Below are positions 1 through 64,000 of a stretch of DNA of 64,000 nucleotides, one piece after another. Made by a program: the position numbers and the translations under genes. The stretch's first letter is position 1. Each line of letters begins with the position of its first letter. The DNA is taken from positions 1,365,803 through 1,429,802 of the forward strand of contig ML996687.1 of NCBI GenBank assembly GCA_010356995.1. The letters run 5' to 3'. The notes under the pieces are model-generated. The model was not told the DNA's origin. It was given only the letters and a program-made list of their open reading frames with translations, and did no database searches. The stretch is from Trichodelitschia bisporula (taxonomy: Eukaryota).

Positions 1-920
1 CAGCCCGCCCATAGAATCCGGAGAATGAGCAGACGCTATTGTGAATGCAGCTTTTTTGTATATATTGCACATTTGAACAGACTCTGCTTGCCAGTCCTCC
101 TTCGAGTCTTGGATGATGCACAAAGAATCTATCCAGAGGTAACGCTCCCTCATGCGGCGGGTGACAAGCACAGCATCGCGAAAGACCTTTGGGATTTCAT
201 TTAGGGGAATTCCGTTCATTCGGTCTGCAAGAGTATCGCTTTTTGTGGTGAGGGTTGGCGTTAAGCCCCAACGGTGGCTCAGGGCAACATACGATTTCTG
301 GTATGGCTTGAAATCCGGAGTTCTGGTGTCGACAAGGCGTGGGTCTTCCGTTTCAGAGCCAACATCGATGACCCGTGAAGGAATAAACCCGTCCTTAAAC
401 GGCTTGGGACAGTTTTTGTGGCCGGTACAACACTCTTGCATCCAAAAGTCGGCCATACGGAAGCTTGCTTCTGATCCCGTGTTCTCGTTTGGAAGTTGGG
501 CGCATTCTTGAAGTACTTCAGGAAGCCCTTTCTGCACTTACACCTCCATGAGCTTTTATAACTCCTGGAGGTACAAAACATACCGGAATCCGCCCAGCCA
601 TAGAACATTCCCGTCGTCCGCGGCTGAAAGAGGGGTTGCCCGCTGATATCGGCGAAGGACGCCCGCAAATTTGGCATATTTTGGTCGGGCTTCAGTTCCA
701 GAGTAACCGTTGATTCATCCGTCAGCTTCTCTACCTCGTGCGGCCAGAGGCTGTGCCAGATGTTCAAGCATATCAAACATCGTGCCTCAGCACATCGCTT
801 GAGCTCATCAGCATGATGGAGGGAGAACGAAAAATTTGGCCAAACGAAGGGCTCCCCGGGTTTCTGATCAGAGGAAGACAGAGCTTGCGCCGCAAATTCT
901 TGACATTTGCGGCAGAGCAT
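1..920 (-). CDS. HET (heterokaryon incompatibility) domain protein, 3' part outside window
   Basis: Starts MLCRKC...HH..L..CA..CxIC, an N-terminus typical of this family. After a probable intron (~532-583, GTATGT donor) the minus strand reads PSRVIDV...YVALSHRWG...IPKVFRDAVLVTR..RYLWIDSLCIIQDSKEDW.AES..MCNIYKKAAFTIAS, the canonical HET motifs. Confidence 0.9.
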
Positions 921-2257
921 GATGTCATGGTGAGTCCATAAGTTTCAAGAGGAGGAAGGGGGGAAATGGAGTCGCTAAAGAGGGGGGGGCTTGATGCGGC
1001 CGGCTTCACGTTGAACCGTCCGGACTGTGGCGCAGCAGGAAGGCTGTGAGCCGACAAGGCGATATCACGTGCATCACCCGGCTGAATGTCGTGAACTCTT
1101 CATTTCGAGCACTTTGCTGAGAAACAACGTTATGACTAGTGCAACTGAAGCAAAATACTGAGTTGAGAATGAATAGATGGCACAGACAGTCTTCAATCAG
1201 GTCGCAAGTGCGGAGCATGCCTTCCGTCGCAGCGCTGTTCAAATCTCCTTCCAAGTTCCTGGGCGACACTCGAGCTTCCTGGACTCTACAACGTCAACGC
1301 GTCAGCGCTTGCTCAGGTTTGAGGCGATCCGAGTTTTCCCGGGCGACTGGAATTCTGTGGGGATCTTGATATGCTCTCGATCCCTCAAATGGCGCACGGC
1401 TTAAACTCTATGGTTCGTGTGGAGCATATGGCAGGAGAACAAAGGCGAAGGACGTCGAAAGTTCGGTTGACGCAAGAGGGCGCAATTGCCTAGACTTTTA
1501 ATATGGCTTGTCAGCCTTCTTCATCCTTCCCGGTCTTTGACCACTCAAGTTCTACCAGGGTCTCCCGGGTCGGTTCGCCCCGTCCCTGGTCTTAAAACTC
1601 CCGAGTAAACGGCAGCTAACCTCATTTGGAAATCACTGCCAATAAGGCTGGTTCGGCACAGGGCGACGGAGTGCGTACGCTCACCTGCTGCTGGACTAAT
1701 CGTCCCTTATTTCGTTTCCTGGATAAGTGCATATGGGGCATCTTTTACGTCCAGCTATCAAAGAACGTGGAAAACTTGGTTGGTTATATAGCAGCTTCAT
1801 CTACGACGAGGAGCCAACTTAACGTGTTATCAGCCTCAATCAGGTCCGCCTGTTCCCGATCGGGAAAAGGTCAACGGCAAACCAAGCGGCACCATCTACG
1901 AACTATTACTTAGCCAATGTCCCCACATTATGTGTGGACGGTAAACGAAGAGCGATACTGGGTAGGTCATTTAGGGTGCCTCAATGTTCGGCGATCGTGC
2001 AGCATCAAAGATCGGCGCAATATGGGATAGATTAAGGCACATAACGCCCAAGAACGATGCACATATTGCACTTCTACCTACAGATCGGGTCACCTTTTCC
2101 GCTCTTTAGAGCGAATGCGTAATCGAATCAATACCATATGACAATCGCAGCGGCATCCAAACCGGAAAGCCCCTCCCGTCTATATCAACCTCCGACGACG
2201 CCCCCCCATCTGAAACCCATCCTTTGCCGATCTCTATCCGCACAATCGCTCGCAATC

Positions 2258-3382
2258 ATGCGTTCCACTCTTTTCTTCCTCGCCGCCGCGGGCTCCACCC
2301 TCGCTCAAGCCCCCGCCTGCGCCCCGCTCCACGTCGTCTACGGTCCGTCCCGCCGCCCCACTCCCTACCCCGCTAACCCCGCACAGCACGCGCCACAACC
2401 GAGCCCCCACAAGCCATCGGCAACGGCAGCGCCGCGGCCTTCGAGGCCGCTGCGGCCGCAGTCTGGTCGCGCGGCTACGGCGCCGCTGGCTTCTCTTTCC
2501 TCGGCAACCTGACGTCCCTGGTGCCCGGCACAACGGGCTACCCAGTTCACTACCCCGCCAACTTCCAGCTGAATGCCAGCGCACCGCGCGGCGTGGCGGA
2601 TATGATCGCCCATCTGGAGGCGCAGGCGAAGGCGTGTCCGAAGCAGCTCTTTGCCCTGGGCGGGCATAGCCAGGGCGCGGGCGTCACGGTGGCGGCGGTG
2701 CCGAAGATTCCGGCGAATATTTTGAGCCGCGTGGTTGCGGTTGCCATGTTTGGCGGGCCGGCGTGTCCCGCCTCCGTGGCATCGAAATGCAAGTCGTACT
2801 GCAATACTGGTGATACGGTGAGTAAGCTTCAGGCGGGAAGGATATAGCTAATCGGAACAGATCTGCGATCGCAGCTCCAATTCCACCACCCTCAATCTGG
2901 GCGCTCTGGCCAAGGGCATGGGTGGTGCAAAGGGCGCCGGCGGGCTTGCCGACGGGCTCGGCGGCTTCAAGGGCTTCGGTGGCTTCAAGGGCACCCCGAG
3001 GTTTCCGAAGGGTGTGAACGGCACCGCCATTGGCAGCATCGTCCTGCCGAAGGGCAAGGGCTTCAATGCCACTATGATTTTCCCCAAGGGTTTCAATGTC
3101 TCCTCGATCTTCCCCAAGGGTCTGCCGAAGGGCCTGAATATCACTCGCCCGGCGCCGAAGGTGGTGCCCGCGCGTCCGGCCGGGAAGGGCGCCTTTGTGG
3201 ACCTCGTGGGCATTGAGGAGGCGGATGAGTGCCCCGCGGTGGACATTGCGGAGAAGGGCCACACTCCCAAGTCATACCCGCCTGAATCGGCGCACACGGT
3301 TTATAACAAGGACGGCTATTACATCAAGGCGGCGGCGTGCTTCGTTGCCAAGCAGTATAAAGCAGCTGCGGGGACCAAGTGA
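2258..3382 (+). CDS. Secreted cutinase / acetylxylan esterase-like protein (CE5) with large internal insertion
   Basis: Signal peptide MRSTLFFLAAAGSTLA; introns 2343-2386 and 2818-2860; motifs ARATTE, CPKQLFALGGHSQG (nucleophile Ser), MFGGP, YCNTGDTIC (Asp) and SAHTVY (His). Confidence 0.88.
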
Positions 3383-3548
3383 TGGGCAGACTAGGTCGAT
3401 ATAGTGCGGAAGTTAATATCGTCATGACTTAGGGCTCTTGGCCTCGCTCGGCCTTAGTTCAATGTAGTATTGGTTTTGAGTGCGACTATCCTCTGCTGTG
3501 AAGGTACATCAAGCCAATGGCCCCTTCTTCCAGTTCCTTCCCATGCTT

Positions 3549-4105
3549 TCAATCCCACAGATCAAGGGCCCAGAGGCCTGTCTGACCACTCGCCTTGTAG
3601 TGGCGGTTCCCCATTTGGATAAAACAAGTATCTGCATCGGGGTAAAAAACTTTGGCACCGCTTCTCATGAGCATCTGCTGCGAGATGAGATTTTTACCGG
3701 CCCCTGGCGCGTATAAAACATCCGTCAAGATCATCTCGACTTTCCGGTCACCAAACTTGCAATTCAGGACGACTGTCCCAAAGGCTGCCGGCCTGACGCA
3801 CCCCTTGCCGATCCCCACCATGGTCGGGAGGTTGTTGTCCGGATACATGTTAATAAAAACCGAGGAGTCCATGAGCAGATGGAGGTTTGCTCCTGAGTCA
3901 ATGATAAAGCTCTTGGGCCTGAGCTCGTTTGAGGCAGAGAGGATGAGGCTTCCATGGGTGGGTGAGCAGTCGGCCAAGCTCGAATACTCAGACTGCGCCA
4001 TATCGGACACTGCATGAAGTCAGTCAAGTCTGTTATGAGAAGTTGGAACGCAAGATGGAAAGGCTTACTGAGAGTCAAGTGCTTGTACTGCTCCGGAGAA
4101 GTCAT
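3549..4105 (-). CDS. Stand-alone Ty1/copia-type aspartic protease domain protein (165 aa, one intron)
   Basis: Exon 4105-4069, intron 4068-4010 (GTAAGC...CTGAC...CAG) and exon 4009-3549 join in frame (498 nt). Motifs FIIDSGANLHL, GTVVL and LTDVLYAPG..KNLIS match the copia protease beta-barrel. Confidence 0.8.
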
Positions 4106-4489
4106 TGTCGAGGCGGTCCTGGGTTGGTAAATAGAAATAGATGTGATGCTCAAGGTTGTCAGTGTATAAATAGATACCTTATTGAATAACTTGTGAGAAC
4201 TCTGTCTAAATCCTCACAGCGAGAATGGTAAGTGTTTGAAATCTGGAGATCAATTTTCTAATGCATTTTGCTAAGACTGTGGCTGACACAGACGTTCGAG
4301 ACACAATTTCTGGCACTTCAGTCTCGTGTCACACATTCACAAGCTGTGAACACGGTTCGGCAGGACAATGATGCTTTCACCGTGCATTTCTCTTCCATTC
4401 TCACAGACCACTCAATCTTCCGTTCAGGCGGCCTCTGGAATGGTCCACTCGCAGGAAACCAACCACCTGAAAAGGCCATGACGAAGGAG

Positions 4490-4800
4490 AAATGAATCCG
4501 AGACTTGGGTTATAAGGCGCTGTAAGGGTTTCGGGGTGGAGTTGGCAGCCGCGGCCTAGTCGTGCACTTTGGCGATTTGGGACTTCAGAGCTTGGTTCTC
4601 CGAGTTGATGAGCTTGAAATTCGCGTCGGCGGCGACCAGCATTTCTTCGGCCTGCTGGATGTGTAGTGCACAGTGCGGCTGGACGAAGAGTTGAAGGTGG
4701 CATTTTCAAGCGATGGCAGTTGAGACGCCAACAGTTGGTCCCGTTCGCGTTCTCGGTCTGTCCGTCGGTTTGAGGGTGGTATGCTGAAGAGGGCTTCGGC
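4490..4800 (-). mobile_element. Degenerate LTR-retrotransposon integrase fragments
   Basis: SSAYHPQTDGQTENAN (Ty3/gypsy integrase signature) at ~4745-4795 and TAPYNP (copia-like integrase) at ~4506-4523; no intact pol ORF or LTRs seen. Confidence 0.6.
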
Positions 4801-5456
4801 TCGCACTGTAGTTTGAGCCCGAGTTGGACGACGGGCGCTGCGGACGACGGCGCATCCGACATGTCGATGTCCCTGTTCTCGGCGTACTTGACGGCCGGCC
4901 GCGCAAGAAGCACCCAGTGGCCTTGAACGGTGGCCGATGCCACGGAGCCGAGGTCCGCGTTGCCATACAGTACTGTCGCCAGGTTGCCGAGAAACCCCCC
5001 CCGAGGGCTCTGTGCTTCCTTGCAGGTCCAGTGAATGGCCTGTGGGGGTAGGAGCGTCATGTCCAGCGGAAACAAGCAGCCTGGAGGCAGATTCTGGGTA
5101 GGGTGAGGTCTGATCCTCTCGACCCACGAGCCGATGCCGAAGTGCCGAAATGCTGAAACAGGGCCTCCCTAAATGGCTTCATCAGCATCGAGAATAAGAA
5201 TCTGGAACTTCGGGTACTCACCCATTTGAAACCGAGGGTATGTTGCTTCTATGCAGGCCCGGCCTCTGTTCATATATATTGCTGCTGTTGTGATGATTCA
5301 TCGTTTGCGAGTAGCGATTCTTCGACGCGAAATGTGAATAAACTGGACGAAGCTGCCTCGCGGACGCCGGCGTTCAACGGGAGAAAAAGAGAGAGGAGCC
5401 ATCGCAGGCAATGCAGGCAATGCAGACCATGAAAATGACAGGGATGAGGGAGGTAA

Positions 5457-5840
5457 TTATAGTAACGGAAGCAGTGATGGCGGAGAAGATGATGTTAACC
5501 GGTTGTGCTGAATGAGAGTTTTGAATGGTGGTGTTAACTGAAGTTGTTCAAGGTGCCCGTTCGTCAACTCAAAAACTTCGTTACGTGCCTTTGGGTTGAG
5601 TGAGAAGGCTCGCTGCGGGGTGGAGCAGAAGCGGTCAACGACTTCATCGAACTTGGCCCTGTTATAGAACAAGGCTGCCTTCGGAGCACGTGGGTCGTCC
5701 TTAATCAACTGGGAGACACGATTCCAGGGCGCAAGGGTTGCTGGAGTATGATGCTGACTGATGTTGAGGGATGAAGCAAGAGGAAGAAGTTGGAGCAAAC
5801 GGTGGGATTTGAAGGAGGGGGATGACACAAATGACCCCAT
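5457..5840 (-). CDS. Possible small hypothetical protein (127 aa)
   Basis: ATG-initiated open frame MGSFVSS...; no recognisable motif. Confidence 0.2.
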   Translation of the reverse strand: MGSFVSSPSFKSHRLLQLLPLASSLNISQHHTPATLAPWNRVSQLIKDDPRAPKAALFYNRAKFDEVVDRFCSTPQRAFSLNPKARNEVFELTNGHLEQLQLTPPFKTLIQHNRLTSSSPPSLLPLL

Positions 5841-6271
5841 TTCTTGGCAACGATTGCTGCTTTGGGTTTGGCAGCTCAACAAAATGGCCGTTTGGTGAGC
5901 GGGGTAGTGAGGGGCGATCTTCGGGGTCCAGGGGAAGGGAGGAGGGAAGGTCGCAAGTTCTGGGAGCTTGACGTCAGACTTGTAGGTGAATGCTCTTAGA
6001 GCATGCTGTAAAGCCCAGGGCGGGTTCGAAGATCCAGCATTAGCAGTCTTTCGTAGTTCCTTTTTAGTGTGCAATGGTAATGCATGTAACTGGCGGCATA
6101 CGGAGATGGACAGGACGAAGAAGAGGGCAAAGCCAGGACGCCGGAGATTTCAAAGAGTATCTGCCCACTACATTACAAGCACCATTCTTGATCGTCTCAC
6201 AAAACTGTGTTTGGTCTTCGTCTCTCCAAGAGAGTAGATCGTTCCAAAAAGCTTCCATTCCTTGCGACCGC

Positions 6272-9200
6272 TTACTTGTCATGCTTCGGCAGCGGCGGCA
6301 AGTCGCCAGTAAATGTGATCTGCATAGCTGCAAACCGTCAGTAAACCGTCCCACCCACAATTCACAAGAGCACTCACACAGCGGAAACGGGAAATAACTC
6401 CCATGATCCTCCTTCATATACACATAAAACCCCCCAGGGCGCGGAATCTTCTTCAACTCCCCCCTCGGCCCCGGCGCCCTCTTCAACCCCTCCAACCCCC
6501 CAACAACCTTCAACATCGCGGCGAGCGCCACACGACTCGCATCCCGGCCCAGACACGTATGCGGACCCACGCCATAGTGGATATACGCGTCGAGCGGACG
6601 CGTCGGATCCACCTTCTCCGGGTGAGGGAAAATCTTCTCGTCCTTCGCGGCGCCGACGAAGGATACGAAGACTTTGTCGCCGGGCTTGACGTGTACGGAC
6701 CGCCCGCCGTCGTCGATTGTCTCTGTGACGCACGACTCGCGGTACGAGCCGAAGGTGCCGTTCAGCCGGATCCCTTCCATGGCATAGTGCAGCAGCGCAT
6801 CATCCGCCTCAGGGGTGTCCAGCTTCGCAAGGCGGTGGATCTCAGGCAAGTGCTCGCAGCCGGGGTGCGAGAGGTAGAAATCCAACAACTGGGTAAACAC
6901 CTGCGCCTGGTTCGGCACCATGGCCGTCGCGGTGGGGAACACCTGGCTCCACGCCGTGTCCTCAGGCGACAGGCCCGCCTCGAGCAGGCGGCGGATCATG
7001 TGCACGCCATACTCAGACAGATAGTGCTTGTTCTCGCGGAAGGAGTCGGTGAGACCTGAGATGAGCCCAGTTATTGCGACTGATTTGACGTTGGCTTCGA
7101 TGAGCTTGCCGAGGGGCGCGGCGATGGCTTTGGCGGCCATGTGCAGGGGGAAGGATTTGGCGGGGTCGAGGTCGAAGAAGACGCAGGTGAAGATTACGGC
7201 GAGGGCCATGTACATTTCGTGTTCGGAGAAGATGCCGCGCGGGTTGTCGGTGGATTTGAGCGGGAGGTTGAACATGCGGGAGGCGAAGTGGACGTGGGCG
7301 AGGTTGCCAACGTCGCGGGTCACGTCGACGAAGTGCTTCCCGCCGATCTTGTACGATTTCTCGTGCAGGAGCTTCAGTGTGATGTACTCGTAAAACTTCT
7401 TGACGTCGCGATGCCAGTTGTCGCGGTAGAGCGACTTGGACATGATCTCCCGCTGCTTCGAGTGCGCAGGAGTGTCGCCGGACAGCATGAACATGCCTCC
7501 ACGCTTGCCCATCAGCTCCTCCAATGTCTTGCCCCACGTCACCTTGAAGTCCTGCTGGCGATCTAGCACCGTCTTTGCCCCCAGATACGTCGTGAGATTG
7601 ACACGGGGCGGGATAAATGCAGGGCGGTCATACGAGTAGTGCGACTCACGACCAAGACTGCGCATGATCTTGCGGTTTTCCGACGGAATGGTCATGGGAT
7701 AGTGGGCGTAGATGCTGTTGGGCGTAAAGTGATTGGGGAAGGCCTTAAGGAACAGCTTGTAGAAGACACAGCCTTGTTCGATGTTGAGGTCATACTGGAC
7801 TTCGTTGAAGCCCCAGCTGGGGTATGTTAGCAGGTACAGTGTGCAATGAGAAGAAGACGTACTTGGTGAGATTCTTCGCATGGTAATCAATGGTGTAAAA
7901 CCGATCGCCACGGACCAAGCATACTGCATCTGACAGAATGGCGCGCGAGATGGTGAACGTCGGTGCAATACCCACGCCCGGTACCATCGGAGTCTTGCAT
8001 TCCTCGGCCACGATGCCGGGGTACATCTCGACAAAATCCGGATGTTCGTACAACCGCCGCAGGTTCTCCGAAATTTCGGGATCCGAGTTGATGCTCTCAA
8101 ATGTCTCGTGAGGCGTAAGCCCAAAGAACTTGCGGAACTCATTCAGAGTCCCCAGGCCCCATTTGCGGGCTTGAATCATGCCGAGGATTTCGACAGCGCG
8201 GAGAGCCTTCGGTACGTTTTTAGCGCCGAAAGAGCCTGGCTGGTTAGCAGAATGCGGCTAAAACTAGGGAGTAACGAACCAGAGCAATCATCGATGCTGT
8301 CCGCCAGAATATTGACCAGATCGTCATCATTATACTTGCCATCCGCGCCCCGCTGCATCTTCGCAAACGGCCGCTTAGACGGATCCGGATCCAGGCTCTT
8401 CGCCCACTCTGACAGGCCGGCCAGGAGATCCGGCATAGGCACCTCACTCGCTGGCTTGCCAAACATCTCCTTGTACATTTCCTCCGTCCAGGCTTCGTCA
8501 CGCTTGGACGTACAGGAATGCCACCGGTACACCAGGTTGAATTCGGCAGACACTTGATTTCCGACACCGCGGGGCGTTCCGTCCTTGCCGAACATCTTTT
8601 CCATGTGCACGCGCGGATCCAGCGACCAGGTTGTGTTGCTGCGATTCAGGTTGACAATGGTGCGAAGGTAGTCACCCAGCGTGATGTTCATGTACAGACC
8701 GCATGTAATCAGCCGACCCGTCTGGAACAGATCATTGTCATATTTCGCCCAGGCCTTCTTTACACGATCCGGATGCAAGTCCGCGCATGGCTTCGTGAAG
8801 CGACCGTTCTCGTTGATCATCGCCAGCTGTTCGACAACATAGTTATGGAACCGGTTGAACATAATCAAGAGCACGCCGCAGCCGGGTGGAAAACCCAGCA
8901 TGCGCTCCTCAGAGAAGCAGTCTGGCTTGAGCTTCCCGTCCTTGAAGGTGCGGATCTGGTCCTGGTCGGCCTGGACATCACCATAGAGCGGCGAAAGGTC
9001 GAGGTATGACGAGGTGTTGCTCATGCTAAAGTCATGATGATCGGTCTGGAAGAGGTCGTGAATGATGAGTGACGCCCAGTAAAACAGAACACTGGAGACG
9101 TTGTTCGGATGCTTCTTGAACTCCGCGCGTGCGAAGATGCTGTCAAAGACCAGGCCGGGGTCAGGGAGAGCGCCAGGTTGGACAGTGAGGGGCTGAACGC

Positions 9201-9936
9201 TGCGCGCATACGGGGTTTTTGCCGCGCCCAAGTGGGGGAACATGATATTCTGGTAAAGTTAGAACAGCAAGCAACAAACCAAACTACCTACGTTGTACGA
9301 CCCATCAGCCTGGCGATAGATGAACTTGTCTCCAAGATATCTGCAACAGTTAGAGACGCTCCGAAGACGAACTGGACAATAAACTCACGAAATCGGTGGG
9401 TGCTGCAGCGAGTTCCATAGATCATCCACAAAGGCATTCGTGAGGTCCTTGCGAGCCTTCGAGTTGGCCGGAAGTCCGCTGACCAGCTAAACTACTCAGC
9501 ATCCTAAACGAACGAACTTTCGGCTTTGACCTACCTGAATCACCCGCTCCATGAGGTACGTCTTGTCATTCACCAGCTCCCCACTCGCTTTGGACTCCAG
9601 CACATCCATAAGGGTCTGGACATCCTTAAAGCCCATATTACGCAAGTCGGCGAACAAGCTTGATGGTACTTCCTTCTCGATATAGGTTCCATCGCCGGTC
9701 TGGTTCGGCAGCGGCCGCTGAGAGAGGTGCAGCACCTGAGCGTAGGACTTGAACGTGTCGGCGATGTCCTCCCGCTCGGTGCCAGAGGGCTCCTCCTGGA
9801 CGGTGTTGCCATTCAGATATGAGCTCTTGCGACGCTCAGCCTTAGGAGACGGGGTTACCCCATTGGTCGGCGCAGTGCCATTGGCATCGTCTTTCTTCTT
9901 GTCCCTACGGAAATTGGTGGAGAGTCGGCGAAGCAT
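6272..9936 (-). CDS. ppoC: Fatty-acid dioxygenase-cytochrome P450 fusion (psi-producing oxygenase, PpoC / 10R-DOX type)
   Basis: Starts MLRRLST; 7 exons (introns include 9534-9487, 9388-9341, 9291-9250). Peroxidase domain motifs IIHDLF, DYLRTIV, EFNLVYRWH and RGDRFYT; P450 domain motifs NQAQ, EGIRL and HYGVGPHTCLG; last exon MQITFTGDLPPLPKHDK*. Confidence 0.93.
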
Positions 9937-11606
9937 GATGAGGATGATTCGTAAAACGAGCAATGCAGAGAAGGAAGCTACCCAGGCGGGGATATGAATA
10001 CCTGGGACCTCAGCTGCCCCTCATATGCCGCGCTTCGTGCATCAGAGCTCCGAGCTCCCAGCCTTCCAAAAGCAATATTCGACCCGCTCCCAACCCCGCC
10101 GCTAGGCGCAGAGCGGGGGTCATCTCTGTTCAACCGTTGTACCGTGCGACGGTGCTCGCATATCGCCCAGCAGGAAATGGCGCACAGCGTGTGACGCCCC
10201 GCAGGAGAGTTGCACGACCGGTACCGTACTAGAAGAGGCTAAGCAATCGTCTGCATATCGAGCTGAGGCAATTCAGGTGGCCTGCATTGTGTGGAGACGG
10301 TGCGGCTCACAAAGGCATGGAGCGGGTTGGCAGCAAGGATGCGCAGGACAACACCTGCAGCTGAACGGACCTGATGGAGCGGAGATTTGGAGGCTGCACA
10401 CCGATCAGCTGGAAGGGCGGTTGCTATGGTCGTCACTTGTACGAGTGTCGTTGAATGAACGGCCTGTACTACCGATGTGTTGTTGTCCACCTTTAAGCTA
10501 TCTCAGCAATCGGTTTTGTGTTCAATATCCACGTCAACTGGAGTTCACCGCACTTCGTGAGCTGGCCAGCCAGTTCGCAAGGAGCCATTATCCAGCTGCA
10601 CGGCTTGCCTTCTCGGCCAACGAAGTCGATAAACTAGGGGAGCAGCATGCTTCAAAGGAGCGGGGCTCGGCTGCACGAGTCCCGACAAAACTCTCAATAT
10701 GGACAGGACGTGCACGACTTGCTGCATCGCGCTGCAGGTCGGTGAGTTTGGTGCCAATCGGAAGACCAAGCTTGCGAGGAACGGGCGGACATCAGCTGAA
10801 ACTCAAGCTGAAAAGGTAAAAGCGAGAAGGATGGCAGGCATCGTATGAATAGCGCTTAAGGTCTGTCGGTTCCATGGAGTTGCATACGGATGTACGGATG
10901 TACTGAAGGAAGAGTTTGCGCTGAACGACTTGACGTTGACGAAGTTCTGGAACTCGTGGGCGGATTCCTTCCCGAGATAGTGGCTGGCTGGAGCCAGGGT
11001 TTGACGGCGCATGCCGTTGCGGGGGTCTCCCGATACGGTAGTGATCAGCGGCATCTCGACCGGGTATCGAAGCCACCCGTGCCCGGATGAAGTCGTTAAT
11101 CCTGGGGGAACCGCCCTGAGTTAGCGGGCGATTACCACGGGGATGCGCTAAAGTCAACTTCAATGGCTCCTATCAACCAAACAAAGAGAATTTGATCCGC
11201 AAAGATGCATGTCCAAAATCCCGATTCGGCACTCCCGCTTTCGGCTCGGCAGAAGCTTAACCTCACTTCACCAGTCCTCACATCGGGCTGCGATACCGTG
11301 GGACATGGGCATGAACCAATGCCACTTCAGCTCCCCACCATTCGCCTGTCCCTGCTCTGCTCCAATAATTCCGCTATATGTCACACAACCTCCCGAACGA
11401 ATCTGCGGTCACCCGCCGCCAGTGGCGCGTACTCCATGCTGCTCTGCCGTCCGACATCCATGAGTTGTCGACCCCCCCGCTCGTTGCCCTGCATCATTCA
11501 GCTCCATGGGAGGAGATATGTATACGGACCGGCGACCAGCTGAGTTGCAGCTCCCCGCACTCGTTGGTTGTCTTAATTCTCCGCTCTTGATTTATCGCCC
11601 AACGTG

Positions 11607-13586
11607 ATGGAAGCGTTCCATGTAAGCGATGCTCAGACGAGCAATGTCGAAGACTTCGCATCTGAAAACCGACCGCGGAAGTCATTCGTGCTCTGTTTCG
11701 ACGGCACGGGGAACGAGTTCTCTGGCACAGATTCAGACTCCAACATCCTTAAGATATTCCGCATGCTGGACCGCAGCGAGGAATCTCAATTCCACTACTA
11801 TCAGCCCGGCATTGGGACATACGTTGAGTGCAGCTCGCTTTCGCATACCGGGAAGATCGAGCAACTGAAGTTATGGTACAAGAAAGCCAAGGACTCGGCC
11901 ATCGGAACATCCTTCGACCACCATGTTATGGGAGGATACAAGTTCCTCATGCGCTACTACAATGTCGGCGACGACATCTACCTCTTCGGCTTCTCGCGGG
12001 GCGCCTATACCGCGCGCTTCCTAGCCGAAATGCTCGACCACGTCGGGCTGCTCTCAGCTGGCAACGAAGAGATGGCACGCTTCGCCTGGAAAGCCTTCCA
12101 GAAATGGCAATGCCGAACGGAGCGCACCGAAAAGGAAAGGGCGCAGAAGAAGTACCTGCTCAACTTCATGTTTGCCTTCCGCGAGACTTTCTCTCGTCCT
12201 GTGCGGAGGATCCGCTTCCTTGGCCTCTTCGACACGGTCAATAGCGTCCCAAAGTTCGAAAACGCCTGGATGCAGCGCTCAAAGTTTCCCTATACGGCTC
12301 GCAGCTCAGCGAAGGTTATCCGCCACGCCGTCTCCATTGACGAGCGCCGCGCCAAGTTCCGCCAGGATCTCATTTCGGAGGTGAAGCGGCACGATCCGAC
12401 AAAGGAGGGGCATCACCATGAAAATAGCGGCCTCGCATCGGAAAAGAAGACCGAAAAGGAGTCCCAGCCACCACGCGGCCGCAAACTCGCCGTCCCCTCA
12501 GCCTTCCGCGACGCAGCTGAGACGGTCGGCATACGCTCCCTGTCGCCCAATCTTTCGCTCTGTGACGAAGACTGTGCCTCATCCATTGCCTCACATGACT
12601 CGATGGCGGCGGTGCAGCGCGCCAAGCGGTCTAACACACATATCTACGGCGACGATCCTCCGAGCGAAGAGCAGGATATTTTGGAAGTGTGGTTTGCGGG
12701 ATGTCATGCGGTAAGTTTGCTCTGAGTACCCAGCAGCAGCCCAGCATGGTAAACGTTTGGGCAATGCTGACCATTTTCTCAGGACATCGGCGGAGGCTGG
12801 ACTCTCGATGTCGCTCGCGGCGAGCGCATTGCCCTCTCACACGTCCCGCTCGTCTGGATGGTACGCGAGGCCATGCATGCGGGCCTGAAATTCGATCCCG
12901 TCAAACTGCGTGCTCTAAACTGCGCACCCGAGGACCAAGACCCGAACATCTTTTCAGCCGACGTCGCAGACGCCGTGGCATTCCGTGAACAGGCACGCGT
13001 CCCCACCATCAACATAGACCCCGGCTCGCCGGAACCGGAGAAGGGCGCCAGGGGGCTCGACGGCACGGTTGAGCCCCAGACGCCTCAGCCACAGGGTCAG
13101 ACAATGCGCTCGCGCTTCCACGATGCCTTACACACCGCTGCTATGACTGGGCGGATCCACGATATGTTGAAGTTCCGGAATGGATCGCCGGTGCCCTCGG
13201 TTATAGCGTGGAATATCATGGAGTATCTGCCGTTCCGGCGGATGGATCTGCAGGAAGATGGGTCGTGGGAGAGTATCACGTGGCCGCTGCCTAAGGGGGA
13301 GGTGCGTGATGTGCCGCTGAATGTGTTGGTGCATGGGAGCGTGATCCGGCGAATGCAGGCGGATGAGAAATACAGGCCTGGGAATTTGATTGTTGGTGGT
13401 GGAGGACGGGGCGTGCGGAAGGCGCCGCCTCATCTTGGGACAGGGAAGTGGAAGATAGTGAGGGAGGAAGGTGATCCGGTTGGCGAGCTTTGGGTCAGAG
13501 ACTGTGAGGGCGACGAGAAAGCGGCAAATGGGGCTAATGGGACGTCGAAAGCGAAGAAGAAGAAGGACAAGAAACATAAGATGTAG
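11607..13586 (+). CDS. DUF2235 / Tle1-like alpha/beta hydrolase (putative phospholipase)
   Basis: Motifs VLCFDGTGN, YYQPGIGT, FGFSRGAYTAR, GLFDTVNSV, HAVSIDERR and EVWFAGCHA|DIGGG across intron 12711-12783. Confidence 0.9.
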
Positions 13587-14191
13587 CTTGTGATGGGAGC
13601 AGAGCTCTAACACAGGAAACGACAACTGTGTAAACTGAAGATTGAAGTGGGAGACTAAGAGAGGAAGAGAGAAAGAGAATCTCGGGTCTTGAATACACCA
13701 TGCCAAGTATCATCCTTTGCTCCTTCCTCCTATCATGCGCTCATTACATCATGACCCTTAGTATGCGCCTTCCTAACATATCAATGCTCCTTCCCTGTCC
13801 ACATCAGGTTGTTTGCTCGGTAGCACTTGAACCGCTCCCACCTATTCCCCAGACTCGCACATACTCATCCTGAGGGAGCAGTAATCGGTCACTTGTATAT
13901 CGATGGATTTTAAAATGTCATGCACCGCATAGCAACTGTTGGCGTAACGATCAAATTGGTAATCTAATTGACGATAAAATCTCTACACCAAATTCAAAGG
14001 ACTAACAGTCTGTAGATGCCCTGAACAAGTATCGAGCCACCGCCCTCAAGATTCACCATATAGATCGCTGTCACTGTCAATGTGCCTCTGGCGCTGGGCC
14101 TGGGCCTGTCGCCGTGTCCGTGTATGCGTCGCTTTGCTACACTGTCAGCATATAAACGTAAATCTCAAATTGCGTCAGGCTCCCTTACCGC

Positions 14192-15134
14192 TTAAACGGC
14201 CCGGCCCTTACCCTTACCCGTGTACGTCGGAGGCTCCACATCCATGTCCGGAGTCTCCGGGTCCGTATCGGTGTCCCCGGTCGGAGTTACAGGACCCTTC
14301 GGAATGAACAAGCTGTCGGGTTCCTCCTCCATCAGGAAATCCATCGCCGCCTGCCCGGTAAGCTTCCCATTCGCATCTTGAGTGCTGTTGCCGGCCTGCC
14401 CATGATGGCGGCTCCCAGCTTGCCCCTGAAGGCAGCTCTCAACCTGCCCCTGACTGACGCCCTGAGCTTTCCACTGGCCGGTCGCCTTGTCCTTCTCCAC
14501 GATCTTGGGAGCCGGCTTGGGACGCATCTTGAAGAGCTCCCACTCGCGCGTGAAATTGATATTGAGCATGGTACAGTCGCGAATGAGGCGCTGGCAGACG
14601 AGAGCAAACACCGCCTTCGGCGTGATGGTTCCGTCAGTATGGATGCGGATACGCAGGGCCTCCTTCTGCGGATTCGGCATGGTGTACGCAGCGAAGGTGA
14701 CAGCCGGGTGCTTGTTGAGGTGGCAAGTGATCAGGTTGCCGAGCGTGTGGTCCTCGCCGCCGAGATCGATGAAAGCCCCATTTTTCATCCCTGGGGGGAG
14801 AGTTAGCGGCAGACCAGAGAGACGGAGAGGGGGAGGTACCTGGAATACGCTCGTAGGAGACTTTGGCGACCGGAGTCAGGACCCGGACATTGTCGTCGAC
14901 GGGATCATCGGGGAGGATGTCGTTGGGATTGAACTCCGGGACTTTCGCATTCGCGGGAGACATCTTCTTCTTCATGCCTTCGGTCTCCTTGTCTACGTTC
15001 TCCACGTCAGGTGTCTCCGTGACTCGAGGGTACCACCGCGTGAATGGAAGCACTGGCGATAGGCCTGGGGTCATGCAGGAATCTTCGTAAAGTGCCTCAT
15101 CCGTGGTGAGATCCACCAAAGAGCGCTCATTCAT
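14192..15134 (-). CDS. Divergent RPB11/AC19-family (RNA polymerase alpha-like subunit) protein with N- and C-terminal extensions, ~297 aa
   Basis: Intron 14839-14791 joins MNERS... to GMKNGAFIDLGGEDHTLGNLI...TFAAYTMPNP...IRIHTDGTITPK...FTREWEL, the RPB11 core signature. Confidence 0.8.
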
Positions 15135-16066
15135 GGCGAAAGGGCCCAACAAACAAATGAGTTGAAGATACAGGGCGTAAAAGAAACTGTGGGATGTACG
15201 AAATGTAGTAGAACTTACGAAATGTGGGGGTGCCGGAAACTGTGGAAGAAGGCATGTTGTTGAAAAATGAAGTGTACAGAAACAGAAAAATGTACGTCTT
15301 TCTGGAAGAAGAAGCGAAGCGGGCCAGAAAGTCGTTGTTATGGAAGACTCCAAAAGTGTACCGTTATGGAAGGTACCCCTGAGCTACGGCAATGCATTGT
15401 TGGTGAAGCGGCAGGGTCGCACCTTCCACTTTGGAAATGTCCGTTTGCCCACAGAGTATCTCCTTGGCCAAATGTACGGTTCACGTCTGATCAGAGCTTC
15501 GTGCTTGTCTCCTCATGTTTGATGTGTTCAGTTGCCTTCGGTATCAAGGTTCCAGTCGGGCATCTCAGTGCACACAAGCTCTGGCTGTGAAGGTGATTCA
15601 CCTGGCTCGGGGGATACATCTTCAAGACATAGTTCTCTGAGTTGCAAAGCCTCCTGATTTGAGCACTCGGCGCTCACTACTCAGCATGAGGATTGGAGGA
15701 AGCGTCTAATGTGGTGTTCGTGAAATAGCTGGCCCAAATTGAAGGGCCAAAAAAGTCCACAGGTTGCACCTAGGAAGAGAAAAGAACTGCATTTGATATG
15801 CCCTGCCCGTGGTCAGCTCAAGGTAAGACAGCATAAAAATGAGCAAAAGAGACGCTGAGGATTGCTTGCTTAACAACTTCACTGGATACGGCTTCATCCC
15901 CTTGGATATATTCTCTCAGTCTCTCTTTCACCGTTGTGACCCCATCTCGTGCCAGCAAAAAAATAGAATCGCCGGAAGCGTGAGCACCGCGGTGAATGCC
16001 ATGCAGTCTAGAACTAGTACCATGCTCCGTCCGCAGGAAGAGCAAAAAGAACGTCACCGTCAGCAT

Positions 16067-16158
16067 TTCCGATACCGGGAATCGAACCCGGGCCTACCCG
16101 GCGCCGAAGCTAACTCCACTATGAGAGCGGGTGATCCTAACCACTAGACCATATCGGA
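16067..16158 (-). tRNA. tRNA-Glu (anticodon CTC) with ~20-nt intron
   Basis: TCCGATA/TATCGGA acceptor stem, TGGTCTAGTGG A box, ACCCG-CTCTCA-[intron]-CCGGGT anticodon arm, GGTTCGATTCC B box; T5 Pol III terminator at ~16044-16048. Confidence 0.95.
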
Positions 16159-16849
16159 TTCTTGACGATGTAGAATTTTGGTGGTGGTCAAGTAGTTATG
16201 TGGGAGCTCCGAGGCCTAATGAGATGCCTGGTGTGCCTAGGGGCCTGTTTGCAACTGGACGTCACTGCCGCTTTCCTCCCTACCCACCCTCCACATGACA
16301 TCCTAGCAAGATTTAATTCATTGCAATATTGTCTTTCATCTGTCATCCCTCGTCTTTTAGTTCTAATGGAGATGATGTTGATCCTCACGGGAAAAGATGG
16401 TGCTAAGTCCCATCGCGCAATAGCTGCTCCGCACAGCTCAAGTCGATCCGCATGCCAGTCAGCCTTAGAGCACTCCAATCCATCATTCAGTTTGTATACA
16501 CGAGCCGACCCGACTCGCTCGATCTCGGCTTTTCAGAACCCAAGATGGAGCCCTTCCAACTGCCGCAGCAGGTTCCTAGCCATCCACATCTTGAGATGGT
16601 TTCCCGCAATTAAAGCTCAACCGGCGTGCCTCGGGCTGTGAGGAGATTCTATCTTCTCAGTCACAGTTCCTTCCAAGGAGGCAAGGCTGAAGCTCAGACG
16701 GAACCAGGGCTGATAAAAAAGGTTATAGCACCCCCCAAAAAAGGCTGCAGCCGGCTTTTGCTAAGACTTTTGCCGAGTAAGAGGTAAAGACTTTCAAGGG
16801 GCTTGCTATCACTTTTTGCCTCAGCCCTTGGGAGGTATCTACGGACACA

Positions 16850-18100
16850 ACCTTCTGCCCGATCGCACCTTCCATTCCAGACATTCTTTCCATCGTCGTC
16901 CACCAAAATCGATGACTGTAACAAACGAAACGCCTTGGCATTCACAATAGGCACATTGAGTCACCGACCTTCTCCGCTCCCCCTCCTCCTCCTCTTCCTC
17001 ACAGCACCCACACCATCCACCATCATTATCATCCACTCCTTCTCTGCTTCTTCTCCCCAGTTCTTGAGAAGCTGCTATGAGTAACCATACTAGCACTGCT
17101 CTCAGCGTCGTATCAAGCAGCACAAGCGCGTGAGCAGCAGCGTCAGGGACATCGTCAAGACTCTGGCCACCATCATCACGTTTCGAGCACCTACCAGCCT
17201 GGTGGCTCCGGCAGCAACAAATGCACTTAGCAGCCAAACCCCGGCGCCTCGATTCAGACTTCCACTCAGACTAAGCCGCCGTGGTGCTGTCCTCCTATAT
17301 ACCGAGTATACGACAACTTCGCCGCCCTCTCCGCCGCTACGCCGAACGCTGCAATGAAGCCCTTCAAGACACCAGGACGCAACCCGCATCACAATGCCTC
17401 AGCCGCGCTGTGCGATCAGGACTCCGACGAGTTTCTGGGCCTCAACGCCTTGGAGGAAATGGATGACGGCGCCGAGAACGCCTCGGCCACCTCCACGCCT
17501 ATCACCCCAACTGCCATTACCAACCCGCCACGGAGAGAATATACATCCGATCTATTCTATACCCCGGCACAGGCAAAGGAGACTCTCAAGTGCACCTCGC
17601 GGGCCCCTCGGAGCCCGTCGCCTATGTCCGGCAAGGACAAAGGCCACCGAATATCTAATATACTAAAGAGCGATGTCCGCTTCTACCTCTGCCTCCGTCC
17701 GGATCGTCCAGGACATACAGGCCGAAAACTCTCTTCTTCAGACCCAGATCAAAGAACTCAACCAAGCCATCTCAGGGCGGGCCTTGATCTCATCATGGCG
17801 TACTTCTTCTTCTCCTCTTTCAACTCAGCCGAGCTCGCGCTCGCTATATACTCGTACGAGTAAGTACCCCCACACCGCCGAAGCAGGGACTAACGTGCTA
17901 GATCCAGTCCCATCGCGCATGGCATGAATACCACGGGCGCTACGCCGTGAGTTCGAAGAGCAAAAGGACCTTCCTGCATATATACACGGCAAGCACTACC
18001 CTAAGCGGATGTACCTTGTCAAAGCGTGGACTTCTCGCATTCGGCACCTCGGTAACTCGACGACGTCACCCCTTGAAGAGGTCACGTCTGTGCTGCTGGG
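16850..18100 (+). mobile_element. Degenerate Mutator-like (MULE) transposase relic
   Basis: YLVKAWTSRIRHLGNSTTSPLE at ~18010-18080 resembles the fungal MULE motif FVxAW...HFGNxTTSRxE; surrounding frames are broken and boundaries are approximate. Confidence 0.5.
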
Positions 18101-18852
18101 GCGGCGAGCGGCCGCGCTATATAGCTGGGATGTGTGTGCCGCCTGGTGCGGGGTGATATCTTCGGTCCGTTATAGACTTGGGCCGCAGGGGATATATAGG
18201 AGAGGAATAGCCGTCGCACTTGGGAGTCCAGCACGCGCGATGGCGAGCAAGGAGACCGGGCGGGACTATCAGTACCGACGGGGCGACGCCTCCTCTTCGA
18301 CTCCTATGCAACACCACATCGACGACATGGATGTCGCCGGTGTGTCGCGGAACTGCATTATCGATTATAGCCGTTTGCGGTACACGAATTCAATCAATAT
18401 TGCGGACGACGAGGCCGCGGCGGAGGACGAAAGGGTGCGATATAGGACTAATGGGGGTGCCTCGCTCGGTCAACCGTCCCATCTTCAGCGTGAGGATGAT
18501 GTATGGAGGCGATGGAAGGATGAGATCTCTCTCACTCTTATACTCTAGAATCGAATTCACATTCTCTTGATGCGTGTTCACCGTGATACGGTTGTCTCGC
18601 TCGAGCATCCACATTTCTTAGTCTGTTCGACTGGAGCTTCACTTCTCTGCTTGCTTAGTATTCTCGACAGAGCTACTCCGCTCTGATCTCTTAATCTGCT
18701 CGGCTTGAGCTTCAACTCTCTACTAGGGATGGAATGCTTGATGGCCGAGGGATGGGAGTATATAACAGCCAGCACGTCCGGGGCTCAGAAGCGCAAGGCG
18801 ACCGCCGTAGAAAAGGAAGCGCACGGGGGAGAAAAAGAAGTATATAAGAATT

Positions 18853-18990
18853 TAATCCTGTGAGAACGCTGGTGTGAGACTTCTTGCACCGCCAGAATAT
18901 CGATTGTACTGTTGTTGATGTAGACTGAAGAGCAAATCGTATCATCACCTCCAAGATCAGTCTCGCGTGTGGGTATACATCCAATCCGTC
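18853..18990 (-). repeat. Dispersed repeat copy A (~80% identical to 29436-29572)
   Basis: Manual alignment shares TGCTCTTCAGTCTACA, GTACAATCGA and TTCTCACAGGAT blocks; about 103/129 identities. Confidence 0.85.
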
Positions 18991-20048
18991 GGTGCAGCTT
19001 GTGAAGGCGGAGGATAAGTCGAATGACCGGACCGCATGGAAGCGCCGGTAGAGGGACGTTCCATAAGCGGGATGCAGTGGAACAGGTTCGCGAAGGACGA
19101 GGGCGATTCGCCGTAAACCAAGGACAGAACAAGCTCGTCAGGAGAAACCAGAAAGCCGTAATTCATTCCCACACCACACAACCCACGCACCCGTGATTCC
19201 CATCCTACATAGAGTACAACCAGCGATACACCACACAAATCGAATTACCAAAGAAAAAGCCCAATCCCTTCCGTCCCCTTCCCACGAAGCAAGGTCCATG
19301 AAAGCAAGGAAACATCACGCCCCCGAGCTATCATACAAGGCCATCGCCGAACATAAGGCCATCGCCAAACGCAAGCAAGGCAGCCGCCGAACGTAGCAGA
19401 AACCGTCCCGCGGCGAAAACCGCGGCGGAAGGAAGGGGAAACGGTACTCATACATCGGCCGTGAAATCAGCGTCGTAATAGATAGTGCCAAAAAAAAGGA
19501 GCATAAATGGGAACAGAAAAGTGAAAAATCCGCTGGAGCGGGCCCCATCTGCGCGGCGCGAGCGGCAGAGTGTAGGGGCGAATTGTGTATATATGCGACG
19601 GAGAAGGCCGAAGCCGAAGCCGGGTAGTCCGATTGCTGAATGCTGCGAGAAGAAGCTATGGAGGTAGGGTACTGAGGAGGCGTGTGCGCGACAATCAAGC
19701 TTAGGAGCTATCGAGGACCGGCCGGGGAGTATAGACGCCAATGTAGGTAATCGAAGACATGCCAGACAGCGATCGGAACATCTCAGACAGCTACTTAAAG
19801 CCATCGGAGAGTAACGAAAGCCGTCCCAGACAATTAACAATCGCCAGCCAGCATCGAATCCCCGGCCCACCCCGACGGCCACCGATCAGCACCAATCGCC
19901 ATGCCGACGCCAAAAGCCAGCAACGAGCATGATCGCAACAGAAAGCCCGAGCCGTGCAGAGCTACCAAAAGCCAGCACAGCCCAGCAATCCAGTCGCCAT
20001 CAACACCCATAGCAAGCCCACTCGTCCCACCACTTATCCCCACGCACC

Positions 20049-21614
20049 CTAAACAAACAACACCACCTCTCCCGTCTCATTCCTCCGCACTCGCAACGCC
20101 CTCCACAACTCCTTCTCCTCCTCCCCCGCCTTCCGTCCACTGCCCGTCCGATCCCGTCTCCACCGCTTAAGCGCCTTATTCACACTCAACCCGCGCTCCG
20201 AGTCCGGGCCCTTGGTGATGTAGGCAAGGAACATTTCCGCCGCCGCCTTCTCAGGCTGCGACGCGCTGCTCTCGCCGCTCGAAAGGGCCATAGTCGCAGC
20301 GCGCGGCCGGACGATCATGGCACCTGATTCAGTGGGCGATGGCGTGTCGGGGTGGTACTCGATAGCCTTGAGACGGGGAGCCTCGCGGCCCTTGTCGGAC
20401 GTGCCGCTGATGGTGCGGCGGCGTTCCCAGCGGCCAGGCACACTATGGCGGGAGTCGCTCTCGCGGCGGGAGCGCTTCTCGACTTCCAGCTTCTTGTCCT
20501 TGGTCTTCTCCTTGGTCTTCTCCTTCTCTTTCTCCTTCTTGTCCTCCTTCTTATCCTTGGATTTGCTCGACTTGTCCTTCTTCTTGTCCTTGGGCTTGCT
20601 CTTATCCTTCTCCTTCTCGCCGCGCTTGCTCCGGCTCTTCTCCCGCCCGCGCCGCTCCTCCTCGCCATGGTGCTGCTTCGGCTTCTTGATCGGACTCAGC
20701 AGATCCATATCGCGGTCTGCGCCATCCCCGCCTGAGTAGTCCGGGCTCGGCGGCAACTCTTGCCGCGACAGGAGACGATTCATTCCGCCAGTGAGCCCTG
20801 AGTGCGGCAAGCTGGGCACATCCGTCATGACGACATCACCGCCATACGCACGGGCACCCGCAACGTCCAGATCCGCAACCTCGCCGCGCTTGCGCTTCTT
20901 CTTCGCCGTGCTATCCTGGCTAATCGTACGCATATGGCCCAGATGCGGCCGCGGCGCAGGCGTCTGGTATGCCTTGCCATCGCCACCGTTGGTGTCAGCG
21001 GGGGAATCGGGCAGCCGATACGCGTCGATGTTCGGATACGCGGGGTAATAGCCGGGCGTGTCGTCGTCGCGGTCCATTTCGTCCACCTCGGGCGCGGGGA
21101 GCATGCGATCGTCCACCGCGCTCGCATCGTCGACCATGAACTGGAACACGTTGACCATTGGGGGCGGGCTGGGCGCCGGCGGCGGAGCATCAACGATTGC
21201 GACGCGGTCCTCGGGCTTCTTGTCCTGCGCAGCATCGCGAGGGACGAGCGCGGTCGACGTATTCACGGGCGGGGGCCGCTTCTTGTTCTTCGGGTCCTTG
21301 TACAGCGCGCCCTGGTACTTTTGCGCTTCGGAGACACAGCTCTGTGGGTTGGGTCAGGGGTGCGCTTCGCGTAAGGGGTTACGGGCCGTACGGTGTGCGC
21401 GCGGTACTCGACGCCGCGGAAGTGCACCATGCAGTCCAGGCAGGTGAATTCGGCGCCATAGCAGTGATTCTTGTGGGAGTCGAGTTTCTTCTTGGTGAGA
21501 ACGTCACCGCAGCCCTGTGGGTTGGGGGAGAAGTGGTTAGCGAGTCGATCGGCGTAAAAGTAAACAACACAGATTTGGCTGGGAAAAGCTCACCTCGCAC
21601 GAGAAGGAGACCAT
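20049..21614 (-). CDS. LYAR-type C2HC zinc finger nucleolar protein
   Basis: MVSFSCE|GCGDVLTKKKLDSHKNHC..FTCLDC..F...YRAHT|SCVSEAQKYQGALY across two introns; Lys-rich middle region; C-terminal KALKR..EKELW. Confidence 0.9.
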
Positions 21615-23297
21615 GATTGCAGGTCTCTCGTCGCGCTCGACGAGCGGATATTGGGCGAGAGAGTTAGTAGCGCGCACAAACAATAGGAATGCGAGAAAGA
21701 GTTCGCGCCAGAGTCTGGGTGGGGGTGAGGTTGTTAAGGAGGTGGTTTGGTGGGCTTGCGTTTGAAATTGACAAGACACACGGGCCCCCTTGGCCCCTTG
21801 TTCGCTGGGCGAGTCATGCACCACCAGACGCTTGTGTGTTAGCGCCCGCGAACCAACACCTAAGAATATCGCCTGAGGCGCCTATAAGAGGGCGAAGAGG
21901 GGGAAGAAGAGGGGAAGGATGCGGGCTGATGATAGTTCCATCTCCTCCATGGCGCCAGCTAGAAAGAGGCGCGCTGTAAGGCGCAAGGCACACGATGGCA
22001 ATAAGGTTAACAAGGCCCCCCCCCCAGCTTGGATCAGATTTGGTTCGTCTTATCAGCTCTCACTCACTGCCCGATATGGACATCATCATGCGTCTCGTGC
22101 CTTGAGTCCCTTGCCCATCAATAGAACATTAACGGGTCAGCATCCAACCAACGGCCCCCTCTTTACGCTGCTGGTGGCGCTTTCACCACTCTCATCCCGC
22201 TGATAATCCGTAACCGCTGCGGCGAGTGTTTGGGACACAGTGGGACGGCACGGGCGAGATAGTGAATGAAGGCACGCCATCACACATATCACACACGGGC
22301 GCGCTCAATTAGCCTTTGCATGTCCGCAGCAACCGAGTACAGCGGAGGCGTGTTGGAATCCTGGGGGAGCCAATTGGGCCCGCGATATGACGCCAGAAGT
22401 GCCTTGAAACGTTTAACGTGAGACGGGGGGCGTCGTGAACGCGCGTGGGGCCAGCGTAGGGCGGAGGGTTTCTCATATATCTCGCGTGTTCCTTTCACCT
22501 TCTAGTCAGGTTACTGTCATTAGCTTTATAGTCTGCTATACGATGGGTGTTGAATATCAGGTGGCGATGTCCGTTTTTCTTTGCTTCTTTCTGTGAGAAG
22601 GGACGACGAGTCGAGTGTTGTTGCACTGCCGTTTCACCAGCACCCTCTTCTCTCTCCATGGCGAAACCTGTAAGAGAGAAGCGAGCCACATGTTGGATGT
22701 CTGTAATTCGCCGACGGCAGGTTTATTTTCCTTCTGCCTCCGTTTCATCCTTGTTCGTCTATCATGCCAGAGACATCTACTCTGCTTGCAACCCCAACCG
22801 AGTCCAACACCAACACCAGCTGATCTCGGGTCGACCGCTTTCAGGTCGAGGGGCTGTGCTTACTCCGAGTATCCCGGTCGGTTTGCTTGATGTTGGTCTT
22901 CTGGATCATCGATAACCAAGTGGACGTCATCGGTGCCGGCCAGGTTAACCCGGTTTGGCAATCGTCGTGCAAGTCGATCTCCGTGCCCAACAGCAGATCT
23001 GGTCCCTATCCAGTTCGTCTATGCTGGGCGCACTCATTGCCGGGGCCGAAGGACGATTACTCCGCACTCGACCTCAATGCACACAGATGTCCAGTCGAAG
23101 TACAGTGAGAATGAAGTTGTTACCAGGACCCGCTTCCTTTAATAGAAGTGTAATACTGTAAACATTAGACACTCGGTCTATTCGCACCAAATAGCCCCAG
23201 CAGCGACAACAAGCTCCCGCAACAAGTCGCCTACGTAGCATGCATTCTACCCAAATCGTAATGCCACGCCAACGAACCGAACGCCATGCTAACAATC

Positions 23298-24384
23298 CTA
23301 CGCCGATACCGAGGCCTTCCGCCGCTCGTCCTGCCAAATCTTCTCCTCGTGCGCAAGCGACCTCTTAACCCACGGAAACGTTATCAACGTCCATACTGCT
23401 CCCCAAGCAAAGGGTAACGTCCAGCCAATCTGACTCGTTAGCCTCGTCCACCAACAACAATCCAACAGGAACACTTACCACATAGGCCGTATTCCGTTCA
23501 GTCGTAAAGATGATGGCCGTCGTCGCACTCGCCGCCGCCAGCGCCCCAAAGGCCCAGAACAGCGTCAGGCGATGCAGCATCTGGCGGAAGTAGTGGCTGG
23601 CTTGGTATCGCAGGTTAAGGCGCTGACGGAACTCGGTTCCGCCACTTCCGTCCACGGCCACCACATCCTCGATGATACTGTAAATGCCGGGGCGCAGTGG
23701 GGATCCGCGCGGCAGGGAGGAAATCCGGACGGGTGCGCGAACGCCCGCGAAACGCAGGATGTCGATTATAAGCATTTGCACGCCGAAGGCGAAGAGCATG
23801 CTAGGTGCGGGCATGGCTAGGAGGCGGATTGGCGGCTCGTGGGGGACGGTGCCGACGATGAGCTCGACCATGACGGCGATCCAGGCGATGGAGAGGTTCC
23901 AGTGGAAGAAGTCGAGCTACGAGATCAGCTTTGTCTTTTGAAGATGAAGTGAACTGCCTACATAGTATCGCCGCGCGCCAATTACACGACACGAAGAATT
24001 GCGCCGCCAAAGTCGGCGGAAGCGGATGAAGTATTCGAAGATGGAGACGCTGCCGAGCGCGCCCGTGCTGATGCTGAAGACGGCATTGTGTGAGAGGCTT
24101 GTCCCGTACCACAGCGCGAAATAGAGGGCGATGGGGACGAAGATGCAGTCGATGACGATCAGGGACCAGAAGATGGCGATGCTCTTTTTACGCGTTCGCA
24201 GGCTGTAGTTGAGCGGCGGAGGATGCTCGAAGCTGGGGTCTGCATAGAGCACTTGGGTCGCGGGAAAGCGTGCGGCAGGATGGGTTTCCTCGAGCTGGCG
24301 TTGCTGCTCTGCAGTGGCTTCTTTTTGGGCTTTCTCCTCCTTCTTGCGCTCAACCTGGCTTTTGGATTTGAAAAGGGAAACCAT
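23298..24384 (-). CDS. Conserved fungal multi-pass membrane protein, unknown function
   Basis: Three exons with several hydrophobic helices (LNYSLRTRKKSIAIFW..., EDVVAVDGSGG.EFR..L..RY.AS); ends ...KASVSA*. Confidence 0.8.
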
Positions 24385-25028
24385 TTGAGCGTGTGGGATC
24401 GGTTTGTCGGGGTGGTGAGACGGGGTGTATCACTGTGTGGCGAATGGGGGTGGTGCAAACAGATTACCTTCAATCTATGTTGGTTGACCCGGAAGGGGAG
24501 GGATGATGGTGTTGTGGCTCTCTCTCTGGAGGTGCATTCCCCGTTTAGACGGGACGAGATGAAAGATGTGGAGTTTGAGTGGAAGGCTCGCAGAGGGCAA
24601 TAAGCGGTGTTTAGGTGAAAGAAAGAGGAGAACAGGAGGATACGAGACCAGGAGAGGAAACGGACTGAGACGCACTTGGTGACGGTCCCTAGCAACCCTT
24701 CTGGCCCATCATGATCATCCCCAGCTCCACCCGTCCCCCCCCCAAGAAAAAGATGACGTATGTCGCCCAGAAGCAGCAATGAGACCGGCGCGGCCCGTGA
24801 CAAAGCATCACCTCAGACGCTTGGAGAGACTCTTGGCCTTCTGGGCGCATCACTCCACCACTAGACTGAGCTGGATCGTTGATTGTTTGCATGACCAAGA
24901 ACACTCTGCCTGCACTGTTCTTTCATCTCACCACACTCTCACCACTCATCATCGTCACCTCTTATCGACATCTACCTCGGCTACCGTACCTCCTGCAGCA
25001 CGTCGCTGAGATGTGAATCGGACGACTC

Positions 25029-26086
25029 ATGAGACTCTTGTCGATAACTCCCTTCATCTCCCTGGTCCAGGCCGTCGCTCTGTCTCCTCCCGCCCCGCAG
25101 ATCCCTATTCTCCGCCATGGCAACAACGACAGTGTGTCGTTGCAACTCTTCGACGAGCTTGAGGAGCTTGCGCGCATCGTGGACATCACCTACTGCGTTG
25201 GAATGACAGGCCTAGGCATCCGCAAGCCGTTCGAATGTGCCAGCCGGTGTAAAGACTTTCCGGACTTCGAGCTGGTCTCTGTAGGTCTCGCGACTTATCA
25301 ACGGTGGAGTCAGAGAGGCTAATTTGTCATTAGATGTGGAATACCGGCCCTTTGCTGTCAGACTCCTGCGGCTACATTGCCCTCTCACACAACTCTTCGC
25401 GCGTCATCGTAGCCTTTCGCGGAACATACTCCATCACCAACACCATCGCAGACCTCTCCGCCATGCCGCAGGAATTTGCGCCATACCCAGGAGGCAAGGG
25501 CGAAGACACGCCCAAGTGCGAGAACTGCACCGTCCACACTGGCTTCTATGCATCGTGGAAGAACACGCGCGACGAGATCCTGCCGTTCATTGAGGCGGCG
25601 CTGATGGAGCATCCGTCGTATGCTCTGACGCTTGTCGGACACTCGCTGGGAGGAGCGGTGGCAGCCTTTGCAGGCATCGAATTACTGTCCCGGGGATTCA
25701 AGCCATCCGTGACGACGTTTGGCGAACCGCGCATCGGGAATGAAGCGTTTGCGCGCTACGTCGATGCGCGATTCAACGGTCGTGACTACCGCCGGGTGAC
25801 GCATGTTGGCGACCCCGTGCCACTCCTACCGCTGGAGGAATGGGGATACGTACCGCACGGGAATGAGATATTCATCTCCAAGTCGGAACTACCACCTGGC
25901 CCTGAAGATGTTCATCACTGCAACAGCACCGCAGAGGCGCGCTGCATCGATGCACCTACCGAAGGCTGGTTCCCCTCTCGCTTCAAGCTTTGGGAGTTGT
26001 TCTTTTCGCATCGCGATTATTTCTGGCGTCTGGGCCTTTGTATTCCTGTAGGAGAGCCGTTCTGGGGACGGCCCGGCGATGAGTAG
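25029..26086 (+). CDS. Secreted class 3 triacylglycerol lipase
   Basis: Signal peptide; intron ~25281-25334; motifs VAFRGT, VHTGF, GHSLGG, TFGEPRIGN, DPVPLLP and HRDYF. Confidence 0.92.
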
Positions 26087-26720
26087 TATGACCTGACGAC
26101 GGTTGATGGATTGCCTTGATTTCACTACTGCATGGATACCCCGTGGTCTTTTACTTCCGAGCGGCATATGGGAGCAAGTCACGTCTTTTGTGTTTTCGTC
26201 GCATCGGAGTACTGCTGGCAATTGTGGGACACTTTGGGCTCTTCGCCCGAGTCTGGACTTTTTGTTCGTTGGTGGGTTCGCTGGCAGACATGACGAATAG
26301 CATGATGGGAGCCACGACGAGGTGTGGCAATGGCAGTTTGGCACGTCTTTTGGCCAGTCCTTCCCGTGTCACAGACTGTTTGACAACCGATCTTCACTAT
26401 TTCGGGCCGCGCAGTTGTCAATTGACATTCACACTCCCGCTGTCCCAATTGACGCCTTACTCTCTGTATCACTTCTCTCCCGCTCACCCCACTCCATTCA
26501 CGCACTCGCCCATTCCCAGCGCCAACATCAAGGCGATCCACCCATCGACCACCCCGCCCCACCCCACCACCCAAGCGTCATGCACTCCCCACCGCTCTGC
26601 CCTCCCACTCGGCGCCCGCAACGTGCCTCCACACCAGCACCACGCACCTAAACACCAAAAAACCATGACCCCACCTTACCATACATAACCAGCCCCCACT
26701 GAGACAAAAACCAGCAATAT

Positions 26721-28361
26721 ATGCCGCACCTCACGCTCCCCCCGCCCCGGCGCATCCTCCTCCTCCCTCTCTCCATCGCCAAAGCAGCAATGGCCCTCTT
26801 CCTCCTCAACCTCGCCTACCTCACCGCCCTCCTCCTGTGCACGTCGCGGCTAGCACTGCGCATTGCCTCCCGCGCGCGCCGCACCCGGTCCGTGCCGAGG
26901 AAGCGCTCGACGGTGCTGCTTACCGGGTCTGATCCCGCGGTCCTGGCTACTGCGCGCGCGCTCAAGAGCGAGGGGCACATCGTGCTCATCGCGGACACAG
27001 AGCGTCTGCCGTACCTCAATGCGCTCCGCTACTCCCTCGCCGTATCGCGTTTCATCCGCCTCCCCGCCCCCGTGCCTCCAGCGAAAGGACGCAAAGGCCT
27101 CTTCGCGCGCCTGCCCTTCCGCGACCCGAAGCCGAGCCCGCCGCTCTCCGCCCTCCTGCCGAAGCTCATAACCGCCCACAACATATCCCTTTGGATTCCC
27201 TTCTCGCTCCCAGGCCCCCGCACCTCCCACGAAGCCACCTCCTCCGCCGTCCGCACCTCCACATTCTGCTCCATCATCTCCCCCTCCCCCGCAATCAGCA
27301 CCCTGTCCAAACCCCGCCCCTTCGCCGCCTTCGTCTCGAGCCTAGAAACCGGCATCCGGGTTCCCAAGCCCGAAACCGTAAACAGCCGGGCCGAGATCCA
27401 TTCGCGTCTCTGGGCGGCGAAGCACGCACCTTTCGTGCTCACGCGGCAACCGCGGAGAAGGGATAGCGGGATGGCGAGTCCGCTGCGGGCCGCGCTACCT
27501 GCGCTCACTACCTCGAACCCCGGCCCGGCCGGGGCCGAGCGCGAGGCCGAGACCAAGACCCTGACCCTCCCGCCCGCTGGGTCGGCGGCGCCGGTGGATG
27601 CGTGCTACGCCGCCGTAGCGGTCTTGCCGATTTCCCCCGCCCAGCCTTGGGCTATGGCGCGCGTGCTCAGCGGTGTGCCGGCTGTGGCTTCGGCGCTGAT
27701 TTCCCGCGGCCGCGTGGCTGTGTTCTCGGCGTCCACTTCCGCTACTCCCCTGACCTACATCCCGGGCCAGGCGGAGCCCGCGCCCGTGCTCGCCGACATG
27801 ACACCTGTCGCGGCAGACAGCAAAGTCAGCGCTGCGCTGCTTAGCTTCGTGCGTGCATGGGCAGCGGGCCTGAATCGGTTGGAGGGTGGGGAAGGGGCGT
27901 TCCATGCGAGCTTTAAGTTCCTCGTGGAAGAGGGGGAGGGGGAGAGGGTTTGGCCGCTGGGCGTGAGCTTCGACCCCGCGCCCGCGCTTGCGCTGCAGGC
28001 TGCTGCGGACCCGAAGGCTGCGCGGGTGCTGGGCGCGGCGTATGCAGCTGCGGCTGCGGGCGCGTTGGATGGGGAGACGCTCCTCCTCCCTCGTGCCGGG
28101 AAGGCGAGACGGGCATACAGCCTCCCGCCTTCGGTGCTGAATCTCGTGGTGAGGCCGTGGGTGCGGATGTGGCTGCTCCAGGAGAGTCCAATGGGGGTGC
28201 TGAGGGGGTGGAAGCGGATGGCGGAGCGGGTGCTGGGCGGCGAGTGGAGGGAGGAGATGTGGAGTGCTCGGGATCCCGGGCCGTGGGTTTGGCGGTGGGG
28301 GGTGCAGACGCCGGTTGAGTGGAGTTTGGGGGGGGTGGGGTGGGCTTTTGGGAGACGGTAG
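26721..28361 (+). CDS. Divergent ATP-grasp-like protein (MysC-like N-terminus), probable pseudo-enzyme
   Basis: 546-aa intronless ORF with an N-terminal hydrophobic helix, TVLLTG..LATARAL..GHIVLIAD...RYSLAVSRF..LPAP and C-terminal RDPGPW. Confidence 0.6.
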   Translation: MPHLTLPPPRRILLLPLSIAKAAMALFLLNLAYLTALLLCTSRLALRIASRARRTRSVPRKRSTVLLTGSDPAVLATARALKSEGHIVLIADTERLPYLNALRYSLAVSRFIRLPAPVPPAKGRKGLFARLPFRDPKPSPPLSALLPKLITAHNISLWIPFSLPGPRTSHEATSSAVRTSTFCSIISPSPAISTLSKPRPFAAFVSSLETGIRVPKPETVNSRAEIHSRLWAAKHAPFVLTRQPRRRDSGMASPLRAALPALTTSNPGPAGAEREAETKTLTLPPAGSAAPVDACYAAVAVLPISPAQPWAMARVLSGVPAVASALISRGRVAVFSASTSATPLTYIPGQAEPAPVLADMTPVAADSKVSAALLSFVRAWAAGLNRLEGGEGAFHASFKFLVEEGEGERVWPLGVSFDPAPALALQAAADPKAARVLGAAYAAAAAGALDGETLLLPRAGKARRAYSLPPSVLNLVVRPWVRMWLLQESPMGVLRGWKRMAERVLGGEWREEMWSARDPGPWVWRWGVQTPVEWSLGGVGWAFGRR

Positions 28362-28678
28362 GGATGTAGATGTGATGATTGACGGCTGGGTTGGGTTTTG
28401 CATAGCATTGCGGGGAAATGGTTGGCTAGGTATATGATGACGATTTTTCATGCTTTATGTCTTGATGCTTGGGTATGCCCTGCTCGCCATGAGCCTGTTC
28501 TGTGCCATGCGGATATCGACTATCACCGTATCCCCTGTTCTCCACTCCAGTCGCCGACGCTCAGCGCTCTGCATATCGCTCACGTATTCGAGTCGTTGTC
28601 GAGCCGTCGTGTCAAGGCAGCATATCAATACCGTCGCGTCGAGCCCTCATATCGTACCGTATTGAGCCGTCGAGCCGT

Positions 28679-29078
28679 CTAGTCTGCAGAAATGTACATC
28701 ACTGCCCCTATTAGCTTTGTAGGGAGGAAGAGGGGTGGGCAAGAAAGACATACCATTATTCCCCCGAATAAACGCATCGCCATACGTTCTCAGCACGCGT
28801 CCGTTGACATACTCGCGCGTCTGCTCGAGCGCGATATTCATGTACCCATCGACACTTTGCAACTCCCCTAGCACACGTTAACATCACCCCATGAAAGACG
28901 CAAGAAACACAAAAAAAAACGAAGACATAGTCCGTAGTACGCGACGTGCGGGGGACGCGAGAGGTGGTAGCTCACCCTTGTACACAACCCCACTATTCAA
29001 CTTCACCGTAACTGGCGCGCCAATAATGGCACTCAGAAAGCCGGAGGGATCGCGCGCTTCGTTGTCGCCGTTCTCCAT
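28679..29078 (-). CDS. LSM6: U6 snRNA-associated Sm-like protein LSm6
   Basis: DPSGFLSAIIGAPVTVKLNSGVVYK|GELQSVDGYMNIALEQT..YGDAFIRGNN|VMYISAD* over two introns. Confidence 0.95.
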
Positions 29079-29435
29079 ACTGCACTGTTTGGGGGGGTCG
29101 ACGCGAGATGGTATGAGGTTGTACGCGGGGTAGACTAAGGACCCGAGAGGTTTGGACTTGGACTGCCCGTGACTGCTTGTACCGCTCGAACTGCTTGGCC
29201 CGCTTGGCCATGATCATTTGGGGGTTATGTAAGCGCCGAGATGCTGGGGTGGAAGGCTTGGCGCGGCTGAAGTTTGGGGGATGGGGGAGTGGTGGAGTGG
29301 TGGAGAGGATGGGAGGGAGAGTGGGGGTTTTAGGGGTTTCGGATGGGAGGATAGGACGGTGTTGATGGGTTGTTTCCGGCTGAGTTGACGATGCTGTCCG
29401 CATACAGTAGCGGACATCGACGCAACCCGGCCAGG

Positions 29436-29572
29436 GACGGCTCTGGATATATCACCACCCACGAGGCTAATCTTGTAGGAGAAGTTACAATATGCTCTTC
29501 AGTCTACAACAGCAGCTGTACAATCGAATTCTAGCGGTGTGAAAAGTGTTACACCACCTTTCTCACAGGATG
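29436..29572 (+). repeat. Dispersed repeat copy B (~80% identical to 18853-18990, opposite orientation)
   Basis: Direct manual alignment with copy A. Confidence 0.85.
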
Positions 29573-29990
29573 GAACTCTGCTCCACTTCCAACGGACTCG
29601 CTTTCTTGCCCTGAACTTCTTTCTGTCAAGGATCGAGTCTCCAGCAAGGGGGGGGTACAGTATCTCCATAGACAAAATCACCGCTACGGTAGATAGTATC
29701 CATGAGTCTGATCGCATCCCTCCTGGAAAACGTCTCTGTCAAGCGTGATCGCCTCCAACCACTTCATGAGCCGCTGCTTGCTCTATCGCAGGAAGAAGAG
29801 TGCCGCTGGGAAGTGATTCCACAAGTGCCAGCTGAGCCTCTCGAAGATGTCCTCGATCAGAAACTCCAGCATCATGCGGATCGCAAAGTCTGCCTGTTGC
29901 AACTAATATGGCCCCAAACGCCGGTATGATGTCCGCCCAACGCCATCCCAATGCCCAACCATCCGTTCTCGTATCACACCATGCATACCC

Positions 29991-30598
29991 TCACGTACCC
30001 TTCTTCTTCTCTTTCTCATCATCCGCACACCCACAATCATAAAAGTCCCCAATCTTCGAACAATCAAACTGCGGCTTTTTCAACCTCTTATTCACCACAT
30101 TATGCACATGACACCCCCAGCCAGCAGCAACATTACGCCCATCGACCTGCGGCGGAAACTGCTTGAGGACCTCGCCAAAGTGCTCCGCGCATTCGCCACT
30201 GCCTTCATCAGCAAAGAGTCCTTGAGGCATCCGGCCTAAACATACCACGGATACAACCGCTGAAAAAGGTGAATATACGACCTTAGCGCCTCACTTTCAT
30301 CCTTTGTCGGCTTCTCCGGAAACCGCGCCAGCGTCGTGTGCAGCACCTTCCACGCCGCGCGCCCGAGCTCGGCCTTTATAGTCTCGTTCCCGAGCCGCGG
30401 CGCTATAGCGTGTCCGCTTAGATCTGGCTGTGAGTATAATGCGCTGGCTACGCCAGCTGCGTTTCCTGCGCGCTGCCCGGCGGGTGGTGTGTGTTGGTAG
30501 GAGTGGAGAAGGAGGAAGGTGAAGAGGACGGCGGCGACGAGGGCGAGGAGGCCGGTGCGGCGGGTGGGGCGGGAGAGGGATCGCGAATACATGTCCAT
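29991..30598 (-). CDS. ERV2: FAD-linked sulfhydryl oxidase Erv2
   Basis: N-terminal TM segment, AELGRAAWKVLH, YP|CGEC (CxxC across an intron), CHVHNVVNKRLKKP and C-terminal YDCGC. Confidence 0.93.
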
Positions 30599-31095
30599 GG
30601 CGAAGTGAGGGGAAGTCGAGTGAGCGTAGCGGACGTAGCAGGTGTAGCGGGGTAGTGATGGTGGTGATGCGGCGCTCGTTGCCAGTGAAGCAGGCGATGT
30701 GGCCCGTCGCAGTCGGTGCGGCGACGTCAAACGCGGCGTCCAGGTGGCAGATCCCCAATCCGACCTCAGTCAGCGGCGCGCCGGTCCGCGCTAGCCCGAA
30801 GCGGAATCCGCAACACAGCCTTGCGCGGCTTTGTGATGGGGGTGGACTCGAAGCCCGGCTGTTGGTTCGTTGCAAATGGTTCCAGTCACTTATTTCAGCG
30901 TTGCAGTTACAGCCCCGGCCCGCCTCGCGTGTGAGTTGCGGTTCGGCGCAACGCGGGCGGTGCTTCCCGGCGGGAGCGGGTGTCGCCGATGTCGGACTGG
31001 GCGTGTGTGCGCCCCGTGGGGAAAATTCCCCCCAGATTTCACACCGGAGCCTCAACGACATCATTTTACCCCCGCAGCACCCTACTACAGACACA

Positions 31096-32294
31096 ATGGC
31101 TTCCTTCCCGCCCCCGCCCGTGAATACGATCGGTGCGTTGCGCGCAACTGGCCTTTCCGTCGCTAACATAGCCGCGCAGACTGGACGGACATCGGCTTCC
31201 GCATGCGCGAAGTAAACGGGCACATCGAATCGCACTACTCCGTCTCCTCGGGCAAATGGACCGAGCCCGAATTCGTCGAGTCGCCCTACCTGCGTCTGCA
31301 CGGCATGGCGCCCGCGCTGAACTACGGCCAGCAGTGCTACGAGGGGCTCAAGGCCTTTCGCGGCCCGGGCGACAAGGCCATTTCCATTTTCCGACCTGAC
31401 CTGAATGCCGCGCGCCTGCAGCACTCGGCTTCTTTTATCTCTATACCTGAAGTCCCGATCGAGCACTTCCTGCGCTGCGTGCGCCTGGCTGTTGGCCTGA
31501 ACGCCGCGTACGTACCGCCGCATGACACGGGCGCGGCGCTGTATATCCGCCCGCTGCTGTTCGGGAGCAGCGCGCAGCTCGGCCTCGCGCCGCCGCAGGA
31601 ATACACCTTTTGCGTGTTCGTCCTCCCGACCGGCGTGTACCACGGCACGGCGCCGGTGGACGCGCTGATCCTCGAGGCCTTTGACCGCGCCGCGCCGCAT
31701 GGGACAGGCTCAGCCAAGGTCGGCGGGAACTACGCGCCGGTGCTGCGGTGGAGCGAGAGCGCGCACAAGGAGGGGTACGGGATTACGCTGCACCTCGATA
31801 GCGCGACGCGGAGTGTGGTGGATGAATTCAGCACGAGTGGGTTCGTGGGGGCGAAGGTCGGCCCGGGCGGGGTGGGGGGGGGTGATGTCACGCTCGTGGT
31901 GCCGGATAGCGAGAATGTGATTGAGAGCGTGACGAGTGCGAGTGTGTGTGCTATTGCGGAGGCCTGGGGGTGGAAGGTTGAGAAGCGGCCGATTCCGTAT
32001 GAGGAGCTGCCCGAGTTTACGGAGGTTATGGCGGCGGGGACGGCGGCGGCGTTGGTGCCGATCAAGAGTATTGCGATGAAGAGTAAGGGGGATAAGTTTC
32101 TGTATCGGGAGGGGAGTGATGAGGCGGGGCCGGTGATTACGAGGTTGCTGAGCCAGCTCAAGGGGTTGCAGCTTGGGAAGGTTGAAGACAAGTTCAGCTG
32201 GCTGGACCGCGTGGAGAAGCCGGTTGAGGGGAGCTTTCTGAGGAGGGACGCGGTGGAGAATGGGAATGTGAAGGAAGTGGGCGATTTGCCGTAA
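31096..32294 (+). CDS. Branched-chain amino acid aminotransferase (class IV PLP enzyme)
   Basis: MASFPPPPVNTI|DWTDIGF; motifs LNYGQQCYEGLKA, LYIRP, SAKVGGNY (PLP lysine) and GTAA. Confidence 0.93.
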
Positions 32295-32449
32295 GCTAGG
32301 AGACCCAAGTAAGTTATACTCGGCTTCTGTGGTTTCTGTCACTGATGCCCAGGCCGACGTGTACTTAAAAAGCCCTTCATCTGCTTTCGAGGCCGATGAA
32401 TACCGTATCTTCCCCCACCACATCTTGCATTGTCTCGGCTTATTGCTTC

Positions 32450-33450
32450 CATGTACTCACCTTCCATCGGGGGCTGCCCGCGTCACTCGGTTGACATCCA
32501 GACGGAATCGGTATCCCGTACCTTTATCAGCATACGAACACTTGCCGATCGGCTCCTGGGCTTCGAGAACCGAGTTCAAATATCTGTTCACCGGTGCTTG
32601 TACATCCAACATACTCTCTTCTTTTGCCTCGATAGCCTTGTGCAGTGGTCAACCAGCTTGTAACTTCGGGAAGCCCCTGATACTCGGTTGCCTGTGCCCG
32701 TCTGCAACCTCATCTTCGTGGACAACACATCATGATCGAGTACTCTTCAACCTCTTTTTTTGCATTGCGTGATATCGACATGACCTTGGGCGATGTAGAG
32801 GCGAGGAAGGAGCAATGCTAGACGGGAAGGAACAGGAAGCACTTTATGTGCGGATAGATTGTGAGCTTCCCATATGTGCTCAGTTGCTCTAGCCATCAGC
32901 CGGGTATTCACCTCTGATAACATAACTGGAGAGCTGTTAATGGTGCGTTTTTGGGTCAGAATCTGCAGTCTCTTGCCCCGTGCTTCGTTTCAGCATCTAC
33001 GGTCCAGTTGCTCCTTCCACTTGAAACATCCCTTCCTTGTTCTCACACTCCATTGACGTCTTCAGCAGTCAGTGTGAATTTCCCGCCAATACCCCGCACG
33101 CTTTCCCGACAGTTGTCTAATGTCAATATATCACCTGGCTGATATCACTTGGGAGACATGCGGAGAGAAGATCAATCATCATCATGCACCCTTCGCCAAG
33201 CCCAATCTATATGAGTTCCAAAGTGCAACGACCCTCTCGTGACGGCTTACGCTAGGGAGACTGCACAAATCATATGCATTATCGCCTTCGGAATGCAGAG
33301 TGGCATCAGGGACCGGATAATTGTGCCCTGCCAATGCTTGTTCCATATGTTCGGACAGCATAAACCCCAGAACTTCCAAGAGCTTGATGTTGATATGTCG
33401 GCGCCTCTCGCCGCTGGTTTCGAAACATGGATAAAGGACAATAGCCTACT
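32450..33450 (-). pseudogene. Possible ankyrin-repeat gene relic
   Basis: Scattered broken-frame fragments RGADIS, RHERVVAL, VDAETKHG, TALQL, QGHVDI and PLHKAI resemble the ankyrin consensus. Confidence 0.35.
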
Positions 33451-33528
33451 GAGTCTGTTCCTGAGAAACCCTACCCGGACAAGTCAGTCGTATCTTGGAA
33501 GTACCCGACTCTCATCGCTCCCGCCAAC

Positions 33529-34631
33529 ATGACCTCCACGCGATCACTATTTGCTAGCGCACTGCTTGTGGTGCAGGCCATCGCCACACCCACTTGGTTG
33601 CGTAACGATGATGCTACTGCGGTGGCGGCTTCGGTCAACGATGTGGCGACCTTGGGATATGCTTCTGTAGCCGGAGGGTTAGCTTTACCACCTGCGTCGC
33701 CAGTGCTTGGCTAACAAGTGTAGAACGACCGGCGGCAAAGGCGGACAAGTTGTTCAGGTGTCGACATATGAGCAGCTCGCAGCAGCGGCGTCAGGCAATG
33801 AGCCCAAGATCATAGTCATCACCGGCCCGATCATGGCGGAGGCTAAGACGCGCGTGGGCTCAAACAAGAGCTTCATCGGGAAGAACTCGCGTGCCGGTAG
33901 TGCTCCCCGTTCTCCGCATAAAGCTCGCGCTAATATTCACAGAACTCATCGGCAACGGCTTCTCCATCGTCAAGTCGAAAAACGTCATCATCCGCAACCT
34001 CAAGATCAGCAAAGTCACAGCCAAGAACGGGGATGCCGTTACCGTCCAGGCCTCGACCCACGTGTGGGCCGACCATCTGGACCTGAGCTCGGACAGAGAG
34101 CATGGGAAGGACTTCTACGACGGGCTGTTCGATGTGACGCACGGGTCGGACTACGTCACGCTGTCCAACAGCCATCTACACGACCACTACAAGGCCAGCC
34201 TCGTGGGCCACTCAGAGAAGGCAGCTGAGGAAGACACCGGCCATCTGCACATCACATATGCCAACAACTACTGGACGAATATTGGCTCGCGTACGCCAAG
34301 CCTGCGCTTTGGCACCGCTCATATCTTCAACTCGCTGTTCTCGAATGTCACCGATGGCATCAATGCGCGTGATGGTGCGCAGGTCCTCGTCCAAGGGAAT
34401 GTGTTCGTCGGGATGGCCAAGCCGCTGTACAGTGTTGATAAGAAGGGCTTTGCTGTCGCGTCGAATAACCGCGTGTTGGGTCAAGGGGCCGTGGGGGGCG
34501 GTGAGAGCAAGGCGGCGTCGCTACCGTCGCCTGGAAAGTTGTCTTCTGTGCCGTACAAGTTTGACTTGATGAGTGTGGATCAGGTCCAGATGTCTAATCC
34601 GACGAGGGCAGGGAATACGCTCACGTTCTAG
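33529..34631 (+). CDS. Secreted pectate lyase (PL1)
   Basis: Signal peptide; two introns; motifs TTGGKGG, VGSNKS, NVIIRNL, GDAV, VWADH, YDGLFD and RTPSLRFG. Confidence 0.93.
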
Positions 34632-35425
34632 GGGTGGGGGGCTGCGGAATGGAGTAACCATCATGGTGTATATAACGGGTTTGTGGTTGATATCGCCGAC
34701 TTGGGACGTTGAAGTCCCTCGTCTGTCTCTCATTAATGATGTACTGACTCTGGAAAGGCATAAAAACGTAGTTGAGCAAGGCTGACTGTTGTACTTCCAA
34801 CACTGTCTTTATGTCATCTCCAGGCTAAAGTGATCAGGTTAGCCATATCACCGGAAAAATATTGCTAAAATCAACGGATGCCCAAGATCCCTCATATCTT
34901 GTACCGATGCAGACTTGAAATAAGAGAGCTTCATCCCGAAGATTCAGAACATCGGACAGAATGTGTTCAAGTGTTGTCGAGCCGATTAAGTGTTTGTAAA
35001 CACCAGGATGCAAGGGCCCAAGAGATATCGCCACCCCGCTGCTTTTTCCGATCCGACCTCCATTCCCTTGCGCCGGTCCAACTCAGACGAATCAACGTCA
35101 TTGACATCGGCCCCTAGCGCATTCCCGCCAGTCCCTGAGAAGCTACCCGGCAGTCGGAGCTGATGCGCAAATCGGCGCACGCCTAACTACCCCTCGCGTG
35201 GCGGGGTCGATCTGACAGGCGGCCGTCGGAGACCACCGCACTCATGCGCCACCTGTTTCCTTAGTGCGGCAAGATAACACTTCGCTCAAATGGAGAGCTC
35301 ACTGCTCATCAGATTTGTTCACCTTCTGCTAGATTTTGACTGAAAGACATACGGAAAGGGAGAGACAGAAGAGAGATCGAGGGGTTCGCCGATTGCAACG
35401 CCGAGTTACGAGTAAGAGGAGCGAT

Positions 35426-37821
35426 ATGGGGGGGTCAAAGGAGGGCTACAACAGCCTCGTCGAGGACTTTCGAGATCGCGAGTATCCTATGCTCAAGGGT
35501 ATGCGCAATGGATAGATGCAGAGTGAAAGGCTTACTCGCCAGGCGCCACGTACCTTGATCATGCCGGCACCACACTCTACGCAAAGTCGCTCATCGAGCG
35601 CTTCTCCACCGACATGGTTTCAAACCTGTATGGCAACCCACACTCCGCCTCCGCTGCCGCCCAACACGCGGCGCATCGCGTCGAAGAGGCACGTCTACGC
35701 CTACTCGCCCTCTTCAACGCCAACCCCGATGACTTCGACGTGGTCTTCGTGGCCAATGCCACGGCTGGGATAAAGTTGGTCATGGAGTGCTTCCGCGAGG
35801 AGGGCTTCTTCTTCGGCTACCACCGGGACTCGCACACCAGCCTGGTAGGCGTGCGGGAAGCGGCGACGGAGAGCAGGTGCTTTGAATCGGATGCTGAGGT
35901 CGAGACGTGGCTCAGGTCAGATGTGCGCTCCAAAAGCCTTCTCGCCTACCCCGCGCAGTCGAACATGGACGGCCGGCGCTTGCCCCTCGAATGGTGTGCT
36001 GCCGCGCGGACGTCCCCGCACATATACACGCTGGTCGACGCCGCCGCCCTAGTCTCAACCTCACCGTTGGATCTGCGCAATGCGCATGACGCACCGGACT
36101 TCACCGTCCTGAGCCTTTACAAGATTTTCGGCTTCCCGGATCTGGGCGCGCTGATCGTGAACCGCAGGGCTGGGAATGCCCTAAGGCGGCGCTACTTTGG
36201 CGGCGGCACGGTGGATATGGTGGTGTGTGTTAAGGAGCAGTGGCATGTGCCGAAGGAGGTGCTGCACGAACGGCTTGAGGATGGCACGCTGCCTGTGCAT
36301 AGCATCATGGCGCTGCATGCTGCGCTGGATGTCCACAGCGAGCTCTTCGGCTCGCTCGGGCGCATCTCGCGGCACTGCGCCTCGCTCGCGCGCCAGCTCT
36401 ACGAAGGACTAGCCGCACTGCGCCACGGAAACGGCGCGCGCGTCTGCGAAATCTTCAAGGATGCATCATCTGACTACCTCAACCCGAGCACGCAGGGCCC
36501 GGTACTCGCCTTCAACCTGCGCAACAGCCAGGGCGCTCCGGTCCCGAACTCAGAGGTCGAGAAACTGGCCTCCGTGCGGAATATTCACCTCCGCACCGGC
36601 GGCGTGTGTAACCCCGGCGGCATCGCATCGCGCCTCGGCCTCGCGCCCTGGGAAATGAAGCGTAACTTCAGTGCCGGTCTGCGCTGCGGCGCCGAGGGCG
36701 ATGTCATGCACGGCAAGGCGACGGGGATTGTGCGTGCCAGTCTCGGCGCCATGAGCACGCGCGCCGACGTTTGCGCCCTCCTCTCCTTCCTGCAAGAATT
36801 CTTCGTTGAGCCCGCCGCGCCCGTCGCGCCTCCCTCGCCTGCTAGTGACGCAGCGCGGTACTACATCGAAAGCCTAACCGTCTACCCCCTCAAATCCTGC
36901 GCGGCGTACAAAATCCCCCCCTCAACGCCCTGGCCCATCCACGCGCACGGCCTCGCCTGGGACAGGGAATGGTGTCTCGTGCGCCCCGGCTCCAACGCTG
37001 CGCTCAGCCAGAAGCGCTACCCGCGCATGGCGCTCCTCGTGCCCACCCTCGATCTCTCTGCCGGCGTGCTAGTCATATCCTGCAGCGACGCCAACCTCGC
37101 GCTCGACCCCATCTCCGTCCCGCTCTCCCTTGATCCCGCACTCTTCCTGCCTTCAACTACGGCAGGCCGTCAGACCCGCGTGTGCGGCGAGGACGTCGAG
37201 GCGGTGATATATGCGAACCCGGCGCTGGCTACGTTCTTTGCAAAGGTATTGGGCTTCGAGGCGCGGCTCGCGCGCTTCCCGCCCGGGGCTGGCGCGCGGT
37301 ATGCCAAGACCGACGTCACGGCCCGCGGGGCGCGGGGTAAGCGCGCTACAGAGCTGAGTATGCCGGGGGCGTTTCCGGAGGAGACGGGATCGGCGCCGAT
37401 GCCGATGCTGCTCGCGAATGAGAGCCCGATTTTGCTGATTAGTCGCTCGAGCGTTAATCGGTTGAATGAGGAGATCAAGAATGCGGGCGGGCGGGCGGTG
37501 CGCGCTTCCGCTTTTCGCGCGAATGTTGTCGTTGCGGAGAGGGAGGGGGGTGGGGGGGAGGAGGCTTATGCGGAGGATAGGTGGAGCGGGGTTAGGTTGG
37601 GGAAGGATGTGAGGTTGAGGTGCTTGGGGGGGTGTAGGCGGTGCCAGATGGTGTGTGTGGATCAGAGGACGGGGGAGAGGAGCGCGGAGCCTTTCTCGAC
37701 GCTGAGTAAGACGAGGAGGAGGGAGGGGAAGGTGTGGTTTGGGCAGCATGCTTGCCTTGAGGGTGAGGAGGGGCGGGTGAGGGTGGGGGAGGGGGTGATG
37801 GTTGAGCGGGGGGAGGAGTGA
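35426..37821 (+). CDS. hxB: Molybdenum cofactor sulfurase (NifS-like + MOSC domains)
   Basis: REYPMLK|ATYLDHAGTT across intron ~35499-35542; motifs YGNPHS, SLYKIFGFPDLG, LRTGGVCNPGG, YPLKSC, DREW, FRANV and CRRCQMVC. Confidence 0.95.
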
Positions 37822-39269
37822 TTCCCGTGATTCTCGTGAGGGGTTGTGGTGATGGTGAGATTTTGGACCCGGGGATGTGGGTTCTAGCGCGCGTCATTCG
37901 GGCTATTTTGGTCATAGTTCGGAGACTTTTTTTGCTCGGCGATGGTGAGCGTTGGGCTTCGTGGGTTGGTGGGTTGGGTGAGGGCCAGAGAATGGATGGG
38001 CGCTTGGGCCGGCGCATGGCCGATGTCGATGGTAGGAGATGCGGGTGGGCATGCGATGCGATGATGATCCTGGGCGCGCTTGATTCCGCGGGCCGGGTTC
38101 GGGAGTTACGGGAGGCCGGCGAAGCGGTCGGCGGCTCCGTGGGGCAACAGATCAGATCTGCATTCTCAATTCGCCAGTGTGCGGCGGAAAAGACGCATTC
38201 TGGAATCCTGATTCGCCAATTCGACGAGAAGTATCACTTTCTCGAATTTCGAAGCTTTCGGCTGGGCTTGATGTGTGTGCTAGTGGCGCTTTGATGGGCG
38301 TCTACGGTGTAGCTTCTGGCGTGTTACGTTGGTGGGTAGAAGCGCCGATGGCATTGTAAGAACGGTTGCATCTCGTGAGGGCACTGGTCGAGATCTTGGG
38401 GGAGCTCTGGCGCGCAACAGGGAAACGTGACAGCGCGGAGATGGCGGAGGCCAATGGGAGGCGTGAGCGGTGGTAGACGGGAGACGTAGCAGCGCAAGCG
38501 CGCGGTCACTGGACCACATCGGTTTCTTTCACTGGATGGGAAACGGGTTGCTTTGGCTTGCTTGCTTGCGTACTCTCTTGCTTTGCTGCCCGTTAGGCGC
38601 TGGAGGGCAGGCGCGCGCTGTCTTTCTGCATCGCATTCTCGTGGGCGCGTCACACTGCTGGTATCGTATGCCCTCTGTGAGCGGGCTTTTTCTCGCGCGC
38701 GAACAACCTGCTACGGGGGGGAGCAGACAACGACACTTTAGAGGCCGGTGCCGGGTTGCTTTAATGGAAGGGGAAGACGAGGCAGCGTATTTTTGGGCAG
38801 GCGATGCGCGGGAGGGGTTCTGTGAACCTGAGGCTGGCCGTTGGGGGGCGAGCGGGTTTTGTGGGTGAGGAAGGCGGAGATGAGATGGGATGGACACAGG
38901 GCATAAGAGATGTGAGGCCCCGCTGTGGCCGTTGGGGAGTGTTGGTTTGCTGCTACGTTCGTTGAAGTCGATTGATGCTCGTTGCTTGACTCGCGTTGCA
39001 GTGAGGTTGTCTCGTTTCCGCTCCTCATCCTCCGCCAGCGCCTCCGCCTCCTCCGCCCCACCGCGTCCCGTGCACTCCGCTCCACCCCCACCTCTCCACC
39101 AAAAAGCTCCACATCTCCGCCTCTTCCGCCCTCATCACCTCCCCGCCCCCACTCCGCCATCACCACATCACACCTCCATCCCAAACATCTCGCCCTGCGC
39201 CGCGCCGCAAAGAACAAAAGAAAGCTCCTTCGCCCCACGGCTCATCACACCCGTCCCGCACCCAGACGT

Positions 39270-39741
39270 GTAAGTCACATTTCCGCCATCCTTCCACTCG
39301 GACACTTGAGCCTCTTGTTCTTCGTTGTCGTCCTGCACGCCCGCTCCGCTCGTCACGTCCCTTGGCCCTAAATCCTTCGGGCCGCAGCCGCTGGTTGGTG
39401 CCCGAACCCCGGTTCCCCCGGGCGCTAGGCCGACCAACCGCGTGCCGCGCCTGGCGGGTGGGCATGCGAAGGGGCCGGATTGGGATGGTGTGGGCGGCTG
39501 TGGGATGCGGGGGCGTGTCTTTTTTTGGCTTTTGGGGATCTTGGTCGTCTCTGTGTTGGTGAAGATGATGACGGGGAATTGAGAGAGACTTCGAACTTTG
39601 CTGTATCCTCGCCTTGCGGGCGTGTACCGATTCCCCTCCACTCATCTTCACCCTCCCCTTCCGGCTGACTGTTGCTGTACGCGGCAGTGGATGAAGAAAA
39701 CCAAATCCACCTGATCAACCGCTAACTGGTCCATCGTGTAG
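39270..39741 (+). other. Probable 5'-UTR intron of the gene at 40382
   Basis: GTAAGT donor at 39270, GCTAAC branch at 39721 and TAG acceptor at 39741, between C-rich leader segments. Confidence 0.55.
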
Positions 39742-40282
39742 TTCCCTTGCCTTTGCCTTAACCGGCCTGCAGGATACTTTACTTACCCTCAGCGTGCATA
39801 ACGCCCGCATCAAGTCTCCTCCCCATCCGACGCAACCTCTCTCTCTTCTCTCCCTCACACACCTCACCCGTCTTCATCAACGCCTCCAACTGCACTGCGC
39901 CTCACGCAGCACCCAAAAACAACCCCCTTCAGGAAAAGCGTCGCGTCTCTGCTCCCTCCCCCCGCCCATCCCCAAGCGCCGACCCCTTCGGCTGTCCCGC
40001 CTTTTCGCTGAATCAGGCGCGTGCAGGTCCCGCTTCGGGGCATATTTGCTGGCTTTATCTGCTGCCCACCCCTCCCCCCCGCCGCCGCTCTCTTACTTCT
40101 CCGACAAAGGCGCCAGTTTCGCATTTCCCCCAAAACTGCGCGGCTTCGTCTCTTTTTACACGGCTTTTCCTCCTTCCTCGTCGCTTGAGCTGTGTGTGGG
40201 GATCCGAGGTGTTGAGCTTAGCTGTCTCTCGTTTTTGACGCGACTCTCGCTCGCTCGCTCTCGCCGTCATCATCACCACCTC

Positions 40283-40312
40283 TCCACCACCACCACCACC
40301 ACCACCACCACC
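40283..40312 (+). repeat. (CAC)n microsatellite
   Basis: About 9-10 CAC units seen directly. Confidence 0.9.
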
Positions 40313-40381
40313 GCACTCTGACCTCTCTCGCCCTCACCATCACTCTCACCACCTCCAACCTCCCTCCCTCCAACCGCAACA

Positions 40382-41338
40382 ATGGCAACAACATCCAAAC
40401 CCACCCTCCCCTCCCTCAAAACCCCCCTCAGCGCCAGCTACCCCTCCGAACTCCGCTCCCCCTTCACCCCCCACACAACCCACTTCAAGCGCGAAGCCGA
40501 CCTCCCCGAAAAAACCCCCATCACCCCGCCCGCCGCCTACCTAGACTTCATTTCCAAGCTCAGTCCCACCGTCGCGACGCCCCTCTCCGCTCCGGGCCAC
40601 CGCTTCTTCCCGGACGAGCCCCATGCGCTGAGTCGCGAGAGCAGCGCGAATAGTATTTCGACGCTGAGTAGTGTTACGAGTGCGGCGAGTGGAGTGAGTA
40701 GCTGCACCAGCGCACCGAGCGTCACGGCATCGGCATCGGCTTCGGCTTCTGCTTCGACTTCCAAGGATGTGGACAGCGGCGACGAGCGCACCCCCAAGAA
40801 GCCCCGCGCGAACAGCTGCTCCTCCACCAGCACCACTTCCACGACCACGGACTCGCGCAAACCCTCGCCTCCCGCCTCCAGCTCGATAGACAAGGCCTTC
40901 GCGCCTCCACCTCTCCCCCAGTCCGCCCGCCTCCCGCATACGTCCTCCAGTTCCTCAGCCCCAACCCCGCAATCCGCCCGCCTCCCCCCCGCAACCCCAA
41001 CCTCGCCCTTCGCCCACCCACACTCAGCACGCACACCGCGCCGTCTCGTCATCCCGCCCGCCTCACCTTATTCCCCTGCTTCCATGCGCAGTCCGCTCGG
41101 CAGCGCAGCGAGCGTGTACTCCCCTTACAGCGCGGGGGCGTACAGCGCGGGACTCACGAGTGGAGGCCTGAACAGTGGGGCTTTGGCGAGTCCACGCGAT
41201 GGGGAGGGGAAGACGAGGGCTGTGAGTGTGCGGCAGGTTGTTACGCGCACTGTGACGTATAGCAGGCCGGCAGTGCGGGAGGGCGGAGTCTTAGTGGAGC
41301 CCGTGCCTGTGAGTCGGAAGAGGAAGGTTGAGGGGTAG
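40382..41338 (+). CDS. Ser/Pro-rich, largely disordered fungal protein
   Basis: 318-aa ORF with ACAATGG start context; KTPITPPxAYLDF and VSVRQVVTRTVTY blocks; C-terminal RKRK putative NLS. Confidence 0.8.
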   Translation: MATTSKPTLPSLKTPLSASYPSELRSPFTPHTTHFKREADLPEKTPITPPAAYLDFISKLSPTVATPLSAPGHRFFPDEPHALSRESSANSISTLSSVTSAASGVSSCTSAPSVTASASASASASTSKDVDSGDERTPKKPRANSCSSTSTTSTTTDSRKPSPPASSSIDKAFAPPPLPQSARLPHTSSSSSAPTPQSARLPPATPTSPFAHPHSARTPRRLVIPPASPYSPASMRSPLGSAASVYSPYSAGAYSAGLTSGGLNSGALASPRDGEGKTRAVSVRQVVTRTVTYSRPAVREGGVLVEPVPVSRKRKVEG

Positions 41339-41618
41339 GGGTTATGAGGAGGGGGGAAAGGAGCGAGGGAGGGCTGAGGGATGTCATGACGACGCGTTTT
41401 CTTGCTGCATGTGGGGTGCGTTTGCGGCGGATACCATCCTGGCGCGTGGGCAACTGGGTTCAACTTGGGGGCGTTTTTTTTGTACTTTTGGAAGGAGATG
41501 CACGGCTACTGTACCGGCTTGGATCCGGCGGGCTTTATTGCGTACCTACTATTATTGAGAAGAGGCAACTGCTGGATGCAGCGAGCGGGGTTATGGGTAG
41601 GCGGATAGCTATGACGAT

Positions 41619-41677
41619 ACATCTACATCTACATCTACATCTACATCTACATCTACATCTACATCTACATCTACATC
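41619..41677 (+). repeat. (ACATCT)n hexanucleotide microsatellite, ~10 copies
   Basis: Perfect tandem repeat seen directly. Confidence 0.97.
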
Positions 41678-42754
41678 CAAATCTCCATCTACGCACTGCG
41701 CCCGCCTGCATTGGAGTCGTGACTTCCCCACCTACTCTCCACCTCGAAACACCCCAAATTCCAAAACTCTCTCTCAGCAGCAGCCGAAACGCGCCAAACC
41801 CCCCCCCTTCCCGTCTCCCTTCCCCGTCCGCTCCTTCCTCCACTCCCCCACCGTCCAAAGAAAAAGCCCTTAATTTTCCCCCCACCCCAGCGGCCCCAAA
41901 CCCGGCCGCACTGCAGGCACGCTCCTTCGTGCCCGGGGTCTGTGCAGTCTTATTGGTTGGACTGGAAGTGTGGGGTTGGCGCCGGTCCCAGCCGAGCCAA
42001 TGAAACGTATTGGTGGCGTGCTTAAGCGCCCAAGTGGAGCCAATGGGACGTGCCCGACTGGGGTGCACGGAAGGCTGAGGTTGGTGGAGATGCTGCGAGA
42101 CGTCTTGTTCTCTTTCTCATGAATTTGAGGGAGAGATACCTGAGAGATACTTGATGCGGGCTGGCAACGTCAGGCTCATGGCGGCAGACACGGCCCGGAC
42201 TACGAGTCATGGCTCGGCTCCTCTGATCGATGCGCGGCCCGCAGAACCGAAGGATCGGGTAGGCGAGGCGTGACTACCCCGGACTCGTGATAGCGATTAC
42301 CCGATGTGGAAGGCGGACGTGTGGTTCCGTGCTGCGATGGACATCCCACGTCTCGCTCTGCAGGCACGGTCTAGATCTTCGTTATTCGGCGGTGGGTTTG
42401 AGGCTGGCTATGTCGTCGAGCATGGCCCACATCCGGCAAGGCGTACATCCGTAGTGATGCTCTATGAGATGCGGCTCACAGCAGCCGCATCTCGTGTCTA
42501 TCACCAACATCTTGCCGTGCCGCAATATACATCACGGTCTCACTCTGCAGACGCGGTCTGGATCTCCATCGCTCGGCGCGGCGTCGGGAGTTGCAGCTGG
42601 CTCGGTATGTCGTCGCGCAAGGACCAGATTCGGCAAGGCGAGGTTAACGACATCAGATGCGGCCCACAGCAGGCCGCGCCTCGCATCCATCACCAACAGC
42701 GCAGGTATGCGTGCGTAAACAGTATCTGATTCCCTCTCCCCTCAAGTTCAACAT

Positions 42755-43675
42755 CTACTGAATCGGCGTAATAGGCGGCAGAAGATCCAACGCCGCACTC
42801 TCCACCTCCCACCCATCCGCCTTCGCCCCTCCCTTAAGGAAGAAATCGCTGCTCGTCGCATTCCCCCTCAGCACCCAATCGAGCCACAACCGCTCCGCCT
42901 TGCCGAACTTGCCGCTATTGGTTTGAGACCACGTCGCCATGTGTCCGACGGGCAGATTGCCCTTCCAGCGCGGCGTCGTCTTCGGAAGCGCCTTGTAGTC
43001 GCGTTCGCCCTGGCCTCATCAGCACCTCCATCATCGCCAGCCCGGGGGGGGACTTACGTTAGCATAGGCGATATCCGAGCTCCCACCAAGGAAGTAAAAG
43101 ATAGGCTTCGTAATCTTCGGCGCAATAGTCGCCTGATTCAACTCGCCCGAGTTAAAAATCCCCACAAACTTGACCCGCGGATCATTCCAAACCGCCAGCG
43201 TCTCCAAGCCGCCACAGCTCTGCCCAGCAGCCGCAATGCGCGTCTTATCCACATTCGCCCACTTCCCCGTCCCCGCGTTCTTCTCCACCCAGTCGAGCGC
43301 CTGCTTCTGCAGCAGCGCCTCCGGCTTGTTCAGATTGCTCGTCATCCCGCCCCCCGCGACGCTGCCCTGCGCGATCGCGAAGAAGCCGTATGACGCGACT
43401 TCCCAAAGCGAGCGCCGGAACAAAGTCCCGTTGCCGCTGCACCCGCCGTTGCCCCAGATCAGGACGGGGAGCTTGAGGCCCGCGGGCGCTTCCTGGGGTG
43501 CGAAGATGGTATGCTTCGGCAGGGAGGCTTCTTCGTAGTAGTGCGAACGGTACGGGCCGGTTGCGAGCGTGCCGACGGTTGAGCCCGCGGGTCCCGCGGC
43601 GGGGTCTTTGGCGCCGCCCAGGCCCTTCTGGCCGAGGGCGAGGGTGGGGGCAAGGAGGAAGAGGGAAAGCTTCAT
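42755..43675 (-). CDS. Secreted alpha/beta hydrolase (GQSCGG esterase)
   Basis: Signal peptide; motifs LPVLIWGNGGC, IAAAGQSCGG, GGSSDIAY (Asp) and VGHMAT (His); one intron ~43013-43057. Confidence 0.88.
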
Positions 43676-46227
43676 TTTCGGTGCCGGAAGAGACTGGTGG
43701 TGGGGTTGGGTGAAGGGGCCGGCTGTGCGGCGGTATATCTATCACACTGAGGGGATGGTGCCATTGTGCAGTGCCGTTCTAGGGCGAACTCCCGTGACCG
43801 TGGAGACGAGAACGAGTTGAACGAGGTGGGCGTGTGCGGCATCTTTAAAGGGTCGGAGATTTGGGCGGGGAGTTCGTTGCCCTAGCTTGGCGGGGGTGCT
43901 GTGTGCCGGTTGGTGCTTTTGGGGCTGGAGGGGTGTAGAATAGAGGGAGTATAGAGGTGCGGGCCGGACTAAGGAGGGCAAAATCGCGAGATTGAGTGGT
44001 GACAGATGGCGATGGGGCGATGGTCGATGTATATCCCACGTGCGGCGATATTGGATGCCTGTGAGTTTGTAAGTTAGGATGCTTAGCGGATATTGCTCGA
44101 CGCTGTCTGAATTGATTTAGCCCGATGATATTGCAGTGCAAGGAACGGATAACTCGGTACAGAGAGAGAATGAATCCGGGTTCCTGAATCGGGCCGAGCT
44201 GAATCGGTAGGACAGATGCTGCTGTCCGTGGACTAACCGAACAGAGGTTGATTCGGATGTTCTGGATCCATACTGTGGCTGGGAGAGCCTTCCCAATAAT
44301 GGAAGCATACGCTTGACACATGCAAAGGCTACGGTGCGAAGTGAAGAGTTGATAAAAGACGAAGAGAAGAAGAGAGTCAAGAGACGCTCGAGACTGGATA
44401 CACGATGTGGCAAATATGTTCCCATGTTCCTTCCTCCTATCTTGTGCACATCACTTCCACCATGTTCAGCTAAAGGCAGTCGCATCAGCCCCACCCATCT
44501 GCAAACCGATGTACCAAGCTCCTCCTCGTTCTGAAATCGGGTGCGGCTCTGGAGCAGCTATGTGGTGGCGGCGAGATGAACGAAGTTGCATACGTTCCTG
44601 CGGATTTCGTAGGATAGCCATATTCGCCGCAAGCGCACGGGGGTTTCATGGCCGGGTCGACAGCGCGCTGGAAGTGTTTGAACCAGGATGGAACTCATGG
44701 TTCAAACTCATCCAGTGCGCTGTCGACCGAGGGACACACGGACTGCCTCTCGAGTTTTGACAGAGCTTGCCCCATGCTGCCTTTGCCTTTACAGCTGCAC
44801 ACCGCCATGAGATGCTCGCGCATACACCTCATCCTGCGCAGTTCGTCCTGGGAAGATCTGAGAGGGCATATACTGTGACAAGCGGTCTGATACTGGACCT
44901 GAAGACACACTCGATGGTCGGCTCCAGCGCATTTCTGTCCTTCGAGTTCAGGGCCCTAGGCCTGGCCGAGTGTAGGGCCGCACGGCAGTGCTTATAGCGA
45001 GACAAGCCCGCCAAGTTGGTGGATCCAGTCCGGGCGTAAACTGATGCATAAAGTGGCAGATTGGAAAGCACTCACGGGCTTCTTCGGCAAGGGACGCTGC
45101 AACGAACTTGTACGAGGAGCCGCCTCTCCGTCTCCATCAACAGAGGTAGGGAGATGGAGGGGGAACACTCTGAAGCTGCCGAGTCAATGGCCATGAGCTT
45201 TCTGCCGAGTACCTGACCTTCGTTACACGGGTCACGAAGGTCAGATAGTAACAAATTCGATTCAGCGTCCGATGCACTTCCGTATGGTCCGTCCACATAC
45301 GTAGTATGCAGACGAACCGTTGGGAGATGCACCAGACGATGAAACCGATCTATTACTACCCGGCCTTTGTCGTACGGGTTAACATCCTCATTGGAACCAC
45401 ATTCCAGTGAGTTGAAGGACGGAACGCATCCGAATCACGGAGGTTGACCAGAGACGCAGCAGCCGGCTCGCTCATACGGTCCGGTTCAACAAACTGCATG
45501 GCCTTAATAGAATTAGCCTATGAAGCCTATGGACCGGAGACTGGGAGACTTACCAATGTCCGGAGTGTTTACCGGTCTTAGCCGGTTGAACACACTAGCA
45601 GGAGCTACTGAACGCCTCCAAAGGGCTTATCAACGACCTCCCGCAGGCGATTGCCATTGATGATCAAGCTGGGAGGAAATCTCTGGTTCAAGAACCTGTG
45701 TGACAGACAGGATATATATATATGGCCCGGTCTGTGGAACATGTGATGTCACTTGACGTCCCAAAGTGGAGTCTATGGATCAGACTTCGAAGTGACATAC
45801 CATCATCGCCAAGCCGCCTCTCTCATCACTCATGATGCCGTCGCATCATCGCCTCGATCGCAGCGTTTGCAGCACAATGACTCCATTAACATCCCATCTT
45901 TTCAGCATAGAAGCAAACAAACCTCGTGGTGGGTAGCAAGATCTTAAGAACGTGCCCAAAACCCGGTCTCCACCTCCCACGCAGACAACCGCACGAACCG
46001 TTACCCTAAGGTTAACACCCAAGCCAAGACCCCAGGCCTCGCATCCCGCCTTACAAATCCGCCTTAAGCCTAAACAAGCAGCTCGCATCTCCACCTGCTC
46101 CGCACCAGCAGCTCCAACCTCAACATCAGGACGTGATCCCCTATCCTACATCATCACTCTCTCCAAACCCTCACTCCCTCACCCCATCACCACACCCGCG
46201 CGCATCCCGCACAAACCCACCGCAGCT

Positions 46228-46907
46228 ATGCCCGCCCAAGCATCGTCCTTCGCGACGTTCCTAATCATCGGGCGTACGTCCCCACCCCACAAACCCCCTC
46301 CTCCCTGTCCCCAACTGATATCTGCCTAGCAACATGTTTCTTCCTGGGTATCCTCTTCATCCTCCTCCCCTACGACTACTACGTCCTCTGGTCCACCCCC
46401 CTAGACCGCGCGCCCTACTTCGACCGCCTCGAAGCGCACCTCAGGTTCCTGCACTCGTCCCCGCCCCTAATCTCGCGCATCCTGCACATCGCCATCGGAA
46501 CCGGACTCCTCGGGTTCATAACCAAGCTCTACAAGCCCTCCGAGGCGAACATGCTTTTCGACGGTGCGAGCCTCGTACTCTACATGTGCGCGATTACCGT
46601 GTACATCGCGAACGTCGTCAAAGGCCTGCGGGTCGTGACGGCGGGCGCGTACGGGACGGAACTAGTGCAGGGCGAGGCGGTGGCGGCGATGGGTGCGGGG
46701 CCGGGGCAGGAGGTTGACGTCATCGGCAGAGAGGATAGTCTGCGTGTTCTGGCGGCGAGTAACACGATCCTTGCGCTCGTGCTTATTGGTGTTTTGGTGC
46801 TGCAGGCGGGGCAGTGGTATGCGCTGCATAAGGAGGAGGCGGAGACAGAGGAGATGGAGACGCGGGAGCGGGCGGCTGAGAAGCGGAAGCTTAAGAAGAA
46901 GAACTGA
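46228..46907 (+). CDS. SHR3: ER membrane chaperone for amino-acid permeases (Shr3)
   Basis: FATFLIIG|ATCFFLG..PYDY..LW, FDGASLVLY and LAASNTIL..LxGVLVLQAGQWYA; intron ~46274-46329. Confidence 0.9.
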
Positions 46908-47699
46908 GGTGCCGGGTAGGGGAGGTATTTGTACGGATGAAGGAAGAGTTGGGGGTTTGGGATGAAGTAATGATTCCGCTGCTGGGGTGGGGGATCCGGT
47001 ATTCTGCTACGACATGACGCCTGGAGAGCGTTTTGCGTTGCGCCGCTCTGGTTCTACTGCTCAATACCATAATGCTTTCACCTGAGGAACAATCAATGTG
47101 CTCACCACGCAGAAGCTTAGTTAATCCGTCTCTACAGCTACCGCGCGCCGCGGCGTGTGCGCGAGTCCCGTTGCTAGCCCATTACGCGGCAATATGCCAT
47201 GCCACCGTCGTGTATCTCGAGTCTCTGCCTTCCGCCCCCTCGCGAGTGCTATTGTACACAGCCCCCCTCTCTCCCCACTCAGCAACAGCAAACCGAATGA
47301 TAAAACAAGCAAGTCTTGGGGGTACTTTGCAGAATGCACGCTGCCGCCGAATGCCCGTGGAGAATCAGAGAAGAGAGAGAGAGAGAGCAAGAGAGATAAA
47401 GAACGCAAAATCGCAAAGCTCCCAGATGCAAAGCCCCCCCAAACCAAACCCGCATATGAGAGCCAAAAAAAATCATCACACGAAAAGCTAGATCCACACG
47501 AAAGTCAGAAGACAGAGAGTTTTGATATTAACACGTTGGCTTTTTCGTCCATCACACGCTTCAAGCAGACACACCCTTACCAGCCGCTGCCGAACCACCC
47601 CGTTTTCCCCACGCGTCCCAATGCTGATGAAGCCCCGAAGTCGACAGCCGATTATGCGCAAGGTCGCCCGTAAGGGAAATGAATGAGATCGCGAGATGC

Positions 47700-50562
47700 C
47701 TAATTATGATTACGCCGTTTGCGAGCAAACGAAGACCAATCCTCGTCCTCCTCCTCGTGATTAGCGCCGTTGAGCGGCGACCGACTGTTCTTCTTGGAGT
47801 GAACCATAGCAGAGAAAAAACCCTTCTTCTTCGCTGGATCGGCGGGCTGAACCGTGGTAGCAGTAGTGGTTGAGTTCGTTTCTGCAAGCCGCGAGGTCTG
47901 CACTGGCTTGTACCGCGATGGCTGGCCGATGTTGCTACGCTCACTAGGCGCAACAGACGGCGCGTAGTTGCCGTTGAGTCCGAGGCCGTGAACGGATGCA
48001 GAGCTTGAGAAATTGGTTTGTGGAGGAGCCCAATTCAGCGACGGTGCCTGCGGGTTGAGCATGGACATGGTGCGTTGCTGCTGCATGACGGGCGGCTGCA
48101 AGTTAACCATGCTCATGGTGCGCTGCTGTGGGGTGGCGAAGCCGAGGTTGCTGGGCGCGATGGACATGGGGCGGCCAGCCATGCCGTTTGCCATGCCGGC
48201 TGCCATTCCGTTGGGCATGGGCATAGCGCTTGGGTCCATCGGTATCCCCATGCTCTGGGCCATCTGCAGGCCCATCATGTACTGAAGCGTCGCCTGTTGT
48301 TGCAAGATGACCTGCATGAGCTGCTGCTGTTCCTGGTTTTGCGCGCCGTTCATCACGGGCATTCCCATCCCGCCCATACCAGGCATGCCACCCATCATAC
48401 CGCCGCCATAGCCCATAGGCCCCATACCCCCTTGAGGCATTGACATCTGCGGTGTCTGGACAAAGCTTTGCGTGTTGGGACTTCCGCGGCGCATAGCACG
48501 CTGCTTCTCCTCTTCGGCAATGACGCCAACCAGTCCGTTGGGATGCAGGCCGTGCACGGGAGACTGTCCGGGTGGAGGACCGAAGCTAGACTGACGAGTT
48601 TTGTTGAAACCAGGCGCTTCGCGGTTGGAAGGGTTCACCATATCCGTAGCACCGATGTACGGATCCGTCGGGAGCTTCCTCGCAAACGGCGGAAGGCTGG
48701 TGCGCGGCCCCGCAACCGACTCCCTGGAGCCGTTGCTTCGCATATTGCCGTTTACGGTGCTGGGGGGACGGGTACCCGCACCAATGAACGAGCGGGCACT
48801 GTAACGCGGATCAGGGGTATTCGAGCCCTTGGGAAAGGCATGGGCCTGGAGGATGCCGAGCGGGATATCCTCGTCATCACTACCCGTTCCGTTTTCCGAC
48901 GCAATGGTGGGGAGATTAGGAGTGCTCATACCGCCGCGACCCAGCATAGGCCGGTGGGGAACTGAATGATCTCCAATCTCCTTCGTCATCTGCTGTCGCC
49001 AGATCGAATGTCTCGCCTCCTTTTGCGCTTGCAGCTTCCTCTTCTGGGCCTTGGTCTGCTCGTCTTCCTCATCATCTTCGTAGTTCTCCTCATCATCGCT
49101 ATCCGCCTTCGTCTCCGCCTTCTTTGCCATTGCCTCTTTCTTCTTCAGGTTCTCAAATTCTGCTGCGCTCAGCACCTTCTTCTTCCCCTTGTCACCCCCG
49201 GTCTCATTAAGGAAGGGTTTTTCTGAGTCCATCGCACGAATAGCATTAATCATATGGGTATCAAAGAATGGCTCCTCTTCCACGGCTTCCGGCGCAGGTT
49301 TCGCCCGAGGAGTAGGAGTATTGGAATTTGAATCGAAAGGATCACCATTTTTGCCCTGCGGCGTCAACGGGAGATCGCTGGATGGAAGACTGGAAACACT
49401 CGATGACAGTGAACCGGTCTTTGTGGAGTTGCCCGATCCGCCAGATGAACCGGACTGCCGAGGAAAGAGACTGTCGCCACGAAGCTGCTCCGTTCGAGTC
49501 TGTGCCGGCTTGAAAACCGTGCTTCCACGAACGCTAGCCCGCACCGCAAGGACAGACTGCCGGACCATCTTCGCATCGCTGTCTTCGAGACCCTCTGATG
49601 ACTTGGAGAAGGAAGGTTGGTTTCTCAACTGCGGTCGCGACTCGTATGTCGACTCGACGTGTCCATTGGTCCGACCACCTTTCGACTTGTGTGGAGGCGG
49701 CGGAGGTGGTCTCTCATCAATCGGAGAGCCTCCATCTAAGGGTGGTGACGACATCAGCCTGTCCTGGGATGTACGGCTGTCCCGATTGCCTGGCTGATAT
49801 GGCGAATCATAGCCGTTTGATACCGAGTGGAGAGGTGACGTCTTCATTGGTCGCGATGGGTACGAAACTCTAGGGCTGGCGAAAAGCGGCTCCGAGTCCT
49901 AAAGACTTCAGAATAAGAAACAAACAAACAATTGAGAAACCTACGGTACGCAGGACTGCCGGGGCAGGAGGCTTGGACATGGAGTCGTCGGCGAACGCGG
50001 TGCTCCTTCGGTTGGGTAAGCCAGCAAACAAGTCTCCGAAGTCGTCGGTGTCGATGTCCTGGGAGAGTGTGAGGTAGTTCGGGGACCCTGCGCGGTCCTG
50101 GTGTTTTTTGTCAGCAATCGATATTGATGAGCTTGGCTTGGCAATCTCACCTTGCGGAATGTCTCGCTCGGGGATTGGAGGGTTGACGAAGAGCTGAAGC
50201 GAGCAGAAGCATTGTCAAAAATTCTGGACCGTGCGGACGTGGCGGCAGAACTGTTGCTCCCGCTATGCATGTTAGCCACCCGTTTGCCAGCGGCCCGCTC
50301 GAAGTCCTTTTTACCTCTCGGGAGTGTGGGAAGGTTTGGCGTACCGATTTGATATTGACGATTCCTCATCATATGAAGACTGCCGGGCAGGTTGAAGGTC
50401 TAAGGATGTTTGAGCCGTGTCGGTCCGCTTCACGCCAACCTCTTCCCGAGGTAGCACACGGAAACTGGATGCAGCAGCCATAGGACCGCCCTCATCCATG
50501 CTGTTTCCCGCAGACTTCCTACGGCCCATTCCTTTCAACGACTTCAACGTCGGTATGGGCAT
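47700..50562 (-). CDS. Large disordered fungal hypothetical protein
   Basis: Multi-exon gene starting MPIPTLKSLKGMGRRKS, with a final open frame of at least 715 aa containing DDEDIPLGIL and SVAPSERSNIGQPSRY blocks. Confidence 0.8.
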
Positions 50563-53453
50563 TGTGTTTGCCAGGGTGGGTTCCACTCCGAAGTTCACCA
50601 GGCGCGAGCCGACGCAGAACACGTTGTCACGGCGAGGCCCAGATCAAGAGCGAGGCATGTGCTGTAGAATAGGGTATGGGTGATGAGGCTTTCTGGGACT
50701 GGGTATGATGTCGGAGATGATTATTGATTATGCGGTTGTCGTGAAAGTAATACTCGGGAAAAAGGCGGAGCGAAAGGAAGCGAAAGCGCACGGAAACTGA
50801 TCGCCGTTAGCAAACAAAACGTACACAGTCCGCGTAATTGGATCAGATAGAGCGACCAGCACGTCATGCAGAGGGGGGGCCCGGAGAGCGAAGGAGAGGG
50901 AGGGAGACGTTGAGCGTGGACACGAGGGTTTGGGGAGGTGGGAGAGACGGACACAGGGAGGCGTAGGACCGTAATGGAGGAGGAAGCTCCGGAGTCGCGA
51001 CTTGGGGAATGGGCGATGATGCAGTTGTCCCTGAGGCTGGCTGAGTTGCTGTAGGTGGTGGGGGTGTAGTGGAGTTTGGGAAAAGGTTGACGTTGTAGTG
51101 TACACATGCGACGGACGATGGGGAGGTGGTTAGGACAGCGGATCGAGGTCCAATGGGGCATAGGAAGCGCGTGCGTTGCGTGCAGGTCGGAGTTGAAGTG
51201 TTGTCGGTCCCGGCTCAGGTACAGGCACAGGGAAACGGGGAAAGGAGAAACAGTCGGGGAACCTACCGATGCTGGAGAAACGAAAAACGGAGGAGTCGGC
51301 CGTCTCTTTGTTTTGCTTTGCTGATGGGGAAGGTGGCCACGCAGCAACGAGGGTGTTGGAGCCGACAGGCGGGCTCAGTGTGAACGGATGTCGTAAAAAA
51401 GAGAGACGAGAGACAAAGGATGTTGAGGGAGTTTGGGGATGGAGAGGCGGGCGGAAGTGAAAAAGCTGGAGAGGCGAGGTTAAGGTTGGTGGTAGGCGGT
51501 TACCAGTGCGAAGGGTGTGTAGTGGTGTCACGGACTACGAGAGCCTTGGGAGCCCTGGGATGGGGGGGTAAGGAAGGGCGGAAGAGGGGAGGGGGCGGTT
51601 TATGGTGGAGGTGCGGGCCAAAAACTCAAGGGTGGGGTTGTTGGGCGGAAGGCGATGGAGTGAGTGATGTGGATGTCTGGTTGTTGACGGGATGAAGAAG
51701 TGAAGAAGCGAAGAACTAGAAGAAAGAAGATGACAGATGGAAGAAGAGATACAAGAAAACTTGAACGATCCAAAGAAACGCCTCTTTTCCTGTAGTCTCT
51801 TGATGTTGGCTTGCAGATGTTGATAAACACCCTGTCTCAACAACTCTTTCAAACCTGACTGCGACTTGTCAAGCAGGTTCCTGATTTTCTCACACACTTT
51901 CTGACCAGCAAGTACGGTAACCACGACTCCTACATCCTCCATCATCCATCATCCAAGCACCAAGCGACAAAACACCAAAGATCACAACCTCCTTCTGCCC
52001 TTCTGCGCCTATTTCTCACGTCTCTCGCTCTCAGGCCCCATTAAGGCGCAGCGGTCTATGCCGCGCTAGCACCCGTCCAATGAACCAATTCAATACCCAT
52101 CTTGCCATCCCTGGCCTCTTCTTCCCTTCAAAAAAGGCGGCAAAAAAAGACACAAGCCATCGGGTCATCGGCCATTGGCTTTTGCTCGCTTCCTTTAAAC
52201 TGCTCGCTGACACACGTTGCTCCGACCGGCTCGCACAGAAACATCCTCCCTCACAGCCAGTAGAAATATGCAGCCGCTCACGCCCACCAGACGAAATGGC
52301 TGTGTGTGAAAAGGCAAAATCAAGCGTCATGCACGACAGCAAGCGACGCAATGCTTCATCCCGTCGGCGGGAAGAAACTCGAACAGAAAAAACCCGGGGC
52401 TGGGAATGTGGAGTGTGGGCCTTGGACGGCTCTTCTGCATCCCGCATTTCATCGGCTCAGGGCATACGCGGCCCTGCTGTGGAGAATCTGCACATGCGGA
52501 AGCGGTATGCAGGCTGGGATAGCAAGCTCCATCAAGCCAGTCTGGGGTTTGTCCGACGAGAGTTTTGTATCCCGAGGGAGGATCATGATTATCTATGCAT
52601 AGCGGGAGTAAATCATAAACTCTCGGTTCCAATCATGGAATAAACAGAGCCCATGTAATGATGAAGAATAGGTTTATACTACGAGGTAGCTTCACGTTCA
52701 CACGCCACACATTCTTTTCAATCGTACACCTCAAGGGGTGCTTCCGCCCTGCGTTCTGGACAACTTGCCTAGTTAGGCGGCGGGGCAAGCCAGGCCAAAG
52801 CCAAAAACCCGGAGGAGATGGGCAATTCTTTCAAAGCCTGGGGTTTGGCTTGATGACAGATGGCCCAAACGCCGCCTCGTGCTCACACGTCAAAAAGAAC
52901 TGGCTCGCTTCCTTGACGCAGCGCTTGTTCTTGCAACTGCTCCACCAGTCTCCGACTCCTCCGCGCGCCGCTTCAGCCATCCACCCGTAACGACGGAAGT
53001 GCGAGAGGGGTCAAGCAGCGGGAAAACGCGTAAACAGCCCATAAAAAACCTTCTCTCCCTGTTCCTGAACTGGTCCCCTTCGTCCACTCACACTGCTGAC
53101 TCCCATACCGAATTCCGCCATCCGGATCCAACTGCAGAGCGTCGAACTGAAGCAGTGCTGCGCCGGTGTTCGAGTCGATGACCCACAGCGACTTCACTGG
53201 GCCAGGCTAGTGGCCACGGGGAACGCCAGGTTCCAGATCGAGTGTCTTGCCCAGGGGCAGTCCCGCAGCCAGCAAAGCCACTGCAGCGCCTCTTCAAGTC
53301 TCCGCTTTGCGCCGTGACGCCCGCATTTGGCTTGGCTGAGGTCGTTTCTGTGCTCGATTGCAACATCAGGCCCCGCACCCATCATTCCCCCATCGGCAAA
53401 CCCGACTAAAAGCAACCCACAACCCCCCGTCATCTTCAGTCATATTCACCACT

Positions 53454-55289
53454 ATGGCCGTCTCCGATGGCATTGCCACACAGGCCCTTGAGGGGTTTGC
53501 CGACGGAGCCTCCTACGACAAGTACAGACCGACGTATCCCGATGAAGCCGTTGACAGGCTGCTTGGCTCGCTCGGGCTGATTGGCTTTGACGGCGCCATC
53601 GTCGTTGACCTGGCCGCCGGCACCGGGAAATTTACTGAAGCCCTCGCGCGGAGAAAGGAAAGTTTCGATGTGATCGCTGTCGAGCCGCATAACGCCATGC
53701 GTGGAGAGCTGGAGAGGAAACAACTGGCTCGCGCAGTCGTCAAGGAAGGTATCGCCAACAGCATCCCGCTTGAAGATGCGTCCGCCGATGCGTTGGTAGT
53801 TGCTCAGGTACGTGTCTGCGATGCACAGGCTCTCGTCTCTTATGCTTTCTTTCCCTTCCTCGTGCACGCTGGTTTCCTTGCTATGATGGCCCACCTTCGC
53901 CTTGCAGATACCGCTGTTGTCGCTTTGTCCCGTCCAAGGTCGTCTCGGATCGGAACCGCGCCTCTCCCTCGGTGCGACCCATCCCCCGCCATCCACATCC
54001 AGCGCGTGCGACGACGCTAAGCATTTGGTTTCCCAACTGAGCATCGTCTAAGACGCCGTTTTACCAATCGCAGGTGCAGCAGAAGCCTGAGCGGATGTTC
54101 GATTAAGAATTTTTGGTACGCTCACAGACGGACCGACCGTATTGCCTTCCAGAAATAGGGCTCAGCCAATAGTCTGCAACAGACACGAGCCATAATGGAT
54201 CCATCTCCACCATCACCAAGCAAAAGCCGGTCGGGAATGCCGTCATCAGGACCCACGGGGCTTGTGGCTTTACTCGCTTAGTCATTCCGAGGCTGACGCC
54301 AATTGCCTAATTAGGCCTTTCACTGGTTTGCGAACATGGGTGCGCTACGGGAAGTCTACCGAGTGCTGAAGCCTGGTGCGGGTTTCGGGATGATATGGAA
54401 TATAGAGGACTGTAAGCGCCTACCGTCTTTGAAGTTCACCGCGCCGTTTACTGTCCCACTTAGCCTTGCGGATGCATCCGAGGCGTGCCGTAGTCCAACC
54501 GGCCGAGTATAAATATGCTGCAGACCCCGCTGACATGGTTTCAGACAACCAGACTCGCGATGCTGGGATGAGCACCGAGTGGGAGGGTAAGTTGCGCGAC
54601 CTCGTATGGACTCGTGGCAACGATACTCCCCGCTTTCGACACAACAAATGGCGTGCTGTCTTTGATGAGCAGCTCTCCAACCCCCTGAGGTTGACGGCGG
54701 GTGCTGAACCGTTGTTCTCGCTCCCAATTGGGGAGGACAAAGTTCCCTGGACGGTGTGGCTGACGAAGGAGAATCTGTGGAGCCGGTATATGACCTTGGG
54801 ACCGCATTCGGTGCTAACAGGAAAGGAACTGGAGGTATGTGGGCCATTTCCTCAGCACCATGTCATAGCTGCCTGGCCATACCCGGCTGCTTCATATCCA
54901 CGGGTGTCTCTATCGGCCCTTCTCTTACCATATGTCCCTCTTCACTGCGACATAACCCCTCATCTCTAAGGTGTTCTGGGACTTGTCGATAGCCTTGTCG
55001 TCAAGGTGCCGCCTGTTGCCCACCTATCGATGTGTATCACATCCATTCGATGTGCTGCGTTGTATCCGGAGCAATCGGCTGCATTTCGGCATGCCCGCTT
55101 TCCGATCGGTGTCCAGCCTTATATTTTTTTTGCTTTGCGCATACTCTCCGTGCTGACTGCCTATTTCAGGATACTCGGAGGGTATTCGACAGCGCTCTCC
55201 AGGGTGCCGATGTCGAAGTGAACGACGAAGGCTTAGTCGCCGTGCACGGTGTGACCTACATCGCATGGACGAGCAGACTCCCGAATTAG
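53454..55289 (+). CDS. Class I SAM-dependent methyltransferase (Methyltransf_11-like)
   Basis: YDKYRPTYP, VDLAAGTGKFT, AVEP, VAQ|AFHWF and RVLKPG; introns 53808-54314, 54412-54544 and 54835-55169 all join in frame. Confidence 0.9.
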
Positions 55290-58200
55290 TGCACTGTTGC
55301 ACGCCATCGTGGGACGAGACGGCTCCTGCATATGGGGTCGCGTCGGCCGGAACGACCAGTCATGCGGAAGCCTTACCGTGGGACTGGATTCCGGCAGTTC
55401 GCCAGTGTAACTGCATCGGCCAGTAGAATTGAAGAAATAGACGGTAGATCCGAGCACAAATTGTCCCTCATGGTCTGACCCTTTGGGTGTTGATTGTCTC
55501 GACTTGCACCTCTGTAGAGCGCGGATAGTGTTTGGTGCAGAACTGGGTGGAGCATTCTCCGGACTGCTGGCTCTTTAGGTTGGTGATAGGCTGGAGGTGA
55601 AGGATGCAGACAAAGCCTTGTCGTATCCCGGAGGTCGACGTGCGCTGATAATGCTTCAGGAACGGACTTGCAAATGCGACCCCGCGACCCCCCGCTCGTC
55701 CCCACGCCGCCCCTCATGGCATGTACTTGAACGAGCTACGAACACTCCTATGATTTTCCGTCACTCTAGGCTTCTTGAACAAGATGCTTCTTGCTCTGGG
55801 GGACCAGTGCCCTTTCGGGTTGCAGCAGCGACATTTATCACTGGTGAAAATGGGGGAGCATATCCACAGCCTCAGCACTCGGACACCCCCTCTTCAATTG
55901 AGCCTTACGACAACAGCTCAAAAGAAAACCAGCTAGTCCAGGGCTTGCTACTTCCTGCCCCATGCGCGGATTGTGGCCGTCATCACTTCAGGGAGCGGCG
56001 TGCAGTTCCCCAACTCTCTCAAGCTTCATTACCACGCAACTGTGCGTGGAGCAGACCAAATCGAGCGCGGAAAACAGACGTATGACTCTGGAATTAGGGT
56101 TAAATAGACCACTCTGGCTTTTAGCACATGATTTGGCTGGTGGGCCTCATCTTTGACTGCAAGCCTTCCGACATCGCGCACCCCTCAACCTAGCCGACGG
56201 TTTTGGAAAGTGCGAATGCATATGCTGACGTCACTGCCTTCATCGCTCGTACTTCTTTAGAATGCTGACTCAACATGCTCACTCCTGCCTAAATATATTT
56301 CTCGTAGTCAGTTCTTTCCTCGTCTTTCTTCTTCACCTCCCAAGCTTCATTCAGCATCATCGCTCAACATCATCCATCGGCATCATCCATCGGCAAGACT
56401 CATCACCATTGTCCATTAATCACATGGGGTTTCAGTGTGATTGAAACACTTGTCCAATATATCGTGCCTGGTCCTGCTGAGGAGGCCGGTGTTGCGAAGG
56501 CCAATGATGCCAACATATCCAACCTCGCGGTTGCGCATGCCGAGACGGCCAATGAGGCTGGCTCAGGTACTCCTGCTCTGCATTAAATCTATCCAGGATC
56601 TTCTACTTTGATCCACAGCGCCGGGTATCACCGTCACCCATCACATTCATCTACCAACATCCACCACCACCATCAGGAATGTGCTTAGCTGAAGAAGCGC
56701 TCGGCTCGGGTTGCTGGCCTTCGTGACAAAAATCCTAAAGCTCCCAGAGGTCTTCGGACGGGCGGGCAGTCTGGGTTTGAGGAAGAGAGAAAGTTCTAGT
56801 CCCAACGTCAGATTGGAGTTCCACTCAGTTGGAGGTACTCAAAATATCCATAAAGCGGGACGACCTAGCCAGTCTCGTCGCAGGCGTCTGCTCTCTCGAG
56901 AATGTGAAAGCGGGAGATCCAAAGCTAGCGGCTCCAGTTTTCCCCCATTAAGGAGCCATGGAACTTAGCACCGCCAGAGATACGGAAAGCTTGTGTCGAT
57001 ACTCCGGCTTGTACCGACCTCCTGGTCAAGCTGGCGGCACTCAAGTATCGCACGACTGAGGCTGGGTCTTTGACATCGACGGTACACTCCCCTCAGTCAT
57101 GGCTGTTCCAGCTGCTCCGGTGTCTACGGATGCCATTTCTCAGCAGAGACCGCAGGCACCAGTGGAGAAGGGGTGGCTGTTAAGAAATCGAAGATGCGTC
57201 AGCTCGGGATCATATGGCACAGCGGGTGGCCGTTGGAGAGTACGTGCAAGGGATATGAGGAAATGTGGCTATAAAGACGGGCTTCCGACGGGGGAGAAAG
57301 AGGAGAAAAGGAGGGGAGGGGACGGTGAGAGGATGGACGTGGACGGCGAAGAGGAGGACGGTCGCGAGGCCGAGAGTGATTTCGTCTGTTCCCCATCGCA
57401 GGCGACCCAAAGACTGTCTCCATTATCGCTCTATCCGGACAGCCGCAGGTAAACGCCACGCGTCATTACGATCGCCGCGAGTGGATGTTTCCCATGGCAG
57501 CCAATTGACATACCGGGCAGGCGCTTTTGATGATGATCCACCGAAACCACTTCGACGCTGCAGGCAGCGAGGGATCAGAGCAGGAAGAATTCTGTGGACG
57601 CTCGTCCTCGCCCGGATGATGCGATCGTCAAGACGTATGATATGCCGCAGCCTTCTCCCATTTCCAACTACCACAAGCCGATGCGCCAGAAACCCGACTT
57701 TATGAAGGCGAATCATCTCACGTGTGCAGACTAGGACAAGCTTCTAGCCATTCTCGAAGAAATAACGTCATCCAAACCCCATCATACTCCTCTCCTCTTC
57801 TCTTTTCATATCTCATCTCCCAGTGCGTCGAAGCTCGCCGTGTCATTGAGCAAATCAAAGCAGCCTGATACAGGTGCGTGGGTGCACGGGCAGCGAGACA
57901 GCAAAAGCGAGTTAGGTGTTTGGTCTTACGATATAAAAGGCATCGAGATGAAATATTGTACCTAGTATCGTCCTTTGGGGGTCAACATCTACAGAAAATC
58001 AACGCAATACATCCTCTCGCCGCTTGGATAACCTCATTGATGGTTCACCGCGGTACTTCCAAGTGGGTGAACTGGCTGCGGTTCCAGTGCCAGTTCCGCA
58101 TTTATTGGACGAGCAGGCGGAGAATTCGAAGGAGCCCTGGTGTCTTAGCATCCATCCCGAGTATTAAGTGAAGCTTCATTGCCGTGTTTCCTTGATTTGT

Positions 58201-59366
58201 AAGACCCTGTGGTTGAGGACGCCGACAGGTGAGCACTGAATGCTGAGCGATTCCCGTTCAAGTTGACCGTCTGATGATCTCCCTATTACTTATCAGGACC
58301 TGCAGTTGTGATGGCATTAATTCCACACTCTTGGGAAGTCCCCGTGGTACCATAGTCGTTCGTGCCTCCGGTTGCTAGGCCAACAGGTGTTTAGAGTGGG
58401 TGGGGTGGATTTGATTCGCGACCGTATGGATTTCCGGAATGTCCGCTCGACAATCCTAGGTGCTGAGTTCCTATGCAAGAGGGCTCCGTTCTCGCCTTGG
58501 CCTGCCCAAGGAATGGTCGACAGAGTGAGTTGAGCGGTTCTGCGTATCTTTCATCCAAAGCCCCTTTGGGAGCGCCGTGAGATTCGGTACCACTCATATG
58601 GGGTGACGCGGGGAACTGTGGGAACTTCAGGCGGATACCTCTCACTAGCATCAAGCTCTCCTAAGTGTGCATAAACGAGTTTTTGGAAATGAAGAAGGTC
58701 TGCACCAAATCGGTTGAATTCGCCTTGTCTGTACATCCGTATTATCGGTCATCCGGAATCGTCGAGTGGCGGGCATCGCTCAGCAGCATCGAAGTTTGGA
58801 ACCTGACGATCTGTGAGCTGAGTTGCTTTTCCAATCACCTCGCGGCTACCAACTAAACTCTCTAGCATAGCCACATCATGATAGGGGCAGCGGGAGTCTC
58901 CAAATGGCTACATCAACCCAACCTGGACAAGGCTTATCACGTGGTCACGATGACCCGAAATGGAAATTATTGGTTCTGACTCTTCAAGCTTCAGTCAGCG
59001 GCTCAACATTGGATGCCAACAGTTATAAAGCACATTTCCGGCTTCAGGAAAGTCACATTGCTCGGTCGAAAGCTGTCAGAAGTGTGTTCCAATGCATCCG
59101 CGTCCCACAGGACAGTCGCCGCAGGTCCGCACAATGGACGGGCCATGGAAATTGCGGCAGAGCCCCTCTCGACCAGCCTCAGCCACTCTAAATCCTTCTC
59201 CAAGGTTTTATGTAAAGTTGTTGCGCCAAACACTGAAGAACAGGGGCTGAACGGCAAAAGAATCGGGGGAGGATGATGAATTCAGCTCATGGAGGAGCTA
59301 TCTAGCGATCTGCTGTTCATGCGAGGTGTGTCTATGGCCAGATTCAAGGTGTTCCTTTTGCTTCGA

Positions 59367-60016
59367 TCATAGATCACTTTCTATGAACTGGGTAAAGTGC
59401 GAGACGATCGAATCGAGAGTCCAGGTTTCCCTTGCGGCCATCATTGAGAATACCGTATGATGAGGTCTGACAGCGAACAGGAAGTCTTGGACCTTCTCGG
59501 TCCGGAACGAGCAGTCATGTTGCTGTGCCTCAAAATCAAAGACTAGCCACTTTTGAAGCCAATCTTTGAGATTGGGTTTGCCGTAGCTTTGACGATGGTG
59601 GTTGTATTCGCGTCTGATATTCTGCTGTACCACCTCTGGATCAGGGGCAACCTTTTCCTGGAGCCTATGGTACTGCTGAGAAGGTGTGTCACAGTCCACG
59701 ATAAGCCCACGAAGGAGCTTAGAGATGGATTTAATAATGAAGGTCTCGATCTCGGCTCCGATCCGACTTTGCTCAGTGGTCCAGAAATGCTGAGCGCGCC
59801 ATGCGTCTTACTCTCCATTGGCAATGTTCTCCGGCGGCCGCAATTTGCGTTTTGGTTCTGCCCATGGATCGTCGAAATTGGCCGGCAGAGGATTCGGAGA
59901 AGTATCGATCAGATGTTTGCCGCTAACGGAGTCCACGAAGATCTCCAGCTGCCGTTTCCACTCATACCACTGCTTGGATTCCCGGAGACTAGAGCGTTAT
60001 TTGCCGGTCGAGCCAT
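59367..60016 (-). mobile_element. Degenerate copia-like Gag relic
   Basis: Reads LRESKQWYEWKRQL...FIIKSIS...WLQKWL...VQDFLFAV, resembling fungal copia Gag, with a frameshift after MARPANNALV and an in-frame TAA. Confidence 0.5.
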
Positions 60017-61735
60017 AATTGTTAGACGTGAGTAGATGATGTCGGATTTCTTAAAGCTTGCTGCTTATAAGTTAGTTGACCTTTCGAAAGTTAAGGACTT
60101 AGGGGAATTACTAAGTACATCCCACTCACCTGCTTAGACAAACGGCTAGTAATCAACGCAGGTACGCAACCTCGCGAATTAAAGAGTGTATCTTTAATCA
60201 AAAGAATCAAGATATGCTAGTACTAAAATGGCTTTTATACAAACCGTGGCGGTCTTGGTCTATTGGAGTTCTCAATAAGTGCCAGAGCGCGGGGGACCTG
60301 TCAAGCAAACGGGCGAGAACTTCCCCTGGAAGGAGCCATGCCGCTCCCCTTTCCGTCCAGGTCAGTTGCAAACCCCTCAGCGGGAAGGAGCAGAAGACGC
60401 CACTCTTTCTTGCTTGACATACTGACCCCGCTTTGCTCTTGACGACCTTCAGTCCGCTTCCGCCGGCCGCAATTCCCAAAGTCTCAAGCCGCATACACAC
60501 ATACTCATTCCTCTAGCACCTTAGGTCCTCCACTCTCCAAGCAAACAGCTTGTAGACGAGAGGGGACAGAAGGAGGTGACGGGAGGCGAATCAATATGTG
60601 CACGCAGAGTACGCGTTGGAAGCCTCTTGAGGCATTTGCGGACAGGGGGAACGTGCCGTGCAGCGTCATTGCCAGGGTAGGGATCGAGACTTAACAGACC
60701 TACGTACTCCAGCGAGAGCGCACAGGTGCGTCCATAGCACCAGCATTAGTTTCAGGTATTCCTCTATACACGAATACATACGTATATGCAATTTCATCCC
60801 TCCCCGTCATCGCACATGGTGATATATACCAACACCAGCCATCAGCCCACTCAGCGCCGATACCCAGCCCAACACCCGAAAATCCAGAGCCAAGTCTCCG
60901 AAACCACCAGCAACACCACATCCAACCACCGAAACCCAAGCACCCGTACCGCGCCGCCCATCCCAGGCCCAACCGAGTGGAGGAACACAAGCACAAACAC
61001 AGTATTGCAGAGGAAGCACCTGAGCAGCCAAAGCACCTGATGAAAAAAAGGAGAGGAGAACAAGCATCAGTCGGGACAAGACGAGAATGGGTACTAAACC
61101 TGAAAGCAAGAACCCCGCCTTGCTCCATCCCGTCTCGTACGCGCCGTATCCCCTCAGAGGCCCAATTCCATTCCATTCTGTTGCTCCGTTCGTGGTCCCA
61201 AAGCACAGTGAACGCCCATTACCAGGCCAGTGTCTGTGAGACAAAGACCCGCAAAAAGGAAAGAAGAAAACATCCCACACGCAAGCAAGCGTACAGCGAA
61301 GTAGGGAGTTAGAAATGCAGTACGCACAAGAAGAGGAATGAACGAAACCAGTCTCCCCCCAGCCCCAATATTAAAGACCGACGAACCCCCAAAGCTTTCG
61401 TCATTTTGTCGCCCTGCGGCGCTCTGTGCATGTCTTCAAGTATAGCGCATGCAAAATGAAATAACGCTCGCCAATGACCTGCTTATGACAATTTGTGATG
61501 AATCCCATTTCATCCAACAGCCCTCCTGAAGTGCAGATCAAATCCCGAAAACGCCGTGAGCTATGCTGCAATTTGATGGAAAAAGTTAGTTACGGACAGG
61601 GAGTCAAGAAACTGGAATGCCGGTTAAGGATAGAAATGAGGTAGGGGGTGTTGAAGTGATGATACTGCCGTGACGGGGCGAGCAGCACGTGCCGCCAGAT
61701 CTGTGAGCTGGTGGCGTAGACCAAAGTTGAGACGA

Positions 61736-64000
61736 CTACCGCGGCGGCGTGTTCGACATGGCGGGCGTAGCAGTCGGCGAAGAGCGGGCATACGTGTTGG
61801 GCAGCGCAGACCCAGAGTTGCGCTTAGCAGCCTTTTGAATCTCAAGCTTGCGCTTGAGAGACCGGAGGCGACCCTTGAGGCTCTCGAGTACTGCATCCGT
61901 TAGCACGCATCCAATTTTCCCAACAACCTCGCTCAACACAAAGTAAAGGGGTGCAAACATACGCTTCAGGACCGTGGCTCGATCCTCCGACTCAAGCCCA
62001 TTAATCAACACCTCCTCAGCCGCTCCACGACGCGGCCGCTTCGCCCCCTCTTCATCATCCGCATCAAGAATGGCCTCGAGCATGTAAATCGCCGTACGAT
62101 ATGACAATTCTCCACCCTCGAGATCCTCATTCATGAGCTCATTCACCGCCGCACTCCGGCTCATCTCCAAAGCGCGATCATACATCAGCTTCTCCGCCGT
62201 GACTCCCGTCGTCAAGTTGATATTCTCCGCACTGCCCGCGCCACTAGCACTCCCAACGCTCAGTGCCGCACTCGACCCACTCGCCGCCCCGTTCGGATGA
62301 TTGCTCGGATGGCCCGGGTGGTCCAGCGGGAGGCGCTTCTGTGCCGCAACCAGCCGACGGCCGACAAAATCGCTCTTCTCGAGGCAGTCATTGAAGCGAT
62401 TGCGCGACCACTGCACAATGCTATTGATCTTCGGCGCGACGCTGGCGGCGCCGCTACGCGCGGGTAGTGAGCGCGGCGCGGCACCGAGGACTTCGCCGCG
62501 GTTCTTGTGGCCCCACCAGGCGCCTGCGACGTCGATGATTTTGGCTAATATGGCGAGGGACTTGACATATAGTACGAGCGCTTCTTCTGCGATCGTGACA
62601 ACCATGTCGACGGTGAGATCATCTTCCTCGCCTTCTTCCGAGCCTGCTGGATCGGCATCCGATGCGATGCGCTTGGCGCCACCGATGCCGAGACCCGCCG
62701 GCCGCGAGGGGATGAGTTGCTGGTATTTGACTTCGGCGAAGCCCCAGACTACGTCACTCCGGGTAGCCAAGTCCTCGATCACCATCGCGGTACGTGAATC
62801 TTCGTCACGTGATTCGAGGGTACGGCCGCCGTCTCCGATCATGAGAATACTGCTCTGAGCCGCAGTCGGATACGTAGGAAAGGCGCCATATCCCTGAGGA
62901 GGCGAGAGACCCTTGCCGGACGGCGGAGAGAAGCCCATCCCAAAGAGACGGAAGTTGGCCATGTTCAAAGCTTTGCTGATAGCGGACGTGGCCGACGTTG
63001 GGCTCTTACCATACCGCCGGTCGTACGAGCCACCACGCTGGTGTAGAGGTGTCTGCCGAGGAGCAATCTGGACAGCGCGGGTTTGACTCTGGGGCGCAGT
63101 GGTAGAAAGCGGTATGCCCTGTGCGGTGGCGCGACGAATCATGGCCCCCGTCTGTGCAGATGAAGGCGGTTCCCGGTACGCTCCATGGATCTGAGGCGAG
63201 TGAGCCAGCTCATCGGCAAAGGCATTCACTTCTACCTGGCGCTTCTCGACCAACACGTACTCCTGGTCCAGGACATCCTGGGCGGCACGGTTACGGGCTT
63301 CCCGCCGAGCGGTATCGTCACGGTCGCCTTTCTCCTTTAGCACCGAGGAAGAAGGCGACTTGCGGCGGCTGCCAGCGCGCTCCATGGCAACGGGGCGTTC
63401 CTGTTGGCGTGCTGGGGCCGTGGCAACTGAGGGCAGTGTGGGGCGGCGCTCAAGACGCGTTTGCATCTCGTCCGCGGGAAGGGAAGTAGTCCGGTCGACA
63501 GGAGGTGTTTTCGAGACGGTTGTCATCTGGCGGGAGGAAGGCCGCGATGTGGGAGTTCTACGGTCCGCTTCATCGTCCTGTGAATGATCCGACGGACGAG
63601 GCTTATTCCGAGACGCAAGATTGTACTGCAGAGTGGGCTCGGCTGGCCGGTCCTCGCCGACCAGTCCCGGAATGTCGTCCCGCATAACCGCATGTTCGAA
63701 GAAAGATTCGTAGGATATCCGCTCTGCCGGGTTCTTCTTGAGCAGGGCGCGGATGAGCTTCTTCATGCCATCGCTGATGACAAGCCCTTCCACGAACTTT
63801 ATCCTGTCCTCGTTCTTTTCTATCCGCCGGAGAAGCTCGATGTGATTGTTAGCGCGGAATGGCGGCTTCCCGACCATCATCTCGTGGAGGACAGTCCCGA
63901 CGGACCACAGATCGGCCTTTGCATCGTACTTCTCGTAGCGGAGGATCTCCGGAGCCATGTACAGCGGTGATCCGCACAGCGTCTCAGCAAGTGCTAAGCT
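61736..64000 (-). CDS. ATG1: Autophagy serine/threonine kinase Atg1, 5' part outside window
   Basis: [33 protein letters not shown]-terminal MIT-like region [23 protein letters not shown]; intron 61962-61891. Confidence 0.96.

Follow-up and report, generated by a model that had tools for sequence, protein, structure and literature searches.

A solitary copia-type protease reading frame in a fungal genome, probably an expressed retroelement remnant at the proto-gene stage

Background

The protease of Ty1/copia LTR retrotransposons is assigned to MEROPS family A11 (PMC2642776). Here we describe a 165-aa open reading frame (ORF) from a filamentous ascomycete, located on the minus strand of a 64-kb stretch of DNA that was analysed as a whole (hereafter the window). 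The ORF resembles the Ty1/copia protease in matching the same HMM above its gathering score, in carrying D-S-G and the conserved G, P and N-L-x-S residues, and in its predicted retropepsin-like barrel. Unlike that protease, it lies outside any gag-pol polyprotein, begins at a start codon of its own, is putatively interrupted by an intron and stops where the domain ends.

Retropepsin-fold subunits that are encoded by the host, outside retroelements, have been described before. DDI1, SASPase and NIX-1 are non-viral, single-domain peptidases of clan AA in eukaryotes; these families are old or broadly conserved and are related to Ty3/gypsy-like proteases (PMC2642776). The ORF shares with them the host-encoded fold outside a retroelement. 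It differs from them in being copia-related, in having neither a ubiquitin-like nor any other added domain, and in having no detected orthologues. Among genes of copia origin, AtCopeg1 is a single Arabidopsis gene, copia-derived and host-expressed according to Duan 2008, as cited in PMC3814199. Like the ORF it is said to derive from a copia-like element, a likeness by description only, and it is a plant gene. The mammalian genes PEG10 and RTL1 are also retroelement-derived and have kept an aspartic protease motif, as the ORF has. Both, however, descend from Ty3/gypsy elements, have retained gag, are shared by therians and have a demonstrated function, whereas the ORF is of copia origin and lacks gag.

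In fungal genomes, truncated remnants of LTR elements outnumber intact elements (PMC3248453), and the ORF is like these remnants in being a short truncated piece among host genes. Unlike them, it retains one entire domain in an open frame, carries signals for start and splicing, and is covered by RNA. A stand-alone copia-protease host gene in fungi was not found in those parts of the literature that were searched, which is no proof of its absence from print.

Results

The protease domain

A preliminary interpretation of this DNA from its letters alone (the sequence-only reading) had proposed a copia protease domain with an intact catalytic D-S-G and a stop codon at the point where the pre-integrase region would normally continue. 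All three statements agreed with our searches. The domain matched Pfam family Pol_BBD (PF22936) with an E-value of 4.5e-11 and a score of 43.4 bits, the cut-off being 27, over profile positions 1-80 of 81 and residues 38-121 of the open frame (3657-3908). This family is the beta-barrel/protease domain of copia-type Pol polyproteins. A placement of the ORF with DDI1, SASPase and NIX-1 was tried and rejected, as Pol_BBD was the sole Pfam family at E up to 1 and the likeness to the Ddi1 domain was structural only.

Relatives set the limits of the copia-type protease domain at 3555-3914 on the minus strand, with the best stretches at query residues 30-149. The catalytic triplet D35-S36-G37 was encoded at 3899-3891 on the same strand, and D-[ST]-G occupied this place in 58 of 66 aligned relatives. 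In an alignment of 67 sequences, all seven columns conserved at 90% or more were kept in the ORF (D35, G37, G75, P99, N104, L105 and S107). Homology to relatives spanned about 3950 to 3552, and the stop codon fell directly after the family's last conserved strand (...LDLW), where the relatives go on into a variable linker and the pre-integrase motif. Alignments extended past TGA 3549 or TGA 4020 showed no true similarity beyond either stop.

An AlphaFold2 model built on the 67-sequence alignment had a mean pLDDT of 88.4 and a pTM of 0.80. Residues 31-150 were modelled as all-beta with pLDDT 88-98, and the first 30 residues were of low confidence. Foldseek detected weak agreement with the retropepsin fold, the top match being XMRV protease (E 3.1e-3). 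The product of the ORF is thus confidently modelled as a retropepsin-like barrel. Searching PDB by sequence with the protease as query matched no chains at E up to 10, and the ESM Atlas matches comprised one cluster of Pol_BBD fragments and unnamed clusters, with nothing else among them. Judged by sequence and predicted fold, the ORF is a Ty1/copia protease domain of MEROPS family A11.

Relatives

A HMMER scan of 1.84 billion cluster representatives recovered 283 proteins at E <=1e-3, two at E <=1e-10 and none at E <=1e-30. The best of them, a transposon fragment, had 38% identity, and neither an orthologue nor a relative above 38% identity was found among these representatives. The 283 relatives are copia gag-pol polyproteins or fragments thereof. 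Pol_BBD was present in all 19 relatives scanned with Pfam. The eight relatives longer than 1000 aa all possessed RVT_2 and gag_pre-integrs, and seven of the eight possessed Retrotran_gag_2 and seven rve, the domains following the order typical of copia. P0007 and P0013, both among these eight, each had two separate stretches matched by Pol_BBD. The Pol_BBD score of the ORF was inside the range of its closest fungal relatives (34-70 bits) and below the scores of seven complete elements (61-89 bits per copy), and the latter counts against constraint on the ORF.

The nearest named relatives came from lichen-forming ascomycetes. The remaining near relatives lay on short metagenome or run contigs and were therefore considered to be fragments of elements. 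A word-indexed protein library, searched in the near and longer length classes, returned nothing at E <=1e-3, the ORF itself included, and none of 130 pattern matches in metagenome contigs was confirmed as a relative. The ORF was absent from the protein collection that contains the neighbouring 219-aa gene call, P0152, of the same 2.03-Mb contig. Annotation pipelines often mask transposon-like sequence, and for this reason missing siblings are weak evidence. The sequence-only reading had gone further and held that the protease was domesticated as a host enzyme; this was not borne out by any of these searches, since the scan gave no orthologue or relative above 38% and the word-indexed and metagenome searches were empty.

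Gene model

Base-by-base reading and translation of the minus strand gave a two-exon ORF of 495 coding nt, or 165 codons, at 4105-3549. The coding part of the proposed exon 1 (4069-4105, minus strand, 37 nt) opens with an ATG at 4105-4103 that has A at position -3; there was no upstream ATG within 4106-4240. It is followed by a proposed intron of 59 nt (4010-4068, minus strand) with canonical signals, GTAAGC ... ACTGAC ... CAG, in which ACTGAC lies nine bases before the intron end. The same grammar was seen in three introns of the window that are skipped by RNA contigs (GTGAGT ... CTAAT/GCTGAT/ACTGAC ... YAG, 43-53 nt). Exon 2 (3549-4009, minus strand), with its coding part at 4009-3552 and TGA at 3551-3549, holds the entire protease domain, and the minus-strand frame is open over 156 codons from 4019 to 3552. 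If the intron were retained, an in-frame TGA at 4022-4020 would shut the frame and the start would move to the ATG at 4001, leaving a protein of 150 aa with the same domain.

A putative TATA-like element, TATTTATA, was located at 4165-4172 on the minus strand, 60 nt upstream of the ATG. The motif was rare, with two matches on both strands of the 64-kb window against 0.24 expected from shuffles. The gene model proposed earlier, with its own ATG exon, a 59-nt intron that restores the frame and a promoter-like element about 60 nt upstream (at 4172-4165), was thus coherent when checked base by base. A search of Rfam over 3000-6300 gave no matches at E up to 0.1. A scan for promoters and terminators of bacterial type was uninformative, the host being a eukaryote.

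The copia-homologous region lies wholly downstream of the intron. The intron and exon 1 therefore represent new 5' sequence from flanking DNA, not an intron within retroelement coding sequence.

RNA evidence

RNA contigs were available from two runs (X1 and X2) of one sample and carry no strand. They skip three GT..AG introns within 4.5 kb, and by these joints alone they were recognised as assemblies of spliced RNA. One contig, found in X1 only, covered the ORF at 3523-4009 (strand not given; 487 nt, 0 differences, depth 5.9), with no loose ends reported. Its upper end, 4009, coincides exactly with the base at which the proposed exon 2 begins, and its lower end, 3523, lies 26 nt beyond the stop codon of the ORF. 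The plus strand lacks a GT at 4010, so the exact contig end fits an acceptor on the minus strand. Neither run had a contig over the proposed exon 1 (4069-4105). Contig cover was missing in X1 and X2 at 3481-3522 and at 4010-4234, which makes uniform DNA contamination unlikely. A splice from 4068 to 4010 had been predicted from the sequence; the contig ending at the acceptor 4009 agrees with it, and no contig spanned the join of exons 1 and 2.

The contig end at the predicted acceptor points to transcription and to use of that splice site. In the simplest reading, the RNA would come from the minus strand and the assembly graph would split at the acceptor, the spliced and the unspliced branch both being too sparsely covered to be retained. 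Whereas the identity of the domain, its intactness, its isolation and a contig over exon 2 are shown, we infer that the RNA is of this strand, that its intron is spliced out, that it is translated and that the product dimerises. Absence of transcription had been named in advance as an outcome that would speak against a gene. An RNA contig was seen over exon 2; however, several points count against calling the ORF expressed, as this contig is strand-less, occurs in one of two runs of a single sample, has a depth of 5.9 compared with 62-825 for its neighbours, and is not joined to exon 1 by a seen junction.

The cutinase contig, which has a depth of 87.4, ends at 3480 in X1 and at 3435 in X2. 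The cutinase transcript and the protease contig converge, with about 43-90 nt between their 3' ends (3435-3523). As the depth over the ORF is only about 7% of that of this convergent contig, whose 3' end is 43 nt off, plus-strand read-through from the cutinase gene stays a rival source of the RNA, alongside pervasive transcription and an identical copy elsewhere in the genome. An identical copy stays in question because assembly graphs also break at repeat edges, as they do at 5552-5581 and 5718-5747. Under any of these explanations the ORF would be a silent relic, and the match of the contig end to the acceptor would be a coincidence or the edge of a duplicated segment. The strand-less contigs, the unseen junction to exon 1 and the missing contig in X2 are all compatible with this. 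However, the contig stops precisely where exon 2 is predicted to begin, the plus strand has no GT donor there, the interval 3481-3522 between the protease and cutinase contigs is uncovered, and the contig was without reported loose ends. We consider a silent relic unlikely.

Genomic neighbourhood

No second copy of the ORF was present in the 64-kb window, and the parts needed for mobility were absent there. Using tblastn, 150 listed relatives were compared with the window, and matches at E <0.009 were confined to 3507-4055; copia gag, IN and RT were therefore not found in the window. No LTR-like repeats of at least 25 nt, direct or inverted, flanked the ORF within 1-14000. We also considered whether the ORF represents a Ty1/copia element as such. 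This was ruled out, as no unit of gag, integrase, RT and RNase H was found in the 64 kb and no LTRs within 1-14000. Pfam searches of the other 136 stop-to-stop ORFs of the window (3 + 22 + 111) recovered ordinary genes and no transposon domains. The earlier statement that no gag, RT, RNase H or LTR is contiguous with the protease was accordingly upheld by the tblastn and repeat searches. As a description of the surroundings it was right about the missing copia parts but had overlooked a relic of another kind, a Ty3/gypsy integrase, 0.7 kb upstream.

The relic is a Ty3/gypsy-type integrase core (4743-4823, minus strand; LG.KL ... SSAYHPQTDGQTE..N) within the ORF 4404-5168. It matched two chromodomain gypsy polyproteins with whole-library E-values of 3.2e-3 and 6.3e-3 and a pairwise E-value of 7e-8. 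It gave no match to Pfam rve at E up to 1, and the search of PDB by sequence gave a chance match only. The relic has decayed to about 27 recognisable residues. It is contained in a spliced transcript at 4235-5581 on the minus strand, represented by contigs from X1 and X2 at depths of 62 and 25, with an intron at 5169-5221 (CT..AC joint). Translation of this transcript in three frames revealed no convincing ORF. The 219-aa gene call P0152 overlies the integrase relic despite this lack.

Since a copia ORF and a gypsy relic are both present, the short interval between the cutinase and oxygenase genes contains debris of two retroelement superfamilies, of which one piece is intact and the other has decayed until it is hardly recognisable. 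A gypsy-type integrase relic 0.7 kb upstream on the same strand might suggest that the ORF belongs to a larger mobile element, still recognisable or else non-autonomous, of which the remainder escaped detection. However, an order of integrase then protease fits neither copia nor gypsy elements, and the two relics belong to different superfamilies. The LTR-like repeats sought in 1-14000 were not found, other copia homology is absent from the 64 kb, and host genes abut on both sides. A larger element is thus very improbable, and we regard this reading as largely refuted.

Several features of the wider interval were recorded. A stretch of 196 nt at 5552-5747 also occurs inside much longer and deeper RNA contigs, whose flanks on either side are unrelated sequence; one of these contigs shows three differences. 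The stretch is probably a duplicated gene fragment or a repeat of which another genomic copy is expressed, and it marks the break between the 3' end of the oxygenase gene and the upstream transcript, with contig breaks at 5552-5581 and 5718-5747. The large gene at 6067-9258 (minus strand) combines animal-haem-peroxidase and P450 domains and had the highest RNA depth of the stretch compared (about 825). In the order of its domains it resembles the Ppo / linoleate diol synthase type of fatty-acid oxygenase known from fungi. The ORF at 11577-12722 (plus strand) carries the catalytic domain of a Tle1-like (DUF2235) hydrolase (E 1.1e-87), here in a eukaryotic genome. In the gene with the cutinase domain, the C-terminal extension, rich in Gly, Lys and Phe, contains two tandem 30-nt repeats that are 77% alike (3055-3114, plus strand).

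The ordinary genes of the window encode a HET domain, a cutinase, the haem-peroxidase and P450 oxygenase, a DUF2235/Tle1-like hydrolase, an Rpb11-like protein and a class 3 lipase, together with Erv1, a class IV aminotransferase, a pectate lyase, a MOSC protein, SHR3 and ATG1. The HET gene that the sequence-only reading had placed about 2.6 kb from the protease does exist as a HET-domain ORF at 1-537, but it is about 3 kb away, with the cutinase gene in between. A HET gene at that distance, beyond the cutinase gene, gives no grounds for a role of the protease in cell death. The suggested action against transposons or in cell death, which had been drawn only from this neighbour, was unsupported.

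Age and constraint

In the frame of the ORF, 3.2% of possible substitutions yield a stop codon. When indels are added at 5-20% of the rate of substitutions, the probability that the frame stays open under neutrality is at most 0.05-0.1 once divergence reaches 5-10%. The GC contents of the ORF at codon positions 1, 2 and 3 were 0.51, 0.42 and 0.67, compared with 0.54, 0.46 and 0.72 for host genes in the window. The frame of the integrase relic, unlike the ORF, had a flat codon-position profile. The RIP indices of the ORF were far from RIP values. Open frame, codon GC and the lack of RIP are sequence features that point away from a long neutral history. The data fit a fairly young fragment of an otherwise unsampled family and a fragment under selection alike.

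Discussion

The ORF is best described as a lineage-restricted, retroelement-derived proto-gene that is intact and probably expressed. We lean, by a little, towards regarding it as a solitary and structurally complete copia protease remnant, expressed and at the proto-gene stage. Its history may have been as follows. A Ty1/copia element would have inserted between the cutinase and oxygenase genes, in a gene-dense region of a filamentous ascomycete genome, and deletions would then have taken gag upstream and integrase, RT and RNase H downstream. The remaining piece of about 0.56 kb would correspond to one complete retropepsin subunit, situated between the 3' end of the cutinase gene and the patch of decayed fragments. 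Flanking DNA would have contributed the TATA-like element, a well-placed start codon and a short canonical intron, so that the piece could, as we propose, give rise in low amounts to a small spliced mRNA of its own. This mRNA would be translatable into the 165-aa protein, or into the 150-aa protein if unspliced.

Since all sequence and predicted-fold features of a copia protease subunit have been kept, an active homodimer could form. The Ty1 protease expressed alone in E. coli was catalytically active and was modelled as a homodimer (PMC6952103), and by analogy activity of such a lone subunit is plausible.

Several observations go against a remnant and nothing more. The ends of the ORF match the ends of the domain, and the ORF carries promoter-like and splice signals. 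The adjoining gypsy relic is recognisable over some 27 residues, whereas the protease frame is untouched. Furthermore, a young relic should have siblings, yet none above 38% was present in a library that does contain a gene call from the same contig.

These observations bear on the alternative of a true exaptation, in which the ORF would be a stand-alone, homodimeric retropepsin of copia (MEROPS A11) type with its own spliced gene, kept by selection and cleaving host or transposon substrates. The domain is complete, retains every conserved residue and is confidently modelled as retropepsin-like; the stop codon coincides with the end of the domain, and all other parts of the element have gone. 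The TATA-like element, the good start context with no upstream ATG, the canonical intron and the RNA contig ending at the acceptor all favour such a gene, as do the host-like GC3, the absence of RIP and the activity of the lone Ty1 protease with its modelled homodimer (PMC6952103). An open frame is also improbable past 5-10% neutral divergence, yet close siblings are absent from the libraries. However, no orthologue was found, the best relative being a transposon fragment at 38%, and the ORF is not among the gene calls of the collection, though a neighbouring ORF of the same contig is. Expression was very low and confined to one run, and the patch also contains the gypsy relic and a duplicated gene fragment. 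Exaptation is therefore a possible but doubtful explanation. Somewhat more doubtful still is the specific case of a recruited host gene that would be the first stand-alone retropepsin of copia (A11) origin, caught early, with its 5' exon and intron taken from flanking DNA.

In a bold version of this case, the product of the ORF may act on copia polyproteins, through untimely cleavage or dead heterodimers, and so be a restriction factor analogous to p22 of Ty1. The latter is a Gag-derived restriction factor (PMC8458377).

The importance of the locus depends on which of these readings holds. Should the ORF be a remnant and no more, it would matter little, being one among many, and its single use would be as a clean example of a transposon fragment that acquired promoter, start codon and intron. 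Selection on it, in contrast, would make it a retroelement protease of the copia lineage turned fungal host enzyme, and no such case was found in the parts of the literature searched. It would then also offer, at 165 aa, a small and tractable model for the recruitment of retropepsins.
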